From: Alphaproteobacteria bacterium
Lineage (GTDB): Bacteria > Pseudomonadota > Alphaproteobacteria > MPNO01
Reading direction: 5' to 3'
DNA: 64,000 bases
NCBI GenBank assembly: GCA_965202905.1
Contig: OZ241868.1
Span: 2,848,040 to 2,912,039, forward strand
The notes under the pieces: model-generated
Told to the model about the DNA's origin: nothing
The model's database searches: none
Seen by the model: the letters and a program-made list of their open reading frames with translations, nothing else
Program-made: the position numbers and the translations under genes
In this document: one piece after another, positions 1 to 64,000 of the stretch
How positions within the stretch are numbered: position 1 is the first letter of the stretch
Layout: the number at the start of each line of letters is the position of its first letter

Positions 1-373
1 CAACTTCCTGCCCGAGCGCCAGACCGACTTCATCTTCACCATGCTGGCCGAGGAGTTCGGGCTGCTCGGCGGGCTCGGCCTGCTCGGGCTGTTCCTCTTG
101 CTGCTCGCCTACGGCGTCGCGATCTCGGTCCGCGTACGCAACCAGTTCGGCCGGATCGTCGGCATGGGCGTCACGGTGACGGTCTCGCTCTACGTGTTCA
201 TCAACATCGCCATGGTGATGGGCCTGGTCCCGGTGGTCGGCGTGCCCCTTCCGCTGATCTCGTATGGCGGCACTGCGATGCTGTCGGTGATGATCGGATT
301 CGGCCTGCTGCTTTCGGCCAGCATCCACCGCGACGTGAGCATCGGAAAGTCCGGCGTGTTCGAGGATTGCTGA
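1..373 (+). CDS. rodA: Rod shape-determining protein RodA (SEDS family), 5'-truncated by window edge
   Basis: Frame reads FLPERQTDFIF...PVVGVPLPLISYGGTA, SEDS family motifs; hydrophobic. Confidence 0.9.
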   Translation, partial: NFLPERQTDFIFTMLAEEFGLLGGLGLLGLFLLLLAYGVAISVRVRNQFGRIVGMGVTVTVSLYVFINIAMVMGLVPVVGVPLPLISYGGTAMLSVMIGFGLLLSASIHRDVSIGKSGVFEDC

Positions 374-438
374 GCGGCGTCCGGCCCGCGCGCTCTGGCC
401 AACCCGGCCCGGTTTTGCTATAAGCCCCTCCCCGTGGC

Positions 439-514
<76 letters not shown>

Positions 515-581
515 ATTAAACCAAGGCGCGATCCGCAGGACGACGACCGGGCGGCCGCGCGACTCCCTGCCGCGCGATGCG

Positions 582-1469
582 CTACATCGACAGCCGCTGC
601 TCGACCGCAGCCGCGCGGATCGCCTTCTGGATCTTCTCGAAGGCGCGGACCTCGATCTGGCGGATCCGCTCGCGCGAGACCCCGAACTCGCCGCTGAGCT
701 CCTCCAGCGTGGCCGGCTCCTCGCTTAGGCGGCGCACTGTCAGGATCCGCCGCTCGCGCTCGTTGAGCTGGCGCAGCGCGTTGCCGAGGAGCCCGCGCCG
801 GCGCTCGTACTCTTCGACCTCGGCGAGCCTTGTCTCCTGGGAGTCCGAGTCGTCGACCAGCCAGTCCATCCACTCGCCCTCGCCGTCCGCGCGGAGCGGC
901 GCGTTGAGTGAGTTGTCCGGCGCGGCCATGCGTCGGTTCATCTGGACGACGTCATTCTCGGAGACGTTGAGCCGCTGGGCGATCTCGGCGACGTTATCGG
1001 GGTCGAGATCGCCGTCCTCGATCGCCTGGATCTCGCCCTTGATGCGGCGTAGGTTGAAGAACAGCTTCTTCTGCGCCGCGGTCGTGCCGATCTTGACCAG
1101 CGACCAGGAATGCAGGATGTATTCCTGGATCGCCGCGCGGATCCACCACATCGCATAGGTCGCCAAGCGGAAGCCGCGGTCGGGATCGAACCGCTTGACC
1201 GCCTGCATCATGCCGACATTGCCTTCGGAGATCAGCTCGCCGAGCGGCAGCCCGTAGCCGCGGTAGCCGGTCGCGATCTTGGCGACCAGGCGCAAATGGC
1301 TGGTCACCAGCCGGTGCGCCGCCTCGGCGTCGCCATCTTCGCGCCAGCGCTTGGCCAGCATGAATTCCTCGTTCGGCTCCAGAAGCGGGAATTTGCGGAT
1401 GTTCTGCAAATAGCGCGACAGGTTGCTCTGCGGGTCGAGCTGCGGGACGCTGGGCAGGCTTGCGGTCAT
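582..1469 (-). CDS. rpoH: RNA polymerase sigma-32 factor RpoH
   Basis: RpoH box QKKLFFNLR, region 2 GFRLATYAMWWIRA, region 4 VSRERIRQIE; start set at MTASL. Confidence 0.95.
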   Translation of the reverse strand: MTASLPSVPQLDPQSNLSRYLQNIRKFPLLEPNEEFMLAKRWREDGDAEAAHRLVTSHLRLVAKIATGYRGYGLPLGELISEGNVGMMQAVKRFDPDRGFRLATYAMWWIRAAIQEYILHSWSLVKIGTTAAQKKLFFNLRRIKGEIQAIEDGDLDPDNVAEIAQRLNVSENDVVQMNRRMAAPDNSLNAPLRADGEGEWMDWLVDDSDSQETRLAEVEEYERRRGLLGNALRQLNERERRILTVRRLSEEPATLEELSGEFGVSRERIRQIEVRAFEKIQKAIRAAAVEQRLSM

Positions 1470-1589
1470 ACGCCCTTTCTCTTTCGCTTCGCTCCGGCTC
1501 CTCGCGCGCGCCTCTGCCGGAGCCTGCGGCTGCGAATCCTTCATCGAAGCCCATCCTGCTTGAGAAATGGCGTCGCGCCCGACAACATT

Positions 1590-2624
1590 CTAGACCCTGT
1601 CCAAAACTTTCACTAATTCGCTCAAATCAAACGGAATTTCGGCAACAAAGTGCATCCTGCGACCGGTCTCCGGGTGGACGAAGCCCAGGCGGTGGGCATG
1701 GAGCGCCTGCCGTTGGAGCGCACCCACCACGCGCGCGGCGGCTTTATCGGCAACCAGGGCACGCCGGGCTGGGGTCAAGCCGCCGCCGTAGGCGGCATCG
1801 CCGATCACCGGCAGGCCCAGATGCGCAAGGTGAACACGAATCTGGTGGGTTCGACCCGTCGCGAGACGGCATTCGAGAACGCTCGCGGCTGGCCCCAGCG
1901 GGCGGAGCCGCCGCCAGCGCGTCAGCGCCGGGCGGCCGCCGGCCGGCAGCACGGCCATCTTCTTGCGGTTGCGCGGGTTGCGCCCGATACGACCTTCGAT
2001 CGCGCCCTCGGCGCGGTGCGGCCGGCCCCAGACGAGCGCGGTATAGCCGCGGTCGATCGTGCGCGCCTTGAACTGGTCGGACAGCGCGGCGTGGCAGCGG
2101 TCGGTCTTGGCGATGACCATCAGCCCGCTGGTCAGCTTGTCCAACCGGTGGACGACGCCCGGCCGGCGCACCCCGCCGATCCCCGACAGGCTCGCCCCGC
2201 AATGGGCGATCAGCGCGTTGACCAGCGTTCCCGTCGCATTGCCGGGTGCGGGATGAACGACCAGGCCGGCTTGCTTGTCCACCACGATCAGGTCCGCGTC
2301 CTCGTAAACGATGGCCAGCGGGATCGCCTCGCCCGCCGGCTCCGGCAGCGTAGAGTCCGGTAGAAAAACGGCGAAAATTTGACCCGATTTGACCCGATGG
2401 CCCGATTTGACCCGATGGGAGAGCCCGGTTATCGTCCGCGCGCCGTCGGCGGGATCGCCCGCGAGGCTGACATGGCCGGCCTCGATCAGGGCCTTTACCC
2501 GTGTGCGCGACAGAGTCGGCAGCGCCCCGGCCAGCACCCGGTCGAGCCGGTCGCCCGCCGCGTCCGGAGGCGCCGCGACGATGTGGCGGCCGCCGCTTTC
2601 CGGACCGTCCGATCGGTCTTCCAT
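1590..2624 (-). CDS. rluD: RluA/RluD-family 23S rRNA pseudouridine synthase
   Basis: S4 domain, VHRLDKLTSG catalytic motif, TGRTHQIRVH; usual rluD-rpoH adjacency. Confidence 0.9.
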   Translation of the reverse strand: MEDRSDGPESGGRHIVAAPPDAAGDRLDRVLAGALPTLSRTRVKALIEAGHVSLAGDPADGARTITGLSHRVKSGHRVKSGQIFAVFLPDSTLPEPAGEAIPLAIVYEDADLIVVDKQAGLVVHPAPGNATGTLVNALIAHCGASLSGIGGVRRPGVVHRLDKLTSGLMVIAKTDRCHAALSDQFKARTIDRGYTALVWGRPHRAEGAIEGRIGRNPRNRKKMAVLPAGGRPALTRWRRLRPLGPAASVLECRLATGRTHQIRVHLAHLGLPVIGDAAYGGGLTPARRALVADKAAARVVGALQRQALHAHRLGFVHPETGRRMHFVAEIPFDLSELVKVLDRV

Positions 2625-2645
2625 GGGAGAGAGTGAGCACAATCC

Positions 2646-2933
2646 ATGAGGGCGCTCAAGGCTCTTGTCATCGGCATGGGGGTGCTGATCGTCGCCGGGC
2701 TGGCGGCGGTCGCGTTCGCCATCGCTAACCACGTCGGTACGCGCGCGCCGGCCGAGACCGCCGCGCCCTTGCTCATCCCGCCCGGCGCGGAGATCCTCGA
2801 AACCGACCTCGAACGCGCGGCCATCGCGCTGCGCCTGCGCCTTGCCGACGGCACGATCGCGATCCACGTCCACGACCGCGCAAGCGGCCGGCGTATCGGC
2901 GCCTACCCGATTGCGCCCGCCGGCGGCCCTTGA
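2646..2933 (+). CDS. Small membrane-anchored hypothetical protein
   Basis: N-terminal TM helix MRALKALVIGMGVLIVAG; divergent from rluD. Confidence 0.7.
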   Translation: MRALKALVIGMGVLIVAGLAAVAFAIANHVGTRAPAETAAPLLIPPGAEILETDLERAAIALRLRLADGTIAIHVHDRASGRRIGAYPIAPAGGP

Positions 2934-2975
2934 TCCCCGAGGCCGGGCGCGCTAACATTATGCGAGCGTCGCGAT

Positions 2976-3051
2976 GTCCCCTTCGTCTAGTGGCCCAGGA
3001 CATCGGCCTCTCACGCCGAAAACAGGGGTTCGAGTCCCCTAGGGGACGCCA
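2976..3051 (+). tRNA. tRNA-Glu (CTC)
   Basis: GTCCCCT/AGGGGAC acceptor stem, anticodon CTC, GTTCGAGTC, CCA end. Confidence 0.97.
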
Positions 3052-3415
3052 TTCCGCCCGGAAGCTGAACGAACCAACGAAAACAATGCTTCGCGGACAG
3101 GCGTCGATTGGCCGTACCACACACCCCGGCCGCACGCGTCGGCCCCACACCGAAGCCGGTGCCAGAGCGGCAATGACGGCGTCGCGCCGAACGATCGCCG
3201 TCAGGCAACCAAGGGAAATTACAGACTCGGGTTGGCGCGCTCGCCCCGATCCGCACCGGATCGGCGGGCGGCCGCGGCCGCCCGGGGCGCGGGCGGTCCG
3301 GCAGTTCCGGCCGTCATCGCGCGTCGTTAGCCGGAGCTTGACAAACACCCGCGATAAGGGACAAAGACCTGGAACCGGTACGATTTTCCGCCGCCCGCGG
3401 AGCCCGCCACGTTCC

Positions 3416-4213
3416 ATGAAAACCGATTATGTCCTGCCAGACCCGGCCGACGACTGGGCGTTGTTCCTCGATGTCGACGGGACGCTGCTCGAAATCGCTG
3501 ACCGGCCGGATTCGGTGTGCGTGGACCCGCGCCTGCTGTCCATCCTGTCCGCGCTGCCCGGACGGTTCGACGGCGCGCTGGCGCTGGTGAGCGGCCGGTC
3601 GCTGGAAACCCTGGACCGGTTCTTCGCGCCGCTGAAGCTCATCGCCGCCGGGCTGCACGGGCTGGAGCGGCGCAACCGGGACGGCGTTATCCATCGCGTG
3701 GCGTTCGATCGGACCGGCGCCGCCGAGGCCCGCGCCGCGCTGTCCGCCTTCGCCGCGGACGACGCCCGGCTGATGATCGAGGATAAGGGGGCGGCGATCG
3801 CGCTTCACTACCGCGGCGCCCCCGAGCGCGGGCCGCAATGCGAACGATTCGTCGCCGGGCTGGCGGGCCGGCTCGGCCCAGGCTTCGTCCTGCAGCGCGG
3901 CAAGATGGTCCTGGAGATCCGCCCGTGCGGGCCGGACAAGGGTGATGTCGTGACCGCGTACTGCGCCGAGCCGCCGTTCGCCGGCCGGCGTCCGGTATTC
4001 ATCGGCGACGACGTCACCGACGAAGATGCGTTTCGCGCGGTCAATCGGGCTGGCGGGCATTCGATTCGGGTCGGCGCGCCGAGCGTCGGCGAGGCGGTCT
4101 GGCATGTCGCCAGCGTCGGCGCGCTGCGCGCCTGGCTTGCCGGCGTCGCCGGGCTCGAGTGCGTCGGGGGCGAACCCGACAGGCCCGGCGCGCGCCTGGA
4201 CGCAGCGACGTGA
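3416..4213 (+). CDS. otsB: Trehalose-6-phosphate phosphatase
   Basis: HAD motifs FLDVDGTL, SGR, IGDDVTDEDAF; start at MKTDY. Confidence 0.92.
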   Translation: MKTDYVLPDPADDWALFLDVDGTLLEIADRPDSVCVDPRLLSILSALPGRFDGALALVSGRSLETLDRFFAPLKLIAAGLHGLERRNRDGVIHRVAFDRTGAAEARAALSAFAADDARLMIEDKGAAIALHYRGAPERGPQCERFVAGLAGRLGPGFVLQRGKMVLEIRPCGPDKGDVVTAYCAEPPFAGRRPVFIGDDVTDEDAFRAVNRAGGHSIRVGAPSVGEAVWHVASVGALRAWLAGVAGLECVGGEPDRPGARLDAAT

Positions 4214-5988
4214 GCACACTCGATCTCGCCGTCATCGGCAATTGCAGCTTCAGCGCGCTCATTGACCGCGAGGCGAACATCGTGTGGTCCTGCGTGCCGC
4301 GGTTCGACGGCGATCCGGTGTTCTGCTCGCTGCTCGACGGCGCCGACGGGATCGGCCATTTCGATATCGTTCTGGACGACTTCGCGCGCTCGGAGCAGCA
4401 TTATTTGCACAACACGGCTCTGCTGGTGACCACGCTCTATGACAGCCACGGCTCGGCGGTCGAGATCACCGACTTCGCGCCGCGCTTCAAGCAGCACGGC
4501 CGGCTCTATCGTCCGGTGATGATCGTTCGCCAGCTCTGCCCGGTGATCGGCAACCCGCGCATCCGCATCCGTCTGCGTCCGGCCTCGGATTACGGCAGCC
4601 GGCGCCCCGAACTGACCCACGGCAGCAATCACGTCCGCTACGTCCTGTCGACCGCGACGCTGCGGCTGACCACCGACGTGCCGCTCTCCTTCCTGCTGGA
4701 GGAAGTCCCCTTCGTGCTGGAGGAAAGCTGCACGCTGCTGCTGGGGCCGGACGAGACGCTGAACCGGCCGATCGCCGAGGCCGGCCGGACCTTCCACGAG
4801 GAGACCGCGGACTACTGGCGCGAATGGACCCGGTTCCTGTCGCTGCCCTTCGAGTGGCAGGCCGAGGTCATCCGTGCGGCCATCACGCTGAAGCTGTGCA
4901 GCTTCGAGGAGACCGGCGCGATCATCGCCGCGATGACCACCTCGATCCCCGAGGCGCCGGATAGCGGGCGCAACTGGGACTACCGCTATTGCTGGCTGCG
5001 CGACTCCTATTTCGTCGTCCACGCGCTGAACCGCCTGGGCGCGACCCGGACGATGGAGGATTTTCTCCGCTACATCACCAACGTCGCGGCCTCGGCCGAT
5101 AGCGGGCACTTGCAACCGGTCTACAGCATCACCCTGGGCGCAAGGCTGATCGAGCAGGTCCAGACCGCGTTGGTCGGATACCGCGGCATGGGGCCGGTTC
5201 GCGTCGGCAACCAGGCCTACGAGCATTTGCAGAACGACGTTTACGGCAGCGTGATCCTCGCCGCCGCCCAGATGTTCTTCGATCAGCGCCTGGCGCAGCC
5301 CGGCAACGTGCGCATCTTCGAGCGGCTGGAATCGATTGGCGAGCAGGCGGTTCAGGTTTACGACCGGCCCGACGCCGGGCTTTGGGAATTCCGCTCGATC
5401 GCCAAGGTGCACACGTTCTCGGCCGTGATGTGCTGGGTCGCCTGCGACCGGCTGGCGCGCATCGCGGCCCGGCTGGGACTCGACGCCCGCGTCGGATACT
5501 GGCGCGGCCACGCCGACGAGATGCACGCGACGATCTGCCGGAACGCCTGGAACGCCGGGATGAACTCCTTCGCGGAGGGCTTCGGCGGCGCCGATGTCGA
5601 TGCGAGCCTGCTGCTGCTCGGCGACCTGGGCTTCGTCGAGGGATGCGATCCCCGCTTCGTCGGCACCGTCGAGGCGGTCGAATCGGCGCTGCGCGCGGGC
5701 GACTACCTGTTCCGCTACCGCACCGAGGACGATTTCGGGACCCCGGAGACCTCGTTCACGATCTGCACGTTCTGGTACATCGACGCGCTGGCGACGATAG
5801 GGCGGCGCGACGAGGCGCGGCGGTTGTTCGAAAATATCCTGTCCTGCCGCAACCATGTCGGGTTACTGTCGGAAGATTTGAACCCAAGCACCCGGGAGCT
5901 GTGGGGCAACTTCCCCCAGACCTACTCGATGGTCGGCATGATCTCCTCTGCGATGCGGTTGAGCAAACCCTGGGAGGAGGCTTTTTGA
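4210..5988 (+). CDS. Glycoside hydrolase family 15 (trehalase/glucoamylase-like)
   Basis: RNWDYRYCWLRD, GLWEFR, LLSED, GNFPQTYS; GTG start overlaps otsB stop. Confidence 0.92.
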   Translation: MSTLDLAVIGNCSFSALIDREANIVWSCVPRFDGDPVFCSLLDGADGIGHFDIVLDDFARSEQHYLHNTALLVTTLYDSHGSAVEITDFAPRFKQHGRLYRPVMIVRQLCPVIGNPRIRIRLRPASDYGSRRPELTHGSNHVRYVLSTATLRLTTDVPLSFLLEEVPFVLEESCTLLLGPDETLNRPIAEAGRTFHEETADYWREWTRFLSLPFEWQAEVIRAAITLKLCSFEETGAIIAAMTTSIPEAPDSGRNWDYRYCWLRDSYFVVHALNRLGATRTMEDFLRYITNVAASADSGHLQPVYSITLGARLIEQVQTALVGYRGMGPVRVGNQAYEHLQNDVYGSVILAAAQMFFDQRLAQPGNVRIFERLESIGEQAVQVYDRPDAGLWEFRSIAKVHTFSAVMCWVACDRLARIAARLGLDARVGYWRGHADEMHATICRNAWNAGMNSFAEGFGGADVDASLLLLGDLGFVEGCDPRFVGTVEAVESALRAGDYLFRYRTEDDFGTPETSFTICTFWYIDALATIGRRDEARRLFENILSCRNHVGLLSEDLNPSTRELWGNFPQTYSMVGMISSAMRLSKPWEEAF

Positions 5989-7382
5989 GCCGCCTGGTCG
6001 TCGTCTCCAACCGCGTCGCCCCGATTGTCGAGGGCAAGACCGCCGCGGGGGGCTTGGCGGTCGCGGTCCTGGCGGCGCTCAAGGAAGATGGCGGGATCTG
6101 GTTCGGCTGGAACGGCGAGGTGGTCGGCGCCGCGCCGCCCAAGCCCGACCTGACCCAGTTCGACACGCTGACTTACGCCACCATCGGCATGATCCGGCGC
6201 GATTACAACGAGTACTATAACGGCTTCGCCAACTCGACCCTGTGGCCGCTGTTCCACTACCGGCTGGATCTCGCCAGGTTCTCGCGGCGCAACTTCACCG
6301 GCTACCTGCGGGTCAACGCCAACTTCGCGAAGGCGCTCTACCCGCTGCTCCGGATCGATGACAGAATCTGGGTGCATGACTATCACCTGATACCGATGGG
6401 ACAGGAGCTGCGCCGCCTGGGCTGCCGCCAGCCGCTCGGCTTTTTCCTGCACACGCCGCTGCCGGCGCTGGAGATCCTGCTGGCGCTGCCGCAGCACGAG
6501 AAGCTCATGCGCGCGATCTGCGCTTACGATCTGGTCGGCTTCCAGACGATGAACGATCTGGCGGCCTTCCACGACTACATCGTGCTGGAGGCCGACGGCG
6601 AGGTACTGGACGGCGGCTTGGTGCGCGCCTTCAGCCGCACGCTGCGTACCGAGGTCTTCGCCATCGGCATCGATACCGAGGAGGTGGAGACCCTGGCCGG
6701 GGAGGCCGACCGCACCGAGGAGCGGGCCCGTCTGATGACCACGCTCCACGGCCGCTCGATGATCATCGGCGTCGACCGGCTGGACTACTCGAAGGGCCTC
6801 GTCGAGCGCTTCCGCGCCTTCGAGCGGATGCTGGAGGTCTATCCCAGGGAGCGCGGCAAGGTGACCTTGATGCAGGTCGCCCCGCCCTCGCGGCCTGGCG
6901 TCGGCGGCTACAACGAGATCCGCCAGGCGCTGGAAACCGCATCGGGCAACATCAACGGCCGGTTCTCCGACTTCGACTGGGTGCCGATCCGCTACCTCAA
7001 CAAGAGTTTCGAGCGGGCCGTGCTGTGCTGCTTATACCGCGAAAGCCGGATCGGGCTGGTCACGCCGCTGCGCGACGGGATGAATCTGGTCGCCAAGGAA
7101 TATGTCGCCGCCCAGCGGGCCGACGACCCGGGCGTCCTGGTGCTGTCGCGGTTCGCCGGGGCCGCGCACGAGCTCGACGGCGCGCTGATCGTCAACCCCC
7201 ATGACGTCGACGAGGTCGCGCACGCCCTGTACCAGGCGCTCAAGATGCCGCTGGCGCAGCGTCAGAGCCGGCACATGACGATGCTGCGCGCGCTGCGCCG
7301 GCGCAACGTCCATGAATGGCGCAAGAACTTCCTCGCCGCGCTCGACGGCGCCCCGCGAGAAGAAACCGCGCAAGCCTCCTGA
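5985..7382 (+). CDS. otsA: Trehalose-6-phosphate synthase
   Basis: LVVVSNR, AGGLA, WVHDYHL, VDRLDYSKG, DGMNLVAKEY; TTG start. Confidence 0.95.
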   Translation: MSRLVVVSNRVAPIVEGKTAAGGLAVAVLAALKEDGGIWFGWNGEVVGAAPPKPDLTQFDTLTYATIGMIRRDYNEYYNGFANSTLWPLFHYRLDLARFSRRNFTGYLRVNANFAKALYPLLRIDDRIWVHDYHLIPMGQELRRLGCRQPLGFFLHTPLPALEILLALPQHEKLMRAICAYDLVGFQTMNDLAAFHDYIVLEADGEVLDGGLVRAFSRTLRTEVFAIGIDTEEVETLAGEADRTEERARLMTTLHGRSMIIGVDRLDYSKGLVERFRAFERMLEVYPRERGKVTLMQVAPPSRPGVGGYNEIRQALETASGNINGRFSDFDWVPIRYLNKSFERAVLCCLYRESRIGLVTPLRDGMNLVAKEYVAAQRADDPGVLVLSRFAGAAHELDGALIVNPHDVDEVAHALYQALKMPLAQRQSRHMTMLRALRRRNVHEWRKNFLAALDGAPREETAQAS

Positions 7383-7392
7383 GATCCGGCGC

Positions 7393-8361
7393 ATGCAGAC
7401 GTCCGAGCCGGTGCGTGGCCTTATCGGCGATGTCGGCGGCACCAACGCCCGCTTCGCCCTGGTCGGCGGCGCGGGCGTACCCGACGATGTGCTTGTCCTG
7501 TCCTGCGCGGCGTTCTCCGGGCTGGAGGCGGCGATCGCCGCCTATCTCGACCGCATCGCCCCGCCGGCGGTCCCGAAGCGGGCCGCGATCGCCATCGCCT
7601 CGCCGATCGACGGCGACCGGGTGCGCATGACCAACCGCCCGTGGTCATTCTCGGTCGAGGAAACCCGTGCGAATCTGGGCCTGGACTCGCTCCGGGTCGT
7701 CAACGACTTCACCGCGATAGCGCTCGCCGCGCCTCGCCTCGCCCCGAACGAGAGGCGGGTGATCGGCGACGGTCGGGAGCGGCCCGGCGCGCCGATCGCC
7801 GTTCTCGGACCGGGCACCGGCCTCGGCGTATCCGGCCTGATCCCCGACGCGGACGGCGGCTGGATCCCGCTTGCGACCGAAGGCGGCCATGCGACGCTGG
7901 CGGCTGCCGACGATCGCGAGCGGGCGGTCGTCGCGGCGCTGGCTCGAAAATTCGGCCACGTCTCGATCGAGCGCGCGGTCTCGGGCGCCGGGCTGGTCAA
8001 CCTCGCTTGCGCGATCGCCGAGATCGACGGCAAGCCGGCGGCGCGCGGAGATCCGGCGCGGATCGCCGCGGCCGCGCCGTCCGATCCGGTCGCGCGCGAG
8101 GCGCTGGAGATGTTCGCCGCCATGCTGGGGACCGCCGCCTCCAACCTGGCGCTGAGCCTCGGCGCGCGCGGGGGCGTCTATATCGGCGGCGGCGTCGTGC
8201 CACGCCTGGGGCCGGCGTTCGCCGACGAGCGGTTCCGCACGCGCTTCGAAGACAAGGGTCGGTTCCGCGGCTATCTGGCCGGAATTCCCACCTATGTCAT
8301 CACCCGGCCGGAACCGGCGTTGCTCGGCCTGGCGACGCTCGCCGCTACGCCTGGAAAGTGA
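7393..8361 (+). CDS. glk: Glucokinase
   Basis: GDVGGTNARFAL, VVNDF, GPGTGLG, TEGGH. Confidence 0.92.
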   Translation: MQTSEPVRGLIGDVGGTNARFALVGGAGVPDDVLVLSCAAFSGLEAAIAAYLDRIAPPAVPKRAAIAIASPIDGDRVRMTNRPWSFSVEETRANLGLDSLRVVNDFTAIALAAPRLAPNERRVIGDGRERPGAPIAVLGPGTGLGVSGLIPDADGGWIPLATEGGHATLAAADDRERAVVAALARKFGHVSIERAVSGAGLVNLACAIAEIDGKPAARGDPARIAAAAPSDPVAREALEMFAAMLGTAASNLALSLGARGGVYIGGGVVPRLGPAFADERFRTRFEDKGRFRGYLAGIPTYVITRPEPALLGLATLAATPGK

Positions 8362-9223
8362 CTGTCGCCGATTGGGCGATCACGCCACCCGGCGAGACGG
8401 CCCAGAGCTTCGCCGACCCCGACCCCGGGTCGGGCGCGCCGGCAACGGTGAATGGCGCGGCGTCGTAGAGCGGAGACCGCGCCCGGACGGCGAAGCTCTT
8501 CAACCGCGCCGCCGGCCGCTCGCGACGGAACAGGTCGAGCAGCAGCGTCGCGATCAGATTGCCGTGGACCATGAGCCCGGGATAGCCCTCGACGCCGGTG
8601 ACGTAATCGCGGTCGTAGTGGATCCGGTGGCTGTTCATCGTCAGCGCCGAATAGCGGAACAGCAGGACCGGGTCGGGGCGAATCTCGCGCCGCCAGACGG
8701 CTTGTGCCGGCGGCCCGTCGGTACGCCGGTCGGTACGGGCCGCCGGCGCCGCGCCGACGGCCGCCGACAGGCCGCGATAGACGGTGTCGTGGTCCTCGAC
8801 CGTCGTGAGCCCGTCGGGGCCGAAGATCTCGTGCCGGACGGTAACGAAGCACAGCGCCCCGGCGCGGCCCTCCTTCAGCGCCACATCGGCGATGGTCGAG
8901 ACCCGCCGGACTTCCTGCCCGACCCGCAGCGGCTGCCGAAAGGACATTTCCACGCCCGCCCACATGCGGCGCGGCAGCGGCGCTGCCGGCATGAAGCCGC
9001 CCTTGGCCGCATGGCCGTCGGGGCCGGTCTCCGACAGCTTCACGACTTCGGGAAAATAGCACCAGTGCCAGCCGGGCGGGATCTCATCGCCGTTTCCGAG
9101 CGGTCGGTCGTCGCGGTCAAGGGTCGCGGCCAGGATGTCGGCCGGCGCGGCGGTGATCAGCCCGGTCACGGTCCGGCTGCGGCCGATCCAGTCTTTGGTG
9201 GCCTGGAGCGTGGCGTCGATCAT
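8345..9223 (-). CDS. MaoC/hot-dog (R)-enoyl-CoA hydratase (itaconyl/mesaconyl-CoA hydratase-like)
   Basis: GPDGH...PLPRRMWAG, LFRYSALTMNSHRIHYD, YPGLMVHG. Confidence 0.8.
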   Translation of the reverse strand: MIDATLQATKDWIGRSRTVTGLITAAPADILAATLDRDDRPLGNGDEIPPGWHWCYFPEVVKLSETGPDGHAAKGGFMPAAPLPRRMWAGVEMSFRQPLRVGQEVRRVSTIADVALKEGRAGALCFVTVRHEIFGPDGLTTVEDHDTVYRGLSAAVGAAPAARTDRRTDGPPAQAVWRREIRPDPVLLFRYSALTMNSHRIHYDRDYVTGVEGYPGLMVHGNLIATLLLDLFRRERPAARLKSFAVRARSPLYDAAPFTVAGAPDPGSGSAKLWAVSPGGVIAQSATVTFQA

Positions 9224-10359
9224 GCGGCGAACTCCTTGCGCAGGGCGGCGGAATGCTGGCCGGCCTCGGGCACCGGGCCCAACGCACGCACCGTGCGATC
9301 GATCCGGGCCGGCGGGGCGACGAGGTCGGCCACGCCGCCGGGAATGCCGACGCCGATCCGGCGCAGCGCCGGATGGCGCGCGAGTCCGGCGACATCGTTG
9401 ACCTCGCCGAAGGCGATCCGCGCCCGCCCGAGCCGCTCGATCAGCGCCGACCGGTCGATCGCGCGGAACGCTTCGGTCAGGATCGCATCGAACGGCTCGC
9501 GGTTGCCGAGCCTGGCGAGGTTGCTCTCGAACCGCGGGTCGCGCGGCAGGTCCGGCCGCTCCAGCACGTCGGCGCACAGCCGGACGAACTCGCGCTCGTT
9601 CTGGATCGCGATCAGGATCGGCGCGCCGCCCTTGGTCGGGTAGGCGCCGTAGGGGTGGATCGAGGGATGGTTCATGCCGATCCGCGGCGGCCCCTTGCCG
9701 TCGGCCTCCCAGTGGAACAGCGGTACGGTCATCCAATCGGCCATGCCGGCAAAGAGCGACGTATCGATGCCGTACCCCTTGCCGGAGACGCCGCGCGCGA
9801 TCAGCGCCTCGAGGATGGCCATGTAGGAGTACATGCCGCAGCCGATATCGCACACCGACACGCCCACCCGGCCCGGCGCTTCGGCCGCGCCGGTGACCGA
9901 GCACAGCCCGCTCTCGGCCTGGACCAGAAGGTCGTAGGCTTTCATGCCGGCGTATGCGCCCTCCTCGCCATAGCCGCTGATATCGAGGGTGATCAGCCGC
10001 TCGTTACGCCGCCGCAGCGCGGCCGAACCGAAGCCCGCGCGCGCCGCCGCGCCCGGCGCGAGGTTCTGGACGAACACGTCCGCGCGGTCGATCATCCGGT
10101 GCAGCAGGGCTTGGTCGCGCGCGTCCTTGATGTCGGCGACCAGCGATTCCTTGCCGCGGTTGAGCCAGACGAAATAGGCGCTCTGGCCGCCCGCGAACCG
10201 GTCGTAATGCCGCGCGAAGTCGCCGCCCTCGCGCTCGATCTTGATCACCCGCGCCCCGGCGTCGGCCAGCCGCGAAGAACAATACGGCGCGGCCACGGCC
10301 TGCTCCAGGGTCACCACCAGAAGCCCGTCGAGCGGCGCCGTCCCGGGCGCCGCCGTCAA
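9220..10359 (-). CDS. CaiB/BaiF family III CoA transferase
   Basis: LEQAVAAP, LADAGARVIKIE, LNRGKES, KAYDLLVQAESG; TTG start. Confidence 0.9.
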   Translation of the reverse strand: MTAAPGTAPLDGLLVVTLEQAVAAPYCSSRLADAGARVIKIEREGGDFARHYDRFAGGQSAYFVWLNRGKESLVADIKDARDQALLHRMIDRADVFVQNLAPGAAARAGFGSAALRRRNERLITLDISGYGEEGAYAGMKAYDLLVQAESGLCSVTGAAEAPGRVGVSVCDIGCGMYSYMAILEALIARGVSGKGYGIDTSLFAGMADWMTVPLFHWEADGKGPPRIGMNHPSIHPYGAYPTKGGAPILIAIQNEREFVRLCADVLERPDLPRDPRFESNLARLGNREPFDAILTEAFRAIDRSALIERLGRARIAFGEVNDVAGLARHPALRRIGVGIPGGVADLVAPPARIDRTVRALGPVPEAGQHSAALRKEFAA

Positions 10360-11507
10360 TACGACCTCGGCAGGCCGAGGACGTGCTCGGCCACATAGCT
10401 GAGGACGAAGTTGTTGGAGATCGGGGCGATCCGGTAGAGCCGGGTCTCGCGGAACTTGCGCTCGACATCGTACTCCTCGGCAAACGCGTAGCCGCCGTGG
10501 GTCTGCATACACATGTCGGCGGCCTTCCAGGACGCTTCCGAGGCGAGGTACTTGGCCAGATTGGCCTGCTCGCCGCAGGGTGCGTTCGCCTCGAACAGCG
10601 CGGCCGCCTTCCCGACCATCAGGTCGGCCGCCTCGGTCGCCGCATAGGCCTCGGCGATGGGAAACTGGACGCCCTGGTTCTGGCCGATCCGCCGGCCGAA
10701 GACCTGGCGCTCGCGGGCGTAATCGGCGGCCTTGCCGATGAACCAGCGGGCGTCGCCGATACACTCGGCCGCTATCAGGATGCGCTCGGCGTTCATGCCG
10801 TCGAGGATGTAGCGGAAGCCCTTGCCCTCCTCGCCGACAAGGCTGTCAGCCGGAATGCGCAGGTTGTCGAGGAAGATTTCCGTCGTTGCGTGGTTGATCA
10901 TGGTCCGGATCGGGCGAATTTCGAGGCCGTCGCCAAGCGCCGCGCGCATGTCGAGGATGAAGACCGACAGCCCGTCGGTGCGTTTGGCGACCTTCTCCCG
11001 CGGCGTCGTGCGGGCGAGCAGCAGCATCAGGTCGGAGTGCTCGGCCCGCGAGGTCCAGACCTTCTGGCCGTTGACGATGTAGCCCGCGTCGCCGTCGCGC
11101 ACCGCGGTGGTCCGGAGGCTCAGCGTATCGGTCCCGCTGGTCGGCTCGGTCACGCCGAAGGCCTGGAGGCGCAGCTCGCCTGCGGCGATCCCGGGCAGGT
11201 AGCGGCTCTTCTGGTCGTCGCTGCCGTGCCGCAGCAGCGTGCCCATGGTGTACATCTGGGCATGGCATGGTCCGCCATTGCCGCCGGATTTCTGGATTTC
11301 CTCCAGAATCGCCGCGGCTGCCGGGATGCCCAGCCCGCTCCCGCCGTACTCCTCGGGGATCAGGACCGACAGGTAGCCGCCCTCGGTCAGTTCCCGGACG
11401 AAGTCGGTCGGGTAGGCGCGGTCGCGGTCGAGCCCGCGCCAGTACTCCCCGGGGTATTTGGCGCACAGCCTGGCGACGGCCTCGCGGATTTCCTGAAACT
11501 CTTCCAT
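10356..11507 (-). CDS. Acyl-CoA dehydrogenase
   Basis: FGVTEPTSGTD, NGQKVWTS, QTHGGYAF, ERKFRETRLY. Confidence 0.92.
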   Translation of the reverse strand: MEEFQEIREAVARLCAKYPGEYWRGLDRDRAYPTDFVRELTEGGYLSVLIPEEYGGSGLGIPAAAAILEEIQKSGGNGGPCHAQMYTMGTLLRHGSDDQKSRYLPGIAAGELRLQAFGVTEPTSGTDTLSLRTTAVRDGDAGYIVNGQKVWTSRAEHSDLMLLLARTTPREKVAKRTDGLSVFILDMRAALGDGLEIRPIRTMINHATTEIFLDNLRIPADSLVGEEGKGFRYILDGMNAERILIAAECIGDARWFIGKAADYARERQVFGRRIGQNQGVQFPIAEAYAATEAADLMVGKAAALFEANAPCGEQANLAKYLASEASWKAADMCMQTHGGYAFAEEYDVERKFRETRLYRIAPISNNFVLSYVAEHVLGLPRSY

Positions 11508-11626
11508 CGTCCGATCTTCGGCTGCCTGAACCCCGGCCGTTTTACGCGCTCGGCCCGGCCTTGCAAAGGAACCGGTGGCGTTTGGCGATCTGCGGTGCGC
11601 GGCCCTGCGGCGCAGATTCAGTAGAT

Positions 11627-12100
11627 TCATATGTAGCGCACCGAATTGTCGTTGCCGAGGACGCGATCTTCCTGCGCGCACAGGATGTCGCGTCCCTTGC
11701 CGGCGAAGGCTGCGGAGGCCGATTCCGCATCCTCCGGCTCGCGCACGAACCGGGCGTTGTGAGCAGGAAGGAAGATGTCTTTCAGGAAGCAACCGGCCGC
11801 CTCGGTCGCCGCGATGGCGTGAGAGCGCAATTCCTGTGGCGGACGGTTCTGCAGCTTGCTGAACATACGCTCCGAGCGACCGCGCGCCTGGGGTGAACAG
11901 GCCGGGATCGGCCCGATGCCGGGCCGCTGGAGGGCGCGGCCCAGCCGGGTTGGGTCGTCCTTGTCGACCTTGCCGCGTCGACCTTGCCGCCGGCGTCCGG
12001 CGTGCACTGGTCGTGCGACCCCCGATCGGCATACAGCGAACGGAACGGGCGCTTGTGTTCGATCGCCGCCCCGATCCCCTGAAAACTGCTCATTCACGCC
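11627..12100 (-). mobile_element. Degraded transposase remnant (ISNCY-like)
   Basis: Fragments SLYADRGSH and SPQARGRSERMFSKLQNR...FLPAHNARF lie in different frames; boundaries approximate. Confidence 0.7.
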
Positions 12101-12203
12101 TTCCTCGGCGCGTCCTCCTCGGCGAGGCGAAGGCAAACCGGACAGATCGCATGGCGCCTGCACCGGGCATAACGCTTGTTAGCGACATCCGACGCAATTT
12201 ATG

Positions 12204-12232
12204 TTGACCGGCAGGTCGCCGGTAAATATGGT
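12204..12232 (+). promoter_or_regulatory. Sigma70-type promoter within a duplicated ~95-bp cassette (copy A)
   Basis: TTGACC-17 nt-TATGGT; cassette homologous to 31155-31259. Confidence 0.55.
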
Positions 12233-12418
12233 CGACGCGCGTCGGATGCGGACCGCTCACAGGCGGTCGACGGCGCGACAGAGCCCAACTATAGCTGCCG
12301 GGATACGTCGTAGCGGCGCCGCGCCAAGCGGCTGTCCCGACGACGCTGACCTTGACGCCGGGCCGGCGGGCCGCGGCCATCCGGGCGGCGTCATCCGGCG
12401 TCATGGAGATGGTCGACC

Positions 12419-13591
12419 ATGCCGGTCATCGATCGGATCGCAGAGTTCCACGAGGAAATGACCGCTTGGCGGCGGCATTTGCACACGCGTCCCGAAACCG
12501 CCTTCGAGGAGCACGAGACCGCACGGTTCGTCGCCGACCGACTGGCTGGGTTCGGCGTCGAGACCCATCGAGGGCTCGCCGGAACCGGCGTAGTGGGCAG
12601 GCTGGAGGGCGGCTGCGGCAGGGGCAAGGCGATCGGGCTGCGCGCGGATCTCGATGCGCTACATATCGAGGAGAAGAACGGCTTCGCCCACCGTTCGCAG
12701 AACCCGGGCAAGATGCACGCCTGCGGCCATGACGGGCATGTGACGATGCTGCTGGGCGCGGCGAAGTATCTGACCGAGACGCGCAACTTCGCCGGCACGG
12801 CGCATTTCATCTTCCAGCCGGCCGAGGAGAACGAGGGCGGCGCGCGCGTGATGATCGAGGAGGGTCTTTTCGAGACGTTCCCGATGGAGCAGGTCTTCGG
12901 CATGCACAACATGCCCTGGCTCGGCGTCGGCGAGATGGCGGTCCGCCCGGGGCCGATGATGGCGGCCTTCGACATCTTCGAAATCGCGGTCGCCGGCCGC
13001 GGCGCCCATGCCGCGGCGCCGCATCAGGGCGCCGATGCGGTCGTTGCCGCGGCCGAGATGGTCATTGCGCTCCAGACCATCGCCAGCCGCATCATCGACG
13101 CTCAGGAGGCGGTGATCGTCACCGTCACCCAGATTCACGGCGGGGATACCTGGAACGTGATCCCGGAGGACGTGACGCTGCGCGGCACGATCCGCGCGTT
13201 CAGCCCCGCGGTCCAGGACCGGGCCGAGGCCGCGCTCCGGCGCATCGTCGCCGGTGTCGCTGCAACGCATGGGCTCGAGGCCGGGGTCCGGTACGAAAAG
13301 CGCTACCCGCCGACGATCAACGCGGTCGCGGAATCCGGGATCGCCGCCGCCGCCGCCGCCGATGTCGTAGGCGCGGACAACGTGCGCGCGGACCTCAACC
13401 CCAAGCTCGCCTCCGAGGATTTCGCGTTCATGCTCGACGAGAAGCCCGGCAGCTATGTCTGGCTGGGCAACGGGCCGGGCGAGGGCGGCTGCCTGCTGCA
13501 CAACCCCAACTACGACTTCAACGACGAAATTCTGCCGATCGGCGCGAGCTACTGGGCCCGCCTGGTGGAGACCTGCCTGACGCCGGGCTGA
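12419..13591 (+). CDS. M20D amidohydrolase (hippurate hydrolase-like)
   Basis: LRADLDAL, MHACGHDGH, FQPAEE, SEDF, LHNPNYDFND. Confidence 0.92.
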   Translation: MPVIDRIAEFHEEMTAWRRHLHTRPETAFEEHETARFVADRLAGFGVETHRGLAGTGVVGRLEGGCGRGKAIGLRADLDALHIEEKNGFAHRSQNPGKMHACGHDGHVTMLLGAAKYLTETRNFAGTAHFIFQPAEENEGGARVMIEEGLFETFPMEQVFGMHNMPWLGVGEMAVRPGPMMAAFDIFEIAVAGRGAHAAAPHQGADAVVAAAEMVIALQTIASRIIDAQEAVIVTVTQIHGGDTWNVIPEDVTLRGTIRAFSPAVQDRAEAALRRIVAGVAATHGLEAGVRYEKRYPPTINAVAESGIAAAAAADVVGADNVRADLNPKLASEDFAFMLDEKPGSYVWLGNGPGEGGCLLHNPNYDFNDEILPIGASYWARLVETCLTPG

Positions 13592-13611
13592 GCGCAACGG
13601 GGACGGGACCG

Positions 13612-15198
13612 ATGGCCAGGCAAGACAGTTTCGCCGGGGTGACGATCCCCCGCTCGCCGGTCTACGGCATGAACGCGATGGTGGTCTCCGGCCATTCCCA
13701 GGCGTCGCTCTCCGGGCTGCGAGTGCTGGAGCGCGGCGGTTCGCTGATCGATGCGACGATCGCGGCCTCGGCGACGCTGTCGGTGGTCCTGCCGCACGCG
13801 ACCTCGCTCGGCGGCGACGCCTTCATCCTCTACCACGACGCCAAGGAAGGCCGCACCCACGGCATGAACGCCTCGGGCCACGCGCCGGCCGGCGCGACCC
13901 TGGAGGCCTACAAGGACGGCATCCCGCTGCGCGGGCCGCTGGCGGCCAGCGTGCCGGGCATGGTCCGCGGCTGGGAGCGCATGCACCAGCGCTACGGCAG
14001 GCTTGCCTGGGCCGATCTGATGGAGGACGCGATCCGGCTCGCCGAGGCCCACCCGGTCTCGCGCGTGCTGGCCGCCGCGCTGCACCTGTTCCGCGACGAT
14101 GTCGAGGCCGATCCGGGGCTGCGCGCGATCTACTACCCCGACGGCGAGCCGCTGCCGGCCGGGGCGATCGTCAGGCAGCCGGCGCTTGCCCGCAGCCTGC
14201 GGCTGATCGCCGGGCACGGCAGCAAGATCGTCTACGAAGGCGAGATCGCCGCCTCGATCGGCGCTTACAGCCAAGCCCGTGGCGGCGTGATCGCGGCCGG
14301 GGATTTCAGCGGCTACGAGCCGGAATGGGTCGCCCCGCTCGAGGGCGGCTATCGCGGGCTGACCGTCCGGGTGATGCCGCCGAACTCCTACGGCGTCCTG
14401 ATGCTGATGCAGCTCAACGCGCTCGACGGGATCGACCCGGCCGATCTCGCCGCAGACGACGCAGCCCGGCTGGCCTGTTTCATGCGCACCCAGCGCGCGG
14501 TCTTCGCCGAAGGCCGGCGCCTGATCGCCGATCCCAGGACCGATCCGGTCCCGGTGGACGACATGCTGGGGCCGGCGATGACCGCCCGGCTGCGAGCCGC
14601 CGCGCGCGGCGAGACGGCGATGGCCGGAGCCGCCGCCCACCCCGCCGGCGGGACCTCCTGCATCGTCTTGGCCGACGGCGAAGGGAACGGCGTCTCGGTC
14701 GTGCAGTCGGTCTTCCACGTCTTCGGCGGCGCCTTCCTCGATCCCGGGACCGGCTTCCACATGAATAACCGAATGACCGGGTTCAGCACCGACCCGAGCC
14801 ATGCCGGCGCGCTCGCGCCCGGCAAGCGGCCGGCGCATACGCTCAATCCGGTGGTGATCCTCGACGGCCGGGAGCTGCGCTACCTGATGACCACGCCGGG
14901 CGGACCCAGCCAGACGCTGTCGCATGTCCAGGTGCTGTGCAACCTGGTCGATCGCGGCATCGAGCTGACCGCGGCGATCGAGGCGCCGCGCTGGAGCATC
15001 AACCTCGACGGCGAGTCGTTGCTCGACGAGGCGTTCCCCGACGACATCGCCGATCGCTTGGCGGCCCAGGGGCTCCCGGTCAAGCGTGCGGCCGGCGCGG
15101 CTTATTTCGGCTCCGTCAAGATGATCGAGCGGCGGCCCGATCGCGTGCTGCTGGGCGCCGCCGACACCCGGCGGGAGGCCTATGCGGTCGGCGCCTAG
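13612..15198 (+). CDS. ggt: Gamma-glutamyltransferase family Ntn-hydrolase
   Basis: LGGDAF, SVPG, PPNS, nucleophile Thr in GTSCIV, PGKRPAHTL, TPGG. Confidence 0.88.
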   Translation: MARQDSFAGVTIPRSPVYGMNAMVVSGHSQASLSGLRVLERGGSLIDATIAASATLSVVLPHATSLGGDAFILYHDAKEGRTHGMNASGHAPAGATLEAYKDGIPLRGPLAASVPGMVRGWERMHQRYGRLAWADLMEDAIRLAEAHPVSRVLAAALHLFRDDVEADPGLRAIYYPDGEPLPAGAIVRQPALARSLRLIAGHGSKIVYEGEIAASIGAYSQARGGVIAAGDFSGYEPEWVAPLEGGYRGLTVRVMPPNSYGVLMLMQLNALDGIDPADLAADDAARLACFMRTQRAVFAEGRRLIADPRTDPVPVDDMLGPAMTARLRAAARGETAMAGAAAHPAGGTSCIVLADGEGNGVSVVQSVFHVFGGAFLDPGTGFHMNNRMTGFSTDPSHAGALAPGKRPAHTLNPVVILDGRELRYLMTTPGGPSQTLSHVQVLCNLVDRGIELTAAIEAPRWSINLDGESLLDEAFPDDIADRLAAQGLPVKRAAGAAYFGSVKMIERRPDRVLLGAADTRREAYAVGA

Positions 15199-15326
15199 CG
15201 GTTCGACTCTTTCGAGTCGAACCGCTGGTTTATGTTGATGGATCGACTTATCGAGATATTCGAATGTGTTATGGTCGCCAGATCGTCATCGGCCGGGGGA
15301 TTCGAAAGTCTCGGTCGATCCACTGG
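15195..15326. repeat. Palindromic MITE/RIME-like intergenic repeat, copy 1
   Basis: Reverse-complement match to 20219-20352 and 50419-50706; two hairpins; CTAG/CTGG ends. Confidence 0.8.
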
Positions 15327-15367
15327 AGCATGTCCGGTTCGGCGCCGTCCAGGACGGGCATGATCTG

Positions 15368-17047
15368 ATGTCCGGTCCGGTCGACCTGATCGTAAGCCGC
15401 GGGAAGGTCATCACCGTCGATTCCGCCTTCCGCCTCGCCGAAGCCGTGGCGGTGCGCGGGGACCGCATCGTCGCCGTCGGCGGCGCGGCCGAGATCGAAG
15501 CGCTCGCCGGGCCCGGGACGCGGCGGATCGACGCCGGCGGCCGGGCGGTCGCGCCGGGGTTGATCGACGGCCATGCCCATCTCGACCGCGAGGGGCTGAA
15601 GCCGGTCTTCCCCTCGCTCGCCGGATGCCGGTCGATCGACGACATCTTGCAGCGCATCGAGGCGCTGGTTGCGGACGCCGAGCCGGGCCAATGGATCCTC
15701 ACCATGCCGATCGGCGATCCGCCCTATTACTGGGACGTGCCCCACAGTCTCGCCGAGAAGCGCTTCCCGACGCGCTGGGAGCTCGACCGGGTCGCGCCGG
15801 ACAACCCGATCTATATCCGTCCGATCTGGGGGTTCTGGCGCCACATCCTGCCGCTCACCTCGGTCGCTAACTCCGCCGCCCTGGCGCTCGCCGGGATCGG
15901 CAGGACCACCGCCGATCCCTCCGAGACCATCACCTTCGAGCGCGATCCCGAGACCGGCGAGCCCACCGGGGTCATCAACGAGAACACCTTCATGCCGGTG
16001 GTCGAGCTCAGCCACTTCCACATGGCGCCGCGGTTCACCGCGGCGGACCGCGTTCGCGGTCTCAAGGACGCCATGCGGATCTACAACGCCACCGGCACGA
16101 CCAGCATCTTCGAGGAGCACGGCGCGGCCCAGGAGCTGATCCGGGCCTATCAGGCCGTCCATGCCGCAGGCGAGGCGACGGTGCGGGCGACTCTCGTCTT
16201 CAGCCCGTCCTGGGGGCCCGAACGCGATATCGACTACGCCCATACGCTGCGGTCGTGGTCGGGCCCGCTCGGCGGGCGCGGGCTGGGCGATTCCTGGCTC
16301 GCCGTCGGCGGCATTTACACCGAGTTCGGGTTCGATCGGGACAGCCTGCTGCGCGCCCGCGCCTCGCCCTACACCGGCTGGTCGGGGTTCAACTACGACT
16401 GCGGCGTGCCCCGGGACCGCATGGTCGCTTTCCTGGTCGAAGCCGCGCGAAACGGCGTCCGGGTGGCGGCGCTCCGGGGCGAGTTTCTGGATCTGTTCGA
16501 GGCGGCGAGCCGCCAGGCCCCGATCGCCGACCAGCGCTGGATTCTCGGCCACATCCGCTCGTTCTCGGAGGACGAAATCCGGCGCATCGCCGATCTGGGC
16601 CTCGTGCTGACCACCCACACCAACCGCTACATCTACAAGCAATCCCACATCATGCTGGAGGAGTTGGGCGCGGCGCGCGAGGAAGACATCGTGCCGATCA
16701 GGCGGCTGCGCGAGCACGGGGTCCACGTCTCGCTCGCCACCGACAACGTGCCGACCAGCCTGTGGTATCCGGTCTGGCAGTCGATCGCGCGCGAGAACCT
16801 GCACACCGGCGCCCGCATCGGCGCCGGTCAGGCGCTGAGCCGTGAGGACGCGCTGCGCGCTGCGACCATCGAAGGCGCATGGCTGACATTCGAGGAGGAT
16901 TTGAAGGGCTCGCTCGAAATCGGCAAGCTTGCCGACCTTGTCGTCCTCGACCGCGACCCGCTGAACTGTCCCGAGGCCGGGATCAAGGACACGCTGGCCG
17001 AGACCACTATCGTCGGCGGAAAGGTGGTCTACGAGCGCACGCCATGA
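15368..17047 (+). CDS. Amidohydrolase_3 (YtcJ-like) metallo-dependent hydrolase
   Basis: PGLIDGHAH, GSLEIGKLADLVVLD, TIVGGKVVY. Confidence 0.88.
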   Translation: MSGPVDLIVSRGKVITVDSAFRLAEAVAVRGDRIVAVGGAAEIEALAGPGTRRIDAGGRAVAPGLIDGHAHLDREGLKPVFPSLAGCRSIDDILQRIEALVADAEPGQWILTMPIGDPPYYWDVPHSLAEKRFPTRWELDRVAPDNPIYIRPIWGFWRHILPLTSVANSAALALAGIGRTTADPSETITFERDPETGEPTGVINENTFMPVVELSHFHMAPRFTAADRVRGLKDAMRIYNATGTTSIFEEHGAAQELIRAYQAVHAAGEATVRATLVFSPSWGPERDIDYAHTLRSWSGPLGGRGLGDSWLAVGGIYTEFGFDRDSLLRARASPYTGWSGFNYDCGVPRDRMVAFLVEAARNGVRVAALRGEFLDLFEAASRQAPIADQRWILGHIRSFSEDEIRRIADLGLVLTTHTNRYIYKQSHIMLEELGAAREEDIVPIRRLREHGVHVSLATDNVPTSLWYPVWQSIARENLHTGARIGAGQALSREDALRAATIEGAWLTFEEDLKGSLEIGKLADLVVLDRDPLNCPEAGIKDTLAETTIVGGKVVYERTP

Positions 17048-18132
17048 AGATCGAAGATCTCGACACCCCCGTCCTCGTAGTCGACGCCGCCGCCTTGGAG
17101 CGCAATATCGAGCGCATGTCGACGCTCGCCGCCGAGGCCGGCATCGCCGTCCGGCCGCACGCCAAGGCGCACAAATCCCCGCATGTCGCCGGGCTGCAGA
17201 TGGCGGCCGGCGCAGTCGGGGTGTGCTGCGCCAAGCTCGGCGAGGCCGAGGTTCTGGCCGAGGCCGGGGTCGCGGACATCCTGATCACCACCGGCGTCAT
17301 CGGCCGCTCCAAGGTGATGCGCCTGATCGCCGCCGCCCGGAAATCCCGTATCGCGGTGGTTGCCGACGATCCCGACAACATCGCCGATCTCGCCGCGGCC
17401 GCCCAGACCGCCGGGCTCAAGCTCGACGTGCTGGTCGAGATCGATGTCGGCCAGGGCCGCTGCGGCGCGCCGCCCGGCCCGCGCGCGGCCGAGCTGGCGC
17501 GGCTGGTCGCGGATCATCCGTGGCTCGCCTTCAAGGGGCTCCAGGGCTATCAGGGCTCGGTCCAGATGCGCGCGGACCTTGCCGAACGGCGCAGCGCGGT
17601 CGAGCAGGCGCTGGCTCTGTTGAACGACAGCGCGGAACATGTCCGCAACGCCGGCATCGGGATCGAAGTCCTGACCGGCGGTGGCACCGGAACCTGCGTC
17701 ATCGACATCGCGCTCGGCGGGCTGACCGAGATCCAGCCCGGCAGCTACATCTTCATGGACACCAACTACCGCGCGATCGAGTGGCAGGACGCCCCGTCTC
17801 CGCCTTTCGAGACTTCGCTTTCCATCTATGCCGGGGTCATCAGCCGCCCGGCGCCCAACCGGGCGATCCTGGACTCCGGCTGGAAGGCGATCAGCGGCGA
17901 CGGCGGCCTGCCCCGGGCGATCGGCCATGCGGACGCGATTTTTCGCTTTGCCGGCGACGAGCACGGCGAGCTGAGCTTCCCGCGCCCCTCGCCCTTGGCC
18001 GTCGGCGACAAGGTGATGCTGACGCCGAGCCACTGCGACACCACGGTCAACCTGCACGACCGTTTCATCCTGACGCGCGACGGCGAGGTCGAGGATGTCT
18101 GGGACATCGCCGCCCGCGGCCGCTCGCAATAG
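17044..18132 (+). CDS. DSD1/D-threonine aldolase-like PLP enzyme (fold type III)
   Basis: DTPVLVVD, RPHAKAHK (PLP Lys), GGGTGT, EIQPGSY, DEHG, HCDTTVNL. Confidence 0.88.
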   Translation: MKIEDLDTPVLVVDAAALERNIERMSTLAAEAGIAVRPHAKAHKSPHVAGLQMAAGAVGVCCAKLGEAEVLAEAGVADILITTGVIGRSKVMRLIAAARKSRIAVVADDPDNIADLAAAAQTAGLKLDVLVEIDVGQGRCGAPPGPRAAELARLVADHPWLAFKGLQGYQGSVQMRADLAERRSAVEQALALLNDSAEHVRNAGIGIEVLTGGGTGTCVIDIALGGLTEIQPGSYIFMDTNYRAIEWQDAPSPPFETSLSIYAGVISRPAPNRAILDSGWKAISGDGGLPRAIGHADAIFRFAGDEHGELSFPRPSPLAVGDKVMLTPSHCDTTVNLHDRFILTRDGEVEDVWDIAARGRSQ

Positions 18133-18208
18133 GCCGGTCGCTCTCCAGGGCGTCGGAGTCGACGCCCGCGCGCGCATGACGCGGTCGTCCCGGTCTTCGC
18201 CTGCGGTC

Positions 18209-20164
18209 TCAGTAGAACAGCGCCGAGGGGTACCAGAGTACTGCGACGATCCGGTCGAACATGACGTAGAGAAACGCCCACGCCCCGGCGGCGTAGAGGG
18301 CGGCGATCCACCAAGCGTAGCGGCCCCGGACCCGGGTGTAGAGCAGGACGAAGGCCGGCAGCGCGACGAGCTGGCCGGCGAGCATGGCGAGCCCGACGAG
18401 GCCCAGCCACCAGAGCGCCATGCGTCCGGTCGGGCCGAGCTCGCCGCGCACCGGGAAGGCGTCGTCGCCGGCCGCACGGGTACGGAAGAATTCGCGCACC
18501 GCCAGGACCAGCGCCGCGGCCGACAGCCCGATGCCCGGAATGACGGTCGCCATCGGGATGCGGCCGACATCGGCGGGCCATGAAAAGGTCGGCACCAGCG
18601 CGTAGACGAATGCGCTCAGGCAGAGCGCGAGCGCGACGGTCGCCATCGCCGGGTCCGCGCGGCCGAGATCGGCGGCGATCCGCCGTCCGCGCCCGCGCGC
18701 GGCGACCGTCCGGCGGGCAGCGAACCCGACGGTCAGCACGATAAGCAGGGCGATGATCATGCAGATCGGTCGACCGAGCCAGTCGAGCCCGTCATGGGCC
18801 GAGTTGGTGATGAACAGCGCGTTCTCCATGATCGGGCCGATCACCAGCCCCAGCACCATGGGCGGGCGCGGTACGCCGCCCTGCTTCATCAGGTAGCCGA
18901 CGGCGCCGAAGACCAGGAGCGTGACCCAGTCGCCCAGGTTGCTGTTGGCGAGCCACGCCCCCATGAAGACGAAGACCGTCACCGCCGGCACGATCAGATG
19001 GCCGCGGATAAAGGTCACTTTCGCGATCTGGCGGGCGAGCAGCATCAGCAGCAGCGCGCCGACGACGTTGGCGATCACGAGCGTCCACATCATCGAGAAG
19101 GTGACGGGGAGCTTGACGGTCAGCATCTCCGGGCCCGGCGTCATGCCCTGGATCAGGAGCGCGCCCAGCAGGATCGCCATCGAGGCGCTGCCGGGGATGC
19201 CGAAGGCGACCGTCGGGATCAGCGCGCCGCCCTTCATGGCGTTGTTGGCGGTCTCCGGGGCGATCACCCCGCGCACGTCGCCCTTGCCGAAGCCGTCTTT
19301 GTCCTTGGCGGACTGGACTGCGTGGCCATAGGCCACCCAGTCGACGATCGAGCCGCCGAGCCCCGGCAGCATCCCGACATAGGCGCCGATCGCGGTCGAG
19401 CGCAGCACCAGCCACCAGTTGCGGCCGGCGTCGCGGATCCCGACCGACATGCCGCCCTTGGCCCGGTTCTGCGGAACGCGCGAGATCGAGGTGTCGCGGA
19501 TCGCAAGATCGAGGACCTCCGGCAGGGCGAACAGGCCGAGCACGACCGGGATCAGCGGCAGGCCTTCGAGCAGGTAGGTCGCGCCCAGCCAGTAACGCGG
19601 CGTCGCCCCGTTCTCGGCGTAGCCGATGAAGCTGAGCGACAGCCCGATCAAGGCGGCGGTGAGTCCGCGGAGCATCGAATCCCCGCTCAGCGAGCCCACC
19701 ATGGCGAGCCCCAGCAGGCCCAGCATGAAGAACTCGGCCTGGGTGAACGAAAGGATCAGCGGCTTGACGATCGGGATCGAGACGCCCAGCACCAGCGCGC
19801 CCAGCAGCCCGCCGACGGCCGAGACGGTGAAGGCGGCCCCGAAGGCGCGCGAGGCCTCGCCCTTCATCGCCATCGGATAGCCGTCCAGGATGGTGGCCTG
19901 CGAGGCCGCGGTGCCGGGGATGCCGAGCAGCACGGAGGCGACGGTGTCGCTGGTCGTGGTAACCGCGAACATGCCCAATATGAAGGCGAGCGCGGGCACC
20001 GGGTCCATTGAGAAGGTGAACGGCAGCAGGATCGCCATGCCGACCAGCCCCGACAGGCCGGGCGCCGCGCCGAAGTAAAGTCCAATGAAGACGCCGAGGA
20101 ACAGGTAGCCGATCGCCGGCCAAGCCAGCACCGAGACCAGACCGGTCAAGGCGGCGTCGAACAT
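18209..20164 (-). CDS. tctA: Tripartite tricarboxylate transporter permease TctA with C-terminal TctB-like extension
   Basis: GIPGT..S.ATILDGYPM, GVIAPETANNA, GIPGS; about four extra TM helices at the C-terminus. Confidence 0.88.
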   Translation of the reverse strand: MFDAALTGLVSVLAWPAIGYLFLGVFIGLYFGAAPGLSGLVGMAILLPFTFSMDPVPALAFILGMFAVTTTSDTVASVLLGIPGTAASQATILDGYPMAMKGEASRAFGAAFTVSAVGGLLGALVLGVSIPIVKPLILSFTQAEFFMLGLLGLAMVGSLSGDSMLRGLTAALIGLSLSFIGYAENGATPRYWLGATYLLEGLPLIPVVLGLFALPEVLDLAIRDTSISRVPQNRAKGGMSVGIRDAGRNWWLVLRSTAIGAYVGMLPGLGGSIVDWVAYGHAVQSAKDKDGFGKGDVRGVIAPETANNAMKGGALIPTVAFGIPGSASMAILLGALLIQGMTPGPEMLTVKLPVTFSMMWTLVIANVVGALLLMLLARQIAKVTFIRGHLIVPAVTVFVFMGAWLANSNLGDWVTLLVFGAVGYLMKQGGVPRPPMVLGLVIGPIMENALFITNSAHDGLDWLGRPICMIIALLIVLTVGFAARRTVAARGRGRRIAADLGRADPAMATVALALCLSAFVYALVPTFSWPADVGRIPMATVIPGIGLSAAALVLAVREFFRTRAAGDDAFPVRGELGPTGRMALWWLGLVGLAMLAGQLVALPAFVLLYTRVRGRYAWWIAALYAAGAWAFLYVMFDRIVAVLWYPSALFY

Positions 20165-20218
20165 CCGCGGGTCCCCGGCGCAACGCCCGGGCGGCGCGTG
20201 AACGCCTCCCGGGTGCGC

Positions 20219-20352
20219 CTAGTGGATCAACCGAGACATTTGAATCCCCCGGCCGATGACGATCCGGCGACCATAACGCATTCAAATGTCTCGATGAGTC
20301 GATCCATCGATATGAAAACCAGTGGTTCGAAGCGAAAGATTCGAACCACTGG
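20219..20352. repeat. Palindromic MITE/RIME-like intergenic repeat, copy 2
   Basis: CTAGTGGATCAACCGAGACATTTGAAT...CAGTGGTTCGAA-GCGAAAGA-TTCGAACCACTGG. Confidence 0.8.
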
Positions 20353-20378
20353 ATGCGATCAGTGTCGCCGACGCGGGC

Positions 20379-21440
20379 TTATTTCTTGCCGACGAAGTCC
20401 TTGATGAAGGCGACCACCTTTGGCGAGACTCGGCCGGCGGCCTGGACGTGGGCCTGGGCGGCCGCGGCCTGGATCAGGTTTGGCGGCGCCTTGATGACCT
20501 TGATGTAGTCGGCGGCGAAGGCCTTGTCGTCGGCCAGCGCCCGCCACGCCGCACGCAGGTCCCCGATCGCCGCATCGGGCGTGCCGGCCGGGGCGAACGA
20601 GCCGCGCAGCATATTGACCGAGAGGTTGTTGATCAGCGCGAAGGCCTCGTACTTGACGCCGGACGGCGCCTTGCCCTTGAGCCGCTTGTAGACGTCGATA
20701 AAGGTCGGGACGCCTTTGAGGTGCGGATTGCGCACCGCCATGCCCGAGGCGTCGACGGCCGAGTAGTACCACAGCGCGATCGCGTGGCCCGGCTCGATCA
20801 GGTTGGGCTCGACGTTCTTGCGAAAGCCCGGCACCGAGCCGCAGGAGAACTGCGTTTCGTTCTGCATCACCGAGGCGACGACCTTGGCGAGACCGCGGTA
20901 GCCGGTGACGTATTTGTAGTCCGCGCCGAGCAAATCGAGAGCCATGCGCAGCCGGACGTCGTGCGAGGACGTTGTGCGCATACCGGCGGCCTTGAAGCCC
21001 TTCTGCATCAAGAGATCGTCGACCTTGGCGATGCCGGAGCCCACATCCTTGCGCACGTAGCACACCTGCGGATGGCCGATGCCGGCGAGCCAGATGAAGT
21101 CGGAGAAGTCGACCCTGAGGCCCGGATCCTCCAGGAGCTGGGAGATCAGCGGCGGGGTGAAGATGGCGATGGTCCGCCCGTCGGGCTTGGCGACCTCGCC
21201 CATGAAGTTGGAGCCGATGATGCCGCCGGCGCCGGCGATGTTCTTGACGATGATCCGCGGGCTGCCGGGGATGTGCTTGCTGAGATGCTTGGCGACCAGC
21301 CGCCCTTCGATATCGGTCGGACCGCCGGCCGAGTAGTTGATCAACACGGTAATCCGCTTGCCCTGATAGAACTGGGCGTCGGCCGGCCCGCCAAGCGCGG
21401 CGAGTACGCCGGCCACGACGGCGAACAGCAGCTTCTTCAT
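20379..21440 (-). CDS. TctC/Bug-family substrate-binding protein
   Basis: Signal peptide, YSAGGPTD, KHIPGSPRIIVKN.AGAGG, KPDG. Confidence 0.85.
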   Translation of the reverse strand: MKKLLFAVVAGVLAALGGPADAQFYQGKRITVLINYSAGGPTDIEGRLVAKHLSKHIPGSPRIIVKNIAGAGGIIGSNFMGEVAKPDGRTIAIFTPPLISQLLEDPGLRVDFSDFIWLAGIGHPQVCYVRKDVGSGIAKVDDLLMQKGFKAAGMRTTSSHDVRLRMALDLLGADYKYVTGYRGLAKVVASVMQNETQFSCGSVPGFRKNVEPNLIEPGHAIALWYYSAVDASGMAVRNPHLKGVPTFIDVYKRLKGKAPSGVKYEAFALINNLSVNMLRGSFAPAGTPDAAIGDLRAAWRALADDKAFAADYIKVIKAPPNLIQAAAAQAHVQAAGRVSPKVVAFIKDFVGKK

Positions 21441-21494
21441 GGTGATCTCCCGTGATTGGAGGTGATGTCGCCTCCGATGCCCGGCCGGCCCAGC

Positions 21495-22340
21495 CTAGCG
21501 CTGGTCCGACAGCAGCGTGCCCAGCTTGAACGGCTCGAAGGTCGGTTTGTAGCTCTTTTCGTCCAGGAACTGGCGCATGCCGGTCTTGTAGGAGTCCTCG
21601 GCGTCGCCGATCTTGATCGCCTTGCCCTTCTCGGCCAGGTAGTCGTAGGCCTGATCGAAGTCCATGGTGCGGACTTGGCGGACCGCCTGCTTGGTCGCGC
21701 GCAGCACCGCCGGGCTCTTGGCCATCAGCTTCCCCGCGAGCTCGATCGTCTCGGCCTCGAGATCGGCCAGCGGCACGGCGTAGTTGACCATGCCGATCCG
21801 GGCCGCCTCGTCGCCGTCGAACGGCTCGCCCAGGCAACAATAGTAGAGCGCGTGGCGCGGCAGCACGGCGTCGGAAACCACCTTGGAGACCAGCGCCCCG
21901 GGCAGGATGCCCCAGTTGACCTCCGACAGCGAGAACGTCGCCTCCTTGGCGGCGATCGCGAAATCGGTCGCCAGGAGCTGCATGAACGCCCCGCCGACGC
22001 AGTAGCCGTGGATCATCGCGATGGTCGGCTTGTCGTAGTTGTACAGCCGTTGCCAGCGCCAGCTATTGGCGTGCCGCTGCGCCTTCTTGCGCTCGAAGGG
22101 ATCGTTCTCCAGCTCGCGGAAGAATTTCTTGAGGTCCTGTCCAGCGCTGAAATTGCCGTCCGCGCCGGTGACCACGAGGACTTTTACGTCCGGATCGACC
22201 TCCAGCCGCGCCAGCGCGTCGTCCATGTCGTAATGAAGCTGGGGGCTCATCGCGTTGCGCTTCTCCGGGCGGTTCATGATCGCCCAGGCGACGCCGTCGC
22301 GAATGTCGACCTTGACGCATTCGTAGGAATAGTCGGCCAT
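21495..22340 (-). CDS. p-Hydroxycinnamoyl/feruloyl-CoA hydratase-lyase (crotonase family)
   Basis: NRPEKRNAMSP, SEVNWGILPG.LVSK, GMRQFLDEKSYKP resemble characterised HCHL/Ech. Confidence 0.85.
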   Translation of the reverse strand: MADYSYECVKVDIRDGVAWAIMNRPEKRNAMSPQLHYDMDDALARLEVDPDVKVLVVTGADGNFSAGQDLKKFFRELENDPFERKKAQRHANSWRWQRLYNYDKPTIAMIHGYCVGGAFMQLLATDFAIAAKEATFSLSEVNWGILPGALVSKVVSDAVLPRHALYYCCLGEPFDGDEAARIGMVNYAVPLADLEAETIELAGKLMAKSPAVLRATKQAVRQVRTMDFDQAYDYLAEKGKAIKIGDAEDSYKTGMRQFLDEKSYKPTFEPFKLGTLLSDQR

Positions 22341-22406
22341 GCGGCCCCCCTTTGTCTTTGCAGAAGCCCCGTCGATGCGGAAAGCTTAGCCCATCGGCGG
22401 GCCGGA

Positions 22407-23564
22407 TCAACCGCCATACTCGCGCAGAACCCGTCGGGCAAGCGCCATCTTGAGGATCTCGGTCGGCCCTTCGGTGATGATGAAGCTGCGCTGATCGCGC
22501 CAGAAGCGCTCGATCGGCAGATCGGTGGTCAGCCCGACGCCGCCGTGGATCTGCAAACAGCGGTCCGCCGCCTCGAAGGATTTCGTGTCGCCGAGGTACT
22601 TGCACATATAGGCCTCGTGGCGGACATCCTCGCCGCGGTCGGCCTTCCAGGCGGCGTGGTGGACGATCAACCGAAGCTGGTGAAGATCCGCATAGGTGTC
22701 GACCAGCATCCACTGGACCGCCTGGCGCTCGGCGAGCGGCTGGCCAAAGGTCACGCGCTGCCCGGCGTAGCGCGCGCCGAGCTCCAGGCAACGCTCCATC
22801 ACCCCCATGCCGCGCGCGCCGTGGCGGATGCGCCCGGCGCTGATCCAGTTCTGGGCGAACTTGAAGCCCTCGCCCTCCTCGCCGATGCGGTTCCGGGCCG
22901 GCACCCGAACGTCCTCGAAGGCGATCTCCCACGGCCGGTCGTCCATCATGGTCTCCTGGGCGCGCAGCAGCTTCACCCCCCGGGTTTCCATGTCCACCAG
23001 GAAGCCCGAGATGCCGCCGCGCGAGCCCTTGGACCGGTCGGTTGCCGCGAAGACCTGGGCGAAATCGGCCTCGTCCGCGCCGGTGATGAACCGCTTCATG
23101 CCGTTTATCACATATGTGTCGCCGTCCCGGATCGCCGTCGTCCGCATTGCGCCCGGGTCCCCGCCGGCGTCAGGCTCGGTATGGGCGAAGCAGGCCTGCC
23201 GCCGGCCGGCGATGACCGGTTTCAGGTAGCGCTCCTTCTGCTCACCGTTGAGAAAGTAGAGGATCGGGCTGACGCTGGGGCCGAAGATGCTGGCGCCCCG
23301 TGTCGGCAGCGCGATGGTGCGGCCGAGTTCGGACCACACCACGACGCGGGCGAGCAGGCCGAGCCCCAACCCGCCGTGGTCTTCCGGCACGTCATAGAGC
23401 CACAGGCCGAGTTCCTTCGCCTTTGCCTCGAGATCCGCGCGGATCTCCGGCTTGATCTTGTTGCCGATGCAGGTCTCGCGTTCGATCGGGACGAGCTCGC
23501 GGTCAACGAATCTGCGCACCGTCTCCTTGAGCATGCGCAGCTCGTCGGGCAGCTCGAAATTCAT
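22407..23564 (-). CDS. Acyl-CoA dehydrogenase
   Basis: FAHTEPDAGGD, NGMKRFIT, QIHGGVG, ITEGPTE. Confidence 0.9.
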   Translation of the reverse strand: MNFELPDELRMLKETVRRFVDRELVPIERETCIGNKIKPEIRADLEAKAKELGLWLYDVPEDHGGLGLGLLARVVVWSELGRTIALPTRGASIFGPSVSPILYFLNGEQKERYLKPVIAGRRQACFAHTEPDAGGDPGAMRTTAIRDGDTYVINGMKRFITGADEADFAQVFAATDRSKGSRGGISGFLVDMETRGVKLLRAQETMMDDRPWEIAFEDVRVPARNRIGEEGEGFKFAQNWISAGRIRHGARGMGVMERCLELGARYAGQRVTFGQPLAERQAVQWMLVDTYADLHQLRLIVHHAAWKADRGEDVRHEAYMCKYLGDTKSFEAADRCLQIHGGVGLTTDLPIERFWRDQRSFIITEGPTEILKMALARRVLREYGG

Positions 23565-23612
23565 CGCGCCCGTCCCAGCCCCCTCGACCCCACCCTCCAT
23601 CGACCGTCTCCT

Positions 23613-25697
23613 TCAGGACTCCTGCCCGCCCGCGGCCGATCGGCGGCCGATCGTCCGGATATCGACCGCGCGCACCCCTTCGCCGCGCCCCAGCACCGTC
23701 AACGGGTTGATCTCGATGTCCGAGAACCGCCGATCGGCAGCCAGAAACACGTCGGACAGGCCGATCATCGCGCCGACCAGGGCGTCCACGTCCCGCCCGG
23801 GCCGGCCGCGAAACGGCTCCAGCAGCGCTGCGCTGCGCAGCGAAGACAGCATCGCGCGCGCCTCTGTCTCGTCGATCGGCAGCAGCCGGAAGGCGAGATC
23901 GCTCAGCACCTCGGCGGCGACGCCGCCGAGCCCGGCGACCATGAACGGCCCGAACTGCGGATCTTCACGCACGCCGAGCAGGATCTCCAGCCCCTCGACC
24001 ATCTCCTGGACCAGGAACCCGTCCAGCCGGGCGCCGGGCGCCGCGTCCTCGAGCCGGCCGGCGATGTCGGCGGCGGCGCGGGCCACCGAGTCCGCGTCGC
24101 CGAGACCCAGCGCGACCCCGCCGATCTCGGTCTTGTGGTTCGCGGCCGGCGAGACGATTTTGAGCGCGACCGGGAACCCGATTTCGCCGGCGCGGCGCGC
24201 CGCGGCCCCCGGATCGGCGGCGAGCGCGCTCACGGGTTCCGGCAGCCCGGCGGCCGCAAGCGCGGCGGCGATGTCGCCGTCGACCGGCCCCCGCTTCACC
24301 GCTTCGGGAAGCCCCTGCCGGCGTCGCGCCGCATACCCGGTCAAGGCCTTGAGCGCGCGCACGGTCTCCGGCAGGCCCTGGATGAAGGGAACCGCCGCTT
24401 TCTCCTGGAACACCCGGCCGGCGTCCCCGACATTCTGGCCCATCCGCACATGGGCGATCGTCGGCGTGCCGAGGGCGGCGACGCCCGCGAACGTCTCGGG
24501 GTCCGCCTCGTCGTGCTCCGAGGCCGGAAGCTGGCCCTGCATCGACAGGACATCGACGTTGGGATCGGCCGCGATCAGCTTGCAGATCTCGGCGAACTTC
24601 CCGGGCCGGCGGGCGAGCCCCGCGCCGGTATCCAGCGGGTTGGTCGGCTTGAGCCCCGGATCGAGCAACGGCCGCAGCGCAGCATTGGTCGGTTCGGTGA
24701 ATTCCGCGAGCGCGAGGCCCGTCATCGTCGCGTAGTCGAGGAACAGCCCCTTCGCGCCGCCGGAGAAGCCGGCCATCGCCACGCGCCCGCCCGCCGGCAG
24801 CGCGCATTTGGAGAAGACCAGCGCGGCCTCGATCATGTCGTCGAGCCCGTGACAGCGCACGACGCCGTAGCGGTCGCAGACGGCGTTGAAGATATCGTCG
24901 TCGCCCGCGGCCGCGCCAGTATGGCTCGCCGCCGCCCGGTTGCCGGCGGCGCTGGCGCCGGCCTTGACCGCGACGACGGGCTTTCCCGCCGCAAGCGCCT
25001 TGGCGGCCGCCGCCATGAACGGCCCGGGCCGGCGGATCCCCTCCAACATGCAGGCGATCACCTTCGTTTCCGGGTCGTCGACCATGAAGGACAGGTAGTC
25101 GGCGACGTCGAGGTCGAGCTCGTTGCCGGAGGAGACCGCATAGGAGAAGCCGAGCCCGCGCACCGCGCCCTGTTGCAGCCAGTACTGGAACGTGCCGCCG
25201 GATTGGAAGATCACCCCGACGCCGCCGCGCGGCAGGCCGCGGACCCGGCTCGCCGGATAGAACAGCAGAGTCTCGGGCAGCGAGATCGCGCCCATGCAGT
25301 TGGGCCCGCAAACCCGCAGGCCCCGGTCGCACAGCGCGCGCAACGCGCGTGCGCGACCGGCGCCCGGCTCGTCGCCGCCCTCGCCGAAGCGCGCGGCATA
25401 GACCAGCCCTGCCTTGAGGCCGCGGTCCAGCCCCTCGGCCAGGGACCCGACCACGCCTTCGGCCGGAATGACGGTGAGCGCCAGATCGACCGGCTCGGGC
25501 AGGCTCGCGAATGACGGGTAGACCGGCCGCGACCACAGGGTCTCGCGTCGCGGATTGATCAAGTAGACCGGGATCGGGAATCCGGCGTGGGCCACGTTGT
25601 CGAAGATCGCCCGCGCCCATCCGCCGCCGCCGGACTCCGAGGCGCCGACGATCGCCGCCGAGCGCGGCCGGAACAGCCCTTCGACAGACCGGAACAC
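23613..25697 (-). CDS. ADP-forming acyl-CoA synthetase (acetate/feruloyl-CoA ligase family)
   Basis: PRSAAIVGAS, GPNCMG, QSG, SHTG, NPLD, ATP-grasp HKTEIGGV, IEINPL. Confidence 0.88.
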   Translation of the reverse strand: MFRSVEGLFRPRSAAIVGASESGGGGWARAIFDNVAHAGFPIPVYLINPRRETLWSRPVYPSFASLPEPVDLALTVIPAEGVVGSLAEGLDRGLKAGLVYAARFGEGGDEPGAGRARALRALCDRGLRVCGPNCMGAISLPETLLFYPASRVRGLPRGGVGVIFQSGGTFQYWLQQGAVRGLGFSYAVSSGNELDLDVADYLSFMVDDPETKVIACMLEGIRRPGPFMAAAAKALAAGKPVVAVKAGASAAGNRAAASHTGAAAGDDDIFNAVCDRYGVVRCHGLDDMIEAALVFSKCALPAGGRVAMAGFSGGAKGLFLDYATMTGLALAEFTEPTNAALRPLLDPGLKPTNPLDTGAGLARRPGKFAEICKLIAADPNVDVLSMQGQLPASEHDEADPETFAGVAALGTPTIAHVRMGQNVGDAGRVFQEKAAVPFIQGLPETVRALKALTGYAARRRQGLPEAVKRGPVDGDIAAALAAAGLPEPVSALAADPGAAARRAGEIGFPVALKIVSPAANHKTEIGGVALGLGDADSVARAAADIAGRLEDAAPGARLDGFLVQEMVEGLEILLGVREDPQFGPFMVAGLGGVAAEVLSDLAFRLLPIDETEARAMLSSLRSAALLEPFRGRPGRDVDALVGAMIGLSDVFLAADRRFSDIEINPLTVLGRGEGVRAVDIRTIGRRSAAGGQES

Positions 25698-25919
25698 GCA
25701 TCCCCCTTTTTCATTTTCCGCCCGCGTGCAGACGGCGGGCCGGCGACCGAGTATCGGGAGGGCGAGGCGTCGGCGTCAAGCCGACCGATCGTCAAGCGGC
25801 GGATTTCAAACGGAGACCTCATCTAAACGTTTGCGGCGGCGTCGGCTGTGATGTGGCCGTCTGCATTGCGCCGTGCGGCGACATCCGGATCGACCGAGGC
25901 CCTGGAGGAGGAGTGAGAC

Positions 25920-26087
25920 ATGAACGATGACGTGAAAAAGACCATCGAGACTGCTCCCACCGCGAAGGGCGGCAGCGCGGAGACGACACGCTGGACCCGG
26001 CCGGCGATCCACGAACTGGGCCGCGTTCAGAGGACGGAAAGCGGCACTACGGTTACGGAAGAAGAAAATTCGGGTTGCAATGAGTAA
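25920..26087 (+). CDS. Lasso peptide precursor 1 (55 aa; below ORF-track cutoff)
   Basis: GGAGGAGG RBS; MNDDVKKTIETAPTAKGGSAETTRWTRPAIHELGRVQRTE|SGTTVTEEENSGCNE; WxxP leader, Thr(-2), Glu9. Confidence 0.8.
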   Translation: MNDDVKKTIETAPTAKGGSAETTRWTRPAIHELGRVQRTESGTTVTEEENSGCNE

Positions 26088-26130
26088 TCATGACGCACGG
26101 CCGCCTTCAATCTGCGGATAGCGCGGCGTC

Positions 26131-26355
26131 GGGCCGGCGCTCGACGATCTGGTGTTGCGCCAGCGCTTGCGGGTGGGGCGCTACGACGAGACGCTCACCG
26201 ACATGAACGCCCGCCAGATCGCCCGGCTGGACGACGAACGGATCGCGCTGTTCAGCCGGGTGTTCCGGGAGCATCGGGAGGTGTTCGACTGTTTCGGCTA
26301 CGAGATCCGCGCCCCGTCGCAGCCGCCGCTCGACACGATCGGGGGCCGGATGTAA
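26131..26355 (+). pseudogene. Possible C-terminal remnant of a sulfotransferase-like gene
   Basis: PALDDLVLRQRL...TDMNARQIARLD...FDCFGY; protein-like codon usage with no N-terminal part; family call from recollection only. Confidence 0.4.
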
Positions 26356-26407
26356 GATCGCCGCGAACTTGGGGCCGCGCGGCGGCGGGAGCGGGGAGTA
26401 CGCCTCT

Positions 26408-26737
26408 TTGGACACTGATTTGGACACCGACTTGGGCATCGACTTGAGTTCCGTCGTCGAGCGCAACGACGACATCGTCTTCACCGACCTCGACGACGCC
26501 ATCGTGATGATGGACGCCGACATGGGCCGCTACTACGAGTTCGACAAGACGGCGGCCCGTATCTGGTCCCTGATCGAAACCCGCCCCACTGTGGCCGAGC
26601 TGTGCGCCGCGCTGGACGCGGAATACGACGACGTCGATTCCGACACCTGCCGCACCGACGTGCTCGGCTTCCTGGCGGAGGCCCGCGAGCTCGGGCTCAT
26701 CCGCGCGAGCCCGCGCCAGGACGGCGCCGACCGATGA
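26408..26737 (+). CDS. PqqD-family RiPP recognition element (lasso B1)
   Basis: DIVFTDLDDAIVMMD...GRYYEFDKTAARIWSLI...LDAEYD...DVLGFL; GGGGAG RBS before TTG. Confidence 0.88.
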   Translation: MDTDLDTDLGIDLSSVVERNDDIVFTDLDDAIVMMDADMGRYYEFDKTAARIWSLIETRPTVAELCAALDAEYDDVDSDTCRTDVLGFLAEARELGLIRASPRQDGADR

Positions 26738-26850
26738 CCGCCCGCCGAACGCGTCACGCATCCGATCTGTCCCCGCGTTACGGGGCGGGGTGGGCAGGGC
26801 GGTTTTAGCGACGCCCCGCTTGACGCGGCCGGCGACCGCGCATGAGGACT

Positions 26851-26879
26851 TTGCTAATCTGGAGCGCTGCCTGTATAGT
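26851..26879 (+). promoter_or_regulatory. Sigma70-type promoter of precursor 2
   Basis: TTGCTA-17 nt-TATAGT about 70 nt upstream of ATG 26948. Confidence 0.55.
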
Positions 26880-26947
26880 CTGGAGCGCCGCGCGATGGTG
26901 ACCGGACCGGCCGAAGCCGGGACCGAGGCGAGGAAGGGGAATGAGAC

Positions 26948-27157
26948 ATGAACGACGGCGTGAAGGAAGACTTTCAAAGATTACCCTCCCCGCCCCGCCC
27001 CGCGAGGGATAGCGGCGTGGAGCGGGCGCGCTGGACCCGGCCGATCGTCCGTGAACTGGGCTGCGTCCAGGAGACGGAAACCGGCTACCACCTGGCGCCG
27101 TTCGAGGGTAATTATACCAGCCCCACAGGCAGAGATACGGGAGAAACATTCTCATAG
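26948..27157 (+). CDS. Lasso peptide precursor 2 (69 aa)
   Basis: ...RWTRPIVRELGCVQETE|TGYHLAPFEGNYTSPTGRDTGETFS; Thr(-2), Glu9, C-terminal Ser. Confidence 0.85.
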   Translation: MNDGVKEDFQRLPSPPRPARDSGVERARWTRPIVRELGCVQETETGYHLAPFEGNYTSPTGRDTGETFS

Positions 27158-27296
27158 CGCACGCTCATGGCGCACGGCCGTCCTCCGTGGCGGGCGGTGT
27201 GTGCGCCCGGGTCAGTTGGGGCTTGCTTTTGCGCCGCGCCCGGGGATATGATCCGCGCGCTTCGCCCTTCCCGACAATACGGTTGACAGACGGCCC

Positions 27297-28226
27297 ATGA
27301 GTACCGACAGCTACACCGCCTACGGCCTGCACATCCGCTCCGAGCTTGCGCTGCACTTTCCGCCGGCCGATCCGGCGATGGCCGCCACGGCCGCCGATGT
27401 GACGGTTCGTCTCGGCGCGGCGCCCGCCGCCCTGCCTGCCCCGGCCGACAGCCTGGGGTTCTGGCAGACCGCCCCCGGCGCCTTTCTGCTCGACGTGCAG
27501 GGGGTCGCCCGCTATCTGGTCAGCGACGGTCGCGACATCCTGGTCGATCCTTCGCCGCAGGCGGGGGACCGGGATCTCGGGGTCTTTCTGGCGGGTTCGG
27601 CGATGGGGGCGCTGCTCCAGCAGCGGGGGGTGACGACCCTGCACGCCAGCGCCATCCGGACCGAGGGCGGCGCTGCGTTCTTCCTCGGCCATTCGGGGGC
27701 CGGCAAGTCGACGCTGGCGGCGGCCATGCAGCGGCGCGGCTACGCGCTGCTGGCCGATGACGTCACCGCGCTGTCGTGGGACACCGGCGGCCGACCGCAG
27801 GTGCTGTCGGCCGCCCCCGGGGTCAAGCTGTGGGCCGACGCGCTGAAAGCGCTGAGCCTCGACGGGCGTGAGCGTGAGCGGATACGGGACGGCATAGAGA
27901 AGTACCGGGTATCGCCGGGCGGTTTCTGCGCTGCGCCGCAGCGTCCTTGCGCCGCCTTCGTCCTGGGCGGGCACAACCGGGACGAGTTCGAGACGACGAC
28001 CCTGGGGCGCCGGGACGCCTGCCGTGTGCTGACGACGTTCACCTACCGCCCCCGTTATCGGCGCGGTCTGGGGCAGACGCTGTCGCATTTTCGTATGACG
28101 ACGGCGCTGGCGAAGCAGACGCCGACGATCCGGGTGACGCGGCCGTCGGACCTGTCGCGCATCGAGATGCTGGCGGACCGGATCGAGACGGCGCTGCAAG
28201 CGCCGGAGCAAGCGGTGGCGGGCTGA
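27297..28226 (+). CDS. HPr-kinase-like lasso peptide kinase
   Basis: LHASAI, Walker A GHSGAGKST, LADDV; context resembles paeninodin PadeK-type kinases. Confidence 0.85.
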   Translation: MSTDSYTAYGLHIRSELALHFPPADPAMAATAADVTVRLGAAPAALPAPADSLGFWQTAPGAFLLDVQGVARYLVSDGRDILVDPSPQAGDRDLGVFLAGSAMGALLQQRGVTTLHASAIRTEGGAAFFLGHSGAGKSTLAAAMQRRGYALLADDVTALSWDTGGRPQVLSAAPGVKLWADALKALSLDGRERERIRDGIEKYRVSPGGFCAAPQRPCAAFVLGGHNRDEFETTTLGRRDACRVLTTFTYRPRYRRGLGQTLSHFRMTTALAKQTPTIRVTRPSDLSRIEMLADRIETALQAPEQAVAG

Positions 28227-28236
28227 GGGTCGGGCG

Positions 28237-29112
28237 GTGTCGATCGTCTGGATCGCGGCCTATCCCAAATCCGGCAGCACGTGGCTGCGGACGATGCTGA
28301 CCAACTATCTGCGCCCGGACGACGAGCCGGCTTCGATCAACAATCTGTTGGGCGGCGTGGGCGGCAGCAGCCGGGCGACGTTCGACGATATGCTGGGGCT
28401 GGCCTCGTCCGACATGACGGAGGACGAGGTGCTGCGCTGTCGCCCGTTGTTCCAGGAGTTGCTGGCCGCGGAGCTTCCCGATCCCACCTTCTACAAGACG
28501 CACGAAGCTTGGCTGCGTGGTCCCGGCGGCGCGCCGGTGCATTCCCGCGCGGCGACGGCCGGCGCGGTCTATCTGGTGCGCAACCCGCTGGATGTGGCCG
28601 CGTCCTACGCGCACCACCTGAACCGGCCCGTCGACAAGACCATCGAATGGATGGACGATCCCGACGGCCATGAATGGGGCGGCAGGAAACGGATCACGCA
28701 AACCCTGCCGCAGCGCATGCTCACCTGGAGCGGGCATGTGTCGAGCTGGCTGGACCAGGAAGAGATCCCTCTGCACGTCGTGCGCTACGAGGACATGCTG
28801 GCGGCCACCGTCGACACGCTCGGCGGGATCGTCCGCTTCGCCGGGCTGGATGTCGACGCCGCCCGGCTGGGCCGGGCGGTGGACCACGCGTCGTTCGAGC
28901 GGTTGCAGGCGCAGGAGGCGGATTCCGGGTATCGGGAGAAGCAGGCGACGGCGCGGTCCTTCTTCCGCAGCGGGGTTGCGGGCGGCTGGCGCGAGTCGCT
29001 CGGCGAGGATCAGGTGCGGCGTCTGCTGGCTGCGCACGGGTCGGTCATGGAGCGGTTCGACTATCGGCGCGAGGCCGAGTCGTTTCTGTCGAACGGCGAG
29101 GGCCGCCGATGA
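28237..29112 (+). CDS. PAPS-dependent sulfotransferase
   Basis: 5'-PSB YPKSGSTW, KTH, 3'-PB VRNPLDVAAS, FFRSGVAGGW. Confidence 0.9.
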   Translation: MSIVWIAAYPKSGSTWLRTMLTNYLRPDDEPASINNLLGGVGGSSRATFDDMLGLASSDMTEDEVLRCRPLFQELLAAELPDPTFYKTHEAWLRGPGGAPVHSRAATAGAVYLVRNPLDVAASYAHHLNRPVDKTIEWMDDPDGHEWGGRKRITQTLPQRMLTWSGHVSSWLDQEEIPLHVVRYEDMLAATVDTLGGIVRFAGLDVDAARLGRAVDHASFERLQAQEADSGYREKQATARSFFRSGVAGGWRESLGEDQVRRLLAAHGSVMERFDYRREAESFLSNGEGRR

Positions 29113-30902
29113 TCTCGGGCTTTTACGCGCGGCGGGGCGGCGGGGCGGCGGCGGCCTCCCCGGCGGATGCCGGCCAGCTTCGGCCGGACCCGGCGGTCGG
29201 CCTGTCGGGTGCGGAGGACCTGCGGTCGGAGGACCGTGAGGCCGGGCTGACGGTGGTGGCGGATTGCCGCCTCGACGACCGGGCCGCCCTGGCGGGCGCG
29301 CTCGGCCTGCGCGACGTGGAGTCGCTGTCCGACAGCGCGCTCATCCTGGGGGCGTATGCGCGCTGGGGGCGCGACTGCCCGTCGCATCTGTTCGGCGACT
29401 ACGCGTTCGCGGTGTGGGATGCCCGCCGTCGCACCCTGTTTTGCGCCCGTGACCATGTCGGCGCGCGCGCCTTCCACTACGCGCTGACCGCCGAGCGGTT
29501 CGTCTTCGGGAGCGCCGTCGGGTCGGTGCTCGCCGCGCCCGGCGTGCCGGACGCGCTGGACGAGGAGGTGGTGGCGGGGCTGCTGTCGCCGAAGGTCCGG
29601 ATGCCGGTGGATCGCAGTTGTTTCCGGGCCGTGAAGCGGCTGTCGCCGGGCCATATGCTGGCCGTGGAGCCGGAGTCGTTGCGCATCGAGCGCTGGTGGC
29701 GGCCGGAGGCCGCACCGTCGGTCGCGCCGACCTCGGACGACGACCGTTCGCAGACCTTTCTCGCGCTGTACCGGCAGGCGGTGGGGGACTGCCTGCGCGG
29801 GGCTGCGGCGGGGTCGGTGGGGACGCATTTGAGCGGCGGTCTGGATTCGTCGAGCATCACGGTGCTTGCGGCCGAGGAGTTGCGCCGCCGGGGGGAGCCG
29901 CCGCCGACGGCGTTCGCGTGGCAGCCGGCGCCGCCGTCGGGGACGGCCGGGGAGGATGATGCGAACGCCGACGAGTATCGCCTCGTCGAGGCGACGGCGA
30001 GCCGGGCGGAGACGCCGTTGGTCTGGTGCGCGCCCACCGGGGCCGATGTGGAAGCGTGGCTGCGCCAGGACGGGGCACGGGAGTGCAGCAGCGATACGCT
30101 GCTGCACGAGATGTCGGTCCAGCGGGCTGCGGCGGCGCGCGGGGTGCGTCGGATACTCTCGGGCTGGGGTGGCGATGAATGCGCGTCCTACGGCGGTCGC
30201 GGCTATTACCAGGAACTGCTGCTCGGCGGTCGCTTCATCCGGCTGTGGCGGGCGCTTCGCGCGCGCCGGTCTTCTGCGAAGAACGCCCTGTCGGCGGTCG
30301 TTCTGCCCTTGCTGCCGTTCGGGATGGAACTCGCCGTCCGTCGCGCTTTGGATTCGGAGCGCACCGCGCCGCCTCCGCAGCGCTCTTTCGCGCATCCGGA
30401 TCTCGCGCGTCGGTTCAAGCTGCGCCAGCCCGACCTCGGGACGAGAGGCGTTCGGCAGAGGCAGTGTAGCCTGATCGGGCAGGGTCATCTGTGCGAGCGC
30501 ATGGAAGGTTGGGCGCTGGAGGGGTCGCGTCGCGGCATCGAGTACGGCTACCCGCTATTGGACCGTCGTCTGATGGAGTTCGTCCTGGGGCTGCCGCCGG
30601 AGCAGTTTCGTCAGGGGCGCTGGAGCCGCTGGGTGATGCGCCACGCCCTTCGCACGGTGCTGCCGCCGGAGGTGTGCTGGTACACCGACAAGCGTGATCC
30701 GGTGCGTTTCGCGGGTTTTCGGGGGAGCGTGATCGAGACGCTGCCGGTGCTCCACCGCGAGTTGGCCGGTCGCGCGGCGGCGCCCTCGCGGGCGCGCTAT
30801 GTCGACATGCCGCATTTGCTGACCTGCCTGGAGGATGGCTGGCCGGCCGGGGAACCCTTTGCCTACCGGGCGCTCACGGCGATGCGGTTTCTCGACTTCT
30901 GA
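29109..30902 (+). CDS. Asparagine-synthetase-like lasso cyclase (C protein)
   Basis: LSGGLDSSS, SGWGGDE, YPLLDRRL; lacks the N-terminal catalytic Cys of glutamine-dependent AsnB; overlaps the sulfotransferase stop. Confidence 0.85.
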   Translation: MISGFYARRGGGAAAASPADAGQLRPDPAVGLSGAEDLRSEDREAGLTVVADCRLDDRAALAGALGLRDVESLSDSALILGAYARWGRDCPSHLFGDYAFAVWDARRRTLFCARDHVGARAFHYALTAERFVFGSAVGSVLAAPGVPDALDEEVVAGLLSPKVRMPVDRSCFRAVKRLSPGHMLAVEPESLRIERWWRPEAAPSVAPTSDDDRSQTFLALYRQAVGDCLRGAAAGSVGTHLSGGLDSSSITVLAAEELRRRGEPPPTAFAWQPAPPSGTAGEDDANADEYRLVEATASRAETPLVWCAPTGADVEAWLRQDGARECSSDTLLHEMSVQRAAAARGVRRILSGWGGDECASYGGRGYYQELLLGGRFIRLWRALRARRSSAKNALSAVVLPLLPFGMELAVRRALDSERTAPPPQRSFAHPDLARRFKLRQPDLGTRGVRQRQCSLIGQGHLCERMEGWALEGSRRGIEYGYPLLDRRLMEFVLGLPPEQFRQGRWSRWVMRHALRTVLPPEVCWYTDKRDPVRFAGFRGSVIETLPVLHRELAGRAAAPSRARYVDMPHLLTCLEDGWPAGEPFAYRALTAMRFLDF

Positions 30903-31162
30903 GGCTTTCCATTCCCTCTGAAGTTGAAGTCGGTCGGGCGGGCGTTGGGCAGGATGAGACCGTGCGCCGACCGTGCGCCGGATGCGGATCGTCGAGAAAC
31001 GAAAGTCGCTTTCGGTCCGGAGCGGCGGACGCTTCGCCGCCGCTCCATTCCGGGCCGCCCGGTGTTCGGGGCGCGGCGCCGCGCCGACGGAAGCAGGCTG
31101 CAACGCCACGCCTGACCGGTTGCGGACGGGCGCCGCCCGGTCGGCTGTACGGCGAATTCATG

Positions 31163-31191
31163 TTGACCGGCAGGCCGCCGGTAAGTACGAT
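31163..31191 (+). promoter_or_regulatory. Sigma70-type promoter (cassette copy B) upstream of precursor 3
   Basis: TTGACC-17 nt-TACGAT; RBS GGGAG before ATG 31282. Confidence 0.6.
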
Positions 31192-31281
31192 CGGCGCGTG
31201 TCGAAGGTGGATCGCTCACAGGCGGCCGACGGCGCGATACGGCGCGACAGCGCCCGACTCTTGAACTCAGGGAGTGAAAAC

Positions 31282-31451
31282 ATGACCAGCCATCGAGACG
31301 CCCTTGTACCCCCCCCCCCCCGCAGGATGAGGCGCGGGAACGCTGGACCCGGCCGATGATCCGCGAACTGGGCCGCGTCCAGAGGACGCATAGCGGCTCT
31401 GGCACTGGTGTAGTTGAGAATAGCGAATATTTCAACATCGACGCGTCGTGA
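31282..31451 (+). pseudogene. Lasso peptide precursor 3, frameshifted at a poly-C tract
   Basis: MTSHRDALV-[C13]-QDEARERWTRPMIRELGRVQRTH|SGSGTGVVENSEYFNIDAS; in frame only with C11 or C14. Confidence 0.8.
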
Positions 31452-31758
31452 CGCACGGCCGCCGTCACTCTGCGGAGAGCGCGGCGCCGGGGCTTGGCGC
31501 TACGGGTTCTACGCCGGACAGGCGTTGGACGCCGATGCCCTGATGGCCCTCAACCGACGGATCGACGCCTTTGCCGATGCGTTCGATGTCTTCAGACCCC
31601 ACTAGGCCCTCGGCAGACATCCCCCCGAGAGTATTTCGACCGACGCGCAGCCGACCGGAACCCTCCCGCCTCAATAATCCTGAACCCGGACGCCCCCCTT
31701 TGACTGCGGCTCACGCTGTCTTATTATGGCGCGAATCGAAAGGGAGGGCCGGCCGCTC

Positions 31759-32868
31759 GTGCAGCAAATCGATTACGCATCCAGCGCTTGTCCGGTGCGC
31801 GAGGATTTGATCGCCGCCCAGCGCACGGCGTGGCGGCGCCTTGCCGGGCCGGGGGCCTTCCTCGACGGTGCGCGCCGCGTGGCGGTCGCCCGCGAGGTGC
31901 GCAACGCGCCGTCCTGCGCGTTGTGCCGGCGCCGAAAGGAGGCGCTCTCGCCGTTTGCCGTGGACGGCGCCCATGACGGCCTGGGCGAGCTCGGCGAGAC
32001 CGAAATCGACGCCATCCACCGGATCGTCACCGATCCCGGCCGGCTCAGCCGCGAGTGGGTCGAGGGCCTGCTCGCCGCCGGGCTCGACGACCGGGAATAC
32101 ATCGAGATCGTCAGCGTCATCTGTGTCGTGACGGTCAACGACACCTTCCGCCGCGCGCTCGACCTGCCGCCGTTCGAACTGCCGGAGCCGGCCGCGGGCG
32201 CGCCGTCGGGCTATAGCGCGCCGGGCGCCAAGGCACATGACGGCTGGATCCGCTTGCTCGTTCCGGAGGATGTCGTCCCCGGCGACGGCGCGGTTTACAG
32301 CACGCTTGCGGTCTCGCCGGTGGTCAAGGCGCTGTCGCTGGTCCCCGAGGCCAAGCGGCATTACTGGGACCTCGCCGAGACGATGTACCTGCCCGGCGAA
32401 GAGATGCCCAACTTCGCAACCGGGATCAGGGCCATCGACCGTGTGCAGATGGAGATCCTCGCCACGAGAGTCTCCGCGCTCCATCAATGCGTCTACTGAA
32501 CCGGCTCCCATGCATTCATGCTCCGTGAGAGCATCCGGACTTCCGGGACCGCGTTCGATCTGCGCGCCGCGATGGGCCGGGCGCGCGGCGACGGCGGGGT
32601 CGAGAGCGGCCAGAACCTCGCCGACTTCGCCGAGGCGATCACGCTGCAAGACCGCGCCCGGACGGCCGGGCTACGCGATGTCCTGGCGCGCGAGCTGGGG
32701 GTGGAAGCCATGGTCGACGCCGCCGCTGTCGCTTCGGTGTTCCACGGCTTTGTCCGGGTCGCGGACTCGACGGGCGCGCCGCCGGCGGGCGCTTCGGGCG
32801 GCCGGGTGACGATGGAGTTCCGTGAGGAGCTTGGGATCAACGCGTTCTTCGGCGCCGCGCACCGCTAG
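31759..32868 (+). CDS. AhpD-like alkylhydroperoxidase-related selenoprotein (CxxU, UGA at 32497-32499)
   Basis: [24 protein letters not shown] continues in frame into ORF 32518..32868; hairpin ATGCTC-CGTGA-GAGCAT downstream. Confidence 0.82.
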
Positions 32869-32869
32869 G

Positions 32870-33976
32870 GTGGACGACGTGCGGTCGGTTATTCGCGACC
32901 GCGCGCTGGCTCTGGGGTTCGACGCGGCAGGCTTCGCGCAAGCCGCGCCCGGCGGGACCGCCCGGCGCGACCTCGCCGCGTTCCTCGCCAAGGGCTATCA
33001 CGGCGACATGGGCTGGATGGCCACGACCGCCGAACGGCGCTGCGATCCGCAAACGCTGTGGCCGGAGGCGAAAAGCGCGATCGTCGTCGGGCTCAACTAC
33101 GGTCCCGCCGAAGATCCCCTGGCGATTCTCGACCGGCCGGCCCGCGGGGCCGTCTCGGTCTATGCCCAGGGGCGCGACTATCACGATGTGGTTGGCAAGC
33201 GGCTGCGCGCGCTGGCGCGCTGGATCCACGAAAGCTTCGCCTGCGAGGTAAAACTGTTCGTCGACACCGCCCCGGTGATGGAAAAGCCGCTCGCCGGGCG
33301 CGCCGGGCTGGGCTGGCAGGGTAAGCACACCAACCTGGTCTCGCGCACGCATGGCTCCTGGCTGTTCCTGGGCGAGATCCTGACAACGCTGGCGCTCGCG
33401 CCCGACGCGCCGGAAGCCGACCGCTGCGGCGTCTGCCGGCGCTGTCTCGATGTGTGCCCGACCGACGCCTTCCCCGCGCCCTACCGGCTCGACGCGCGGC
33501 GCTGCATCTCGTACCTGACCATCGAGCACAAGGGCCATATCGCCGCCGGGTTCCGCAACGCCATCGGCAACCGGATCTACGGCTGCGACGACTGCCTGGC
33601 GGTCTGCCCGTGGAACAAGTTCGCGAACCGCGCGGCCGAGCCGGATCTGCGGCCGCGGATCGAGCTCGCCGCGCCGCGCCTGGAGGCGCTTTCCGCCCTC
33701 GACGACGCCGGCTTCCGCCGGGTCTTCTCCGGCTCGGCGATCAAGCGGCTCGGGCGCGACCGGTTCGTGCGCAACGTGCTGATCGCGATCGGCAATTCCG
33801 GGAATGTCGCGCTTGCGCCGAGCGCGGAGCGGCGGTTGGGCGACGACTCGCCGCTGGTCCGGGCGATGGCGGTCTGGGCGCTGTCCCGTCTGCTGCCGCC
33901 GGCCGATTTTGGGCGCCTGCGCAGCCGTCGCCTGCCGGGCGAAACCGATCCCGATGTCCGCGGCGAATGGCGATAG
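32870..33976 (+). CDS. queG: Epoxyqueuosine reductase
   Basis: [56 protein letters not shown]. Confidence 0.93.
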
Positions 33977-33986
33977 GATCGCGGTC

Positions 33987-34985
33987 ATGGCGCCGACTCG
34001 CGACAGAATCGACCGGCGGCTCTCGGTAGCGCCGATGATGGACCGGACCGACCGGCATGAGCGGTATTTGCTGCGGCTGATCGCGCGGCCGGCGCTGCTC
34101 TACACCGAGATGATTCCGACGGCGGCGATCCTGCGCGGCGACCGCCGGCGATTCCTCGATTTCGACGCCGCCGAACATCCGGTCGCGCTGCAACTCGGCG
34201 GCGGCGACCCCGAGGCGCTCGCCGAGTGCTGCCGGATCGCCGAGGGTTGGGGTTACGACGAGGTGAACCTCAATCTCGGCTGCCCGAGCCAGCGGGTCGG
34301 CCGGGCCCGCTTCGGCGCCTGGCTGATGGCCGAGCCCGATCTGGCCGCGCGCTGCGCCGAGTCCATGCGCCGGACGACAACGCTGCCGGTAACGGTCAAG
34401 ACGCGCATCGGCATCGACGAGACCGACGACTACGAGCACTTCGCCCGCTTCGTCGACGCCATCGCCGAAATCGGCGTCGATGTCTTCGTCATTCACGCCC
34501 GCAAAGCGATTCTTACCGGCCTCAGCCCGAAGGAGAACCGGGAGATCCCGCCGCTGCGCTACGAGATGGTCCACCGGCTGAAGGCCGACAGACCGGCGCT
34601 GACGGTGATCGTCAACGGCGGCTTGCGCACCGCGCGGGACGCGCTCGCCCAACTCGGCCCGACCGACGGCGTCATGCTCGGCCGGGCGGCTTACGAGACC
34701 CCCTATGTCCTGGCCGAAATCGTATCGGCCCTTTGGCCTGACATCGCCCCGCCGCCGCGCGAAGCCGTGCTCGAGGCTTATGCCGGGTACGCCGCCCGCC
34801 GGCTCGCCGAAGGCGTGCCGCTGTGGCGCATGACCCGTCACCTGCCCGGTCTCTACCAGGGCGCGCCCGGCGCGCGCGCCTGGCGCCGCGCGCTCGCCGA
34901 GGGCGCCCGCCGTCCCGGCGCCGGCGCCGGCCTGATCCGCCAGGCCGCCCGCCTGATCGAGGCCGCGGACCCGACCGCGGCGTGA
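33987..34985 (+). CDS. dusA: tRNA dihydrouridine(20/20a) synthase
   Basis: SVAPMMD, LYTEM, EHPVALQLGG, NLNLGCPS, GLSPKENREIPPLRY. Confidence 0.92.
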   Translation: MAPTRDRIDRRLSVAPMMDRTDRHERYLLRLIARPALLYTEMIPTAAILRGDRRRFLDFDAAEHPVALQLGGGDPEALAECCRIAEGWGYDEVNLNLGCPSQRVGRARFGAWLMAEPDLAARCAESMRRTTTLPVTVKTRIGIDETDDYEHFARFVDAIAEIGVDVFVIHARKAILTGLSPKENREIPPLRYEMVHRLKADRPALTVIVNGGLRTARDALAQLGPTDGVMLGRAAYETPYVLAEIVSALWPDIAPPPREAVLEAYAGYAARRLAEGVPLWRMTRHLPGLYQGAPGARAWRRALAEGARRPGAGAGLIRQAARLIEAADPTAA

Positions 34986-35061
34986 AAACCGCGGCGAGGT
35001 CAACGGACCGACGCGGGCGATCGGCTCGTTGTCTTCGCGCGAAAGCATGCCGCCCCTCCGG

Positions 35062-35820
35062 TCAGTGCAGCTCCATCAGGCGGCCGAAGCCGGGCGTCCG
35101 GTCGGCGATGCCGTTGTGGCGCAGCGCATGCCAGTAGGTCGCGGTCATCACCGCGATCACCGGCTTGCCGAGCCAGCGCTCGGCTTCGGCCGCGACATAG
35201 GCCATCGGCAGGTTCGCGCCGAACTGGACGATCGCATCGATGTCGGCGCCGTCGACCTTGCGCACCGCCTCGCGCAGCGCGTCCTCGGAGATGTGGGCGA
35301 TGTTGACCGGGCTGTCGCAGGCCAGGCATTCGGTGCGAACCAGCTCGTAGCCGGTCTCCTCGGCGAACGCTTCCAGGTGGCCGATCGCGACGGGGTAGTA
35401 GGGACAGACGATCGCGATCCGCCTGATGTCTTCGCCACAGGCCCTGAGCGCGGCGGGCAGGGCGTCTGCGGCCTGGGTCACGCCGATGTCCAGCCCGGCG
35501 CGATCCTTGATCCGCCGCTCGATCTTGCGGGCCGGCTCCAGCCCGCCGCCCCAGATGCTCTCGGCCGAGATCCCGAGTATCAGATGGTCCGGGCGGCAGG
35601 TCATCACCCGGTCGATCGATTCCTCCAGCGCCACGTCGATGCGCCGGATGAGCTCGTCGAAATCCGCATCCGAGCCGATCGGATCGTCCGGGATATGCAT
35701 GCGCGAGATGTGGTTGGTCACCCCCTTGGGCGCCATCGCGTCGTAATGCGGCTGGACGATCGTGTTGGTGGACGGGGTGACGACCCCGAATTTCATGCGC
35801 CAGGCCCAGGCGTCGACCAT
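35062..35820 (-). CDS. Asp/Glu racemase superfamily protein (maleate isomerase/arylmalonate decarboxylase-like)
   Basis: FGVVTPSTNT.VQP, IAIVCPY, KPVIAV..ATYWHALR. Confidence 0.8.
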   Translation of the reverse strand: MVDAWAWRMKFGVVTPSTNTIVQPHYDAMAPKGVTNHISRMHIPDDPIGSDADFDELIRRIDVALEESIDRVMTCRPDHLILGISAESIWGGGLEPARKIERRIKDRAGLDIGVTQAADALPAALRACGEDIRRIAIVCPYYPVAIGHLEAFAEETGYELVRTECLACDSPVNIAHISEDALREAVRKVDGADIDAIVQFGANLPMAYVAAEAERWLGKPVIAVMTATYWHALRHNGIADRTPGFGRLMELH

Positions 35821-36049
35821 GGATGTCCTCCTCCCCCTCGGCGAACGTTACCCGGCGCAACGCCGACCGCGCCGGATCCCGCCGGTCGCGGTCCTCGGCG
35901 GGTCGTCGACGACCTCGACCGCGTGCGGCTTCATGATCCCCGCCTCCGCGGCGACTATGCGGCGACTATAAGGCGACCATAACAAGCCGCACGGCCCCGA
36001 TCCATGCCGCCCGATCCATGCCGCCCGATCCATGCCGAAGGAGCCCGCC

Positions 36050-36415
36050 ATGCACGCCGAGCACAGCCTGACCGAGATCGCCGGGCGCATCCTGGTCGGC
36101 GGCTATTTCCTGATCATGCTGTGGAAGAACCTCCGGCTCTACGCCTGGAACGTCGAGCGCATGGGCGCGAACGGCGTGCCGTTCCCGGAAATCGTGCTGC
36201 CGGCGGGTTTCGCGGTCCAGTTCGTCGGCGCAATGATGGTGCTGATCGACTACCGGACCGGGATCGGCGTGACCCTGCTGCTGGTCTTCACCTTCGTTGC
36301 GACGGCGATCTTCCACCGCTATTGGCGGATGGACGATCCGGTGCGGCGCAACTACCACATGCTTCTGGGCCTCAACAACATGGGCCTGACCGGCGGGCTG
36401 CTGCTGCTCTTCTGA
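36050..36415 (+). CDS. DoxX family membrane protein
   Basis: Hydrophobic; FTFVATAIFHRYW, NMGLTGGLLL. Confidence 0.82.
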   Translation: MHAEHSLTEIAGRILVGGYFLIMLWKNLRLYAWNVERMGANGVPFPEIVLPAGFAVQFVGAMMVLIDYRTGIGVTLLLVFTFVATAIFHRYWRMDDPVRRNYHMLLGLNNMGLTGGLLLLF

Positions 36416-36485
36416 GCCGGTCCGCACGCCCGTTGACGCTTCCCGGCCCAATGACAATCATGCGGGTCGAACCCAGGGAGGCGGA

Positions 36486-38825
36486 ATGAGCGAAAAGGGG
36501 ATCGGGGCCAGCGTACTCCGCAAGGAGGATGGGCGCTTCATGACCGGGCGCGGCAACTACGTTGCCGACATCGCGGCGGCCAACATGGTCGATATCGCCT
36601 TCGTGCGCAGCCCGGTCGCCCATGGCCGCGTCATCGGCGTGACCAGGCCGCCGGGCGCCGGGAACCGGGTGCTGACGGCGGCGGACCTGACCGGCGTCGA
36701 GCCGATGCGGGCACCCTCCAGGCTGCCGGGCTACAAGGCCTCGGACTATCCGGCGCTCGCCACCGGCAAGGTGCGTTTCGTGGGCGAGCCGGTGGTGGCC
36801 TGCGTCGCCGAAACCCGCGCGGAAGCCGAGGATCTCGCCCAGGCGGTCGAGGTCGAATACGACGAATTGCCGCCGGTCGTCGACATGCTGGAGGCCCGCG
36901 CGCCCGACGCGCCGCTGGTGCATGAGGCCTGGGGCGACAACGTGGTTCTGGAGACCCGCATCGACGGCGACATGGACGATGCGATCGCCCGCGCCGCCCA
37001 CTCGGTGACGCGCGAGGTCCGGATGAGCCGGCAGGCGATGGTGCCGATGGAGGCGCGGGCGGTGCTCGCCCAATGGGACCACCGGATGGACCAGCTCGTC
37101 GTCTACACCTCGACCCAGGTGCCGCATTTGATCCGCTCCGGGCTCGCGATGTTCCTCGGGCTGGAGCAGCGCCGGGTCCGGGTGATCGCGCCCGATGTCG
37201 GCGGCGGGTTCGGGCTGAAATGCTATGTCCAGCCCGAGGAGCTGGTGGCATCCTGGTGCGCGATCGCCATGAACCGGCCGGCGCGCTGGATCGAGGATCG
37301 GCGCGAGCACCTGATCGCCGACGCCAACTGCCGCGAGCACCACTACCGGATCACTGCGCACGCCGACGAGACCGGCAGGATCCTGGGGATCGAGGGCGAG
37401 ATCACCGTCGATGCCGGCGCCTACTCGATCTACCCGTTCACCAACTGCCTGGAAGCCGCGATGGCCGGCGGCAATTTGTTGGGCCCCTATGCGATCGGCG
37501 CCTACCGGGCGAAGACCTGCACCGTGGCGACCAACAAGCCGCCGCTGGTGCCCTATCGCGGCGTCGCGCGGCCCGGCGCAGCGTTCGCGATGGAGACGCT
37601 CATCGATGCGGTGGCGCAGACCGTCGGGCGCGAGCCGCACGAGCTTCGCATCGACAACATGGTGCCGGCATCGGCCATGCCGTTCACCAACGCCGCCCGC
37701 AAGACCTTCGATTCCGGCGACTATCCGCTGGCCGTCGCCAAGGTCGCCGCGATGATCGACGTCGAGGCCGTCCGCGCGCGCCAGCGCCAGGGAGAGCCGG
37801 ATGGCAGGGTGATCGGGCTGGGCTTCGGCAGCTATACCGAGCAGACCGCGCACGGCACCTCGGTGTTTGCGAGCTGGGGCGTTCAGATGGTGCCGGGTTA
37901 CGAACAGGCCGGCGCCAGGCTGACCCCGGACGGCGGGCTGGAGCTCAAGGTCGGCGTCCAGAGCCACGGCCAGGGGATGGAGACCACGCTCGCCCAGATC
38001 GCCTGCGAGGTCCTGGGCATCGACCCCGCCAACGTCTCGGTCGTCCACGGCGATACCGGGGTGACGCCCTATTCGACGGGCACCTACGCCTCGCGCTCGA
38101 TCGTCATGGCGGGCGGCGCGGTCTCGCGCGCCTGCAAGGTCCTGGCCGAGCGGATGGCGACGATCGGCGCCCACCTGATGCAGTGCGAGCGTGACCAGGT
38201 CGTCGTCGCCGGCGGCGTCGTGTCGGGACCGGCCGGCGAGGTGCCGTTCTCCGAGATCGGCCGGGTCTGGTACATGAACCCCGAGGAGCTTCCGGGGGAC
38301 GTCGACATGGGCGGGGTCGAGGCGGTCATGGGCTACCGGCCCGATCCCGACCACGGCACCTTCTCGTACTCGACCCACGCCGTGGTGATCGCGCTCGACC
38401 CCGAGACCGGCGCGGTCGAGGTGCTCGATTACGCGGTCGTCGAGGATTGCGGCGCGATGGTCAATCCGATGGTGGTCAGCGGCCAGTGCCATGGCGGCGC
38501 GGCTCAGGGGATCGGCACCGCCCTGTTCGAGGAATCGCCGTTCGATTCGGCCGGCCAGCCGCTCGCTTCGACATTCGCCGACTATCACCTGCCGGGCGCC
38601 TCGGAGGTGCCGGCGATCCGCATCGAGCACATGATCACCCCCTCGCCGCATACCGAGTTCGGGCTGAAGGGGGTCGGCGAGGGCGGCACGATCCCGACCC
38701 CGGGCGCGATCGCGAATGCGGTCAACGACGCGCTCAGCGCCTTCGGGGCGGAGGTCGACCGGACGCCCATCACGCCGCGCCGCATCCTGGCGGCGATCGC
38801 GGCGGCACAAGGGGAGGCGGCATGA
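36486..38825 (+). CDS. Xanthine dehydrogenase-family molybdopterin-binding large subunit
   Basis: RKEDGRFMTG.G.Y, DVGGGFGLK, PYRGVARP, SHGQG, GTYASRS, KGVGEGG. Confidence 0.92.
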   Translation: MSEKGIGASVLRKEDGRFMTGRGNYVADIAAANMVDIAFVRSPVAHGRVIGVTRPPGAGNRVLTAADLTGVEPMRAPSRLPGYKASDYPALATGKVRFVGEPVVACVAETRAEAEDLAQAVEVEYDELPPVVDMLEARAPDAPLVHEAWGDNVVLETRIDGDMDDAIARAAHSVTREVRMSRQAMVPMEARAVLAQWDHRMDQLVVYTSTQVPHLIRSGLAMFLGLEQRRVRVIAPDVGGGFGLKCYVQPEELVASWCAIAMNRPARWIEDRREHLIADANCREHHYRITAHADETGRILGIEGEITVDAGAYSIYPFTNCLEAAMAGGNLLGPYAIGAYRAKTCTVATNKPPLVPYRGVARPGAAFAMETLIDAVAQTVGREPHELRIDNMVPASAMPFTNAARKTFDSGDYPLAVAKVAAMIDVEAVRARQRQGEPDGRVIGLGFGSYTEQTAHGTSVFASWGVQMVPGYEQAGARLTPDGGLELKVGVQSHGQGMETTLAQIACEVLGIDPANVSVVHGDTGVTPYSTGTYASRSIVMAGGAVSRACKVLAERMATIGAHLMQCERDQVVVAGGVVSGPAGEVPFSEIGRVWYMNPEELPGDVDMGGVEAVMGYRPDPDHGTFSYSTHAVVIALDPETGAVEVLDYAVVEDCGAMVNPMVVSGQCHGGAAQGIGTALFEESPFDSAGQPLASTFADYHLPGASEVPAIRIEHMITPSPHTEFGLKGVGEGGTIPTPGAIANAVNDALSAFGAEVDRTPITPRRILAAIAAAQGEAA

Positions 38826-39652
38826 AACCGGCCAAGTTCGACTACGCCCGGCCGGGCGACGTCCCGGAGGCGGTGCGCCTGCTGGGCTCGACCGGGGGGT
38901 TCAACAAGCCGCTCGGCGGGGGCATGTCGCTCGGCCCGATGATGAACCTGCGGCTCGCCCAGCCCGACCTCGTGGTCGAGATCCGCGGGATCGAGGCGCT
39001 CGGGCGCAGCGAGGACCGCGGCGATACGCTGTTCATCGGCGCCGGCGCGACGCACGCGATGATCGAGGACGGGAAGATCCCCGACGGCACCAACGGCATG
39101 ATGGGCTTCGTCGCCGGACAGATCGCCTACCGGGCGGTGCGCAATCGCGGCACCATCGGCGGCAGCATCGCCCATGCCGATCCGGCGGCGGACTGGCCGA
39201 CCGCGCTCCTGAGCCTGGGCGCCGATGCGGTCATCGCGGGTCCCGGCGGCGAGCGCCGGGTCGACCTGGCCGATTTCCAGCGCGCCGCGTTCACCGTCGC
39301 GCTGGAGCCCGATGAGATCGTCACCGGGCTCGCCGTCCCGAAACTCTCCGCGCAGGCGAAATGGGGCTACTACAAGATCTGCCGCAAGCCCGGCGAGTTC
39401 GCCGATTCGATCGGGGCCGCGGTCTTCGATCCGGCGCGCGGCTTCTGCCGCGTCGTCCTGGGCGCGACCGACGGCGCGCCGCTCCAGGTGCCGGCGCTCG
39501 CCGAGCGGATCGCGGGCTCGGGAAGTGGCGATGTCGGGATCGACGATGCGAAACAGGCGCTCGCCGGCCAGGGCGCGGTGTTCGACGACTACGATAGCCA
39601 GATCCATGCCGTCGCGCTCAGCCGGGCAATCAAGGGAGCATTCGCGTCATGA
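38822..39652 (+). CDS. Mo-hydroxylase FAD-binding subunit (CoxM-like)
   Basis: MKPAKFDYARP, GGMSLGPMMNLR, RNRGTIGGSIAHADP. Confidence 0.92.
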   Translation: MKPAKFDYARPGDVPEAVRLLGSTGGFNKPLGGGMSLGPMMNLRLAQPDLVVEIRGIEALGRSEDRGDTLFIGAGATHAMIEDGKIPDGTNGMMGFVAGQIAYRAVRNRGTIGGSIAHADPAADWPTALLSLGADAVIAGPGGERRVDLADFQRAAFTVALEPDEIVTGLAVPKLSAQAKWGYYKICRKPGEFADSIGAAVFDPARGFCRVVLGATDGAPLQVPALAERIAGSGSGDVGIDDAKQALAGQGAVFDDYDSQIHAVALSRAIKGAFAS

Positions 39653-40119
39653 GCGAGGTCTGCCTAACCATCAACGGCAGGGCCGTCAGCGCCTCGGTCG
39701 AGCCGCGCACCAGCCTGGCGGACTTCGTGCGCGAGAACCAGCGCCTGACCGGCACCCATCTCGGTTGCGAGCACGGCGTGTGCGGCGCCTGCACGGTGAT
39801 GATCGATGGCGAGCCGATGCGCTCGTGCATCACCTTCGCGGTGAGTTGCGAAGGGGCCACGGTGACCACCATCGAGGGTTTCGACGACGACGAGGTGATG
39901 GAAGACCTGCGCCAGGCCTTCACCGCGCATCACGGCCTGCAATGCGGCTACTGCACGCCCGGTATGCTGGTGACCGCGCGCGACATCGTCACCCGGCTGC
40001 CGGACGCCGACGAGAAGCGCGTCCGGCTGGAGCTGTCGGGCAATCTATGCCGCTGCACCGGCTATGTCGGGATCGTCCGGGCCATCCTTGCGGTTCTGGA
40101 CAAGCGCGCGGGCGCCTGA
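39649..40119 (+). CDS. Mo-hydroxylase 2Fe-2S subunit (CoxS-like)
   Basis: GCEHGVCGAC, QCGYCTPG, GNLCRCTGY. Confidence 0.93.
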   Translation: MSEVCLTINGRAVSASVEPRTSLADFVRENQRLTGTHLGCEHGVCGACTVMIDGEPMRSCITFAVSCEGATVTTIEGFDDDEVMEDLRQAFTAHHGLQCGYCTPGMLVTARDIVTRLPDADEKRVRLELSGNLCRCTGYVGIVRAILAVLDKRAGA

Positions 40120-40135
40120 GCCGAATCCGCGGTCC

Positions 40136-41021
40136 TCAGGACGGCGTCGCCCAGGCGCGCTCCTCGTGGCCCGGCGCGTAGGCCATGTTGGTCTGGTCCG
40201 GGTTGCGGTTGACCAGAGGCCGGGCATAGAGCGGGTGGGTCATCGAACGGATTTCGTGCTCGAGCGTGAACAGCACGTCGCCGCTGTCGACATCGGTGAT
40301 GTCCATGAACCGGTATTGGCGCCGATCGTCTTCTTTGCTGATCAGCCCGCGTTCGCCGAGACGGCGATAGGGTCCGGAGAAATCCGCGACGTAGATCTGG
40401 ATGTGATGGCCGTCATAGGGCGCTTCCGGCGCATCGGTTTCGCGGAACACCAGCGATTGGCCGACGCCGGCGCCGACGCAGGCGGCCGGCGCGTCCTCGT
40501 TATCCTCGACCGCCGTCGGGGCGCCGAAGACCGTCTCGTAGAACCGCGCGATGCCCGCGGCCGTTCCCGACGGGACGTCCAGGCGCACATAGGGCATGCC
40601 GAGCGAAACACGGCCGAACCGCTTTCCGGGGCCGTGCACCCGGAACCGGTTGCCCCACGGGCAGGTCACGTCGACATGGTCGCTGGCGGGGCCGTTGGCG
40701 GGCGTGAAATCGAAGCCGGTCGCGGCCAGCGGCTCGCGGACGCCGTCCAGCCGCGCGAGCAGGCCCATCGAGGTCCGGGCTGACGAGCCCGACCGCACCG
40801 CGCAGCCTCTGGGCGTCGCCCGTCGGCAGGTGGAGCTGGCTGCGCCCGACATTGATCCACATATTGGTCACCCCGGTCACCAGATAGGGATCGCGGGTGA
40901 GCCCGAGCCCGGTGACGTAGAACAGCGTCGCCAGCCTCTGATCCGGCACGCGCACGTTGACGTGCTCGAGCGCGACGATGTTGCCGACATCCTCGGCCGT
41001 TCGATCGAAGGTCTTCGCCAC
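40136..41021 (-). pseudogene. VOC/glyoxalase-like hypothetical gene with a single-base frameshift near 40765
   Basis: N-terminus LEHVNVRVPDQRLATLFY...PDLDG continues as LLARLDGV in another frame; one extra G in GATGGGCCTG (minus strand). Confidence 0.65.
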
Positions 41022-41219
41022 GGTCCATCCCCCGGCTGGTTGCGGTCTCGATACCGGAAGCCTGGCAGCGTCCGGCGGTTGGATGTAGTCCACGCTCCGG
41101 CCGACAATCGGGACCGCCAGCCAGAGGGCGAGCGACAGCGCCCCGGCGCTCCGCAACCTCGTCGTCGTCGTCGGCGGCGGTAAGAAGGAGCCCGGCGTCC
41201 GCCCGCCACTCCCGACGTG

Positions 41220-41852
41220 TTACGCGCCGGGCTCTGCGCCGAGCTTCTCGAGCACCGCCTCGACCTCCGGCCGGTCGCGGTAGTCGCGGCTGGAGAACCG
41301 GTGGCGGACGATGCCCTCGGCGTCCAGCACGACGATCATCGGCTTGGCGAAGCCGTACCACCGGCTGGTCTTGGGCGCGCTCGGGTCGATCAGGCCGAAT
41401 GCCGAGATGATGCGCGAACCCTTGTCCGAAAGCAGGGGGTAGGCAATCCGCCTGCGCTCCGCGAAGTCGGCGAGTCTGGACGCAACATCGTAGGTGACCG
41501 CCGCCAGCGCGTAGCCGAGCCGCATAACCTCATGGATCTGTCGATTCCAGGCGACCGCCTGGGACTTGCAGTGGGGTCACCAATCGAAGGACCGGGAGAA
41601 TATCAGGATCAGCCCGCGCTTGCCGCGCAGCGACCGGAAGTCGCGCTCGACCCCCATGTGATCGTTGGCGACGATCAACGCCGTAACGTCGGCGCCGATC
41701 TCCGGTCCGAGATCGAGCCGATCGACGGCGTCGGCGGCCTGCGCCGGCGGGCCGACGAGCCCGCCGATCGTCAAAGCCGCCAGCGCGACAGCGAAAGCGG
41801 TCGCCCGCAGCAGCGCCCCGGCCCGATTCGACCGCGCCCGATTTGACCGCAT
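41220..41852 (-). CDS. Exported peroxiredoxin/AhpC-TSA-like selenoprotein (UxxC, UGA at 41579-41577)
   Basis: Signal peptide; LIFSRSFDW-UGA-PHCKSQ continues in frame to YPLLSD; SECIS-like hairpin CCAGGC-GGTC-GCCTGG. Confidence 0.88.
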
Positions 41853-41915
41853 CGATCTCTCCGCGTTAAGATGCGCCGTAGCCACGGCCGGAGCATGTAT
41901 GACCGGCCGGGAATT

Positions 41916-41933
41916 CATAATCAATTGATTGTG
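41916..41933. promoter_or_regulatory. AT-rich palindromic operator candidate in a divergent promoter region
   Basis: CATAATCAATTGATTGTG, near-perfect inverted repeat in high-GC DNA. Confidence 0.45.
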
Positions 41934-41987
41934 AGAAGTCGTGCGTGGATCGCAGAAGTCGTGCGCGGATCGAGCCGGTCGAGGGCG

Positions 41988-42713
41988 ATGACAGGCGGTC
42001 CCGATATTCTGGCGCAGATCGACCGGTCGCTGTCGGCGACCGGGTTGTTCGTGCGCGGCGGGTTCCAACCGCAGCCCGCCGACGGCGTGCCCGACTTGGC
42101 CGACGGTCGCCCGGCGCGGACCGTGGTCCTGATCGGCAATGCCGGCGGGGCTCTGTGGCGCGCCTTCGCCGCGGCGCGCGCCCGGGAGCCAGGCGCCTTC
42201 GATCCGCGTCACCCCATGGACCGATGGATGCGGCCGCGCATCGAAGCCGCTGCGGCCGCGCTCGGCGCCGAGCCGGTCTTTCCCAATGACGGGCCCCCGT
42301 TCGTTCCGATCCTCGATTGGGCCCAGCGCGCCGAGCCGGTCTACCGCTCGCCCATCGGCATCGTGATCCACCCCGAATTCGGTCTGTGGCACGTCTACCG
42401 CGCGGCGCTGCTGTTCGCCGAGCGACTGGATGTCGGGGCGCGCGAGGACCGGCCGAGCCCGTGCGAGACCTGCGCCGAACGGCCGTGCCTGAAGGTCTGT
42501 CCGGTGGACGCGTTCGAGCCCGACCGGTTCGCCGCCGAACGCTGCGCCGGCCATGTCGAATCCGCGGCCGGCGCGGCCTGCCGGGAGCGTGGCTGCCTGG
42601 CGCGGCGGGCCTGTCCGGTGGCCCCGGAAATGCGCTATCCGCGCGACGCCCAGGCCTTCCACACCGCGGCGCTGCTCGGCGCCGTCCGGCGCGGCTTCGG
42701 CGCCGCCCGATGA
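41988..42713 (+). CDS. 4Fe-4S protein with CblC/MMACHC-like motif
   Basis: VVLIGNAG, IHPEFGLWHVYRAAL, CETCAERPCLKVCPV, GCLARRACP. Confidence 0.75.
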   Translation: MTGGPDILAQIDRSLSATGLFVRGGFQPQPADGVPDLADGRPARTVVLIGNAGGALWRAFAAARAREPGAFDPRHPMDRWMRPRIEAAAAALGAEPVFPNDGPPFVPILDWAQRAEPVYRSPIGIVIHPEFGLWHVYRAALLFAERLDVGAREDRPSPCETCAERPCLKVCPVDAFEPDRFAAERCAGHVESAAGAACRERGCLARRACPVAPEMRYPRDAQAFHTAALLGAVRRGFGAAR

Positions 42714-43150
42714 CCGGCCGCAACTTCCACAGCGACAACGTCGCGCCTTCCACGGCGACAACGTCGCGCCGGTCCATCCCGACGTGATGGCCGCGATCGC
42801 GCGGGAGAATGATCGCGCAGGTGAATGACGGACCCTCCTCGTCCTGCGGTGCGGACGCGGTCTCGGCTCGGCTCGATGACCCGGTGGGCGACATCTTCGG
42901 CGCCGATCTGCGGATCGCGCCGGCGGCCAGCGGCGTCGCCGCCAACGCGCTTGCGCGCGCCTCGGCTGCCCGCCGTCGGCGATCACGGCCGAGGCGGGCA
43001 TCGACGCGCTGGCGATGGGAACCTCCAGGAACGGCGCGCTGAATGCCGAGGCGGTGGTCTTCTTCGACACGGCGCTCGCCGAGGGCCTGGGTCCGATGCG
43101 CAAGCGCTCGGGTCATTTCTATTCGAAGATGCGCTCTCCCGGCGCCCTCG
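42710..43150 (+). pseudogene. Degraded low-specificity threonine aldolase gene
   Basis: NFHSDN...HPDVMAAI, GVAANALA, AEAVVFF, RKRSGHFYSKMR spread over several frames with a large internal deletion. Confidence 0.7.
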
Positions 43151-43151
43151 T

Positions 43152-44141
43152 TCAGCCGTCTCGCTCCGCCGCCATCCGCTCGCGCCGTCGTGTCATGCGT
43201 TGGGCGAGGCTCGCTGCGGCGCCCGGGCGGCTCCAAGGGCAGACGGCGATGCAGATCCCGCAGCCCTGGGTGTCGTTGAAATAGGGGATGCACTTGTCGA
43301 AATCGACGTACCAGCGCTCGACGCCGCGGACCCACTGACGCTCGCGGTGGATGGCGTCGGGCGGGCAGGCAGCGGTGCAGACCCGGCAGTTCAGACAAAA
43401 ATCGTCGGCCCCGAAGACCTCGGGCGCATCGGCGACCAGCGGCATGTCGGTGAGGACCCCGGCCAGCCGGAAGGCGGAGCCGTACTCGCGATTGATCATC
43501 GAGCCGTGCTTGCCGAGCTCGCCCAGCCCGGCCGCGATCGCCGCCGGGATCAGGGTGACCGGGCCGGCCGTCGGCCCGCCGTGCGGGCGTGCGTGATAGC
43601 CTTCGCCCTGGATGAAGTTCGCGACCGCGCGCGCGGCGCGGGTGCCGCGATTGTACTGCGCCATCGTCTCGACCGCGGCGTCGATCCCGGGCGCCTTGGC
43701 GAGCTCGTCATGGTCCATCGCGACCCCGATCATGACGATCCAGGGCTCGGCGGCCTCGAAGCCGTCGAAAATCCACTCGGGGTCGAGCGCGGCGATACCC
43801 ACGAGATCCGCCTCGCCGGCGAGCGCGCGGGCCTTTACGCGTGCGCTCCACTCCTCCGGGGTTGCGGTGCTCGGCGCGTCCGGTTTCCGCGGCGCCTGCT
43901 TTGCGCCGCGTCCGCCGTATTTGAGATGAAAATCCTTGAGCGGCTCGTGCGCCTCGAACTGCTCCATGTAGTAGTCCTGCAGCGCCTTGTGCGGAATGTC
44001 GGCGGTGTAGTGCCAGTAGACCGGGCTCGGCCGTCGGCGGGTGCGCTCGCCCCGGCCGTTGACGGCGTTGCCGGAAATGTCCGGGAACAGCCGAAGCTGG
44101 CGCTCCGGCGGCCGGTAGACCGGCTTGGGCGGTTTGGCCAT
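43152..44141 (-). CDS. Reductive dehalogenase/QueG-like Fe-S protein
   Basis: ADLVGIA, AAIAAGLGELGKHG, RLAGVLTDMPL, CLNCRVCTAACP, CGICIAVCPW. Confidence 0.78.
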   Translation of the reverse strand: MAKPPKPVYRPPERQLRLFPDISGNAVNGRGERTRRRPSPVYWHYTADIPHKALQDYYMEQFEAHEPLKDFHLKYGGRGAKQAPRKPDAPSTATPEEWSARVKARALAGEADLVGIAALDPEWIFDGFEAAEPWIVMIGVAMDHDELAKAPGIDAAVETMAQYNRGTRAARAVANFIQGEGYHARPHGGPTAGPVTLIPAAIAAGLGELGKHGSMINREYGSAFRLAGVLTDMPLVADAPEVFGADDFCLNCRVCTAACPPDAIHRERQWVRGVERWYVDFDKCIPYFNDTQGCGICIAVCPWSRPGAAASLAQRMTRRRERMAAERDG

Positions 44142-44182
44142 GTCATCCCCGCTCTGTTGACGCCGTGTTGACGCCGTTACCG

Positions 44183-44929
44183 TCAGGCTAACCCTTTTCG
44201 GATCAGGTTCGCACCGACGATCATCAGGAAGACGAACACCCCCTTGGAAAAGACCTCCGGCGACAGCCGGCAGCGTATCGCCTGGCCGAACCACATCCCG
44301 GCCAGCGAGGGGATCAGCGCGGCTGCGCCGATCGGAGCGGTGGTCGCATTCAGCGCCCCTTCGTCGATCAGGGCGGCGGCCCAGAAAAAAGACGTCAGGA
44401 AAAACGAAAGGCTGATTGCCTGGAGAAAGGTCTCCCGGTCGAGCGCCAGCGCCTGGAAATAGATCGCGATCGGCACGCCGATCGATCCGGTCAGTCCGGT
44501 CAGCACGCCGGAGAAGAAACCGACGACAGGCGACGCCAACCCCTCGCGCCGGACCGGCAGGCGAACTCGGACGGCGAAGACGTTCATCAGGGAATAGAGG
44601 ATGATCACAACGCCGAGGCCGGCGCCTGCCAGGCTCTGGTCGACGATGAACAGCAGCGCCGTGCCGCCCCAAACGCCCGCCGCAAGCGTGAGGTTGAGCG
44701 ACCAGAACCGACGGAACAGCGCGAGCGCGGCGCCGCCCTGAAGGACCTGCCACAGGTTGGTCGCCATCACCGGGATGATGATCAGCGGCATCGCCTCGCG
44801 GACGCCGATGACGACGGTGAGCACCGAAATCGCGGTCAGCGGCAGACCGAGCCCGATGACTCCCTTGACGCAGCCGGCGAACAGGAAGGCCGCGAGCGCC
44901 GTCGCGATGGCGATCGGCTCAAGCGGCAT
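44183..44929 (-). CDS. TauE/SafE family membrane exporter
   Basis: AGCVKGVIGLG, SGVLTGLTG, many TM helices. Confidence 0.85.
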   Translation of the reverse strand: MPLEPIAIATALAAFLFAGCVKGVIGLGLPLTAISVLTVVIGVREAMPLIIIPVMATNLWQVLQGGAALALFRRFWSLNLTLAAGVWGGTALLFIVDQSLAGAGLGVVIILYSLMNVFAVRVRLPVRREGLASPVVGFFSGVLTGLTGSIGVPIAIYFQALALDRETFLQAISLSFFLTSFFWAAALIDEGALNATTAPIGAAALIPSLAGMWFGQAIRCRLSPEVFSKGVFVFLMIVGANLIRKGLA

Positions 44930-44972
44930 GGCTCGGTTTGCGCGGCGGCGCGGGCCCGGCTAATTTCGCCCC

Positions 44973-45782
44973 ATGCCGCTCAGCCCTCAGCTTCGCCATC
45001 TGATCGAGACCGCCGCGCCGCTGTTCGCCGGCGAGGCGGAGGTGGTCCGCACCTACTGGGAGTCTCCGGTCCGCACCCGGGAGACCGATCTCCGCTGGCT
45101 CGAACTCCAGGTCTTCAAGGAGTTCAAGGGCTCCGGAGTCGGAGACTTCGACAATCGCGGCGTCATCATGGGCCCGCTGACCGAGACGCTGGATCTGCTG
45201 CCGCGGATGGATGTCGCGCCCGGCGTCACCCGGCACCGCATCCGCGGCCTCCTCGAGGGGCTTTACCAGGAGTTCACCCATCTGGTCGCATTCGCCGACG
45301 TCTACGACGCGATCCGGCCGGAGGGCGCGCCCCCGCTCGACCCCCATCGCTGCGCCGGCTGGCCCGAGGACGACATGCTCACCCGGCTGCGCTATCGCAC
45401 GCTTGCGGAGAACGGCGAGATCGGCCGGCGCGCGAGCAAGTTCTCCGAAGGCGGGTACTGCACGCTGTTCCGCGAAGGCATGGCGATCGCCGGCCGCGGC
45501 GGCGCCGATGCGCTGATCGCCGAGGCCTGCGCCCTGGTCTACGAGGACGAGTTCGCGCACATGCTCGAGGGAATCGTCGGGCTCGACGATACGGGGATGG
45601 CCGACGCCGACTGGACGCGGATGGAGGCGCTGGTCGTCGATCTCCTCAAGGCGCGGGTGCGGATGCGCAATGGGCAGTTCTCCCGCCCGCTCAGCCCCGC
45701 GCGCGTGGCCGGGATCGACGCCGGCCGCATCGCGCCGGTCGCCTTCGACTATGACCGCGCCGAGGCCCTCATCGGCCACTGA
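44973..45782 (+). CDS. Hypothetical protein with ferritin-like ExxH motifs
   Basis: QEFTH and DEFAH motifs; helical character; coding-like codon usage. Confidence 0.6.
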   Translation: MPLSPQLRHLIETAAPLFAGEAEVVRTYWESPVRTRETDLRWLELQVFKEFKGSGVGDFDNRGVIMGPLTETLDLLPRMDVAPGVTRHRIRGLLEGLYQEFTHLVAFADVYDAIRPEGAPPLDPHRCAGWPEDDMLTRLRYRTLAENGEIGRRASKFSEGGYCTLFREGMAIAGRGGADALIAEACALVYEDEFAHMLEGIVGLDDTGMADADWTRMEALVVDLLKARVRMRNGQFSRPLSPARVAGIDAGRIAPVAFDYDRAEALIGH

Positions 45783-46728
45783 GTCGGCCACCGAGACCGT
45801 CGCCGATGTCGGCGTTCTCCGAGACCAGCGCATGCCCCGCCGCTTCGGCCTCGTGCTGCAGCATGATCGAGAAATCGATGTCGGTATGGCCATGGCCGAC
45901 GACCGCCGAAACGATCTCCCGGGTGAGCGCGGTCACCGGCATCGGCACGTCGAGCGCCTTGCCGAGCGCGAGGCCGAGGTCCAGATCCTTGCGGAGCAGC
46001 GGCGGCGTGAAGGTCGTGGTGTAGTCGAGGTTGACGAACGCCGGCGTCTTGTAGCGGGTGAAGGTCGAGCCCATGACCGAAGCGTTCATGAACTCCAGGA
46101 ACGCCTCGCGCGAGACGCCGGCGCGCTCGGCCAGCACCGTGATCTCGGCCATACACTGGGTGACCACGCCCAGCATCACGTTGTGGCAGATCTTGCAAGT
46201 CCGGGCCGAATCGCCTTCGCCGACATAGGTCACGCCCGAGGGCGCCATCGCGGCCAGCATCGGCCGGACCTCGTCGAAGACCGCGCGCGGACCCGAGGCG
46301 ACGATGGTCAGGCGCCCGGCCTCGACCACCTTGCCGTTGCCGCTGACCGGCGCGACCAGGAACACCGCCCCGCGATTTTCGAGCGCCGCGCGCACGTCCC
46401 GGGAGGCCTCCTCGTCGACCGAGGAGCAGTCGACGACAATGCGCGGCGTCGCCGCCCCGTTCGACAGCAGCCCCTGAGGCCCGGCGATCACGCTGCGCAG
46501 ATCGTCGGGTCCGGCGACCATGGTGAAGACCACGTCCCGGTCGGCAAGGGCGGCCGGGGCGTCGACGATCGCGCCGCCGGAGCCTGTCAGCGGCTCGGCC
46601 TTGGCGCGGGTGCGATTGTAGACGCTCACGTCGTATCCGGCCTCGAGCAGCAAGCCCGCCATCGGAAATCCCATCCGGCCGGCCCCGATCCAGCCGACGG
46701 TCGCGGAGTCGCTGGCGCTGTCGGTCAT
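45769..46728 (-). CDS. NAD(P)-dependent beta-hydroxyacid dehydrogenase (3-hydroxyisobutyrate DH family)
   Basis: GWIGAGRMG, YNRT, APVSG, KICHN, LLRKDL. Confidence 0.88.
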   Translation of the reverse strand: MTDSASDSATVGWIGAGRMGFPMAGLLLEAGYDVSVYNRTRAKAEPLTGSGGAIVDAPAALADRDVVFTMVAGPDDLRSVIAGPQGLLSNGAATPRIVVDCSSVDEEASRDVRAALENRGAVFLVAPVSGNGKVVEAGRLTIVASGPRAVFDEVRPMLAAMAPSGVTYVGEGDSARTCKICHNVMLGVVTQCMAEITVLAERAGVSREAFLEFMNASVMGSTFTRYKTPAFVNLDYTTTFTPPLLRKDLDLGLALGKALDVPMPVTALTREIVSAVVGHGHTDIDFSIMLQHEAEAAGHALVSENADIGDGLGGRLSGR

Positions 46729-46796
46729 GTCGGCCGGTCTCCTCGTCATCGTGGCTTTGGCGCAGGGTGCGACGCAGGGTGCACGACTGGACCCGG

Positions 46797-48446
46797 TTAC
46801 GCCAGACCGAATCCCGGCAGTTCGTCGGCGGCGAAATCGGGCGCGGTCGGGCCGAAGGGGATTTTCTCGCCCGGCCGGCGCGGCGGCGCGGGCGGCCTGG
46901 CCAGCGCGACCTCGGCGGTCAGCATCATGCCGGCGACCGAGACCGCGTTGCGCAGCGCCGCGCACACGACACTGAGCGGGTCGGCGATACCGGCGTCGAT
47001 CAGGTCCTTGACAACGCCGTCGGAGGCATCGAACCCGAGATCGCGATCGTCGCTTTGCGCAACCGCCGCGACGACGGTCCTGCCGGGCGCGCCGGCGTTG
47101 TCGGCGATCTGACGCAGCGGCGCCGCAAGCGACGCGGCGAGGACCCGCGCGGCGGACCCGTCGGCGGAAAGCGCGCGCGCGGCGTGGAGCAGGGCCGCGC
47201 CGCCGCCCGGCACCACGCCGCCGGACAGCGCCGCCCGGGCGGCGCGTGCGGCGTCGCGCGCGCTCTCGCAGCCGATGGCGATCTCGGCTTCCGAGGCGCC
47301 GCCGACCTTCACCATTGCGACACCGCCGGACAGCCGCGCCAGCCGGTCTTCGAGAAGCATGCGGTCGTAATCGGTCCGGGCCAGAGCCGCCGCGTTGCGG
47401 AGCTCGGCCCGGCGGTCGGCGATCAGGGCCGGATCGCCGTCGCCATCGATGATCAGCGTCTCGTCCTTGGAGAGCAGGATACGCCGTGCGCCGCCCAGGA
47501 CCCCGGCGCCGACTCGGGCGAGCGACAGACCCTTGTCGGCGGCGACGACCCGGGCGCCGGTCAGCGTCGCCGCATCCTCCAACGCCGCACGTCGCCGCTC
47601 GCCGAAATGAGGCGCGCGCGCGGCGACCAGCCGCAGCCCGCCGCGGATCTTGTTGGCGGTCAGAGTCTGGAGCGCCTCGCCCTCGATCGTCTCGGCGATC
47701 ACGGCAAGCGGCCGGCGGGTGCGCACCGCGGCTTCGAGCAGCCGCAGCAGCGGCTCGTGCCGGTCGAGCTTGCCGTCATGCAGCAGGAGCAACGGCCGGT
47801 CGTACTCGCACAGCAACGTGTCCGGGTCGGTCATGAAATAGGGGCTCGAATAGCCCTGATCGAAGCGGATGCCGCGGACGATCTCGAACCCCGTCTCGCG
47901 CCCCTGACCCGACTCGACGGAGACGACGCCGTCGGCGCCGACCGCTTCGACCGCCGCCGCGGCGATCGCGCCGATCCCGGCGTCGCCGCCGGCGGCGGCC
48001 GTGGCGGTGCGGATCAGCGCCGCCCCGGGCCCGACCGGCCTCGCCGCGTCTGCGAGCGCCGTCAGCACCGTTCGACCCGCGCGGTCGAGACCGGCCTTGA
48101 GCGCCAACGGATCGAAGCCGGCCGCGACCAGCTTCAGCCCTTCGTCCAGGATAGCCGCGGCGAGCACGGTTGCGGTCGTCCGGCCGTCGCCCGCCTCGTC
48201 CGCGGTGCGGGTTGCGGCCCGGCGGACCAGCCGCGCGCCCATATCCGCGAAGCGGTCGGCAAGCTCGATCTCTTCGGCGATGCGCGCGCCGTCCCGTGTC
48301 GGCCGCGGCGCGCCCCCGCCGCCCTCGATCAGGACTGTCCGGCCGGCCGGGCCCAGGCTCACCCGCACGGCGTCCGCCAGGACGCGCGCGCCGGCGATCA
48401 GCCGGAGACGCGCCGCGCCGCCGAACGCCAGACGGCCGGCCGACAC
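46797..48446 (-). CDS. Divergent GroEL/Cpn60 paralog
   Basis: LADAVRVSLGPAGR, AGDGRTTATVLA, FDQGYSSPYF, RAPHFGERR, GVVPGGG; no GGM tail; no adjacent groES. Confidence 0.85.
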   Translation of the reverse strand: MSAGRLAFGGAARLRLIAGARVLADAVRVSLGPAGRTVLIEGGGGAPRPTRDGARIAEEIELADRFADMGARLVRRAATRTADEAGDGRTTATVLAAAILDEGLKLVAAGFDPLALKAGLDRAGRTVLTALADAARPVGPGAALIRTATAAAGGDAGIGAIAAAAVEAVGADGVVSVESGQGRETGFEIVRGIRFDQGYSSPYFMTDPDTLLCEYDRPLLLLHDGKLDRHEPLLRLLEAAVRTRRPLAVIAETIEGEALQTLTANKIRGGLRLVAARAPHFGERRRAALEDAATLTGARVVAADKGLSLARVGAGVLGGARRILLSKDETLIIDGDGDPALIADRRAELRNAAALARTDYDRMLLEDRLARLSGGVAMVKVGGASEAEIAIGCESARDAARAARAALSGGVVPGGGAALLHAARALSADGSAARVLAASLAAPLRQIADNAGAPGRTVVAAVAQSDDRDLGFDASDGVVKDLIDAGIADPLSVVCAALRNAVSVAGMMLTAEVALARPPAPPRRPGEKIPFGPTAPDFAADELPGFGLA

Positions 48447-48527
48447 CGTCTACCGTCCCGGCTTCCCGGCGCGGCGGCGCCGGGGGGAGCAGCGCCGGGG
48501 CGCCCAGGTCATCTCACCCGCACGCGA

Positions 48528-49046
48528 TCAGACCGGGAAGACCAGGTTGTTGTCGATCATGACGGTGTCGTAGACGCATTTGCGGTCCTCGAACAGCAGC
48601 GTATCGCCGTTGCGGACCAGGACGTCGTAGGACTTGCCGACCTGGTGGAGGGTGCTGTGCTCTTCGACCAGGGTCTGCAACAGAAGGTAGCTCGCCTCGG
48701 CGGCGATCCTCGGCCCGTCGACCGACCGGATCCGGGTGTTGGAGATCCGGAGCTGGAAGTAGCGCGGCGCATACATCTCGGTGTTGCGCAGCGCGAAGGC
48801 GCGGTCCCTGAGCATCGCCTTGCCTTCGCAGTAGATCAGCCCGAGCGGCAGCCCGGCATCGTCGTTGTCGCGCGCGATCACCTTGTAGTTGGCGTCCTCG
48901 GTGAAGTACTCGGGCCAGCTTTCGATCTCGCCGCGTTCCAGCACCGCGGCGTATTCGTAATAGAGTTCCTCGACCTCGAACCGCGCTTCACGGAACTTCG
49001 CGCGGCCGATCGGCCCTTGCGCCCCGGCTGGAACGCGGCCCGCCAT
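48528..49046 (-). CDS. Aromatic ring-hydroxylating oxygenase beta subunit
   Basis: WPEYFTEDANY, ML.DR, CVYDT...LVFPV (salicylate/anthranilate/terephthalate oxygenase beta type). Confidence 0.88.
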   Translation of the reverse strand: MAGRVPAGAQGPIGRAKFREARFEVEELYYEYAAVLERGEIESWPEYFTEDANYKVIARDNDDAGLPLGLIYCEGKAMLRDRAFALRNTEMYAPRYFQLRISNTRIRSVDGPRIAAEASYLLLQTLVEEHSTLHQVGKSYDVLVRNGDTLLFEDRKCVYDTVMIDNNLVFPV

Positions 49047-49062
49047 TCCTACCCCGCCATTC

Positions 49063-50337
49063 CTACAGAGCCATGACGGTTCGGTAGTACCGGTACATCG
49101 CCCTGATCGCGCGCTCGGTGATGATCGTGGATGTGTTCTCCTCGTCATCGCCCAGCATCGCCAGCCCGACCCGCGGCATCGAGCGTCGTAGCCCATCCTG
49201 GACGAACTTCAGCGCCTCGTTGTCCTCGATCCCGAGGAACCCGCCCGGCCCGAAGACGTTGTTCTGGCGCAGACGGTGCCGCGTCATCTCCTCGTCATCG
49301 GAGGCGCGGCCGAAGACGGCCCAGATCATCATCAACTCGTTCGGACCGCGCGGCGCGATGATGCGCGTGTTCAGGATATTGGTCTGCCGGAGCGCGCTGA
49401 GATTGGGAAAGATCGTCATCGCCACGCCCGACCACGGCGAGTCGCCGAACTCGCGAACGAAGTCGAGCACGCTGGGATCGTTCAGCTCATAGCCCTCCTT
49501 GAAGGCCTGCATGTCCGCCTGCTCTTCCTCGTCGACCTGCGGTGCGCCATCGGGCCGGCGCGACTTCAGCGCGCTGTGACGGCCGGTCGGATCGACCAGG
49601 ATGTCGGACTCGTTGCTGGTCACGAACAGGCCGAAAGTCGTCAGGTAAGTATGGAGCAGCGTCGCGTGATAGGGGTCCTTCAGGTTCTCTTGATAGAGTT
49701 TCCAGTTACCCGGCAGGATGTTGCGGTGAAGGCCCAGCAGCCGCAACTCCTCGCCCGGGAAGATCGAGTTGAACTGCTCGAGGATCTCCGGTCCCAGATA
49801 ATCCGCCAGCGGCGGCGTCTCGGACGAGGCGGTGGCGAAGGCCGCGCCGTGATGGGTCTGCACCCGGAACTTGCGCAGCCCGTGCTCTTCCATCTCGAAC
49901 GGCCGGGTCATGCCGCCCCTGCCCTTAACCCCGCGGCGGAACGGGATCGCGACCAGATCGCCCTTCAGGTCGTAGGTCCAGTTGTGGTAGGGGCAGATGA
50001 AGGCCTCGGCGGTGCCGCGATACTCCCGGCAGTACTCGGCGCCGCGGTGGGCGCAGCGGTTCTCGAAGACGTGAACCGCGCCGTCCCTGTCGCGGGCGAC
50101 CACGACCGGGACGTCGCCGACGAAGGAGCGGAAATAGTCACCGGGATTCGGCGCCTCGCATTCGAGGCCGACGAAGTTCCAGTGCGCGCCGAGGAAGATC
50201 CGTTCCTGTTCCAGCGCATAGATGCCGGGATCGGTATAGATCCAATCGGGCACCTCGCCCTCGTCGGCGGGCCACGACAGATCGGCCGGCGGCCCGGCGG
50301 GCGGCGCGTTCCGGCGATACCCCTCGATCGTATCCAT
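49063..50337 (-). CDS. Rieske aromatic oxygenase alpha subunit (salicylate/anthranilate/terephthalate group)
   Basis: Rieske CAHRG...CPYHNW; mononuclear Fe NWK...ENLKDPYHATLLH; GPGGFLGIED. Confidence 0.9.
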   Translation of the reverse strand: MDTIEGYRRNAPPAGPPADLSWPADEGEVPDWIYTDPGIYALEQERIFLGAHWNFVGLECEAPNPGDYFRSFVGDVPVVVARDRDGAVHVFENRCAHRGAEYCREYRGTAEAFICPYHNWTYDLKGDLVAIPFRRGVKGRGGMTRPFEMEEHGLRKFRVQTHHGAAFATASSETPPLADYLGPEILEQFNSIFPGEELRLLGLHRNILPGNWKLYQENLKDPYHATLLHTYLTTFGLFVTSNESDILVDPTGRHSALKSRRPDGAPQVDEEEQADMQAFKEGYELNDPSVLDFVREFGDSPWSGVAMTIFPNLSALRQTNILNTRIIAPRGPNELMMIWAVFGRASDDEEMTRHRLRQNNVFGPGGFLGIEDNEALKFVQDGLRRSMPRVGLAMLGDDEENTSTIITERAIRAMYRYYRTVMAL

Positions 50338-50418
50338 GTTCGGTCTCCCGGTTCCGTGACCGCTCGAGATCGAGTATCCGCCGCGCCGCGACGGTCCACA
50401 AGGCCCAAACGGACGCGG

Positions 50419-50706
50419 CTGGTGGATCAACCGAGATATTGAATCCCCCGGTGAATCTCCCGGTGAATCCCCCGGCCGATGATGATCGGGCGACCATGAC
50501 GCATTCGAATGTCTCGATAAGTTGATCCATCGACAGAAAACCGGCGGTTCGAAGCGAAGGATTCGAACCGCCGGGCCATCGGTGCGCCGCGCGCAGTAGC
50601 GCGAGGCGGGTGGTTCGAAGCGAAGGATTCAAACCGCCGGGTCATCGGTGCGCCGCGCGCAGTAGCGCGAGGCGGGTGGTTCGAAGCGAAGGATTCGAAC
50701 CACTAG
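50419..50706. repeat. Palindromic MITE/RIME-like repeat, copy 3, with internal 12-bp and 66-bp tandem amplifications
   Basis: Same element as 20219; terminal hairpin GGTTCGAAGCGAAGGATTCGAACC recurs at 50546, 50612 and 50678. Confidence 0.82.
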
Positions 50707-51551
50707 GCCATCGACGCCAGCTCCTCGAGAAGGTAGGTGCGGAACAACGCATAGTTCTCGACCATCGGGAAATGGCCGATCCCCTTCATCACCGTGAACC
50801 GGCATCCGGGGATCGCCTCGGCGACCGCCCGGGTCATCGCCGGCGTCGCCGAATAGTCGAACTCGCCGGTCAGCAGCGAGACCCGGCACCGATCGGCGTC
50901 GATGCGCTTGATGTCCTCGCGCGCGTCCCAGTCCTCGCAATAGTAGTAGACGTCGCCCTTGTAGACGCCGGGCCCGGACTGGCTGTAGTACCACCAGTTC
51001 TCCCGGCGGCCGGCCTCCGGCGACGCCGGCCCGTTGAGGCCGTAGGTGTAGCACGCCGCGAGCTCGCCGCCGTGGATCGCCGGGTGGTGCAGGAAGGCGT
51101 TGTCGCGGCCTTCGGCGAAGGCGGCGCTCTCCAGCCCGACGATCCCGGCGATCTCGTCCGGGTAGTCCGCGGCGATTTTGAGGACGATCGCCCCGCCCAT
51201 CGAGCAGCCCATCACGACCGGCCGCTCCAGCCCCAGCGCGCGCCAGAAATCGCGGATCAGCCCGAGATAGACCCCGGTCGTCAGCCGGTACTTTTCCAGC
51301 CACCATTCCTCAGGCGGGTTGGAGCGGCCGTGAAACGGCAGGTCGAAGGCGAGCACCCGGAAGCGGTCGGTGATCTCGCCGTCGTTCAGTACATGGCGGA
51401 ACTGCCGGCCGTCCGCGCCGGCGGTGTGCAGGCAGACCAGGGGCCGGCCGGCCCCGGCCTCCTCGTAATAGATGCGGTAGTCCCGGCCGCCGCTGCCGAG
51501 GCTGAGATAGCGCCCGACGACCGGCTCGTGCGCGGCGAGGGTTTCAGCCAT
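50703..51551 (-). CDS. Alpha/beta hydrolase
   Basis: CLHTAG, FDLPFHGRS, GCSMGG nucleophile elbow, GHFPM. Confidence 0.85.
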   Translation of the reverse strand: MAETLAAHEPVVGRYLSLGSGGRDYRIYYEEAGAGRPLVCLHTAGADGRQFRHVLNDGEITDRFRVLAFDLPFHGRSNPPEEWWLEKYRLTTGVYLGLIRDFWRALGLERPVVMGCSMGGAIVLKIAADYPDEIAGIVGLESAAFAEGRDNAFLHHPAIHGGELAACYTYGLNGPASPEAGRRENWWYYSQSGPGVYKGDVYYYCEDWDAREDIKRIDADRCRVSLLTGEFDYSATPAMTRAVAEAIPGCRFTVMKGIGHFPMVENYALFRTYLLEELASMA

Positions 51552-51942
51552 CGAGCGGCTCCATCGATTTCAGGATGTTCATCATCCGGTGCAAAGCGCG
51601 CGCGTTCTGCATCGCGGCGAGCGAATCGCCGTCGATCTCGAACCCGGGCGCCCGCATCAGCATCGCGAAGAAATCGTGATAGAGCGGCTCCGGGTCGGGC
51701 CGGATGAACCTGGTCCAGACGCTCATCGGCGCGCGGAGGGAAAACCGCGCGGGGCGGTCGAACCGCGGCCGCTGCTCGATCCGCTCGATACGGCCCTCGC
51801 GGACGGTCAGGAGAAAGTCGTTGCCCTCGAAGGAGAGCTTGAACTCGACGTTGAACCACTCGCCGATGACCGCCATCTCGCGGTCGGCGTTGACGGCGTC
51901 CTGGTAGCGCTCCATCCACGCCATGGTCGGGATGTCGGCCAT
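51544..51942 (-). CDS. SCP2 sterol-carrier-like hypothetical protein
   Basis: Overlaps the hydrolase start; YQDAVNAD.E...IDGD pattern. Confidence 0.6.
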   Translation of the reverse strand: MADIPTMAWMERYQDAVNADREMAVIGEWFNVEFKLSFEGNDFLLTVREGRIERIEQRPRFDRPARFSLRAPMSVWTRFIRPDPEPLYHDFFAMLMRAPGFEIDGDSLAAMQNARALHRMMNILKSMEPLDG

Positions 51943-51990
51943 CGGCCCGCCCTCACTCCGCCCGGATTTCAATACTGGCCCGCCCGGATT

Positions 51991-53217
51991 TCAATACTGG
52001 CCACGGGGCTCCAGGCCGAACGCCATCTGGCCGTACATCGAAGAGACCGCATCCCAGTTGAGGCTGATGTGATGGGCGACCGCGTGGATGTCGCGCCAAG
52101 CGCGCTGGACCCGGTCGAACAAATGCAGGCCCGGCCCGCCGGTCGCAGCGTAGAGCGCATCGATTCCCTCGCACGCCAGCTTGACGATGAAGGCTTGGCT
52201 CAGCCGGTTTCGGATGCGGCGCTCGACGTCGATCGGCGCGCCGGCGGCGGCCATCGCCTCGGTTTCCCGCAAGTCGGACAGGATCAGGCTGCGTGCGGCG
52301 TTGAAATGCGCCTGGGCCTCGCCCAGCCGCGATTGGACATGCGCGAACCCGGCCATCCTGCCGCCGCCCATCACCACCGCGCCGCGGGTCTCGCGCCCGC
52401 CGACATCCTCGACGAAGGCGTCGATCGCGCCTTTCAGCGCTCCGAGCGCGGGCGTGCAGATCGCCGCCGGCAGGCAGGCCATCATCGGAATGCCGTAGAT
52501 CGGCGCGGCGTTGACCCGCCGGCCCGGCGCGTTCCCGGAGGTCAGCTCCGCAAACGTGACCCGGCGATGGGAGGGAACGAACGCCTCCTCGCACACGACA
52601 TCCTTGCTGCCGGTGGCCGCCAGACCCACGGTGCGCCAGTCGTCGTGGACGCGGTAGTCGCCCTCGGGCGCCAGCGCGAAGCCTGGCGCCGGCGTCTCGC
52701 CGCCGTCCTCGGGCGGGAAGAAGACGCCGATCAGAGCCCAGCCGGAGTTGTCGACGTTGGAGGCGAACGACCACGAGCCGCTGACCCGCCAGCCGCCGTC
52801 GACGGCCCGGCAGGCGCCGGACGGCGCATAGCTGCCACAGATCAGCACGCCCGGGTCGTCGGCATGCACCTCGTCCTGAGCCTCGATCGGGAACTGGGCG
52901 AGCAGCCAGTTGTGGACGATGCCGAGGTTCGCGCACCATGCAGTGGACGCGCACCCGGCGCCGAGCGCGATCGAGATCTCGGTCAGGGTCGAGAAATCGT
53001 ACTCCAGGCCGCCATAGCGCCGGGGCTGGAGGATCTTGAAGATTCCGAGGGAACGAATTTCCTCGATCGCCTCGGCGGAGACCCGCCGCGCGTCTTCCGC
53101 CTCGGCGGCGCGCGCGAGAAGCGCCGGGGCCAGCGAGCCCGCCCGGGCGATCAGCGTCTCCCGGCTGGGAGCGCCGTCCGCGGCGTGAGTGGCGTGCGCC
53201 GTCTCGAGGGTATCCAT
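51991..53217 (-). CDS. Two-component flavin-dependent monooxygenase oxygenase subunit (HsaA/C2-like)
   Basis: QPRRYGG, CASTAW, SGSWSFAS, GLAATGS, QRAWRDIHAVAHH. Confidence 0.85.
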   Translation of the reverse strand: MDTLETAHATHAADGAPSRETLIARAGSLAPALLARAAEAEDARRVSAEAIEEIRSLGIFKILQPRRYGGLEYDFSTLTEISIALGAGCASTAWCANLGIVHNWLLAQFPIEAQDEVHADDPGVLICGSYAPSGACRAVDGGWRVSGSWSFASNVDNSGWALIGVFFPPEDGGETPAPGFALAPEGDYRVHDDWRTVGLAATGSKDVVCEEAFVPSHRRVTFAELTSGNAPGRRVNAAPIYGIPMMACLPAAICTPALGALKGAIDAFVEDVGGRETRGAVVMGGGRMAGFAHVQSRLGEAQAHFNAARSLILSDLRETEAMAAAGAPIDVERRIRNRLSQAFIVKLACEGIDALYAATGGPGLHLFDRVQRAWRDIHAVAHHISLNWDAVSSMYGQMAFGLEPRGQY

Positions 53218-53261
53218 CGCGGCAAAGTCTGGGGCAATCGCTGCGGTTTGTAAATCGCCGT

Positions 53262-54182
53262 TCAGGCCCCGAGCTTGTGCCTGGCGAGAAATCCGTCCAT
53301 CGCGGCCAGGCATTCGGCGGGCTTTTCGAGTTGCAGCATGTGGCCGGTGCCCTCGATCGCGACGTAGTCGTAGCCGCCTTCCTCGGCCATCGCCTTGTTG
53401 GCCGTCGCCGTCGGCGACGGTCGTTCGATGTCCGGGTCGCCGCCGATCAGCAGCACCGGCCCGCCGAAATCGGCCGCCTTGGGCCACAGATTCATCGGGA
53501 TGTTGGCGATGTAGGTCGCCGCTTCCAGGGCGCCGGGGTGGACCAGCGCCCAATCGCCCGCGTCGACGTCGCGGCGCAGGACCGCCCGGGCCATGAGCGC
53601 ATGAGCGCCGGCCACCCAGTTCGCGTGTGCGCGGCCCCCGGCGTATTCGGCGGCGAGTTCGGCGGGATCCGCGAATCGGCACCGCCGCGCCGCCGCCCAT
53701 TCGGCCAGACGGCGCTCGAAGCGAACCATCATGTCGTAGAGCCGGTGCCCCTCCGGCGGGATGTCGGGCGGGTCGAACAGCACCAGCCCGTCCCAGCGCC
53801 AGGCGCCGTCGATCGCATCGCGCATTGCCGCGCGGCCGGCCATGGAATGGAACGCGCCGACCGACCGCCTGGCGCCCAGCCGTTCGGCCACGCCGTAGTG
53901 GATCGAGGCCATGTCGCCGGCCATGTGGGGATAGTCGTGGTTGGGTCCCGCTCGCGGCGTGTTGCGGCCGTGGTTTCGCATGTCGAAGACGATGACCTCG
54001 TGGCGGGCGCACAGCGGCAGCCAGAACGGCAGATAGCCGTCGATCGCGAACCCGTTGCCGTGGCTGACGAAGATCCGCAGCGGCGCGGACGCGACGCCGT
54101 AGCGCCGGATGAGGACCCGCGCCCCGTCGCTCATCGTCAGGTCGAAGGTTTCCAGCGGTTCGGGAACCGTCAAATCGCGCAC
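53262..54182 (-). CDS. Alpha/beta hydrolase
   Basis: SHGNGF, FDMRNHG, FHSMAG, GTGHMLQLE. Confidence 0.82.
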   Translation of the reverse strand: MRDLTVPEPLETFDLTMSDGARVLIRRYGVASAPLRIFVSHGNGFAIDGYLPFWLPLCARHEVIVFDMRNHGRNTPRAGPNHDYPHMAGDMASIHYGVAERLGARRSVGAFHSMAGRAAMRDAIDGAWRWDGLVLFDPPDIPPEGHRLYDMMVRFERRLAEWAAARRCRFADPAELAAEYAGGRAHANWVAGAHALMARAVLRRDVDAGDWALVHPGALEAATYIANIPMNLWPKAADFGGPVLLIGGDPDIERPSPTATANKAMAEEGGYDYVAIEGTGHMLQLEKPAECLAAMDGFLARHKLGA

Positions 54183-54230
54183 GCCCCAGCCTCCCCGGCT
54201 CAGTCTCCCCAGCCCGGCCTTCCGGGCGGT

Positions 54231-54917
54231 TCAGCCCGGCGGCGCGGTGGCCGGTTTCAGCACTTCGATTTCCGCCGGCGGCAGTCCAGGCGCGAAGTGT
54301 TGGACCGACCTCCAGACGAACCCCGATTGCGCGTCCGCCCAGTATGTGTTGACGAACCCCCAGTCCAGCCCCCTGGCGATGTTGGTCTCGGTTATGCGCA
54401 CCGTGTCGAACTTCAGCCCGGCGATCTCGATCGATTCACGCCCGGCAACCCGGAAGACCGAGTCGATCAGAACCCCCACGCGGTCCTCCGGCTGCAGATC
54501 GACGCCGCGCGTCAGCCGATATCCGTCGGCGATCTCGTGCAGCGCGCCCTGGCGCACCGGGTCGGGGGCGTAGACCGTGGTGGTCGTCAGATTCGCCGAG
54601 AAGCCCGCGGTCTTCACCAGCCGTCCGCCATTGGTGACCAGCGCGGCGCGGTCGGTCGACAGCCAGTGCAGGTTGCGCTGGTCGTAGCGGCTCAGAACCA
54701 CCAGCGCGCGCGGTTGGCGGCCAATCTTTACTGCCAGGGACGCGTACGGTATCTTGTCGATCCGCTCACGCGTCAGCCAGTCTTCCGAGCCCGCCGGAAA
54801 CAGGATATCCTGCCCCGAACCGGCGACGAGCTCCAGCACAGGCGAGCTGGAGCATCCGAAACCGGCGGCGGCGACAAGGGTTACAAGCAGGTGGCGGCGA
54901 ATTTGCGACTGAATCAC
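54231..54917 (-). CDS. YjbF/GfcB family lipoprotein
   Basis: Lipobox-like FGC; IPYASL, GGRLVKTAG, NTYWAD, VWRSVQ. Confidence 0.8.
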   Translation of the reverse strand: MIQSQIRRHLLVTLVAAAGFGCSSSPVLELVAGSGQDILFPAGSEDWLTRERIDKIPYASLAVKIGRQPRALVVLSRYDQRNLHWLSTDRAALVTNGGRLVKTAGFSANLTTTTVYAPDPVRQGALHEIADGYRLTRGVDLQPEDRVGVLIDSVFRVAGRESIEIAGLKFDTVRITETNIARGLDWGFVNTYWADAQSGFVWRSVQHFAPGLPPAEIEVLKPATAPPG

Positions 54918-55004
54918 GTATCGGGTCTTTTCACTGTCCTGAGCAGGGCGTCGTCGCCGACGAATGCCGGCGCGCGTCTCTGCGCGTCGGCGCGGGCGGC
55001 ATTA

Positions 55005-57866
55005 TTGGCGCTGATCGGAACCCTGTCGATAGCGGCCTTCGCGACCGGCGCCGGCGCACAGCAAACCCCGCAGCTGACTCCGGGCGACCTTGGCCGGCTG
55101 TTGCAACTCGCCGATCCGGCGCTGCTGGGCCAAAGCGGGTCGGAAGTGAACTTCGACGAGCCCGAGGACGACGAGTCCGGGGAGGTGGAAGACGATGACG
55201 AGAGCGCTGGGCGCACGCCGGGCGCATCGCCGATCTCGGCGCTGGAGCGCGATTTCTCGGCCCGCGCGAACGAGTTCCTTCGTCAGTACGGCTACGACGT
55301 TTTCCGGCGCCGCACGCAGCAGCCGCGGCAGACCACGGGCGCACTCTACGACTCCTACCAGCTCGGCGTCGGAGATCAGGTCGTCGTCACGCTCCAGGGC
55401 AAGGAATGGCGCAATATCCGCACCCGGATCGACCGGAGCGGCCGGCTCATCCTTCCCCAGATAGCGCCGATCGACGCGGCCGGACGCACGCTGGGAGACG
55501 TGCGCGCGGCCATCCGCACCAACGTCAAGCGCACGATGCTGGGCACCGAAGTCTATGTTTCCGTCGGACGGGTGCGGACCGTTGATGTGACGGTGATCGG
55601 CGAGGTCAATAGCCCCGGGCTGTATCACCTGCCCGGCCTATCCTCTCTGGTCCACGCGCTGATCCGCGCCAGAGGTCCCAACAAGAACGCCAGCTTGCGG
55701 CGGATTCGCGTCACTCGCGGAGACCGTATCCAAACGGTCGACCTCTACGATCTGTTCCTCCAAGGCAGGATCGGCCAGGACATCACGCTGCGCGAGGGAG
55801 ACCGGATCTTCGTGCCCACGATCGGGACGACGGTCGCCCTGGCGGGCCATGTGAAGCGCCCGGGGATTTATGAGCTTCCCGCCGGCCCGCCGCCGCTGGT
55901 GCGCGACATCATCCGCTATGCCGGGGGGCCCGTGCGGCCGCGCGGCAACCGGTATATCCGCATCTCGGTCGCCGAAGACGGTCGGGAGACCGTGCGCGAG
56001 CATCGCCGGCTGGCGTCCTTGCGCGCGAGCGACGGCGATGTGCTGATCGTCCGTCCCGGTGCGAACATTCAGATCGGCGGCGTCACCCTCGAAGGCGAGG
56101 TCCGGGTCCCCGGACGGCGCTCGCTGGGGGCGGCGCGTTCGGTCCGCCAGCTCATCCGCGACGTCAAGACGCTGGGCAAGGATGCGTATCTGCCTTTCGC
56201 CGTGATCCGCCGGCTCGACGAGGGCACGCAATCGCCGATCTATCTGCCGGTGAACCTGTTGAGAATCCTGACCGGCCGCGGCGACATGGCCTTGCAATCG
56301 GCCGATTCCGTGATCGTCTTCCATCGTGAGGATGTCGAATTTCTACGCTCGGCCGACGTACAGGCCATCCTGACGCGAATGCTGCCGCCCAGCGTGGTGT
56401 TGGCCAGCCCGACCGGGAGAAGGAGACTAACGCCTGGAGGCGCGCGCGACGATGCGACCGGGCGGAACGGCCGGCGCCGGTCCGAGCGAGCGTTGCGGTT
56501 CGAAGAGGCCGCACCGGGCTTCATCCCGCAATTGCCCGCAGCCGAGACCCTGGCGGAGTCGCGCGCGGCGATGGCCTCGCGTCCCCGGTCCGTCAACGGC
56601 AATGGCGGTGACGAGGGCGCGGGCGCCCGCAGGCCGGGGCTGGTGCGCAAGGACGCGGACGAGACGCTGGTTCGGACCGAATACGCCTGCGGCGGGCTCC
56701 GGGCGCTGTCTTCGCTGATCGAGGCCGGAAACGCGGAGCGCTTCGCCAACGCGCGCCGGGCGCTGCTGACCCAGCGCCGGGAGAGCGTGATCAACGTCAT
56801 AGGGTGTCCGGCGATCTACGACCGCCACCCCGACCTCCTGGCTTTCGTCCTGGACTATGTGGTGGCGATCGACGGCGAAGTTCTGGTTCCCGGGGTCTAC
56901 CCGGTCGCCAGCGAGACCGCGGTTCAGACGATCGTCCGAATCGCCGGCGGGCCGACCCGCGAGGCCGACCTGTCCAAGGTCGAGATCTCCCGCGTCCAGG
57001 TCTCCGGCGCCAAGGATGCGGCCGACTACCGGCGCGCCATCCACAACATCAGCCGCCGCCCGGACGGCGCCAAAGGGGCGATCGCCATGATCGGTCCGGG
57101 CGATTCGGTGCGCATAAGCCGGATCTTCACCGAGCGCGAGGAAGGGCCTGTCCTGCTCAGCGGCGAGTTTCGCCGGCCCGGACTCTATCGTATCCGGCGC
57201 GGCGAACGGCTATCGCAGATTTTCGCCCGTGCGGGCGGGCTGACCGAGCAGGCCTACCCCTTCGGCGCGGTGTTTCTGCGCGAGTCCGCGCGGCGCGCCC
57301 AGAGGGCGGCCTTCGAGCGCCAGGCCCTGCGGCTGGAGGCCAAGCTCGCCGTGCTGGCAGGCAAGGCCGAGCCCGCCGCGATCGCCGCCGGCGACGCCCT
57401 GATCAGGCGGCTGCTGGATACCCAGCCGATCGGCCGCATGGTGATCCAGGCCGACCCGACGGTGTTCGAGGTCCGGCCGGAACAGGACATCACCATGGAG
57501 CCGGGCGATCGCTTGATCATGCCGAGGCGGCCGGCCAGCGTCCACGTCAGCGGCGCGGTGCTGAACCCGGGCTCGATGCAATTCGAACCCGAGCTCGCCC
57601 CGAAGGACTATATCGGGCTCGCCGGCGGCTTCGACGAGAGCGCCGACGAGGACCGGGTCTTCGTCATACTGCCCGACGGCAAGGCCAAGGGGCTTCGGGT
57701 CTCGTACTGGAACTACGACGACGCGGTCAACATCCCGCCGGGCAGTACGATCGTCGTGCCGCGCGATCCCAGCCCCTTCGAGCTGGGCGTCTTCCTGCGC
57801 GAGGCCACCGACATCATCAGCAAGATCGCCATCACCGCCGCGGCGCTGGTGTCCATCGCCAACTGA
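55005..57866 (+). CDS. SLBB-domain polysaccharide export protein (Wza/KpsD-like); start uncertain
   Basis: YQLGVGD, repeated V.GEV..PG.Y SLBB motifs, YIGLAGG, PGSTIVVP; signal-like hydrophobic segment near 55000. Confidence 0.82.
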   Translation: MALIGTLSIAAFATGAGAQQTPQLTPGDLGRLLQLADPALLGQSGSEVNFDEPEDDESGEVEDDDESAGRTPGASPISALERDFSARANEFLRQYGYDVFRRRTQQPRQTTGALYDSYQLGVGDQVVVTLQGKEWRNIRTRIDRSGRLILPQIAPIDAAGRTLGDVRAAIRTNVKRTMLGTEVYVSVGRVRTVDVTVIGEVNSPGLYHLPGLSSLVHALIRARGPNKNASLRRIRVTRGDRIQTVDLYDLFLQGRIGQDITLREGDRIFVPTIGTTVALAGHVKRPGIYELPAGPPPLVRDIIRYAGGPVRPRGNRYIRISVAEDGRETVREHRRLASLRASDGDVLIVRPGANIQIGGVTLEGEVRVPGRRSLGAARSVRQLIRDVKTLGKDAYLPFAVIRRLDEGTQSPIYLPVNLLRILTGRGDMALQSADSVIVFHREDVEFLRSADVQAILTRMLPPSVVLASPTGRRRLTPGGARDDATGRNGRRRSERALRFEEAAPGFIPQLPAAETLAESRAAMASRPRSVNGNGGDEGAGARRPGLVRKDADETLVRTEYACGGLRALSSLIEAGNAERFANARRALLTQRRESVINVIGCPAIYDRHPDLLAFVLDYVVAIDGEVLVPGVYPVASETAVQTIVRIAGGPTREADLSKVEISRVQVSGAKDAADYRRAIHNISRRPDGAKGAIAMIGPGDSVRISRIFTEREEGPVLLSGEFRRPGLYRIRRGERLSQIFARAGGLTEQAYPFGAVFLRESARRAQRAAFERQALRLEAKLAVLAGKAEPAAIAAGDALIRRLLDTQPIGRMVIQADPTVFEVRPEQDITMEPGDRLIMPRRPASVHVSGAVLNPGSMQFEPELAPKDYIGLAGGFDESADEDRVFVILPDGKAKGLRVSYWNYDDAVNIPPGSTIVVPRDPSPFELGVFLREATDIISKIAITAAALVSIAN

Positions 57867-57879
57867 GCAGGCGTTCTCG

Positions 57880-58576
57880 CGGGGGCTCCCTTCGGAGATC
57901 GCCCGGTCTTCGTCGAGACCGTCCGGTCGCGGAAAGCGGCGCGACAGCGCGCCGACATCCTGAACCGATGGCGGCAGACGCGCGACGCCCGTCCAGGGGG
58001 CAGAAACCGACCGCACCCGGAGAGATCGTCCGGATCGACGCTCTCTCCATCTCCCCGGGACCCGGCCGGCCTCCCGCCAGGCAGTTCGCCGTCTGCGATC
58101 CCGTCGCCAGGCGGCGCTGCGCTCAAAGCCTGCCGCCGCGCAACCGCCAACAGCTTTCTCGCCAGGCTCCACGCCGACATGCCCTTCCCGATCCAGGCCA
58201 TACAGCCAAGTCATACGGATCGGCACGGATCGACGACGGCTCCGAGTTCAAGGCCGGCTTCGAGACCGAATGCCGCCGCGGCGTCGACCTCCGGGAACTG
58301 CCGCCGCGCTCGCCCGAACTCAACGGCGAACTCGACGGCGCCGCCGAGCGCGGCGGCAGTCGTGGCGCTACGAGTTCTACGCCGCGCGAATTCTACGCCG
58401 CCTGGGGAGCTCGGCGCCGGCAATCTGAAGGCCCTCAACCGAGGGATCAACGCCTTCGCCGATGAGGTCGACGCCTTCAGCCCCCACCAAGCCCTTGGAG
58501 GATGGCCCCCAAGGCGTATATCGACCGACGAACGGCCGAACAGATCCAAACGGCTCATATGTCCTGAACCGGGACA
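57880..58576 (+). mobile_element. Degraded IS481-like transposase remnant
   Basis: PGEIVRID, MPFPIQAIQ, DDGSEF, LPPRSPELNG, PHQALG spread over frames; candidate terminal repeat ending ...GAACCGGGACA. Confidence 0.72.
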
Positions 58577-58580
58577 CGCC

Positions 58581-58610
58581 TTGACAATGGCCGACAGCCA
58601 TCGTTACAGT
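58581..58610 (+). promoter_or_regulatory. Sigma70-type promoter
   Basis: TTGACA-18 nt-TACAGT upstream of ATG 58646. Confidence 0.45.
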
Positions 58611-58645
58611 CGCCGTATCGTAAGCTATCAGAAACGGAGTTCGAT

Positions 58646-59040
58646 ATGGTCAGGTGGCTACTTGTCTCGGCATGCGTCGCATCCCTCGCACTGGCGCCCG
58701 CGATCGGCTTGGCGCAAGGGGTTTCGGGGGCGGTGGGAGCTCAGACGGGCGGCGGCGGCGCAGCGGGTGGCGGCGGCGCGGCGGCCGGTGGCGGTGCGGC
58801 GGTGGCGGTGGCGGTGCGGCGGCGGCCGGTGGCGCAGCGGCCGGTGGCGCAGCGGCTGGCGGCGCTGCGGCCGGAGGCGCAGCGGCCGCTGGTGCGGCCG
58901 GTGCGGCCGGCGCTGCGGCGGCTGGGATCGGTGCGGTGTCCGCCACGACGTTGGCGGTTGGCGCAGTGGCGGCGGCCGGCGTTGCTGCCGGTGTTGCCGT
59001 CGGTGTTTCGGACGGAAGCAGCCCATCTGGCACCCGGTAG
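58646..59040 (+). pseudogene. Gly/Ala-rich small exported protein (YjbE/GfcA-like), frameshifted near 58800
   Basis: Signal peptide then GGGAAA repeats; the repeats and the tail AVGAVAAAGVAAGVAVGVSDGSSPSGTR continue in the -1 frame. Confidence 0.65.
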
Positions 59041-59447
59041 ACGAATTCGCCGCCGTCGTCGCGGCTGCGGCAGTCGTTTCGCTGGCAGCCGGGGGCGCGA
59101 AGGAGCCACTCACGGGCGCTGCTGCGTTCCGCAACAGCGCCCGTGAGCCAGAGTGCCGGTGCGGTCGCCAGCCGCGTGTCTGGAGCCGCCCGGCAGACGC
59201 CCCGCATCCGCGGTCGCCGCCGTTCGAATGCGGCCCGCTCTCGCATCCTGGCGACGAAAACTGCCTTCATGACGGCATGCGGGTTTCAGGGGCTTATGGC
59301 CCCCGGCTGTTGATCGGCCGTGACTTGGAACGCTTCGCCTTTCCGCGCACGAACGGTAGCGACCGGATCTACGGCGGCCTGCGTCGAGCCCCTGCGAGCC
59401 AGGGCGAGCAAATGGTCTGAGCCAAGGCGGTTGAGTAAGGGGGGAGA

Positions 59448-60473
59448 GTGTCGGAAGCGGAACTTCTGGTGTCTGCCGCGTTGGCGGTCGTCGTCTGTGT
59501 GAACGCCAAGCTGATCGCAGCGCCTATCGGTCTCCTCGATCTCCCCGACGGCGTCCGAAAACAGCATCGCGGCAGCATTCCGATGCTGGGCGGGCTCGCG
59601 ATACTGCCCGGGCTGGTCTGGTCGTTGCTCGCTGCCGAGGCCGGCGTCATCGTCGCCATCGCGCTGTTTTACTTCAGCCTCGGTCTCCTCGACGACTTGT
59701 TCAAGCTTTCGGCATGGTCCCGGCTGCTCGTCGGCGTGCTTGCAGTCGTATTCATGCTGAACCAATCAAGTCAGATGGTCGTCGACACGTTGTCCTTTTC
59801 GTTTGATGCTGATGTATCGCTCGGCATCCTGGCGATTCCCTTCACCTGTCTGTGCATCGTGGGATTCGTCAACGCGATAAACATGGTCGATGGAACCAAC
59901 GGGCTGCTGGTCGGGTTGTCGGCGCTGTGGGCGGGCTTCCTGTTGCCGCACACGATCCCGTATCCGAACCTGTCGTTCCTGGGGCTGTTCGCCGCGCTGA
60001 TCGTGACCCTGGCCTTCAACTTCAGGGGCAAGATCTTCCTTGGCGATTCGGGGGCCTGCATGCTTGGCGCGGCGATCGCCGCGGCGGCGATCTGGGTCTA
60101 CAAAATGTCGCCCAACTGGACGGCCGACGGCGTGGCGGTCATGTTCATCGTCCCGGTGGTCGATTGCCTGCGCGTGATGTGCTCACGGATCATGGCCGGC
60201 CGTTCGCCGATGTACGGCGACCGCAACCACCTGCACCAGCTTCTGGCAATGCGGTGGCCCAAGGGGGTGCTCCCGATCTACTGGAGCCTGGTAGGCGTGC
60301 CGAACGTGCTGGCCATCTGGTTGCCCGACTTGACGCCTGTCTGGCTCGTCCTGTGCGTGCTGGTCTATGGCGGGTTGATCGTTCACATCAAGCACGCTGC
60401 GGGCGTTTTCGCCCTGTCGCCGACGAACCGGCCCCCGTCGGTTGTCCGCCGGAACGAAGACGAGCCGGCATGA
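59448..60473 (+). CDS. MraY/WecA-family polyprenyl-phosphate GlcNAc-1-P transferase
   Basis: RKQH...PMLGG, GLLDD, NAINMVDGTNGL, FLGDSG, DRNHLH. Confidence 0.88.
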   Translation: MSEAELLVSAALAVVVCVNAKLIAAPIGLLDLPDGVRKQHRGSIPMLGGLAILPGLVWSLLAAEAGVIVAIALFYFSLGLLDDLFKLSAWSRLLVGVLAVVFMLNQSSQMVVDTLSFSFDADVSLGILAIPFTCLCIVGFVNAINMVDGTNGLLVGLSALWAGFLLPHTIPYPNLSFLGLFAALIVTLAFNFRGKIFLGDSGACMLGAAIAAAAIWVYKMSPNWTADGVAVMFIVPVVDCLRVMCSRIMAGRSPMYGDRNHLHQLLAMRWPKGVLPIYWSLVGVPNVLAIWLPDLTPVWLVLCVLVYGGLIVHIKHAAGVFALSPTNRPPSVVRRNEDEPA

Positions 60474-60922
60474 CCGGCCGATTCGGGCTGCTGAGCGTCC
60501 CGCTGACGGTCGGGCGGGCGTCGTTCGTCAAACCGCGCGGCGACGATGTTCCGGCGCATCGCGGCGATCACGACCAACTCCGGCGTTCGGCGTCGACATC
60601 GGATCGAGCCGGTCTCCGTACCGGTTCGGAGATTGTGGGGTCGGCCAGGCCTCGGCGGCTAAAAACCCAAGCCAGATCTGGACTTTCGGCATAGCCAATG
60701 CAGAATACCGGCCGGGGTGGATCGGCCCCGCGGGCCGATGTTCCACAGTCCCTGACAATGTTGCCTGGTTGTACCGTTGACAAGACACGATGGCGCGTGC
60801 CACGCGGATGACCGGGGAACCCGCGACCGCGCATATGGCCACTCTCATTCAGACGCAGCGACCGTGTTCCGGGCGGATGCCGGCATGGCGGATTTTTCCG
60901 AGCATCGTCGTCAAGGCGCTAA

Positions 60923-63472
60923 ATGAAGACGCTGGCGGCGGTGCTGGGCGGCGCGCTTGCGCTTGTCGTCAACCAAGGCGTCCTTGCCGCCGAGGATCCG
61001 CTTCGCTGGTCCTATAACGATTACGGCGGAATCGGCCTCCTTCAGACCCGCACGGCGCGGATGGCCGATGACGGCCGCCTGGCGATCGGATACGCCCGTT
61101 TCGCGCCGCACCAGAACTTCTATCTCACGTTTCAGGCCTTGCCGTGGCTTGAGACCACCTTTCGCTACGACATATTCGAGCGGGAGCGCAGCGGCAACGA
61201 TCTGTTCGACCGCAGCTTCGATACCAAAATCCGCTTGTTCAAGGAAACGCGATATTTCCCCGATTTCGCCGTGGGCCTCCAGGATATTCTGGGAACCGGC
61301 GTCTCGGCCGGCGAATACATCGTCGCAAGCAAGCGGTTCTACGACTTCGACTTCACCTTGGGGCTGGGGTGGGGCCGGTTCGGCTCGCAGGCCGATCTGC
61401 GCAACCCGCTTTCGATATTTTCCAGCAGGTTCGACACCAGGAGCGCGGAGACGGGCGAGGGCGGGCGCGTGCGTTTCGGCGACTTTTTCCGCGGTCGGGA
61501 TGTCGCGCTGTTCGGCGGCGTCGAATACATCACGCCGGTCGACGGCCTGCGGCTCAAGCTCGAATTCACCGGCGACGCCTATGTCGGGGAGGAAGCCGCC
61601 GCGCCGGATTTCGACCAGAAGACCCGCCTGAATTTCGGCGTCGAGTACCGCCCGTTCCCCTGGATCAGCCTGGCGGCCGCCTATGAGCAGGGCGACGTGT
61701 TCATGCTGCGCGCCACCGTCTCGGTCAACGCCAAGGACCCGATCCCCCTGCCGAAGCGGAAGGAGGTCCTGCCGGCGATCCCGCGCGCGCTGGCGGCCAA
61801 ACGCCTGGCGAAGGCGCAGGCCGCGACGGAGAAGGCCACGACGGAGAAGGCGCAGGCCGAGACCGATAAGCCCGTCGCGCCGTCCAAGCCCACCGCGCCG
61901 TCGTCGTTTTTCGAGTCATTGACATCGGCCCGACTCGATGTTGCGGAAATCCTCCACAACGACGCCGGGATGGAAATCCTGCTGGCTCCGGACGGCTCGC
62001 CCGGGCAGCTTCCGCATGCGCGCCGCACGGTCGCACGGGCGGCGGCGCGCACCGACCGTCCCACGAATTCGATTCGGGTTGTCTTGGCGTCCGATGCGTC
62101 CGGCGCCGTGTCGGATCGGCCGGCCGAACGAACGGTCCCGCCGCCTCGTGCAAAGCCGGCAACGCCGCGCAGGGCAAGCGCGCCGCTCGCCGCGGCCGGG
62201 CCGGCGCCCCAACCTACGCCCCAGTCGACGCCCCAGCCGACGCCCCAGCCGACGCAGAGTGAACAGGCGGTTTTGACCGCGCTCCTGCGCAAGGACTTGA
62301 AGGCGGCCGGTCTCGACCTCTACGCGCTGAAGCTCGATCCTCTCGCGGTCGAGGTCTATTTCGAGAACACGCGCTATCGCAACCCGGCGCTCGCGATCGG
62401 CCGCGGCGCCCGGATCATCGCCAACGCGCTGCCGCGCTCGATCGAGCTGATCACGATCGTGCTGTGGGACCGGGGTCTCGAGACCGCCCGCCTGTCGCTC
62501 CTGCGCAAAGACCTGGAGAACGCGCTGGCGAGCAAGGGCAGCCCGCAGGAAATCTGGGCAAACCTGCGGACCGCAGCGCGGACGGGCGCGGTAGCCCGGG
62601 ACGCGAGCGCCGCGGACGGCGTCTATCCCGCCTTCACATGGTCCGTCGGCCCGGCTCTCCGCCAGGGTCTTTTCGACCCCGATGCTCCGTATCTCTACCA
62701 GATCTGGGCCAAGACGAACGCGTCGGTTCGCCTCGCCCGCGGTCTGGATGTTTCCGGCACGCTGGGGGTCAGCATCGTCGACAATTTCGAGCGCTCGACC
62801 CGGCGATCCGACAGCGCGCTGCCGCATGTGCGCAGCGACGTCACCCGCTACATCCAGGAGGGCCGAAGGGGGATCACCAGGCTGCAGGCGAACTACATGT
62901 GGAACGCCGCGCCCGATGTCTTCGCTCGCGTGACCGGCGGCTACCTCGAGGAAATGTTCGGCGGCGTGAGCGGGGAGATCCTCTATCGCCCGAGGAAACG
63001 GCGCTGGGCGGTGGGCCTCGACCTCCACCGGGTGCGGCAACGCAAATTCAACCAGCTCTTCGGCTTCCGCGACTACACGGTTACGACCGGTCACCTGAAC
63101 GTTCATTACGACATGCCGTTCCACGGCTACCTTGCCAATATCTCGGTCGGCCGATACCTCGCCCGGGATTGGGGCGCCACCTTCGAGCTCATCCGGCGCT
63201 TCAATTCGGGGATCGACATCGGCGGCTTCTTCACCTTGACCGACGTGCCGTTCGAAGAGTTCGGCGAGGGGAGCTTCGACAAGGGGATCTTCATTTCGAT
63301 CCCGCTCGACATCTTCTTCACCCGGCATACTAGGCGGCGGGGGAACTATGTGATCCGCCCACTGACCCGCGACGGCGGACAGCGCGTCGCCTCGGCGCGG
63401 AAACTCTACGAGGCGACCAACGACAGCCGGCTGGACAATATCGCCCGGAACTGGACGAGCATCCTGAAGTAA
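60923..63472 (+). CDS. YjbH/GfcD family outer-membrane protein
   Basis: YGGIGLLQTRTARM, QALPWLE, GLQDILGTG, LPHVRSD, GYLEEMFGG, GEGSFDKG, PLTRDGG. Confidence 0.9.
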   Translation: MKTLAAVLGGALALVVNQGVLAAEDPLRWSYNDYGGIGLLQTRTARMADDGRLAIGYARFAPHQNFYLTFQALPWLETTFRYDIFERERSGNDLFDRSFDTKIRLFKETRYFPDFAVGLQDILGTGVSAGEYIVASKRFYDFDFTLGLGWGRFGSQADLRNPLSIFSSRFDTRSAETGEGGRVRFGDFFRGRDVALFGGVEYITPVDGLRLKLEFTGDAYVGEEAAAPDFDQKTRLNFGVEYRPFPWISLAAAYEQGDVFMLRATVSVNAKDPIPLPKRKEVLPAIPRALAAKRLAKAQAATEKATTEKAQAETDKPVAPSKPTAPSSFFESLTSARLDVAEILHNDAGMEILLAPDGSPGQLPHARRTVARAAARTDRPTNSIRVVLASDASGAVSDRPAERTVPPPRAKPATPRRASAPLAAAGPAPQPTPQSTPQPTPQPTQSEQAVLTALLRKDLKAAGLDLYALKLDPLAVEVYFENTRYRNPALAIGRGARIIANALPRSIELITIVLWDRGLETARLSLLRKDLENALASKGSPQEIWANLRTAARTGAVARDASAADGVYPAFTWSVGPALRQGLFDPDAPYLYQIWAKTNASVRLARGLDVSGTLGVSIVDNFERSTRRSDSALPHVRSDVTRYIQEGRRGITRLQANYMWNAAPDVFARVTGGYLEEMFGGVSGEILYRPRKRRWAVGLDLHRVRQRKFNQLFGFRDYTVTTGHLNVHYDMPFHGYLANISVGRYLARDWGATFELIRRFNSGIDIGGFFTLTDVPFEEFGEGSFDKGIFISIPLDIFFTRHTRRRGNYVIRPLTRDGGQRVASARKLYEATNDSRLDNIARNWTSILK

Positions 63473-63488
63473 CCGCGCGGACCGGCCC

Positions 63489-64000
63489 TCAGCCGGACCG
63501 CAGCGTCCGGTCGATCCTGCCGAGGATCGACTGGACGCTTTCGTCCGGGGTCATGGATTCGGTGTCCAGGTGTAACTCCGGACTCAGCGGCGGCTCGTAG
63601 GCGCTGTCGATCCCGGTGAAGTTCTTCAAAGCGCCGCGCCGCGCCTTGGCGTAGAGCCCCTTGATGTCGCGCGCCTCGCATGTCGCGAGCAAGGCGTCGA
63701 TATAAATCTCAAGGAATTCGCCGGGCTCGAACAGGCGACGGGCAAACTCGCGCTCGGCGCGGAACGGGCTGATGAACGCCACGATGACGACCAGCCCGGC
63801 ATCGACCATCAGCCGCGCGACCTCGGCGACCCGGCGGATGTTCTCCACCCGGTCGGCCTCCGTGAACCCGAGGTCGCGGTTGAGGCCGTGGCGCACGTTG
63901 TCTCCGTCGAGCAGATAAGTGTGCCAACCTTCCGCCAACAGCCGCTGCTCCAGCAGGTTGGCGATGGTCGACTTGCCGGAACCCGACAGCCCGGTCAGCC
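63489..64000 (-). CDS. cysC: Adenylyl-sulfate (APS) kinase, 5'-truncated by window edge (possibly C-terminus of CysNC)
   Basis: [47 protein letters not shown]. Confidence 0.92.

Follow-up and report, generated by a model that had tools for sequence, protein, structure and literature searches.

The window, a 64,000-nucleotide stretch of contig OZ241868.1 from an alphaproteobacterium, probably carries a genuine lasso peptide cluster of paeninodin type (HPr-kinase-associated, with split B1 and B2), present as an incomplete paralogous copy, judging from its sequence, and this copy includes a conserved kinase–sulfotransferase pair. Gene content, motifs, copy numbers, gene remnants and the conservation of the pair were observed directly. 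The locus spanned positions 25920–31451 and comprised seven ORFs, all on the + strand, in the order precursor A1, B1, precursor A2, kinase (K), sulfotransferase (ST), cyclase (C) and precursor A3. ORF positions bore out this order as given in the original prediction, as well as the predicted start of the locus; the predicted end, 31605, lay about 150 bases beyond the A3 stop at 31451. K (27297–28226, 309 aa), ST (28237–29112, 291 aa) and C (29109–30902, 597 aa) were tightly coupled, with a gap of 10 bases between K and ST and a 4-base overlap (ATGA) between the ST stop and the C start. Two gene remnants, also on the + strand, lay inside the locus. The first (26125–26319) was the 3′ end of a second sulfotransferase gene, ST2, of PF13469 type, recognized by its match to residues 225–289 of an intact 300-aa copy in a paralogous locus (91% identity). 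The second (31023–31145) was a wreck of the B2 leader peptidase gene and the only trace of B2 at the window locus; it covered residues 92–132 of 152 (41 residues, 61% identity), contained an internal stop codon and was missing the N-terminal part.

The leaders and cores of the three precursors were found in the ORF translations exactly as first quoted, with WTRP and Thr(-2) in each leader and, as predicted, Glu at core position 9 in A1, A2 and A3 and a C-terminal Ser in A2 and A3. A1 (25920–26087, 55 aa) had an in-frame ATG 72 bases 5′ of the Trp codon and a 15-aa core with Glu at positions 7, 8 and 9 that ended in Glu, not Ser. The 25-aa core of A2 (26948–27157, 69 aa) carried Tyr3 and Tyr12; an interrupted C-rich stretch near 26988 differed by 5 or 6 bases in contigs from other runs. 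The 19-aa core of A3 contained Tyr13 and Phe14. The A3 start codon, an ATG at 31282 preceded by a GGGAG ribosome-binding site, opened a frame that ran to a stop at 31357–31359, while the leader and core (31323–31451) lay in a different frame (31278–31451) because of a tract of 13 C's (31309–31321, poly-Pro codons) between the two. No ATG, GTG or TTG occurred in the core frame from the stop at 31275 to an internal ATG at 31356. Because of this tract, A3 as assembled was untranslatable from its own start codon; a tract of 11 or 14 C's would restore the frame.

The same leader recurred at 53 precursor-like loci in the genome, with 45 distinct cores, so the leader and core pattern is far beyond chance. 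Thr(-2) together with Glu or Asp at core position 9 was present in 51 loci (49 with Glu), Ser was the last residue in 51, Tyr occurred at core positions 10–16 in 38 of the 53 cores, and a conserved Tyr-(Phe/Tyr) pair was located 3–4 residues past the ring. The sequences thus support a predicted 9-residue ring and C-terminal Ser phosphorylation for 51 of the 53 family members. These roughly 50 dispersed precursors are served by three partial paralogous loci, of which the window locus is one. A comparable arrangement is that of the prochlorosins, a different RiPP class, in which one lanthipeptide synthetase serves dozens of dispersed precursors with a conserved leader and hypervariable cores, encoded far from the shared enzymes.

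B1 (26369–26737, start codon uncertain), a PqqD-type RiPP recognition element (RRE), matched PqqD (PF05402; E 7.5e-20, 71.5 bits vs. a cut-off of 23.4) and lasso_PqqD_Bac (2.3e-15), with scores for the NCBIfam lasso PqqD models all below their cut-offs. C combined Asn_synthase (PF00733, 2.1e-27) and GATase_7 domains. Its best NCBIfam model was the lasso cyclase NF033535 (1.8e-88, 297.8 bits, below the cut-off of 525), compared with 146.8 bits (1.1e-42) for the asparagine synthase TIGR01536, which favors the predicted lasso cyclase over a metabolic AsnB. The Cys2 found in glutamine-hydrolysing asparagine synthases was absent from C, whose N-terminus read MISGFY. K gave weak P-loop matches alone (Hpr_kinase_C 8.5e-5; TIGR04352 1.2e-8; PEPCK), below every curated family cut-off, yet it contained the full His...G..G.GKS...DD motif expected of the predicted paeninodin-type HPr-like kinase (H116-x14-G131-x2-G134-x-G136-K137-S138-x15-D154-D155), the same as in passages of PMC10368454 describing BsfK and other lasso kinases. 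The sulfotransferase of the original prediction proved bona fide: ST matched Sulfotransfer_1 (PF00685; E 1e-23, 84.5 bits vs. a cut-off of 22) and retained its PAPS-binding and catalytic motifs (5′-PSB PKSGST at 10–15, catalytic His in KTH at 87–89, 3′-PB RNPLDVAAS at 115–123, and GVAGGWR at 246). The 5′-PSB, catalytic His and 3′-PB motifs were shared with its nearest solved relatives, Teg12 (5e-10), Teg14, StaL and the cytosolic SULT1 family (E 5e-10 to 1e-5); these have small phenols or the aglycones of non-ribosomal glycopeptides as substrates, whereas the putative substrate of ST is a leader-bound ribosomal peptide. The non-Ser terminus of A1, the scores of K below every curated cut-off and those of C and B1 below the NCBIfam lasso cut-offs were counted against the preferred reading.

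We infer every chemical step of the following pathway. B1 would bind the WTRP motif of the linear precursor, K would phosphorylate a hydroxyl, by analogy that of the C-terminal Ser (A2, A3 and 51 of the 53 family members), and ST, as a PAPS-dependent O-sulfotransferase, would sulfate a core hydroxyl. B2, encoded 345 kb away in the paralogous locus and supplied in trans, would then cleave after Thr(-2)-x, C would link the new N-terminus to Glu9 to form the 9-residue ring, and a third locus would provide the ABC transporter for export. Sulfation of a lasso peptide by ST is plausible from its motifs, with Tyr the presumed site and Tyr12 or Tyr13 the favored guess here; Ser or Thr could also serve. 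Tyr is not a universal acceptor, since the tentative precursors of three related ST-bearing loci were without it. Core Tyr at positions 10–16 would sit where we take the steric plug of astexin-type peptides to be, and the conserved Tyr-(Phe/Tyr) pair may simply be that plug. In the published passages on characterized systems, lasso kinases, including those of the paeninodin type, use the linear precursor as substrate and work faster with B1, as in the Bsf system (PMC8498205, PMC9266682, PMC10368454).

Paeninodin-type systems (PadeK, ThcoK, and SyanK of Sphingobium yanoikuyae) resemble the window locus in their split B1 and B2, their kinase motif and their Ser-ending precursors, as far as portions of PMC8498205 and PMC9266682 describe them. 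Unlike these, the system here couples a PF00685 sulfotransferase to the kinase and cyclase and distributes its enzymes over three loci with about 50 dispersed precursors. The pseudomycoidin and Bsf clusters pair a kinase with an NTP_transf_5 protein, and an NTP_transf_5 gene likewise adjoined the exporter gene in the third locus. In those clusters the role of the nucleotidyltransferase is to attach hexose to the phosphate, or Ser3 is the target of the kinase, and neither includes a sulfotransferase.

Tracts of 10–30 C's occurred in 26 of the 53 precursor loci and were out of frame in 18 of them; among the 36 C/G runs of at least 10 bases in the genome, 28 fell in precursor genes. They could be switches for phase variation, or the assembly may be in error at these homopolymers. 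In the host-adapted pathogens Neisseria, Haemophilus and Campylobacter, poly-G/C contingency loci encode surface structures or restriction systems. They too have a long homopolymer after the start codon and ahead of the functional part, about two-thirds of alleles out of frame, and tract lengths that change much faster than the flanks. The C13 of A3 is such a homopolymer, of at least 9 bases, inside the reading frame and upstream of the functional part. Literature searches found no RiPP precursor described as a contingency locus, and we know of no homopolymer tracts in prochlorosin precursors. A tentative reading, to which we give slightly less than even weight, is that the C13 of A3 is one of 26 hypermutable switches in a combinatorial library, subject to phase variation, of about 50 lasso peptides bearing phosphate and possibly sulfate, with the precursor genes turned on and off at random by slipped-strand changes in the poly-Pro/poly-C of the leader, with one dispersed enzyme set serving all.

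It is somewhat unlikely that the out-of-frame tracts, that of A3 included, are homopolymer errors of the assembly, with every precursor gene intact in the living cell. Long-read sequencing is probable, given that the genome forms one contig of 3.87 Mb, and runs of 13–30 C's are difficult on every sequencing platform. In addition, one RNA-library contig (run X5) had 2 bases fewer at 31309, giving an in-frame C11, with paralogue cross-mapping possible; contigs from runs X1 and X11 had no length difference at that position, where paralogues may be mixed in. Against such errors, the out-of-frame share of the long tracts (18 of 26) matched the two-thirds expected for unconstrained tract length, and offsets in both directions (lengths 12, 13, 15, 16, 17, 18, and 19) are not explained by a uniform one-base miscount. 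Moreover, tracts of paralogues with near-identical flanks differed by 1–7 bases. One pair had C16 and C12, a difference of 4 bases, with 60/60 and 151/152 flanking bases identical, and another had C12 and C19, a difference of 7, with 162/162 downstream bases identical.

The second locus, 345 kb away and about 97% identical to the window locus in DNA, held the genome's single B2 (PF13471/NF033537) and was without B1. The prediction of a split-B lasso locus stood, but the window locus was not self-sufficient: intact B2 was absent, and the original prediction had itself foreseen the need for one. The third locus contained the ABC exporter and the nucleotidyltransferase gene, as well as additional B1 and C genes. 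A tblastn search of the genome returned three copies of C (98.0–98.5% protein identity), two of K plus a 29-aa stub, two of ST, and two of B1 (92% identical), the latter confined to the window and third loci. The genome's enzyme set thus amounted to three cyclases, two kinases, 2 + 1 sulfotransferases, two RREs, one peptidase and one exporter.

The window locus may be decaying, given its two gene wrecks and frameshifted precursor, and it could be a dead duplicate whose K, ST, C and precursors are recent decaying copies, with the pathway run by the second and third loci. The recency of the copies, at about 97% DNA identity, agrees with this and means that intact ORFs prove little. Between the window and second loci, ST had 25.5 non-synonymous and 4.5 synonymous changes (dN/dS about 1.9), and K had a dN/dS of about 1, from 7 changes only; these values fit relaxed constraint as well as they would a divergence in specificity. 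We nevertheless regard a dead duplicate as unlikely. Decay was complementary: the window locus retained B1 and had lost B2, ST2 and a hydroxylase gene, while the second locus retained B2, ST2 and the hydroxylase and had lost B1 and the 5′ half of A2. The dN/dS of C and B1 was 0.35–0.55, and the catalytic motifs of K and ST were all intact. Metatranscriptome contigs from two runs of different studies covered 24 and 27 of 30 locus bins, which is weak evidence because DNA may occur in such libraries.

Fifteen ST-homologous loci were retrieved by sequence from Binatia, Gammaproteobacteria, Cyanobacteria, Chloroflexota, Bacteroidota and Alphaproteobacteria. In 13 of these, K immediately preceded ST, an adjacency kept while the other genes were shuffled across phyla. 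At least one further lasso gene was present in 14, the exception being a 6-kb contig, and the one relative that has ST carried a compact complete cluster (N, B2, B1, C, K, ST, D). The original prediction missed that the kinase–sulfotransferase combination has been in print since 2014: the relevant passages of Letzel 2014, and of a 2021 review citing Zhu 2016, report the same accessory pair with its function stated as unknown (PMC4289311; PMC8498205). Those clusters are Gram-positive with the sulfotransferase at the cluster start, in contrast to the kinase-to-sulfotransferase order of the window locus and the 13 related loci. It is quite improbable that ST only accompanies the cluster and has another metabolite or a molecule of the cell surface as its substrate, or a role in self-protection. 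In favor of this reading, no sulfated lasso peptide emerged from literature searches, a 2022 review of lasso modifications nowhere uses the word stem "sulf", and related loci share no conserved acceptor residue except Ser/Thr in their tentative precursors. The adjacency to K across phyla, the ATGA overlap with C, the lasso genes beside 14 of 15 homologues, and nearest solved relatives that sulfate phenols on peptide antibiotics all argue against it.

O-sulfation has been shown for no lasso peptide in the literature searched, in agreement with the original prediction, which knew of no characterized case; the window locus and its cross-phylum relatives, with their fixed kinase-then-sulfotransferase pair, provide a concrete set of candidate genes for it. 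If the C tracts are assembly errors, this would still be an unusually large lasso precursor family, whose enzymes are divided over three loci that complement one another and are partly decayed. If they truly switch, we know of no earlier natural-product precursor family operated through contingency loci, and the system would be the lasso equivalent of prochlorosin-type combinatorial biosynthesis. The sequencing runs containing the stretch were labelled sponge or marine metagenome, and such a peptide library may therefore matter for life in a host.

The window locus consists of seven elements, all on the forward strand (window 25920–31451), in the order A1, B1, A2, K, ST, C and the A3 reading frame. 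A1 (25920–26087, 55 aa) and A2 (26948–27157, 69 aa) are precursor genes; B1 (26369–26737) encodes a PqqD-type RRE (PF05402, 7.5e-20), K (27297–28226) a 309-aa HPr-kinase-like kinase, ST (28237–29112) a 291-aa sulfotransferase (Sulfotransfer_1, PF00685, 1e-23) and C (29109–30902) a 597-aa protein with Asn_synthase and GATase_7 domains, followed by the A3 frame (31278–31451). The original prediction had read three precursors with a common leader and different cores, and proposed phosphorylated and probably sulfated lasso peptides as products. The same leaders and cores were obtained from the window ORFs, with Glu9 in all three cores and a C-terminal Ser in A2 and A3. The locus was thus confirmed as described and the lasso/kinase/sulfotransferase reading is sound, but the locus is one incomplete copy in a system of three loci, and A3 is out of frame as assembled.

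The best NCBIfam model for C was the lasso cyclase NF033535 (1.8e-88, 297.8 bits, under the cut-off of 525), with asparagine synthase TIGR01536 far behind at 146.8 bits; the N-terminus, MISGFY, is devoid of the Cys2 nucleophile. Profile matches of K were weak and of P-loop type (Hpr_kinase_C, 8.5e-5; HprK_rel_A, 1.2e-8), and comparison with solved structures gave P-loop matches to PEPCK and HPr kinase and nothing else. K nevertheless carries the complete motif H116-x14-G131-x2-G134-x-G136-K137-S138-x15-D154-D155, the motif reported to be indispensable for BsfK and further lasso kinases (PMC10368454). ST has the PAPS 5'-phosphosulfate loop (PKSGST, residues 10–15), the catalytic His in KTH (87–89), the 3'-phosphate motif RNPLDVAAS (115–123) and GVAGGWR at 246. 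With a gap of 10 bases between K and ST and an ATGA overlap between ST and C, the three genes look like a single translationally coupled unit. Five promoter-like sequences, consensus matches only, were found where 0.4 would be expected by chance, and three lie upstream of B1, A2 and A3; folding of three 76-base stretches after the precursor stops gave no sign of hairpins (z-scores −0.2 to −0.5). Just downstream of the locus lies a selenoprotein candidate gene (window 31726–32868, +), with a stop TGA at 32497–32499 within ...CVY-U-TG... after which the same frame continues. With TGA read as Sec, the 380-aa product aligns end to end with NF041238, the model for an alkylhydroperoxidase-related (seleno)protein, scoring 410.4 bits over profile positions 1–355 of 357; the truncated ORF scores 276 bits.

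The whole genome, 3,868,867 bases at 67.7% G+C, is assembled as one contig, and tblastn against it revealed three copies of C (98.0–98.5% protein identity), two of K plus a 29-residue stub, two of ST (91.8% identity) and two of B1, one in the window and the other, 92% identical, in locus 3. Locus 2 matches window 27272–31452 at 97.2% identity across 4.2 kb and is ordered as an Asp/Asn beta-hydroxylase-like gene, a second sulfotransferase (ST2, PF13469), K, ST, C, precursors, the leader peptidase B2 and further precursors; B1 is absent from it. Locus 3 contains an ABC exporter, an NTP_transf_5 nucleotidyltransferase, B1 and C. The window locus and locus 2 have decayed in complementary ways: B1 and the entire A2 survive in the window, where B2, most of ST2 and the hydroxylase are gone, while locus 2 retained B2, ST2 and the hydroxylase and lost B1 along with the 5' half of A2. 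The exact locus-2 junction (26316 to 27050, 733 bases skipped) is present in a contig of sequencing run X11. Remnants in the window include a wreck of B2 at 31023–31145 (residues 92–132 of 152, 61% identity, with an internal stop) and the 3' end of ST2 at 26125–26319 (residues 225–289 of 300, 91% identity). An intact leader peptidase is absent from the window locus, and the single PF13471 match in the whole genome, 345 kb upstream (G000:C1:2528259–2528573, where G000:C1 is the source contig), is B2 by NF033537 (83.9 bits, cut-off 33). Because this B2 lies in locus 2, the predicted maturation of the window precursors must rely on B2 supplied in trans. Amid the precursor genes near locus 2 there are also three copies of a predicted small membrane protein of ~116 aa without a Pfam match, on the reverse strand (16539–16889 in locus-2 coordinates; G000:C1 2543334–2543687 and 2544454–2544807), which could be an immunity protein or export helper.

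A search of species-representative genomes turned up 15 loci with ST homologues (37–56% identity), from Binatia, Gammaproteobacteria, Cyanobacteria, Chloroflexota, Bacteroidota and several families of Alphaproteobacteria. In 13 of the 15, K immediately precedes ST, and in seven B1 comes within ~650 bases after ST; 14 have one or more other lasso genes (K, B1, B2 or C) nearby, the exception being a 6-kb contig. That K and ST stay together amid reshuffling of the remaining genes argues for the pair acting as a module on a shared substrate. Among 40 relatives, ST occurred in one (G013, 51% identity), in a compact, complete cluster (N, B2, B1, C, K, ST, D); two genomes of the same genus, one of them 64% complete, had no ST match. 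In locus 2, the hydroxylase-like gene (PF05118, 3460–4332) and the PF13469 sulfotransferase (4292–5194) stand upstream of the kinase, and ST2 had no match among solved structures. The hydroxylase recurs in four of the 15 related loci and ST2 in L010 alone, so that this peptide family may undergo additional tailoring, for example hydroxylation or a second sulfation.

Among solved structures, ST is closest to Teg12 (5e-10), Teg14 and StaL, enzymes that sulfate phenolic hydroxyls of glycopeptide antibiotics, followed by cytosolic SULT1 phenol sulfotransferases. A Tyr acceptor at position 12 or 13, in acidic context, would fit both the cores of this genome and these phenol-sulfating relatives. A regular-expression search with ORF listing gave tentative precursors in six related loci (L006, L007, L010, L013, L016 and L027) and no convincing one in L003 or L004; those of L006, L007 and L013 have no Tyr. 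Ser or Thr, or even the phosphate installed by K, could alternatively serve as acceptor. Between the window and locus-2 copies of ST (the latter at 6452–7327), 25.5 changes are non-synonymous and 4.5 synonymous (dN/dS ~1.9), and all but four of the 24 differing residues fall within positions 36–165. The neighbouring K and C copies are 98–99% identical, and dN/dS of C and B1 is 0.35–0.55. The divergence of ST, small numbers as these are, would fit either diverging acceptor specificity or relaxed constraint.

The leader motif was found at 53 loci dispersed over 0.84–3.68 Mb of the genome, with 45 distinct cores. Assuming leader cleavage after Thr(-2)-x, core position 9 is Glu or Asp in 51 of the 53 (Glu in 49), the C-terminal residue is Ser in 51, Gly2 is present in 42, and positions 10–16 include Tyr in 38 and an aromatic residue or His in 48. 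The resulting skeleton, x-G-x6-E9-x2-3-Y-(Y/F)...S, is compatible with a ring of nine residues and with putative phosphorylation by the kinase at the C-terminal Ser, the pattern of the paeninodin, ThcoK and SyanK systems (PMC8498205, PMC9266682). The conserved Tyr-(Phe/Tyr) pair sits 3–4 residues past the ring. Astexin-type peptides have their steric plugs 3–4 residues after the ring, and since the pair occupies this position, Tyr conservation alone is no pointer to sulfation. Five near-identical solitary precursor genes (G000:C1 1652063, 2808495, 3060186, 3093988 and 3676437) are distant from the enzyme genes, within a repeat of ~0.6 to 1.3 kb with 84–94% identity among copies; their 17-aa core is identical in four and has one substitution in the fifth, and inspection of the repeat revealed no clear second gene. 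An in-frame family member, used as query in a word-based search of 5.8 billion proteins, returned eight hits, six from this genome and two short ones on other contigs. Pattern scans of metagenome and genome collections gave no additional members, and a degenerate leader pattern run on genome contigs hit once, by chance, within a Ruegeria membrane protein.

The A3 leader/core frame has, after a stop at 31275, an internal ATG at 31356 as its sole ATG/GTG/TTG, namely the Met within its WTRP-M-IRELG motif. An ATG with a GGGAG ribosome-binding site lies at 31282 in another frame, which terminates at 31357–31359, and a run of 13 C's (31309–31321) separates this start from the leader/core frame; 11 or 14 C's would fuse the two. 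Such runs are characteristic of the family: 28 of the 36 C or G runs of at least 10 bases in the genome lie within the leader, at the N-terminal end, of precursor-like genes or decayed copies, 26 of them in the 53 motif-bearing loci. The longest, G30 at 2264027–2264056, encodes ten successive CCC prolines in frame; the other eight of the 36 lie outside precursor leaders, e.g., at 962333 (C15) and 2402489 (G13). Judged against the family's N-terminal start motif, the 26 loci with tracts of C10–C30 comprised seven in frame, 18 out of frame (16 by script, two by eye from printed frames) and one that could not be assigned, while the 27 with shorter tracts comprised 25 in frame (24 by script, one by eye), one out of frame and one without a start codon. 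The proportion of 18 in 26 equals the two-thirds expected for tract length without frame constraint.

Slipped-strand switching at these tracts is the likely reading of such sequence patterns. Near-identical paralogues differ in tract length, C16 versus C12 with flanks identical at 60/60 upstream and 151/152 downstream bases, C12 versus C19 with 162/162 downstream bases, and C17 versus C18 and C13 (window) versus C16 (locus 2) with near-identical flanks, so that the tract is the fastest-changing site of the precursor genes. Runs of 4–10 pure CCC codons are also unlike the codon-usage expectation, since Pro codons in long ORFs of the genome are 65.6% CCG and 30.4% CCC. The serious rival, which we consider rather unlikely, is that individual out-of-frame tracts are homopolymer assembly errors. 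Bearing on it, one contig of the RNA-library run X5 was two bases shorter at 31309 (C11, in frame; depth 24.4 of 129.8), runs X1 and X11 showed no length difference there, and an interrupted C-rich stretch of A2 near 26988 was six bases shorter in X4 and five in X5 and X11; these differences, taken from contigs in which paralogues at 95% likeness may cross-map, are a hint of length variation rather than proof of it. A uniform one-base undercount fails as an explanation, because the out-of-frame lengths (12, 13, 15, 16, 17, 18 and 19) require corrections both ways. Two pattern scans of metagenome contigs for population data on the tracts gave no match. The slipped-strand reading extended to a full phase-variable library of precursors is put forward tentatively, as somewhat short of an even chance, and transcriptional slippage could further blur ON and OFF states.

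The stretch 30900–31800 is present in 12 runs of four studies, five of them metatranscriptomes, labeled sponge or marine metagenome or 'organism A'. Contigs of two RNA runs from different studies span 24 and 27 of the 30 locus bins, a weak indication of transcription given that RNA libraries can contain DNA. Depth over A3 far above that of the enzymes was dropped as a sign of expression, contig depth being a sum over paralogues.

A literature search, with Zhu 2016 JBC and the RODEO paper outside its scope, found no characterized sulfated lasso peptide, and no paper tying lasso peptides or RiPPs to phase variation or homopolymeric tracts. In a 2022 review of unusual lasso modifications no word starts with 'sulf', and a 2026 review, in the passage where it enumerates lasso modifications, names none with sulfate. 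The gene combination itself is already known in print: Letzel et al. (2014) noted an HPr kinase and a sulfotransferase, of unclear role, in some lasso clusters (PMC4289311), and a 2021 review credits Zhu et al. (2016) with Firmicutes clusters that begin with a putative sulfotransferase gene and with proteobacterial clusters whose kinases polyphosphorylate the C-terminal Ser (PMC8498205). Kinase–sulfotransferase clusters of proteobacteria may already be listed in Zhu 2016 JBC or in the RODEO paper or their supplements. What is new is the putative sulfation of lasso peptides, a fixed K–ST module across phyla and, above all, a very large dispersed precursor family with long poly-C leader tracts.

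Follow-up and report, generated by a model that had tools for sequence, protein, structure and literature searches.

The gene at positions 31282-31451 of the window (the whole 64,000-nucleotide stretch of DNA that was analysed) is a predicted lasso-peptide precursor gene in which the start codon lies in one reading frame and the leader motif and core peptide lie in another, with a run of 13 C's where the two frames join. On balance, we lean towards the reading that the frame of this precursor is set by a hypermutable poly-C tract and that its translation is phase variable through slipped-strand mispairing. The preliminary description of this DNA had proposed phase variation from the single gene. 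The proposal is now strengthened by a tract at the same site in 29 paralogues (8-30 bases), by the random frames of the long-tract copies and by sister loci that differ in tract length; for 31282-31451 itself we infer on/off switching, and the C13 call is insecure.

Anatomy of the precursor gene

The gene is preceded by a ribosome binding site, GGGAG at 31270-31274, separated by a 7-base spacer from the start codon ATG at 31282-31284, and the type-A paralogues have the same arrangement. The features of the gene and its promoter are as follows.

31163..31191, + strand: sigma-70-like promoter, TTGACC-17-TACGAT, 9/12 matches, inside the upstream module common to the paralogues
31282..31359, + strand: product of the ATG frame as assembled, 25 residues (MTSHRDALVPPPPRRMRRGNAGPGR), with its stop at 31357-31359; the putative OFF state
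31282..31308, + strand: N-terminal leader piece MTSHRDALV, in the ATG frame; type-A copies keep M[TP][NDS]HR[DN]ALV
31309..31321, + strand: poly-C tract (poly-proline codons), beginning 27 bases after the ATG; its length determines the frame, and the two overlapping frames join there
31323..31391, + strand: remaining leader in the other frame, QDEARERWTRPMIRELGRVQRTH, with the W codon of RWTRP at 31344 and Thr -2 at 31386-31388
31392..31451, + strand: core peptide SGSGTGVVENSEYFNIDAS and stop; Ser1 and Glu9 (31416-31418) are the predicted ring partners, and the C-terminal residue is Ser

The poly-C tract, C13 at 31309-31321, is the sole C or G run of at least 9 bases within the 64-kb window. 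The frame one base back from that of the ATG opens after the TGA at 31275-31277 and reads KHDQPSRRPCTPPPPQDEARERWTRPMIRELGRVQRTHSGSGTGVVENSEYFNIDAS (ending PPPPQDEARERWTRPMIRELGRVQRTHSGSGTGVVENSEYFNIDAS) as far as the stop at 31449-31451. Reading this frame from 31278 to the W codon at 31344 gave no ATG, GTG, TTG, CTG or ATH codon; the first start codon in it is the ATG at 31356, past WTRP. The core, which has the context ...RVQRT-H followed by S1...E9 and the ending ...NIDAS, is readable only in the frame that the tract now disconnects from the ATG. Arithmetic on the two frames indicates that C14 or C11 would fuse the ATG part with the WTRP part. Within the leader, the residues R, W, T, R, P, E and T are invariant in family alignments A1 and A2.

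A promoter scan of 30900-31750 gave 2 sites versus 0.1 expected, and the paralogues align with the window from position 31150 on at 77-91% identity. An Rfam scan returned two chance-level matches only (E 0.75 and 0.95), and the fold 3' of the stop was not significant (z -1.4).

These results confirm each of the sequence statements in the preliminary description: that ATG 31282 runs into C13, that WTRP and the core lie in another frame with a stop at 31275, and that this frame lacks a start codon upstream of WTRP (none in 31278-31344). The promoter and ribosome binding site that it had placed ahead of the ATG were both located, and its expectation of an intact precursor at C11 or C14 agrees with the frame arithmetic. 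Its identification of the gene as a RiPP precursor is borne out by the lasso hallmarks (Thr -2, the Ser1-Glu9 pair and the C-terminal Ser), every one of which is kept in its disconnected frame, as is consistent with its remark that the core shows no other decay.

The lasso cluster

Judging by sequence, the gene has the hallmarks of a kinase-tailored class II lasso peptide, as described for paeninodin (PMC8498205). The cluster upstream of it contains the following genes.

25920..26087, + strand: precursor 1, 55 aa, without a long tract and in frame
26369..26737, + strand: B1 leader-binding chaperone of the PqqD family (Pfam PqqD, E 7.5e-20, above cut-off); start codon uncertain
26948..27157, + strand: precursor 2, 69 aa, with an interrupted proline stretch and in frame
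27297..28226, + strand: HPr-kinase-like P-loop protein, weak matches only; candidate kinase for the C-terminal Ser
28237..29112, + strand: sulfotransferase (Pfam Sulfotransfer_1, E 1e-23)
29109..30902, + strand: Asn-synthetase-like lasso cyclase (Pfam Asn_synthase, E 2.1e-27, plus GATase_7); start approximate

Curated lasso families gave lower scores for these proteins. B1 (26369-26737) matched NCBIfam lasso_PqqD_Bac with an E of 2.3e-15, below the curated cut-off, and the best NCBIfam match of the cyclase was the lasso isopeptide cyclase NF033535 (E 1.8e-88), again with a bit score below the curated cut-off. The candidate kinase (27297-28226) matched Pfam Hpr_kinase_C (E 8.5e-5, 22.6 bits against a cut-off of 33.3) and NCBIfam HprK_rel_A (E 1.2e-8, 34.5 bits against a cut-off of 200), in each case through its P-loop region alone.

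No B2 transglutaminase-like leader peptidase was found among the cluster genes of the window, and the only B2 protease of the genome (its single PF13471 match) lies in a sister cluster at 2528259-2528573 of the genome (G000), so that B2 would have to act in trans. The cyclase has three copies in the genome with 98-100% identity. The biosynthetic genes as a whole are partly triplicated, at G000 2874408-2878938 (which is window 26369-30902), 2523511-2527113 and 3256601-3259021; the genome holds three cyclases, two kinases plus a fragment, two sulfotransferases (92%), two PqqD proteins and one B2.

The precursor family and its tracts across the genome

The genome is one closed contig of 3,868,867 bases (3.87 Mb, 67.7% GC) with a sponge metagenome as its context, and the organism, judging by its records, is uncultured. 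Searching all six frames for the WTRP leader motif yielded 57 matches, 2 of which were false and were dropped, leaving 55 small precursor-like ORFs; this count is a lower bound, as the WTRP pattern misses some decayed or divergent members, such as copy 2532360 and P0031. Nearly all paralogues have an acidic residue at core position 9, and the C-terminal Ser is found in 50 of the 55 family members, counted by hand from the core table.

An unbroken run of C8-C30 occupies the equivalent leader site in 29 of the 55 precursors. The site lies ~7-11 codons before WTRP in all three N-terminal leader types, and each type includes some copies with an unbroken C run and others with a short or interrupted proline stretch.

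The tract is far beyond chance. Of the 50 homopolymers of at least 9 bases in the genome, 49 consist of C or G, with lengths of up to 30 bases; run counts drop steeply to C8 (C6 236, C7 31, C8 6), beyond which 26 C and 23 G runs of 9-30 bases form a tail. Outside the precursor tracts the genome avoids writing proline runs purely as CCC: none of the 158 runs of at least three prolines in 1384 long ORFs was coded entirely by CCC, in a genome where CCG makes up 63% and CCC 29.5% of proline codons.

Judged from their flanks, ~20 long C or G runs lie outside the lasso precursor family, and these may be further contingency loci; examples are 962333-962347 (C15), 2402489-2402501 (G13), 2742371-2742381 (G11), 1804103-1804112 (C10) and 3152236-3152245 (C10) of G000. 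Separately, many type-B and type-C copies offer two possible start codons, which differ in frame and have a seven-base separation (ATGAGACATG). At copy 2219278 it is the first ATG that shares the frame of the core, not the ATG proximal to the ribosome binding site; the first lies ~one base after GGAG, and from this placement its use was judged unlikely.

Reading frames and integrity of the copies

Frames were assigned by hand from the start codon proximal to the ribosome binding site and, with the aberrant copy 3554622 left out, 28 long-tract copies were scored. Only 9 of these 28 were in frame, versus 24 of the 26 copies with short or interrupted tracts (Fisher p = 5e-6), and the three frames of the long-tract copies were represented 9:13:6, a distribution for which uniformity was not rejected (p = 0.27). 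Nearly all of the out-of-frame long-tract copies had well-preserved cores, 17 of the 19 keeping Thr -2, an acidic residue at core position 9 and a core of at least 14 residues, and 18 of the 19 keeping the C-terminal Ser. The contrast between long and short tracts, together with the intact out-of-frame cores, indicates that selection acts on the frame at stable runs, that the frame is randomised at long ones and that the disconnected cores are not decaying. A few copies clearly carry damage of another kind: a truncation in 3574705, a frameshift within the core of 3571348, loss of the ATG in 2643973 and decay in 2532360.

Tract-length change between near-identical copies

A sister locus, which follows the duplicated cyclase at 2.527 Mb, has C16 versus C13 at 31309-31321. 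Over the 158 bases upstream of the tract the two loci differ by 1 substitution and one 10-base indel, and after the tract 58 bases are identical, followed by 13 substitutions in the ~60 bases of the core. With C16 the sister gene is out of frame, in the same phase as the C13 gene. Other paralogue pairs with flanks at least 93% identical also have unequal runs (C16/C12, C17/C18 and C10/C15), and among five short-tract pairs the runs were equal in four, the fifth (C5/C6) being a differently built proline stretch. The tract length thus changes faster than its flanks, a change seen between paralogues, not between alleles of 31282-31451. Taken together, the random frames of the long-tract copies and the length changes between near-identical copies indicate that the tracts are truly hypermutable and set the frame.

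The C run also marks a boundary between modules. Some precursors are hybrids in which a type-C upstream piece is joined to a type-A downstream piece exactly at the run; these hybrids, at G000 2256419, 2260531, 2262610, 2265089, 2531269, 2533057 and 2258550, combine the upstream module MSDGVKKTFKDY with the downstream leader QDEA.TRWTRP. In another assembly, protein P0010 has a core one residue off that of copy 2262610 and a different N-terminal module. The hybrids and P0010 together point to the C run as a recombination junction as well, and the comparison of these sequences suggests module swapping between precursors at the run.

Other assemblies, relatives and sequencing runs

Of the 35 family proteins recovered by a profile search, 29 belong to this genome and the other 6 to small contigs elsewhere. 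One of these 6, P0015, from another assembly, has the core of G000 copies 2256419 and 2258550 with four prolines versus two in the in-frame G000 copy. A 1673-base contig of another alphaproteobacterial MAG (L066) encodes a type-B precursor with C15, in frame, and with a core absent from G000.

No orthologous locus for 31282-31451 was found in 40 relatives or in metagenome contigs. In a DNA search of the 40 relatives and G000, no other genome matched the precursor part, and three matched only the downstream repeat. Among metagenome contigs, a 31-base core-specific pattern had 0 matches and a 19-base family pattern had 6 loci, none with a WTRP ORF; the three of these loci that were inspected (L052, L054 and L056) were unrelated sequence. 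A protein search with the post-tract part of the precursor gave one match, to a different peptide. The cyclase, searched for in 20 genomes of the family, was absent from both genomes of the same genus (G001, 64% complete, and G002, 100% complete), and a 49% identical cyclase was present in one genome of another genus; no WTRP-type precursor was found in the ORF list of the first 1700 bases of that locus.

Eight sequencing runs from two studies contained the region as contigs rather than reads, and four of them (X5, X7, X1 and X2) were compared over 30800-32300. The contigs are fragmented around the tract because its flanks are common to the paralogues, and one X5 contig ends inside the tract. 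Contig record 27 of X7, 48 bases covering 31291-31338 at a depth of ~3, has zero differences from the window and reproduces C13; its combination of flanks occurs only at the 31282-31451 locus within G000, and the record may derive from the same material as the assembly. A second X7 contig, with two extra C's (depth 4.2), was set aside as most likely the C15 paralogue at G000 3560319, the flanks likely being common to both.

Long C or G runs also occur in two other genera of the family, with 435 ten-base windows in G006 (to at least C29) and 46 in G005 (including a G26). The runs sampled from these two genomes (L024, L025, L028 and L041) lie in contexts other than lasso leaders, one of them being a C29 immediately ahead of a signal-peptide-like ORF, and long G/C homopolymers may be a trait of the lineage.

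Proposed mechanism and alternative explanations

We propose that the piece before the tract would supply the promoter, the ribosome binding site, the ATG and a few dispensable N-terminal residues, and that the piece after it would carry the RWTRP...T motif and the core, which the PqqD chaperone, the protease, the cyclase and the tailoring enzymes are presumed to need by analogy with other systems. Slipped-strand mispairing during replication would add or remove C's, such that C13 would be OFF, C14 or C11 ON and C12 OFF; from C13, the gain of one C would turn the gene on and the loss of one would leave it off. The gene would be one of ~28 switchable members in a library of at least 55 precursors, so that different cells would make different subsets of peptides. 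Loss of mismatch repair was ruled out as a cause of slippage by the finding that MutS and MutL are intact in the genome, and instability would therefore come from run length alone. Switching within the population, its rate and the processing of the ON form are inferred. Overall, hypermutable frame-setting tracts fit homopolymer phase variation, newly applied to a library of RiPP precursors.

We consider it rather unlikely, although it is the alternative to which we give the most weight, that C13 is an assembly artefact, in which a gene with a true modal length of C14 or C11 is intact and the assembled length is a homopolymer miscall in a long-read metagenome assembly. The preliminary description had rightly named sequencing error as a rival. 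That the genome is one closed contig of 3.87 Mb with a sponge metagenome context is as expected of a long-read assembly, miscalls of ±1-2 would yield random frames among long tracts, and the core is without decay. In addition, a GC3 frame test called frame changes at 21 of 138 6-base runs (15%) versus 7.4% at 3-base runs, an excess that makes some homopolymer error or pseudogenes in the assembly possible. Runs of 5-7 bases nevertheless appear to be called consistently, as 24 of the 26 short-tract precursors are in frame and 0 of 11 7-base runs showed a frame change. The 48-base X7 contig gives exactly C13 with locus-specific flanks, though at a depth of ~3, and the differences of 3-5 bases between near-identical paralogues are larger than expected of ±1-2 miscalls. 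Moreover, the 19 out-of-frame copies are split between 13 that -1 or +2 would restore and 6 that +1 or -2 would restore, a mixture that no single calling bias explains. Even if the artefact were real, the tract would still be a candidate switch.

Two further explanations accept the out-of-frame state and are, in our view, improbable to a similar degree. One is leaky decoding, in which RNA-polymerase slippage or ribosomal frameshifting on the CCC run would partly restore the frame and the tract would act as a dimmer. Whichever frame is read, the C run is perfectly slippery. Decoding by tRNA-Pro readily shifts by +1 at CCC-C, and transcription slips on long homopolymers; a +1 shift would rescue 13 of the 19 out-of-frame copies, and the out-of-frame copies remain intact. 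The gene at 31282-31451, however, needs -1 or +2 rather than +1, and slippage is less efficient on C/G than on A/T runs. Programmed frameshifting and transcriptional slippage likewise place a slippery homopolymer between two overlapping frames, as is the case here within one gene, but in those genes the out-of-frame arrangement is conserved, whereas here it is not, with uniform frames (9:13:6) and 9 of the 28 long-tract copies in frame. The other is that the gene is a plain pseudogene, its CCC repeat expansion a neutral by-product and the copy dead, on its way out of a redundant family. The high redundancy of the family, with at least 55 copies and only one B2 protease, a window cluster in which no protease was seen and the few copies that are clearly broken otherwise (3574705, 3571348, 2643973 and 2532360) are consistent with this. 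Against it, 17 of the 19 out-of-frame long-tract copies, including 31282-31451, have no second lesion, the tracts are uninterrupted over 8-30 bases though pure CCC is avoided elsewhere, and the equivalent site carries a tract in three leader types; that short-tract copies are nearly always in frame also argues for selection on the family. Least of all do we credit use of the internal ATG at 31356, which would yield a short-leader precursor of 31 residues (MIRELGRVQRTH plus the core) and make the tract irrelevant. The ORF at 31356-31451 exists, and gene callers predicted equivalent 31-aa ORFs for other out-of-frame copies (P0032, P0034 and P0035), but no purine-rich ribosome binding site precedes 31356 and the in-frame paralogues all start upstream of the tract. 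The product would also be without the invariant RWTRP, presumed to be the chaperone recognition site by analogy with the YxxP leader motif, which has this role in other lasso systems.

Phase variation through the poly-C tract, our preferred reading, leads to a broader proposal that we hold tentatively and with less confidence than the switch itself. At least 55 precursors, three cyclases and one protease could form a stochastic chemical repertoire, in which about half of the precursors would be gated by independent poly-C switches, each lineage would have its own heritable and reversible subset of phospho- or sulfo-lasso peptides, and the C run would serve also as a junction for module swapping.

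Comparison with known systems

The tracts resemble the homopolymeric contingency loci of Neisseria, Haemophilus and Campylobacter, in which poly-G/C runs drive phase variation (PMC5084427, PMC3025981). As far as these accounts describe them, the likenesses are an unbroken run of at least 8 in the 5' coding region that sets the frame, many such loci per genome, near-identical copies that differ in run length and frames at random proportions. Unlike the contingency loci covered there, which concern surface structures, restriction systems and receptors, the genes targeted here encode secreted RiPP precursor peptides, and the putative switch recurs in ~28 paralogues from one gene family. Their host, in which switching is predicted from sequence, is a sponge-associated alphaproteobacterium of high GC content whose MutS and MutL are intact.

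For the biosynthetic genes, the nearest comparison is with the phosphorylated lasso peptides of the paeninodin type, whose precursors have a C-terminal Ser that is the target of an HPr-kinase homologue; for some of their clusters a putative sulfotransferase is mentioned (PMC8498205). The split B1 (PqqD), the Asn-synthetase-like cyclase, the kinase-like gene and the Ser-ending precursors are shared with this type, to the extent that it is described there. In contrast, the kinase match here is weak and below the cut-offs, neither B2 nor a transporter was seen in the window cluster, and there are dozens of precursors versus one to three. No paeninodin-type member with a frame-setting homopolymer in its leader was found in the portions of the literature that we could consult.

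The size of the library is closer to that of the prochlorosin and SyncA peptides, for which one promiscuous lanthipeptide synthetase of the ProcM type serves many precursors (PMC10783134, PMC9872173). Both systems, so far as these sources go, have tens of scattered precursor genes with a conserved leader, hypervariable cores and few modifying enzymes, but the peptides here are of the lasso rather than the lanthipeptide class and belong to a different leader family. In the sections of this literature that were accessible, no description of frame-setting homopolymers in prochlorosin genes was found.

Implications

Phase variation has been described in surface antigens, receptors and restriction systems. 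A search of the literature on lasso peptides and RiPPs with phase variation, homopolymer or frameshift found no report of phase-variable substrate genes for natural products. If our reading is correct, the symbiont would diversify its secreted peptides cell by cell while its enzymes stay unchanged, and the logic of contingency loci would apply to secondary metabolism in a host-associated symbiont. RiPP libraries could then be read as bet-hedging against hosts, competitors or phages. Genome mining would also have to treat out-of-frame precursors as silent members rather than junk; gene callers now truncate them to 31-aa ORFs or miss them, and the on/off state of such precursor genes in any single assembly would be unreliable.

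Neighbouring features

The stretch at 31477-31627, downstream of the precursor gene, has eight matches in the relative G006 (70-81% identity) and one each in G002 and G022, and from these matches it looks like a short interspersed repeat common across the bacterial family and beyond. The next gene, 31726-32868 on the + strand, is AhpD-related and contains an in-frame TGA at 32497-32499. With this TGA read as selenocysteine (...HQCVYUTGSH...), the product has 380 residues, the first 257 of which match NCBIfam NF041238, 'alkylhydroperoxidase-related (seleno)protein', with an E of 4.9e-82; the gene probably encodes a selenoprotein that ORF lists split in two.

Follow-up and report, generated by a model that had tools for sequence, protein, structure and literature searches.

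Does the UGA at positions 32497-32499 of this stretch of DNA end a gene, or does it lie within a single gene and specify selenocysteine (Sec, U)? The DNA comes from an Alphaproteobacteria bacterium (MPNO01; assembly GCA_965202905.1, contig OZ241868.1), of which positions 2,848,040-2,912,039 of the forward strand were analysed; this stretch of 64,000 nt is called the window here, and coordinates refer to it unless stated otherwise. An upstream open reading frame (ORF), starting at either ATG 31726 or GTG 31759, ends with the residues S-A-L-H-Q-C-V-Y at the TGA. Beyond the TGA the same frame is open to TAG 32866-32868, and reading through creates the motif C-x-x-U-x3-H. From this arrangement the initial annotation had proposed that an AhpD-like selenoprotein was split in two by the ORF caller. 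That proposal has stood up well: we put at about 0.93 the probability that positions 31759-32868 (+) form a single, genuinely Sec-decoding gene for a 369-residue selenoprotein of the family NF041238.

The coding sequence (31759..32868, +) contains 369 codons including Sec247, followed by the TAG. GTG 31759 is the likelier start and the in-frame ATG 31726 the alternative, because the GTG is preceded by GGGAGGG (31742..31748, +), a putative Shine-Dalgarno sequence 10 nt 5' of it, and because the 246-aa homologues in databases begin at the same column. The length of 369 aa given in the initial annotation thus agrees with the N-termini of the homologues. Since gene callers stop at the UGA, the databases hold a 246-aa stub and, for this DNA, also a spurious downstream ORF of 116 aa. 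The practical consequence is one of annotation: a 369-aa enzyme is recorded as a 246-aa stub, with loss of the catalytic His and of a third of the protein.

The read-through protein matches the NCBIfam model NF041238 (AhpD_rel_CFYUT, "alkylhydroperoxidase-related (seleno)protein") with 410.4 bits (cut-off 175); the match extends from profile position 1 to 355 (of 357) and is not interrupted at the UGA. Against the genomic DNA the model scores 401.8 bits with one TGA. The match is full-length, the proteins have the same length, and the C-x-Y-U-T motif, with U as TGA, is in the same place (CVY-TGA-T, 32488-32502). The model name has CFYUT whereas this protein has CVYUT, and otherwise nothing of substance differs; among close relatives CVY is seen most often (59 of 116 matches). 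According to a 2026 review, NF041238 is the same family as "hypothetical protein 1" from the Sargasso Sea selenoproteome (PMC13188914). In the 2005 Sargasso Sea study, that protein is represented by four Sec sequences that share a conserved CXXU, and a table there has columns for Cys homologues as well (PMC1088965). A full-text literature search for "NF041238" returned only PMC13188914. The gene is thus an ordinary member of a published and curated selenoprotein family, whose CxxU and SECIS have been described since 2005; it is already known in this sense and not a discovery. The initial annotation called the selenoprotein hidden, which is right in that a real gene was mis-split, but not in that the family had been curated and in print since 2005, and little is added to its biology here.

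Related families help to place the protein. The Pfam CMD domain (PF02627) is matched by the read-through protein only, and marginally (23.2 against a gathering threshold of 23.0); neither half alone gives a match to it. The protein does not belong to the peroxidase-related enzyme subfamily TIGR01926, whose model gives it 44.4 bits where the cut-off is 81.8. The COG2128/TIGR01926 "AhpD-like" and the PF02627 "CMD domain-containing" selenoproteins also have CxxU, the same chemistry and the same fold, but they are treated as separate families in reviews and are single-domain proteins.

In the gene callers' reading, the TGA is a true stop after 246 aa, and ATG 32518 starts a second, independent protein of 116 aa. 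It is the reading behind this genome's own called product (P0002, the 246-aa stub), an ATG is indeed present at 32518, and 112 of 116 matches in a collection of 5.8 billion proteins end at C-x-Y, which means that the relatives are cut at the UGA position. When genomic DNA is compared, however, this reading becomes very improbable. A total of 48 of 61 related genomes, this one included, has a match, and an in-frame TGA is present in every listed match that covers residue 258 of the query, with one further stop in a few. At 50 loci (the 30 best and 20 distant paralogues at 33-45% identity), the codon at the Sec column of C-x-x-U-x3-H is TGA in 52 of 52 copies and never Cys, TAA or TAG; a copy was read where it had this motif and long open flanks, a procedure that would miss copies lacking the motif, and every locus gave at least one. 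Two genes with non-UGA stops, which the initial annotation had named as an outcome that would refute it, were not seen among these copies. In addition, the supposed start is not conserved, since the codon at 32518 specifies Met, Leu, Val, Phe or Arg among relatives; the Pfam CMD match requires read-through and NF041238 crosses the junction; Cys-bearing full-length relatives are single proteins; and H251, which completes the catalytic motif, lies 3' of the TGA.

The same alignment bears on whether the TGA is a mutated Cys codon (TGC or TGT) in a decaying gene. One base change would be enough, and a degraded, incomplete second copy of the 5' end of the gene is present elsewhere in the genome. 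Nevertheless, such a pseudogene is hardly conceivable, given that the same TGA recurs in all 52 copies, from genomes that represent at least 17 genera, that the downstream frame is intact and conserved, that synonymous sites in the hairpin described below are frozen, and that the Sec machinery is complete. A separate scan of a collection of genome contigs for relatives gave a single weak, partial locus (residues 207-238), which added nothing to the comparison.

Single-gene Sec decoding is also consistent with what is found at greater distance. The initial annotation had suggested looking for Cys at the Sec position in homologues. When 1.84 billion representatives were searched exhaustively with HMMER, 1313 relatives were found at E ≤ 0.001; 147 of the best 150 were classified, 28 as full-length (at least 320 aa) and 119 as shorter. 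Cys occupies the Sec column in 24 of these 28 full-length representatives from the best 150 of 1313, and the whole E...C-x-x-C...H is present in 23; one lacks the Glu and His but retains C-x-x-C, the column is occupied by Gly in two, and two fall short of it. Of the 119 shorter relatives from the same best 150, 93 terminate with C-x-[Y/F/W]. Proteins with Cys are less closely related (29-41% identity), and their presence means that a Sec/Cys pair exists. Among 400 other genomes drawn evenly from the phylum, for each of which no more than 4 candidates were scored, none matched at E ≤ 1e-20, so that within this sample the family was not found outside this order, and 14 control genomes gave no NF041238 match above the cut-off.

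Bacterial SECIS elements sit just 3' of the UGA. Here, as the initial annotation had pointed out, an inverted repeat, ATGCTC/GAGCAT, starts 18 nt 3' of the UGA and can form a hairpin (32518..32534, +) with a 6-bp stem (32518-32523 with 32529-32534) and the loop CGUGA (32524-32528), which begins 24 nt after the UGA. An RNA alignment was made of the 60 nt from the TGA in 43 of the 52 copies, without gaps and with nine near-identical copies omitted. The six pairs (columns 22-27 with 33-38) form in 95.0% of the cells across the 43 sequences. A partner strand that is slid along gives 26-54%, and shuffles give 86.4 ± 1.0% paired with 0 of 500 reaching 95.0%, although the shuffles ignore relatedness and, because within-genus paralogues and close kin are among the 43 sequences, their figures overstate independence. 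Pair 22-38 is C-G in 21 sequences, A-U in 8, U-G in 5, G-C in 2 and unpaired in 7; pair 23-37 is U-A in 25, U-G in 14 and G-C in 3 (n = 43 for each). The three loop-proximal pairs show hardly any variation. In the loop, G29 and G31 are invariant and U30 nearly so. Judged by this alignment, the hairpin is conserved, with compensatory changes.

Codon usage within the hairpin is similarly constrained. The Leu codon is CTC in 52 of 52 copies, although CTC makes up 30% of Leu codons in the rest of these genes; the Arg codon is CGT in 51 of 52, compared with 9% in the rest of these genes; and the Ser codon is AGC or AGT in 49 of 52. Nucleotide conservation of the hairpin is partly forced by the conserved peptide L-R-x-S. 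However, frozen synonymous codons in DNA of 69% G+C point to the RNA being under selection in addition to this peptide.

The bSECIS model, as outlined in the 2026 review, has an apical loop of 3-9 nt, an upper stem of 4-16 bp, a G within the first two nucleotides of the loop (mostly G[G|U]), a spacing of 16-37 nt between UGA and loop, and a minimum free energy (MFE) at or below -7.5 kcal/mol (PMC13188914). With a 5-nt loop, a 6-bp stem, G-U at loop positions 2-3 and a 24-nt spacing, the hairpin lies within four of these ranges, which together with the covariation favours the SECIS role that had been proposed for it. The energy of the core hairpin, -5.9 kcal/mol as a fixed structure or -6.5 kcal/mol in a 27-nt local fold, is weaker than the bSECIS value of -7.5 kcal/mol, a value reached locally in 28 of 43 homologues; the local fold closes the CGUGN loop in 42 of the 43 sequences. 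For the RNA of this gene with its flanks included, folding prefers a shifted apical hairpin with the loop CUC (-24.0 kcal/mol versus -22.5 kcal/mol when the 32518-32534 hairpin is enforced; probabilities of about 0.8 and 0.1, respectively). This shifted register was rejected on comparative grounds, as only 53.5% of its cells pair and 490 of 500 shuffles do as well. An extended 8-bp stem (columns 20-27 with 33-40) was also rejected, with only 80% of cells paired and the two outer pairs mostly unpaired; RNAalifold retained 5 pairs. Stability of the stretch is not clearly higher than that of shuffled sequences (z of -1.88 for 64 nt and +0.07 for 121 nt). In this gene, folding energy by itself thus fails to pick out the hairpin. 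A search of positions 31000-33500 against Rfam at E up to 10 gave four matches at chance level, none related to Sec.

Insertion of Sec requires dedicated machinery, and the initial annotation had proposed a search for it in the genome. All of its components are found there. The genes selA (558.8 bits) and selB (434.2 bits) are adjacent, at genome positions 2419951-2423207, and selD (311.9 bits) lies within a 754-aa ORF that also has a Pyr_redox_2 domain; all three scores exceed their cut-offs. ARAGORN identifies a tRNA-SeC with the anticodon tca. The neighbouring AsnB-like, DusA and Amdase-like genes terminate with TGA, and thus TGA is an ordinary stop with no sign of reassignment. These observations bear on the idea that the UGA is passed not, or not only, with Sec: Cys might be inserted through the Sec pathway at low selenium, or a near-cognate tRNA might read through. 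The fact that Cys works at the Sec position in distant homologues is in keeping with this idea, but the dedicated hairpin and the full set of selA, selB, selC and selD are what Sec insertion needs, and passage without Sec is improbable when TGA shows no reassignment. Even taken together, the three alternatives (two genes, pseudogene and non-Sec read-through) are quite unlikely.

The Sec machinery has other likely clients, and the genome as a whole looks rich in selenoproteins. When the genome was scanned, 4 of 10 AhpC-TSA matches and 3 of 10 CMD matches contained one in-frame TGA. One redox gene of this kind is a Bcp/Prx gene with T-P-G-U. A Prx-like protein with W-U-P-H-C, encoded inside the window, is a second candidate. 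No Sec-containing formate dehydrogenase was found, as the matches to PF00384 (7) and TIGR01553 (12 rows) are without an in-frame stop.

With Sec at position 247, the residues around it acquire a recognizable pattern. AhpD/CMD proteins use CxxC..H. In an alignment of 40 read-through sequences (40 of the 52 copies, with 12 near-duplicates omitted), E232, C244, U247 and H251 show no variation, and Y246 has a conservation of at least 90%. Downstream of the UGA, L255, R256, R333 and G339 are invariant along with H251. The proton relay of AhpD-like proteins has been described as Glu-x11-Cys-x-(His/Tyr)-Cys-x3-His, formed by Glu36, Cys48, Tyr50, Cys51 and His55 in PA0269 and by Glu118, Cys130, His132, Cys133 and His137 in Mycobacterium tuberculosis AhpD, according to the account in PMC3141380. 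The codon for Glu232 (32452..32454, +), 12 residues before Cys244, corresponds to the relay Glu of that account (PMC3141380), and the active-site codons C244-V-Y246-U247-T-G-S-H251 (32488..32511, +), which include the UGA for Sec247, were assigned from the alignment and from solved AhpD-fold proteins. On this alignment, E232-x11-C244-x-Y246-U247-x3-H251 reproduces the AhpD proton relay, with Sec predicted to replace the second Cys.

Structural comparisons support this assignment. A profile made from the alignment matches AhpD-fold proteins of known structure over residues 189-345, with Cys at the Sec column; the match to 6k40 AhpD (E 3.5e-15, residues 189-343) places its CVYC..SH on the motif. 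An AlphaFold2 model, computed with Cys in place of Sec, has a pLDDT of 90.8 and a pTM of 0.92 and consists of one continuous all-helical protein. The best Foldseek match is 6k40_A (E 1.1e-3, TM 0.72 on the target), and VIA-align gives 6k40_B a Z of 13.2 (174 aligned, rmsd 3.0), 2oyo_A a Z of 13.1 and 1gu9_C a Z of 10.6, with the AhpD-fold chains lying on model residues ~160-355. As modelled, the protein is all-α with two lobes, and its C-lobe (~160-355) is an AhpD fold. Known AhpD-like proteins (1knc/1gu9 from M. tuberculosis, 2o4d/2ijc for PA0269, 6k40 from D. radiodurans, and 2oyo, 2prr and 3c1l of TIGR01926) therefore share the fold of the C-lobe (Z 10-13) and the same relay. They differ in having the second Cys where Sec is found here, and the protein here has roughly double their length and an additional helical lobe at the N-terminus, which has its own CxxC.

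This N-lobe C53-A-L-C56 (31915..31926, +) was located from the alignment and may form a second redox or metal site. C53-x-x-C56 is kept in most members of the family and is absent from one clade (L052 and L054-L057). Whether the two lobes arose by internal duplication was considered; a comparison of N-lobe with C-lobe by hhalign gave a probability of 18% (E 0.0013, 39 columns), and a duplication is thus not demonstrated by the sequence.

The best whole-length structural match is human Sestrin2 (5t0n, 5dj4, 5cuf), at ~10% identity; with 5t0n_A, VIA-align gives a Z of 16.5 (239 aligned, rmsd 3.3, model residues 1-341). No sestrin family (PA26) match is found in Pfam at E up to 1. The redox Cys of Sestrin2 is in its N-terminal domain, whereas the catalytic motif here is in the C-lobe. 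All-helical folds inflate structural Z-scores, and because of this, and because the lobes are not demonstrably homologous by sequence, the Sestrin-like two-lobe reading amounts to a resemblance. Sestrin2 itself has been described as twofold pseudo-symmetric (PMC4674687). A more ambitious version, in which the family would be the prokaryotic, selenium-using counterpart of the Sestrin architecture, with two fused AhpD-like lobes and C53/C56 shuttling electrons to C244-x-x-U247 in a self-contained two-centre reductase or peroxidase, is speculative and rather unlikely; a narrow literature search did not meet it in print. If this two-centre scheme were true, substrate specialization would account for the expansion in neighbouring genera, whose genomes reach five Sec-encoding paralogues.

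How might the protein be made, and how might it work? Given the parts present, the UGA would be decoded as Sec by a SelB·GTP·Sec-tRNA complex recruited by the hairpin at 32518-32534, with the charged tRNA supplied through selA, selB, selC and the selD fusion. In AhpD the second Cys is the attacking residue. Redox catalysis through C-x-x-U is probable here. The selenolate of Sec247, tuned by H251, E232 and Y246, would attack an oxidized substrate. This could be a hydroperoxide or a partner protein, for example a peroxiredoxin, that carries a sulfenate or disulfide. Cys244 would then resolve the adduct and leave an intramolecular selenenylsulfide, which may be re-reduced by an external reductant or possibly by C53-x-x-C56 of the N-lobe. 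That a peroxide or a peroxiredoxin is the true substrate is a tentative suggestion, with the odds somewhat against it: there is no ahpC or reductase gene beside the gene, and because no such partner gene adjoins, the substrate is a guess. Points of some modest interest are what the substrate is, what the N-lobe CxxC does, the resemblance of the two-lobed model to Sestrin, and why relatives retain as many as five Sec-encoding paralogues.

The gene is followed by queG (Pfam QueG_DUF1730 and Fer4_16), which begins 2-11 nt past the stop, and then by dusA. Co-transcription is plausible given this spacing. The initial annotation had placed the gene directly upstream of queG-dusA, which is correct at this locus; elsewhere only L023 and L024, the two closest orthologues, show this order, and at the other 27 loci (L025-L051) neither queG nor dusA is found within flanks of ~1.5 kb. 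The linkage, limited in this way, says little about function. As for expression, one marine study includes two RNA-library runs whose contigs extend across an unaltered UGA (X1, 32316-32645; X3, 32412-32635), although this evidence is weak because such contigs show no transcript ends or levels and may include DNA carry-over. Copy number varies among the relatives. There is one copy here, compared with five in each of three related genomes (G002, G007 and G014), where all copies score above the NF041238 cut-off and have one TGA each, and at two loci (L038 and L045) the genes occur as adjacent pairs.

Besides the gene for the 369-aa AhpD-related selenoprotein, the window contains a second candidate selenoprotein gene (41220-41852, minus strand), predicted from an in-frame TGA at 41577-41579. 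The encoded AhpC-TSA/Prx-like protein has a signal-peptide-like N-terminus and carries the motif W-U-P-H-C (UxxC), and a hairpin, CCAGGC-GGUC-GCCUGG, lies 3' of the TGA. Elsewhere in the source genome (G000), a 150-aa Bcp/peroxiredoxin gene with an in-frame TGA (G000:C1:1249218-1249580; 1483-1935 of locus L079, plus strand) encodes T-P-G-U, the classic TxxU motif of Prx selenoproteins. Two additional AhpC-TSA matches and three CMD-domain matches, each with one in-frame TGA, lie at G000:C1 2922114-2922479, 2266444-2266890, 1226626-1226868 (minus strand), 3744800-3745018, and 1946341-1946526 (minus strand). G000 may possess a sizeable selenoproteome. Domain matches also place selD within a 754-aa ORF (L010 265-2529, plus strand; G000:C1 about 1189959-1192223) that contains an N-terminal Pyr_redox_2 domain; this ORF is of the same type as the Ndh-SelD fusion mentioned by the GOS selenoproteome paper (PMC2398784).

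The number of Sec-encoding paralogues of the AhpD-related family varies, with five per genome in the related genomes G002, G007, and G014 versus one in G000. Two family copies can lie next to each other, either in divergent orientation (locus L038) or as a tandem pair (L045). G000 also carries a decayed partial duplicate of window positions 31440-31842 (L078 about 1350-1677, G000:C1 about 2227783-2228110), a segment comprising the start of the selenoprotein gene (~28 codons) together with the DNA upstream of it. Relative to the window sequence, the duplicate has a gap of ~135 bp, and the GTG start has become GCG. In the orthologue at L036 (G009:C2, minus strand), the first ~70 residues fail to align and look like Arg/Gly-rich noise, pointing to a frameshift or a misassembly in that region.

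Upstream of the selenoprotein gene, the ~820 bp separating it from the AsnB-like gene contains no convincing ORF. A strong G+C-rich hairpin, GGAGCGGCG...CGCCGCTCC (31017-31048), is present ~115 nt 3' of the AsnB-like gene's stop and is possibly a terminator; Rfam returned only a chance miRNA match for it.

Follow-up and report, generated by a model that had tools for sequence, protein, structure and literature searches.

On the minus strand of a 64,000-nucleotide stretch of alphaproteobacterial DNA (the window), one long reading frame is crossed by a single TGA codon, and the question is whether this TGA ends a gene or is decoded as selenocysteine (Sec, U). The frame runs from 41852 to 41220 as 210 codons followed by TAA, and the TGA is at 41579-41577. 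Along the minus strand it reads ATG (41852-41850), MRSNRARSNRAGALLRATAFAVALAALTIGGLVGPPAQAADAVD...GLILIFSRSFDW, TGA, PHCKSQAVAWN...YPLLSD...GAEPGA and TAA. With TGA taken as U, the translation opens with MRSNRARSNR and runs to GLILIFSRSFDW just before the TGA, which is placed in the context W-U-P-H-C. A preliminary description of this DNA had claimed such a frame, with one TGA between a signal-peptide-like start and YPLLSD, together with a hairpin CCAGGC-GGTC-GCCTGG beginning 14 nt past the UGA. The frame is present, and the hairpin was located exactly, at 41562-41547. The region is very probably a single unannotated selenoprotein gene, and its product would be an exported thioredoxin-fold UxxC redox enzyme, in which Sec92 is the attacking residue and Sec insertion is directed by a SECIS element. 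The parts of the gene are the following.

41220..41852, minus strand: predicted selenoprotein coding sequence, from ATG (41852-41850) to the stop TAA (41222-41220); collinearity with the orthologs holds both before and after the TGA.
41857..41862, minus strand: GGAGAG, the likely ribosome-binding site as read by eye, 4 nt upstream of the ATG.
41736..41852, minus strand: signal-peptide-like N-terminus, residues 1-39, which starts basic, continues with a hydrophobic core and has A-Q-A ahead of the conserved A-[DG]-A-V-D; the cleavage site is putative.
41577..41579, minus strand: in-frame UGA, the predicted Sec at position 92 (U92); TGA in orthologs, aligned Cys in homologs.
41568..41579, minus strand: redox motif U92-P-H-C95, where helix 93-104 begins in the secondary structure of the model.
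41547..41562, minus strand: candidate SECIS hairpin CCAGGC-GGUC-GCCUGG, read from sequence and comparison, which also codes for Q98-A-V-A-W-N103.
41340..41342, minus strand: codon of the invariant Pro171, at the cis-Pro position of the thioredoxin type, where peroxiredoxins have Arg; the cis conformation is presumed.

The conservation of the TGA was determined by a six-frame search of this genome and 40 related genomes (41 in all). Strong matches (E <= 2.3e-41) were found in 27 of the 41 genomes, that is in 26 of the 40 relatives at 39-73% identity, and a TGA lies inside every one of them; the weaker matches (E >= 4.9e-8) are at the level of paralogs. Nineteen of the 20 loci fetched gave intact proteins, and U falls in one column of their alignment (alignment A1), with a mean column identity of 64% across the UGA site. 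The context R-S-x-D-W-U-x-x-C-x-x-Q-A-V-A-W-N is invariant in these 19 aligned orthologs. One locus (L037, genome G004) has extra TAG/TAA stops besides the TGA and looks degraded. Similarly, 185,579 species-representative genomes were scanned with a peptide pattern that required QAVAWN and allowed all synonymous codons. The scan returned 55 loci, nearly all of them from metagenome-assembled Alphaproteobacteria labelled Rhodospirillaceae, Rhodospirillales or Defluviicoccus. QAVAWN is present in 52 of the 55, an amino-acid invariance that is partly ascertainment because the search pattern demanded it. At the Sec position, TGA is present in 51 of these 52 loci, and L053 is the single locus with TGC. 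The other three of the 55 (L087, L091 and L092) lack QAVAWN and are Cys forms that read S-R-S-x-D-W-C-x-x-C.

When 1.84 billion representative proteins were searched with a profile, 154 of them reached E <= 1e-30. In the best 150 of these 154, a motif search showed that the aligned site is CxxC in 132 proteins, SxxC in 4 and WxxC in 1; the remaining ones had no match or a different one there. The dominance of CxxC among the homologs indicates that the Sec form belongs, as a sub-clade, to a large family of Cys proteins whose motif is xRSxDWCPxC. The preliminary description had proposed that the Cys of homologs be aligned against the UGA, and Cys is what was found there: in these CxxC proteins, in the WCPYC of the thioredoxin-family structure 3hdc and in the TGC of L053. 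Of ten clusters of the Cys family that were looked up, two have a name, in both cases just 'peroxiredoxin', and no NCBIfam model scored over its cut-off on the Cys-form family. In a maximum-likelihood tree of 75 rows, 52 Sec forms and three Cys forms (L053, P0004 and P0017) fall into one group with a support of 98/87, and 19 Cys forms lie apart from it. No fewer than three label changes are required on this tree, such as a single gain plus two losses, and its sample is biased in that the Sec rows were gathered by the QAVAWN pattern.

The genome, a single contig of 3.87 Mb with 67.7% G+C, also has the machinery for Sec. The sel genes that the preliminary description had wanted confirmed are all there: selA (558.8 bits), selB directly after it (434.2 bits, covering model positions 1-577 of 581) and selD (311.9 bits), each over its curated cut-off. 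The tRNA-Sec was found by Rfam with 74.7 bits and called by ARAGORN as tRNA-SeC with the anticodon tca. TGA is not generally reassigned in these organisms, since 13 of the 19 intact orthologs terminate at TGA; the rest end in TAA or TAG. Among the genomes that host Cys forms, selB scored over the cut-off in one of four (G043), in assemblies that are incomplete. The host of L053 (G041) gave a selB match to a C-terminal fragment alone, likewise from an incomplete assembly.

By analogy with standard bacterial Sec decoding, SelB with Sec-tRNA(Sec) would serve the ribosome at UGA92. The in-frame hairpin with its GGUC loop, 14 nt downstream, would hold SelB in place, and Sec would be inserted instead of termination. 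The 210-residue precursor, with a Sec-type signal peptide, would be exported to the periplasm, where the mature domain of about 170 residues is expected to adopt a BCP/PrxQ-like thioredoxin fold with an active site made of W-U-P-H-C and a conserved Pro. The selenolate of U92 would be the attacking nucleophile, a selenenylsulfide would form with C95, and a periplasmic reducing pathway would reduce it again.

The family of the product was determined from profiles and a predicted structure. Pfam PF00578 (AhpC-TSA) matches residues 64-184, and so spans the TGA, with 64.3 bits against a cut-off of 26 (E 1.3e-17); the Pfam Redoxin match has 35.5 bits. None of the NCBIfam models reached its cut-off. 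The best of them, thioredoxin-dependent thiol peroxidase, scored 34 bits against 140, and the other peroxiredoxin models scored 20.6 against 261, 19.8 against 211 and 20.4 against 260. The ResA model gave 18.6 bits against 170. The SelL-related model NF040769 gave 32 bits against 120, a weak similarity over residues 67-157, and the protein is therefore not a member of that family. AlphaFold (AF2) was used with a 19-sequence alignment to build a model with a pLDDT of 84.5. The model has a thioredoxin fold in which U92 opens helix 93-104, after strand 80-85. When the model was searched with Foldseek, BCP/PrxQ peroxiredoxins came first, with BcpB 5epf at E 3.5e-11 and also 3hjp, the TM value being about 0.81-0.85 by target; the ResA-type 4nmu was at rank 11.

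The residues of the active site give a different picture from the fold. Against BcpB 5epf, which has T-P-G-C there, U92 falls on the Thr of TxxC, C95 on the peroxidatic Cys and Ser88 on the motif Pro. Against Bcp4 3hjp, the catalytic Arg of AKRSVFVID aligns with the invariant Pro171 (alignment A1), and the residue beside it, 170, is K/T/R/S/L/V/Q among the orthologs. Against 3hdc, W-C-P-Y-C lies on W-U-P-H-C. The active site is thus of the thioredoxin/TlpA type, because the Thr of peroxiredoxins is replaced by Sec92 and their Arg by Pro171. Of the canonical peroxiredoxin motif PxxxTxxC only C95 is kept, the catalytic Arg is replaced and the scores stay under the curated NCBIfam cut-offs; PF00578 homology with UxxC replacing TxxU, by which Prx-like UxxC proteins are defined, is what the protein has. 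The term 'peroxiredoxin-like', used in the preliminary description, therefore holds for the fold and the Pfam family and does not hold for the active site.

The sequence points to an exported selenol/thiol oxidoreductase as the most likely product. For its role, the reduction of disulfides or sulfenates appears somewhat likelier than direct hydroperoxide reduction, and we favour it slightly. The less probable reading is a peroxidase, which would be the literal sense of 'peroxiredoxin-like' in the preliminary description. Sec92 would then itself reduce hydroperoxides, like the Sec of glutathione peroxidase or Sec-peroxiredoxin, with C95 as the resolving residue. The AhpC/TSA match in Pfam and the name of the best NCBIfam model both point to it. 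The nearest solved folds do so as well: M. tuberculosis BcpB (5epf), S. solfataricus Bcp4 (3hjp) and Xanthomonas PrxQ (5iiz) are BCP/PrxQ peroxiredoxins, which share with the product the fold and the domain size, and C95 aligns with the peroxidatic Cys. Selenols react fast with peroxides, and this was also counted for the peroxidase. However, the signature that makes these proteins peroxidases is lost, with Sec in place of the Thr of TxxC, Ser88 in place of the motif Pro and the invariant Pro171 in place of the catalytic Arg. The product further differs from them in its putative signal peptide and in NCBIfam scores far under the peroxiredoxin cut-offs (34 of 140 or 20 of 260, for example). The W-C-P-x-C context is that of thiol-disulfide oxidoreductases such as 3hdc.

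Exported thiol-disulfide oxidoreductases of the TlpA, ResA and CcmG type (3hdc and 4nmu) are also close to the protein, which has in common with them the W-C-P-x-C that opens helix 1, the Pro before the next strand, a putative extracytoplasmic location and the Redoxin match. It differs from them in having Sec for the first Cys, in the low ResA score (18.6 of 170) and in the Foldseek ranking, where BCP is nearer. No cytochrome-maturation genes were found near the locus.

The hairpin consists of the stem halves CCAGGC (41562-41557) and GCCTGG (41552-41547) with the loop GGTC (41556-41553) between them, all on the minus strand. The distance from the UGA is 14 nt to the stem and 20 nt to the loop. 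In the E. coli K-12 fdhF record, the TGA is followed after 18 nt by a GGTC loop between GGTTGCA and TGCACC, and the resemblance to the fdhF SECIS noted in the preliminary description is therefore real for the loop. Both elements are in frame downstream of the UGA with a GGUC apical loop, which starts at 18 nt in fdhF and at 20 nt here. They differ in the stem, which is a perfect 6 bp without a bulged U here, whereas the upper stem of fdhF, GGUUGCA/UGCACC, has one extra U. In fdhF, the bulged U and the G and U of the loop are the contacts of SelB. The 20-nt distance falls within the rule for bacterial SECIS elements given in the available text of PMC10778597, which places the apical loop 16-37 nt past the UGA; an apical hairpin of 5/6 bp is described as the common SECIS core in other bacteria (PMC4607533, available text).

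The hairpin of this one sequence is not beyond chance. The 66-nt fold was compared with shuffles and showed no unusual stability (z = -0.03), and a stem of at least 6 bp occurs at the same distance after 3363 of 20000 random TGA triplets of this genome (16.8%). An Rfam scan of 41400-41700 at E <= 10 found no bacterial SECIS family and one chance sRNA match, whose 16.3 bits fall far short of the gathering score (50). The case for a SECIS therefore rests on comparison. The hairpin is unchanged in 46 of the 52 QAVAWN loci. Over 53 orthologs its codons are nearly fixed, with CAG in 52, GCG in 53, GTC in 53 and GCC in 51. Codons outside it vary freely in the same 53 orthologs: the invariant Gly at -12 is coded by GGG in 23, GGC in 18, GGA in 8 and GGT in 4, the Ser at -4 by TCC in 23, TCG in 19, TCA in 8 and TCT in 3, and the Arg at -5 by four different codons. 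The way in which the loci were collected does not account for the freezing of synonymous positions, since the search pattern admitted every synonymous codon. Pairing in the stem was verified in 299 of 300 cells over 50 distinct sequences. The only internal changes of the stem are a G-U pair in L058 and a compensatory double change from G-C to A-U in L075; covariation is weak by itself, because four of the six pairs never vary, there is one double change and 19 of 500 shuffles match.

The Cys forms bear on the same question. L087, L091 and L092 have other peptides at the site (GEALDWN, RQLSQLV and AQLADIV) and are without the hairpin. L053 has TGC, yet its hairpin is intact; the best reading of this locus, from its sequence, is a recent change from Sec to Cys in which a relic SECIS was kept. 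The data make a convincing case that the in-frame hairpin is a SECIS.

It is very unlikely that the hairpin is no SECIS and that the 18 nt are kept for the peptide QAVAWN, with the UGA decoded, or not, in some other way. This reading draws on the nearest Cys forms, where Q98 and W-N are frequent too (QARAWN in P0004 and QMVAWN in P0008), on the covariation, which occurs in one sequence, and on the frequency of such hairpins by chance. It fails on the frozen third positions (GCG 53/53, GTC 53/53, GCC 51/53), because selection on a peptide cannot freeze them. Against it also stand the two stem changes, G-U and A-U, both of which preserve pairing, the absence of the element from Cys forms without TGA, the match in position and GGUC loop to the experimentally defined element of E. 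coli fdhF, and six further candidates in the genome with hairpins at a like distance.

That the TGA is a true stop, leaving a pseudogene or a 91-codon exported peptide followed by a 101-codon ORF (41525-41220), is extremely improbable: a standard ORF listing does split the gene in this way, public protein libraries show only C-terminal fragments or frame-jumping artefacts, and the locus of G004 has additional stops, but the TGA keeps its column, with W before it and P-x-C after it, in 51 genomes and in proteins down to about 40% identity, both halves are conserved within a single Pfam domain that spans it, the Cys forms are uninterrupted and the full Sec machinery is in the genome.

With the TGA read as Sec, the same records show how the gene escapes notice, as the preliminary description had expected of standard annotation. 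In the ORF listing the gene appears as the end of a long spurious frame plus the 101-codon ORF. A word-indexed search of 5.8 billion protein clusters gave two matches among 5563 candidates, similar in length to the query and both in the wrong frame around the TGA. These artefacts made profile and DNA-level searches necessary for finding homologs. In the profile search, Sec-form relatives were seen as C-terminal fragments, two of which start just past the motif with 'MVQAVAWN...' and 'MHQAVAWH...'. The search of the 5.8 billion clusters thus yielded no correct full-length protein for the Sec clade, and the profile search gave nothing but tail pieces for it, which means that the redox capacity counted for the periplasm of these marine Alphaproteobacteria is too low. 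The hairpin is in addition a natural dual-purpose coding sequence, in which the same six codons specify QAVAWN and would form the structure that recodes the stop upstream. With the GGUC loop as in E. coli fdhF, the short element could suit tests of heterologous Sec insertion. The gene does not change the knowledge of how selenoproteins work.

The N-terminus, as read by eye, suggests export to the periplasm. In all 19 aligned orthologs the protein begins with a short basic segment and a hydrophobic core, after which an A-x-A-like site precedes the conserved A-[GD]-A-V-D, and the AF2 model has a detached, low-confidence helix at residues 10-30 ahead of the domain. There is no twin-arginine motif and no lipobox in the N-terminus of this protein. 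One gene for a DsbD/CcdA-type membrane reductase (73.9 bits) was found in the genome, adjoining another gene of the AhpC/TSA family. A periplasmic reducing route therefore exists, and its link to the present protein is putative.

To find conserved neighbours, eight genes that flank the locus in the window were compared with 74 loci by tblastn. A VOC-like gene on the downstream side is present in 23 of the 74 (11 of the 55 species-representative loci) and the divergent upstream gene in 4 of the 74. In the window, the downstream gene has an apparent frameshift within 40700-40850. No clade-wide gene partner emerged from these searches, and all-against-all ORF clustering was dominated by spurious shadow ORFs of high G+C. 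With no neighbour conserved across the clade, the gene context gives no substrate.

The gene fits, by its sequence, a new unannotated member of a kind of selenoprotein that has been predicted since 2005. To our knowledge, this Prx-like UxxC kind is known from computation and has never been studied at the bench. A Prx-like UxxC selenoprotein family with PF00578 was reported first (Zhang, Fomenko & Gladyshev 2005, PMC1088965). An analysis of GOS data in 2008 listed 'Prx-like 1, pfam00578, UxxC' with 225 genes (PMC2398784), and a 2026 review places 'Prx-like thiol:disulfide oxidoreductase, PF00578' among the families 'predicted with high confidence' (PMC13188914). As described in the available text of these papers, the Prx-like 1 family and the present protein share PF00578, a thioredoxin-like UxxC where Sec-peroxiredoxins have TxxU, many Cys homologs and an occurrence in marine bacteria. 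Membership is set here by description and not by sequence, and the exported clade with RSxDW-U-PxC...QAVAWN may be a subgroup of theirs or a further one. The words 'signal peptide' do not occur in the available text of PMC1088965, PMC2398784 and PMC13188914.

The wider selenoproteome was surveyed by family searches that read through stops and by scans of the genome for in-frame TGA. About nine selenoprotein candidates were found genome-wide, the present gene included. The others are given below, in genome coordinates unless the window is named.

1249335: candidate peroxiredoxin with TxxU.
2922228: candidate cytoplasmic Prx-like protein with UxxC.
2266567 and 1358987: two deiodinase-like candidates with T-U-P.
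1226757 and 3744899: two AhpD-like candidates with CxxU.
196095: UGSC-like candidate with U-S-T-C; its hairpin has 9 bp in the stem and GGUC as the loop, at 17 nt.
Window 31726-32868, TGA at 32497: alkylhydroperoxidase-related (seleno)protein NF041238, 410.4 bits against a cut-off of 175.

The NF041238 gene is the only one of these that passes a curated cut-off; the evidence for the other candidates consists of motif and family similarity, with a hairpin in those that were scanned for one. Six further candidates were scanned for hairpins, with 1358987 left out, and each has one of 6-7 bp whose loop starts 16-24 nt past the UGA. Two in-frame TGAs that resemble broken Trp codons have no hairpin. 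A genome-wide GC3 filter for in-frame TGA gave 142 sites, and redox-like motifs are present at 39 of these. The filter is crude and not a census of the selenoproteome: it missed several candidates that the family searches brought up, and when relaxed it yielded 66 sites, most of them spurious. Seven molybdopterin-oxidoreductase matches in the genome include none with an internal stop, and no molybdopterin enzyme containing Sec was detected.

Two further points of the preliminary description, two selenoproteins within 10 kb and a large selenoproteome, agree with these results, the NF041238 gene being 9 kb off. In the available text of PMC5029168, six is the threshold for 'selenoprotein-rich', and such organisms have so far been mainly Deltaproteobacteria, Clostridia and Synergistetes. 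The nine candidates of this genome, all of the thiol-redox kind, are above that threshold. A joint reading is put forward as a tentative one, just short of being favoured. Under it, these marine, sponge-associated Alphaproteobacteria would be an unrecognised selenoprotein-rich group, in which the UxxC clade arose once from a Cys ancestor, kept its SECIS invariant over more than 50 species, reverted at least once with a relic hairpin and stayed near-invisible in protein databases. Among the literature matches listed, nothing relevant was found on selenoproteins of sponge symbionts.

The sequence was also found in RNA libraries. Contigs assembled from three metatranscriptome runs, which belong to two studies, span 41265-41773, 41202-41753 and 41375-41718, and they are compatible with one continuous message. 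They are not proof of transcription, because such libraries can hold DNA, and translation is not visible in them. All three contigs carry the same TGA and hairpin as the window, and one of them differs at other positions by three T>C changes. By their labels, the runs in which the sequence occurs are marine and sponge metagenomes.

Another candidate selenoprotein gene, which is unannotated, was found within the window, and seven more candidates were found outside the window on the genome contig that contains it (G000:C1). The positions are as follows.

Inside the window:
31726-32868, plus strand: candidate selenoprotein gene, TGA at 32497-32499

On G000:C1, outside the window:
1249335, plus strand: Prx TxxU candidate
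2922228, plus strand: Prx-like UxxC candidate
2266567, plus strand: deiodinase-like candidate
1358987, minus strand: deiodinase-like candidate
1226757, minus strand: AhpD-like CxxU candidate
3744899, plus strand: AhpD-like CxxU candidate
196095, plus strand: UGSC-like candidate, fused to a large C-terminal domain

The gene inside the window is presumably the first hidden selenoprotein of the preliminary description. Its motif is H-Q-C-V-Y-U (CxxU), and its product matches the NCBIfam family NF041238 (alkylhydroperoxidase-related (seleno)protein) at 410.4 bits, with a cut-off of 175. The TGA lies inside the span of a Pfam CMD match, and it is followed by a hairpin of 6 bp with the loop 21-24 nt past the UGA. 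A hairpin 16-21 nt past the UGA was identified in all six scanned candidates outside the window (1249335, 2922228, 2266567, 1226757, 3744899 and 196095).

Two further in-frame TGAs on the same contig, at 1946421 and 254959 (both minus strand), interrupt genes of the CMD family and of a cupin-like type, respectively, in positions that Trp (TGG) usually occupies in these families. No downstream hairpin was detected at either site in the hairpin scan. Instead of encoding Sec, these TGAs may stem from point mutation of genes that are now pseudogenes or from errors in the assembly.

Among the orthologs of the predicted exported UxxC selenoprotein gene (41220..41852, minus strand), only one, at the public locus L053 (L053:1524-1573), carries TGC (Cys) at the Sec codon. 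Despite the TGC, the complete QAVAWN-encoding hairpin is retained, and it looks like a relic SECIS left after a Sec-to-Cys change. The selB match in the L053 genome is limited to a C-terminal fragment. The contig is labeled as an Acidobacteriota MAG, and because this taxonomic label differs from those of all other loci, transfer or mis-binning is possible. In the related genome G006, a second, weaker homolog (G006:C1:695978-696445, minus strand; 31% identity, E 4.9e-8) also contains one in-frame TGA and may be a paralogous selenoprotein.

Within the selenoprotein gene itself, the C5 run at 41435-41439 is one base shorter in the DNA-run contig X5, and the three contigs from metatranscriptome-library runs match the window. 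Either an error in the homopolymer or variation between strains probably accounts for the base missing from X5.

The neighboring genes in the window are as follows.

About 41075-40136, minus strand: glyoxalase/VOC-like gene, directly downstream of the selenoprotein gene
41871-42713, plus strand: 280-codon ORF with a Cys-rich Fe-S-like stretch, divergent to the selenoprotein gene
36486-40119, plus strand: three-gene molybdenum hydroxylase cluster, xanthine/CO-dehydrogenase type

Of the 55 public loci, 11 carry the VOC-like gene after the selenoprotein gene. The counterpart at one public locus, L022, is intact (292 aa; Pfam Glyoxalase, 22.8 bits), and the window copy is divided between two frames with a break near 40765-40775. 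The sequence at the break suggests one extra C in 'gggcc'; the gene may be truly frameshifted, or the assembly may be wrong at this point. The divergent ORF gives a weak, under-cut-off Pfam hint of an LdpA Fe-S domain (16.9 bits), and its conservation is limited to the two closest genomes. The molybdenum hydroxylase cluster, located just past the VOC-like gene on the opposite strand, comprises molybdopterin-binding, FAD-binding and 2Fe-2S subunits.
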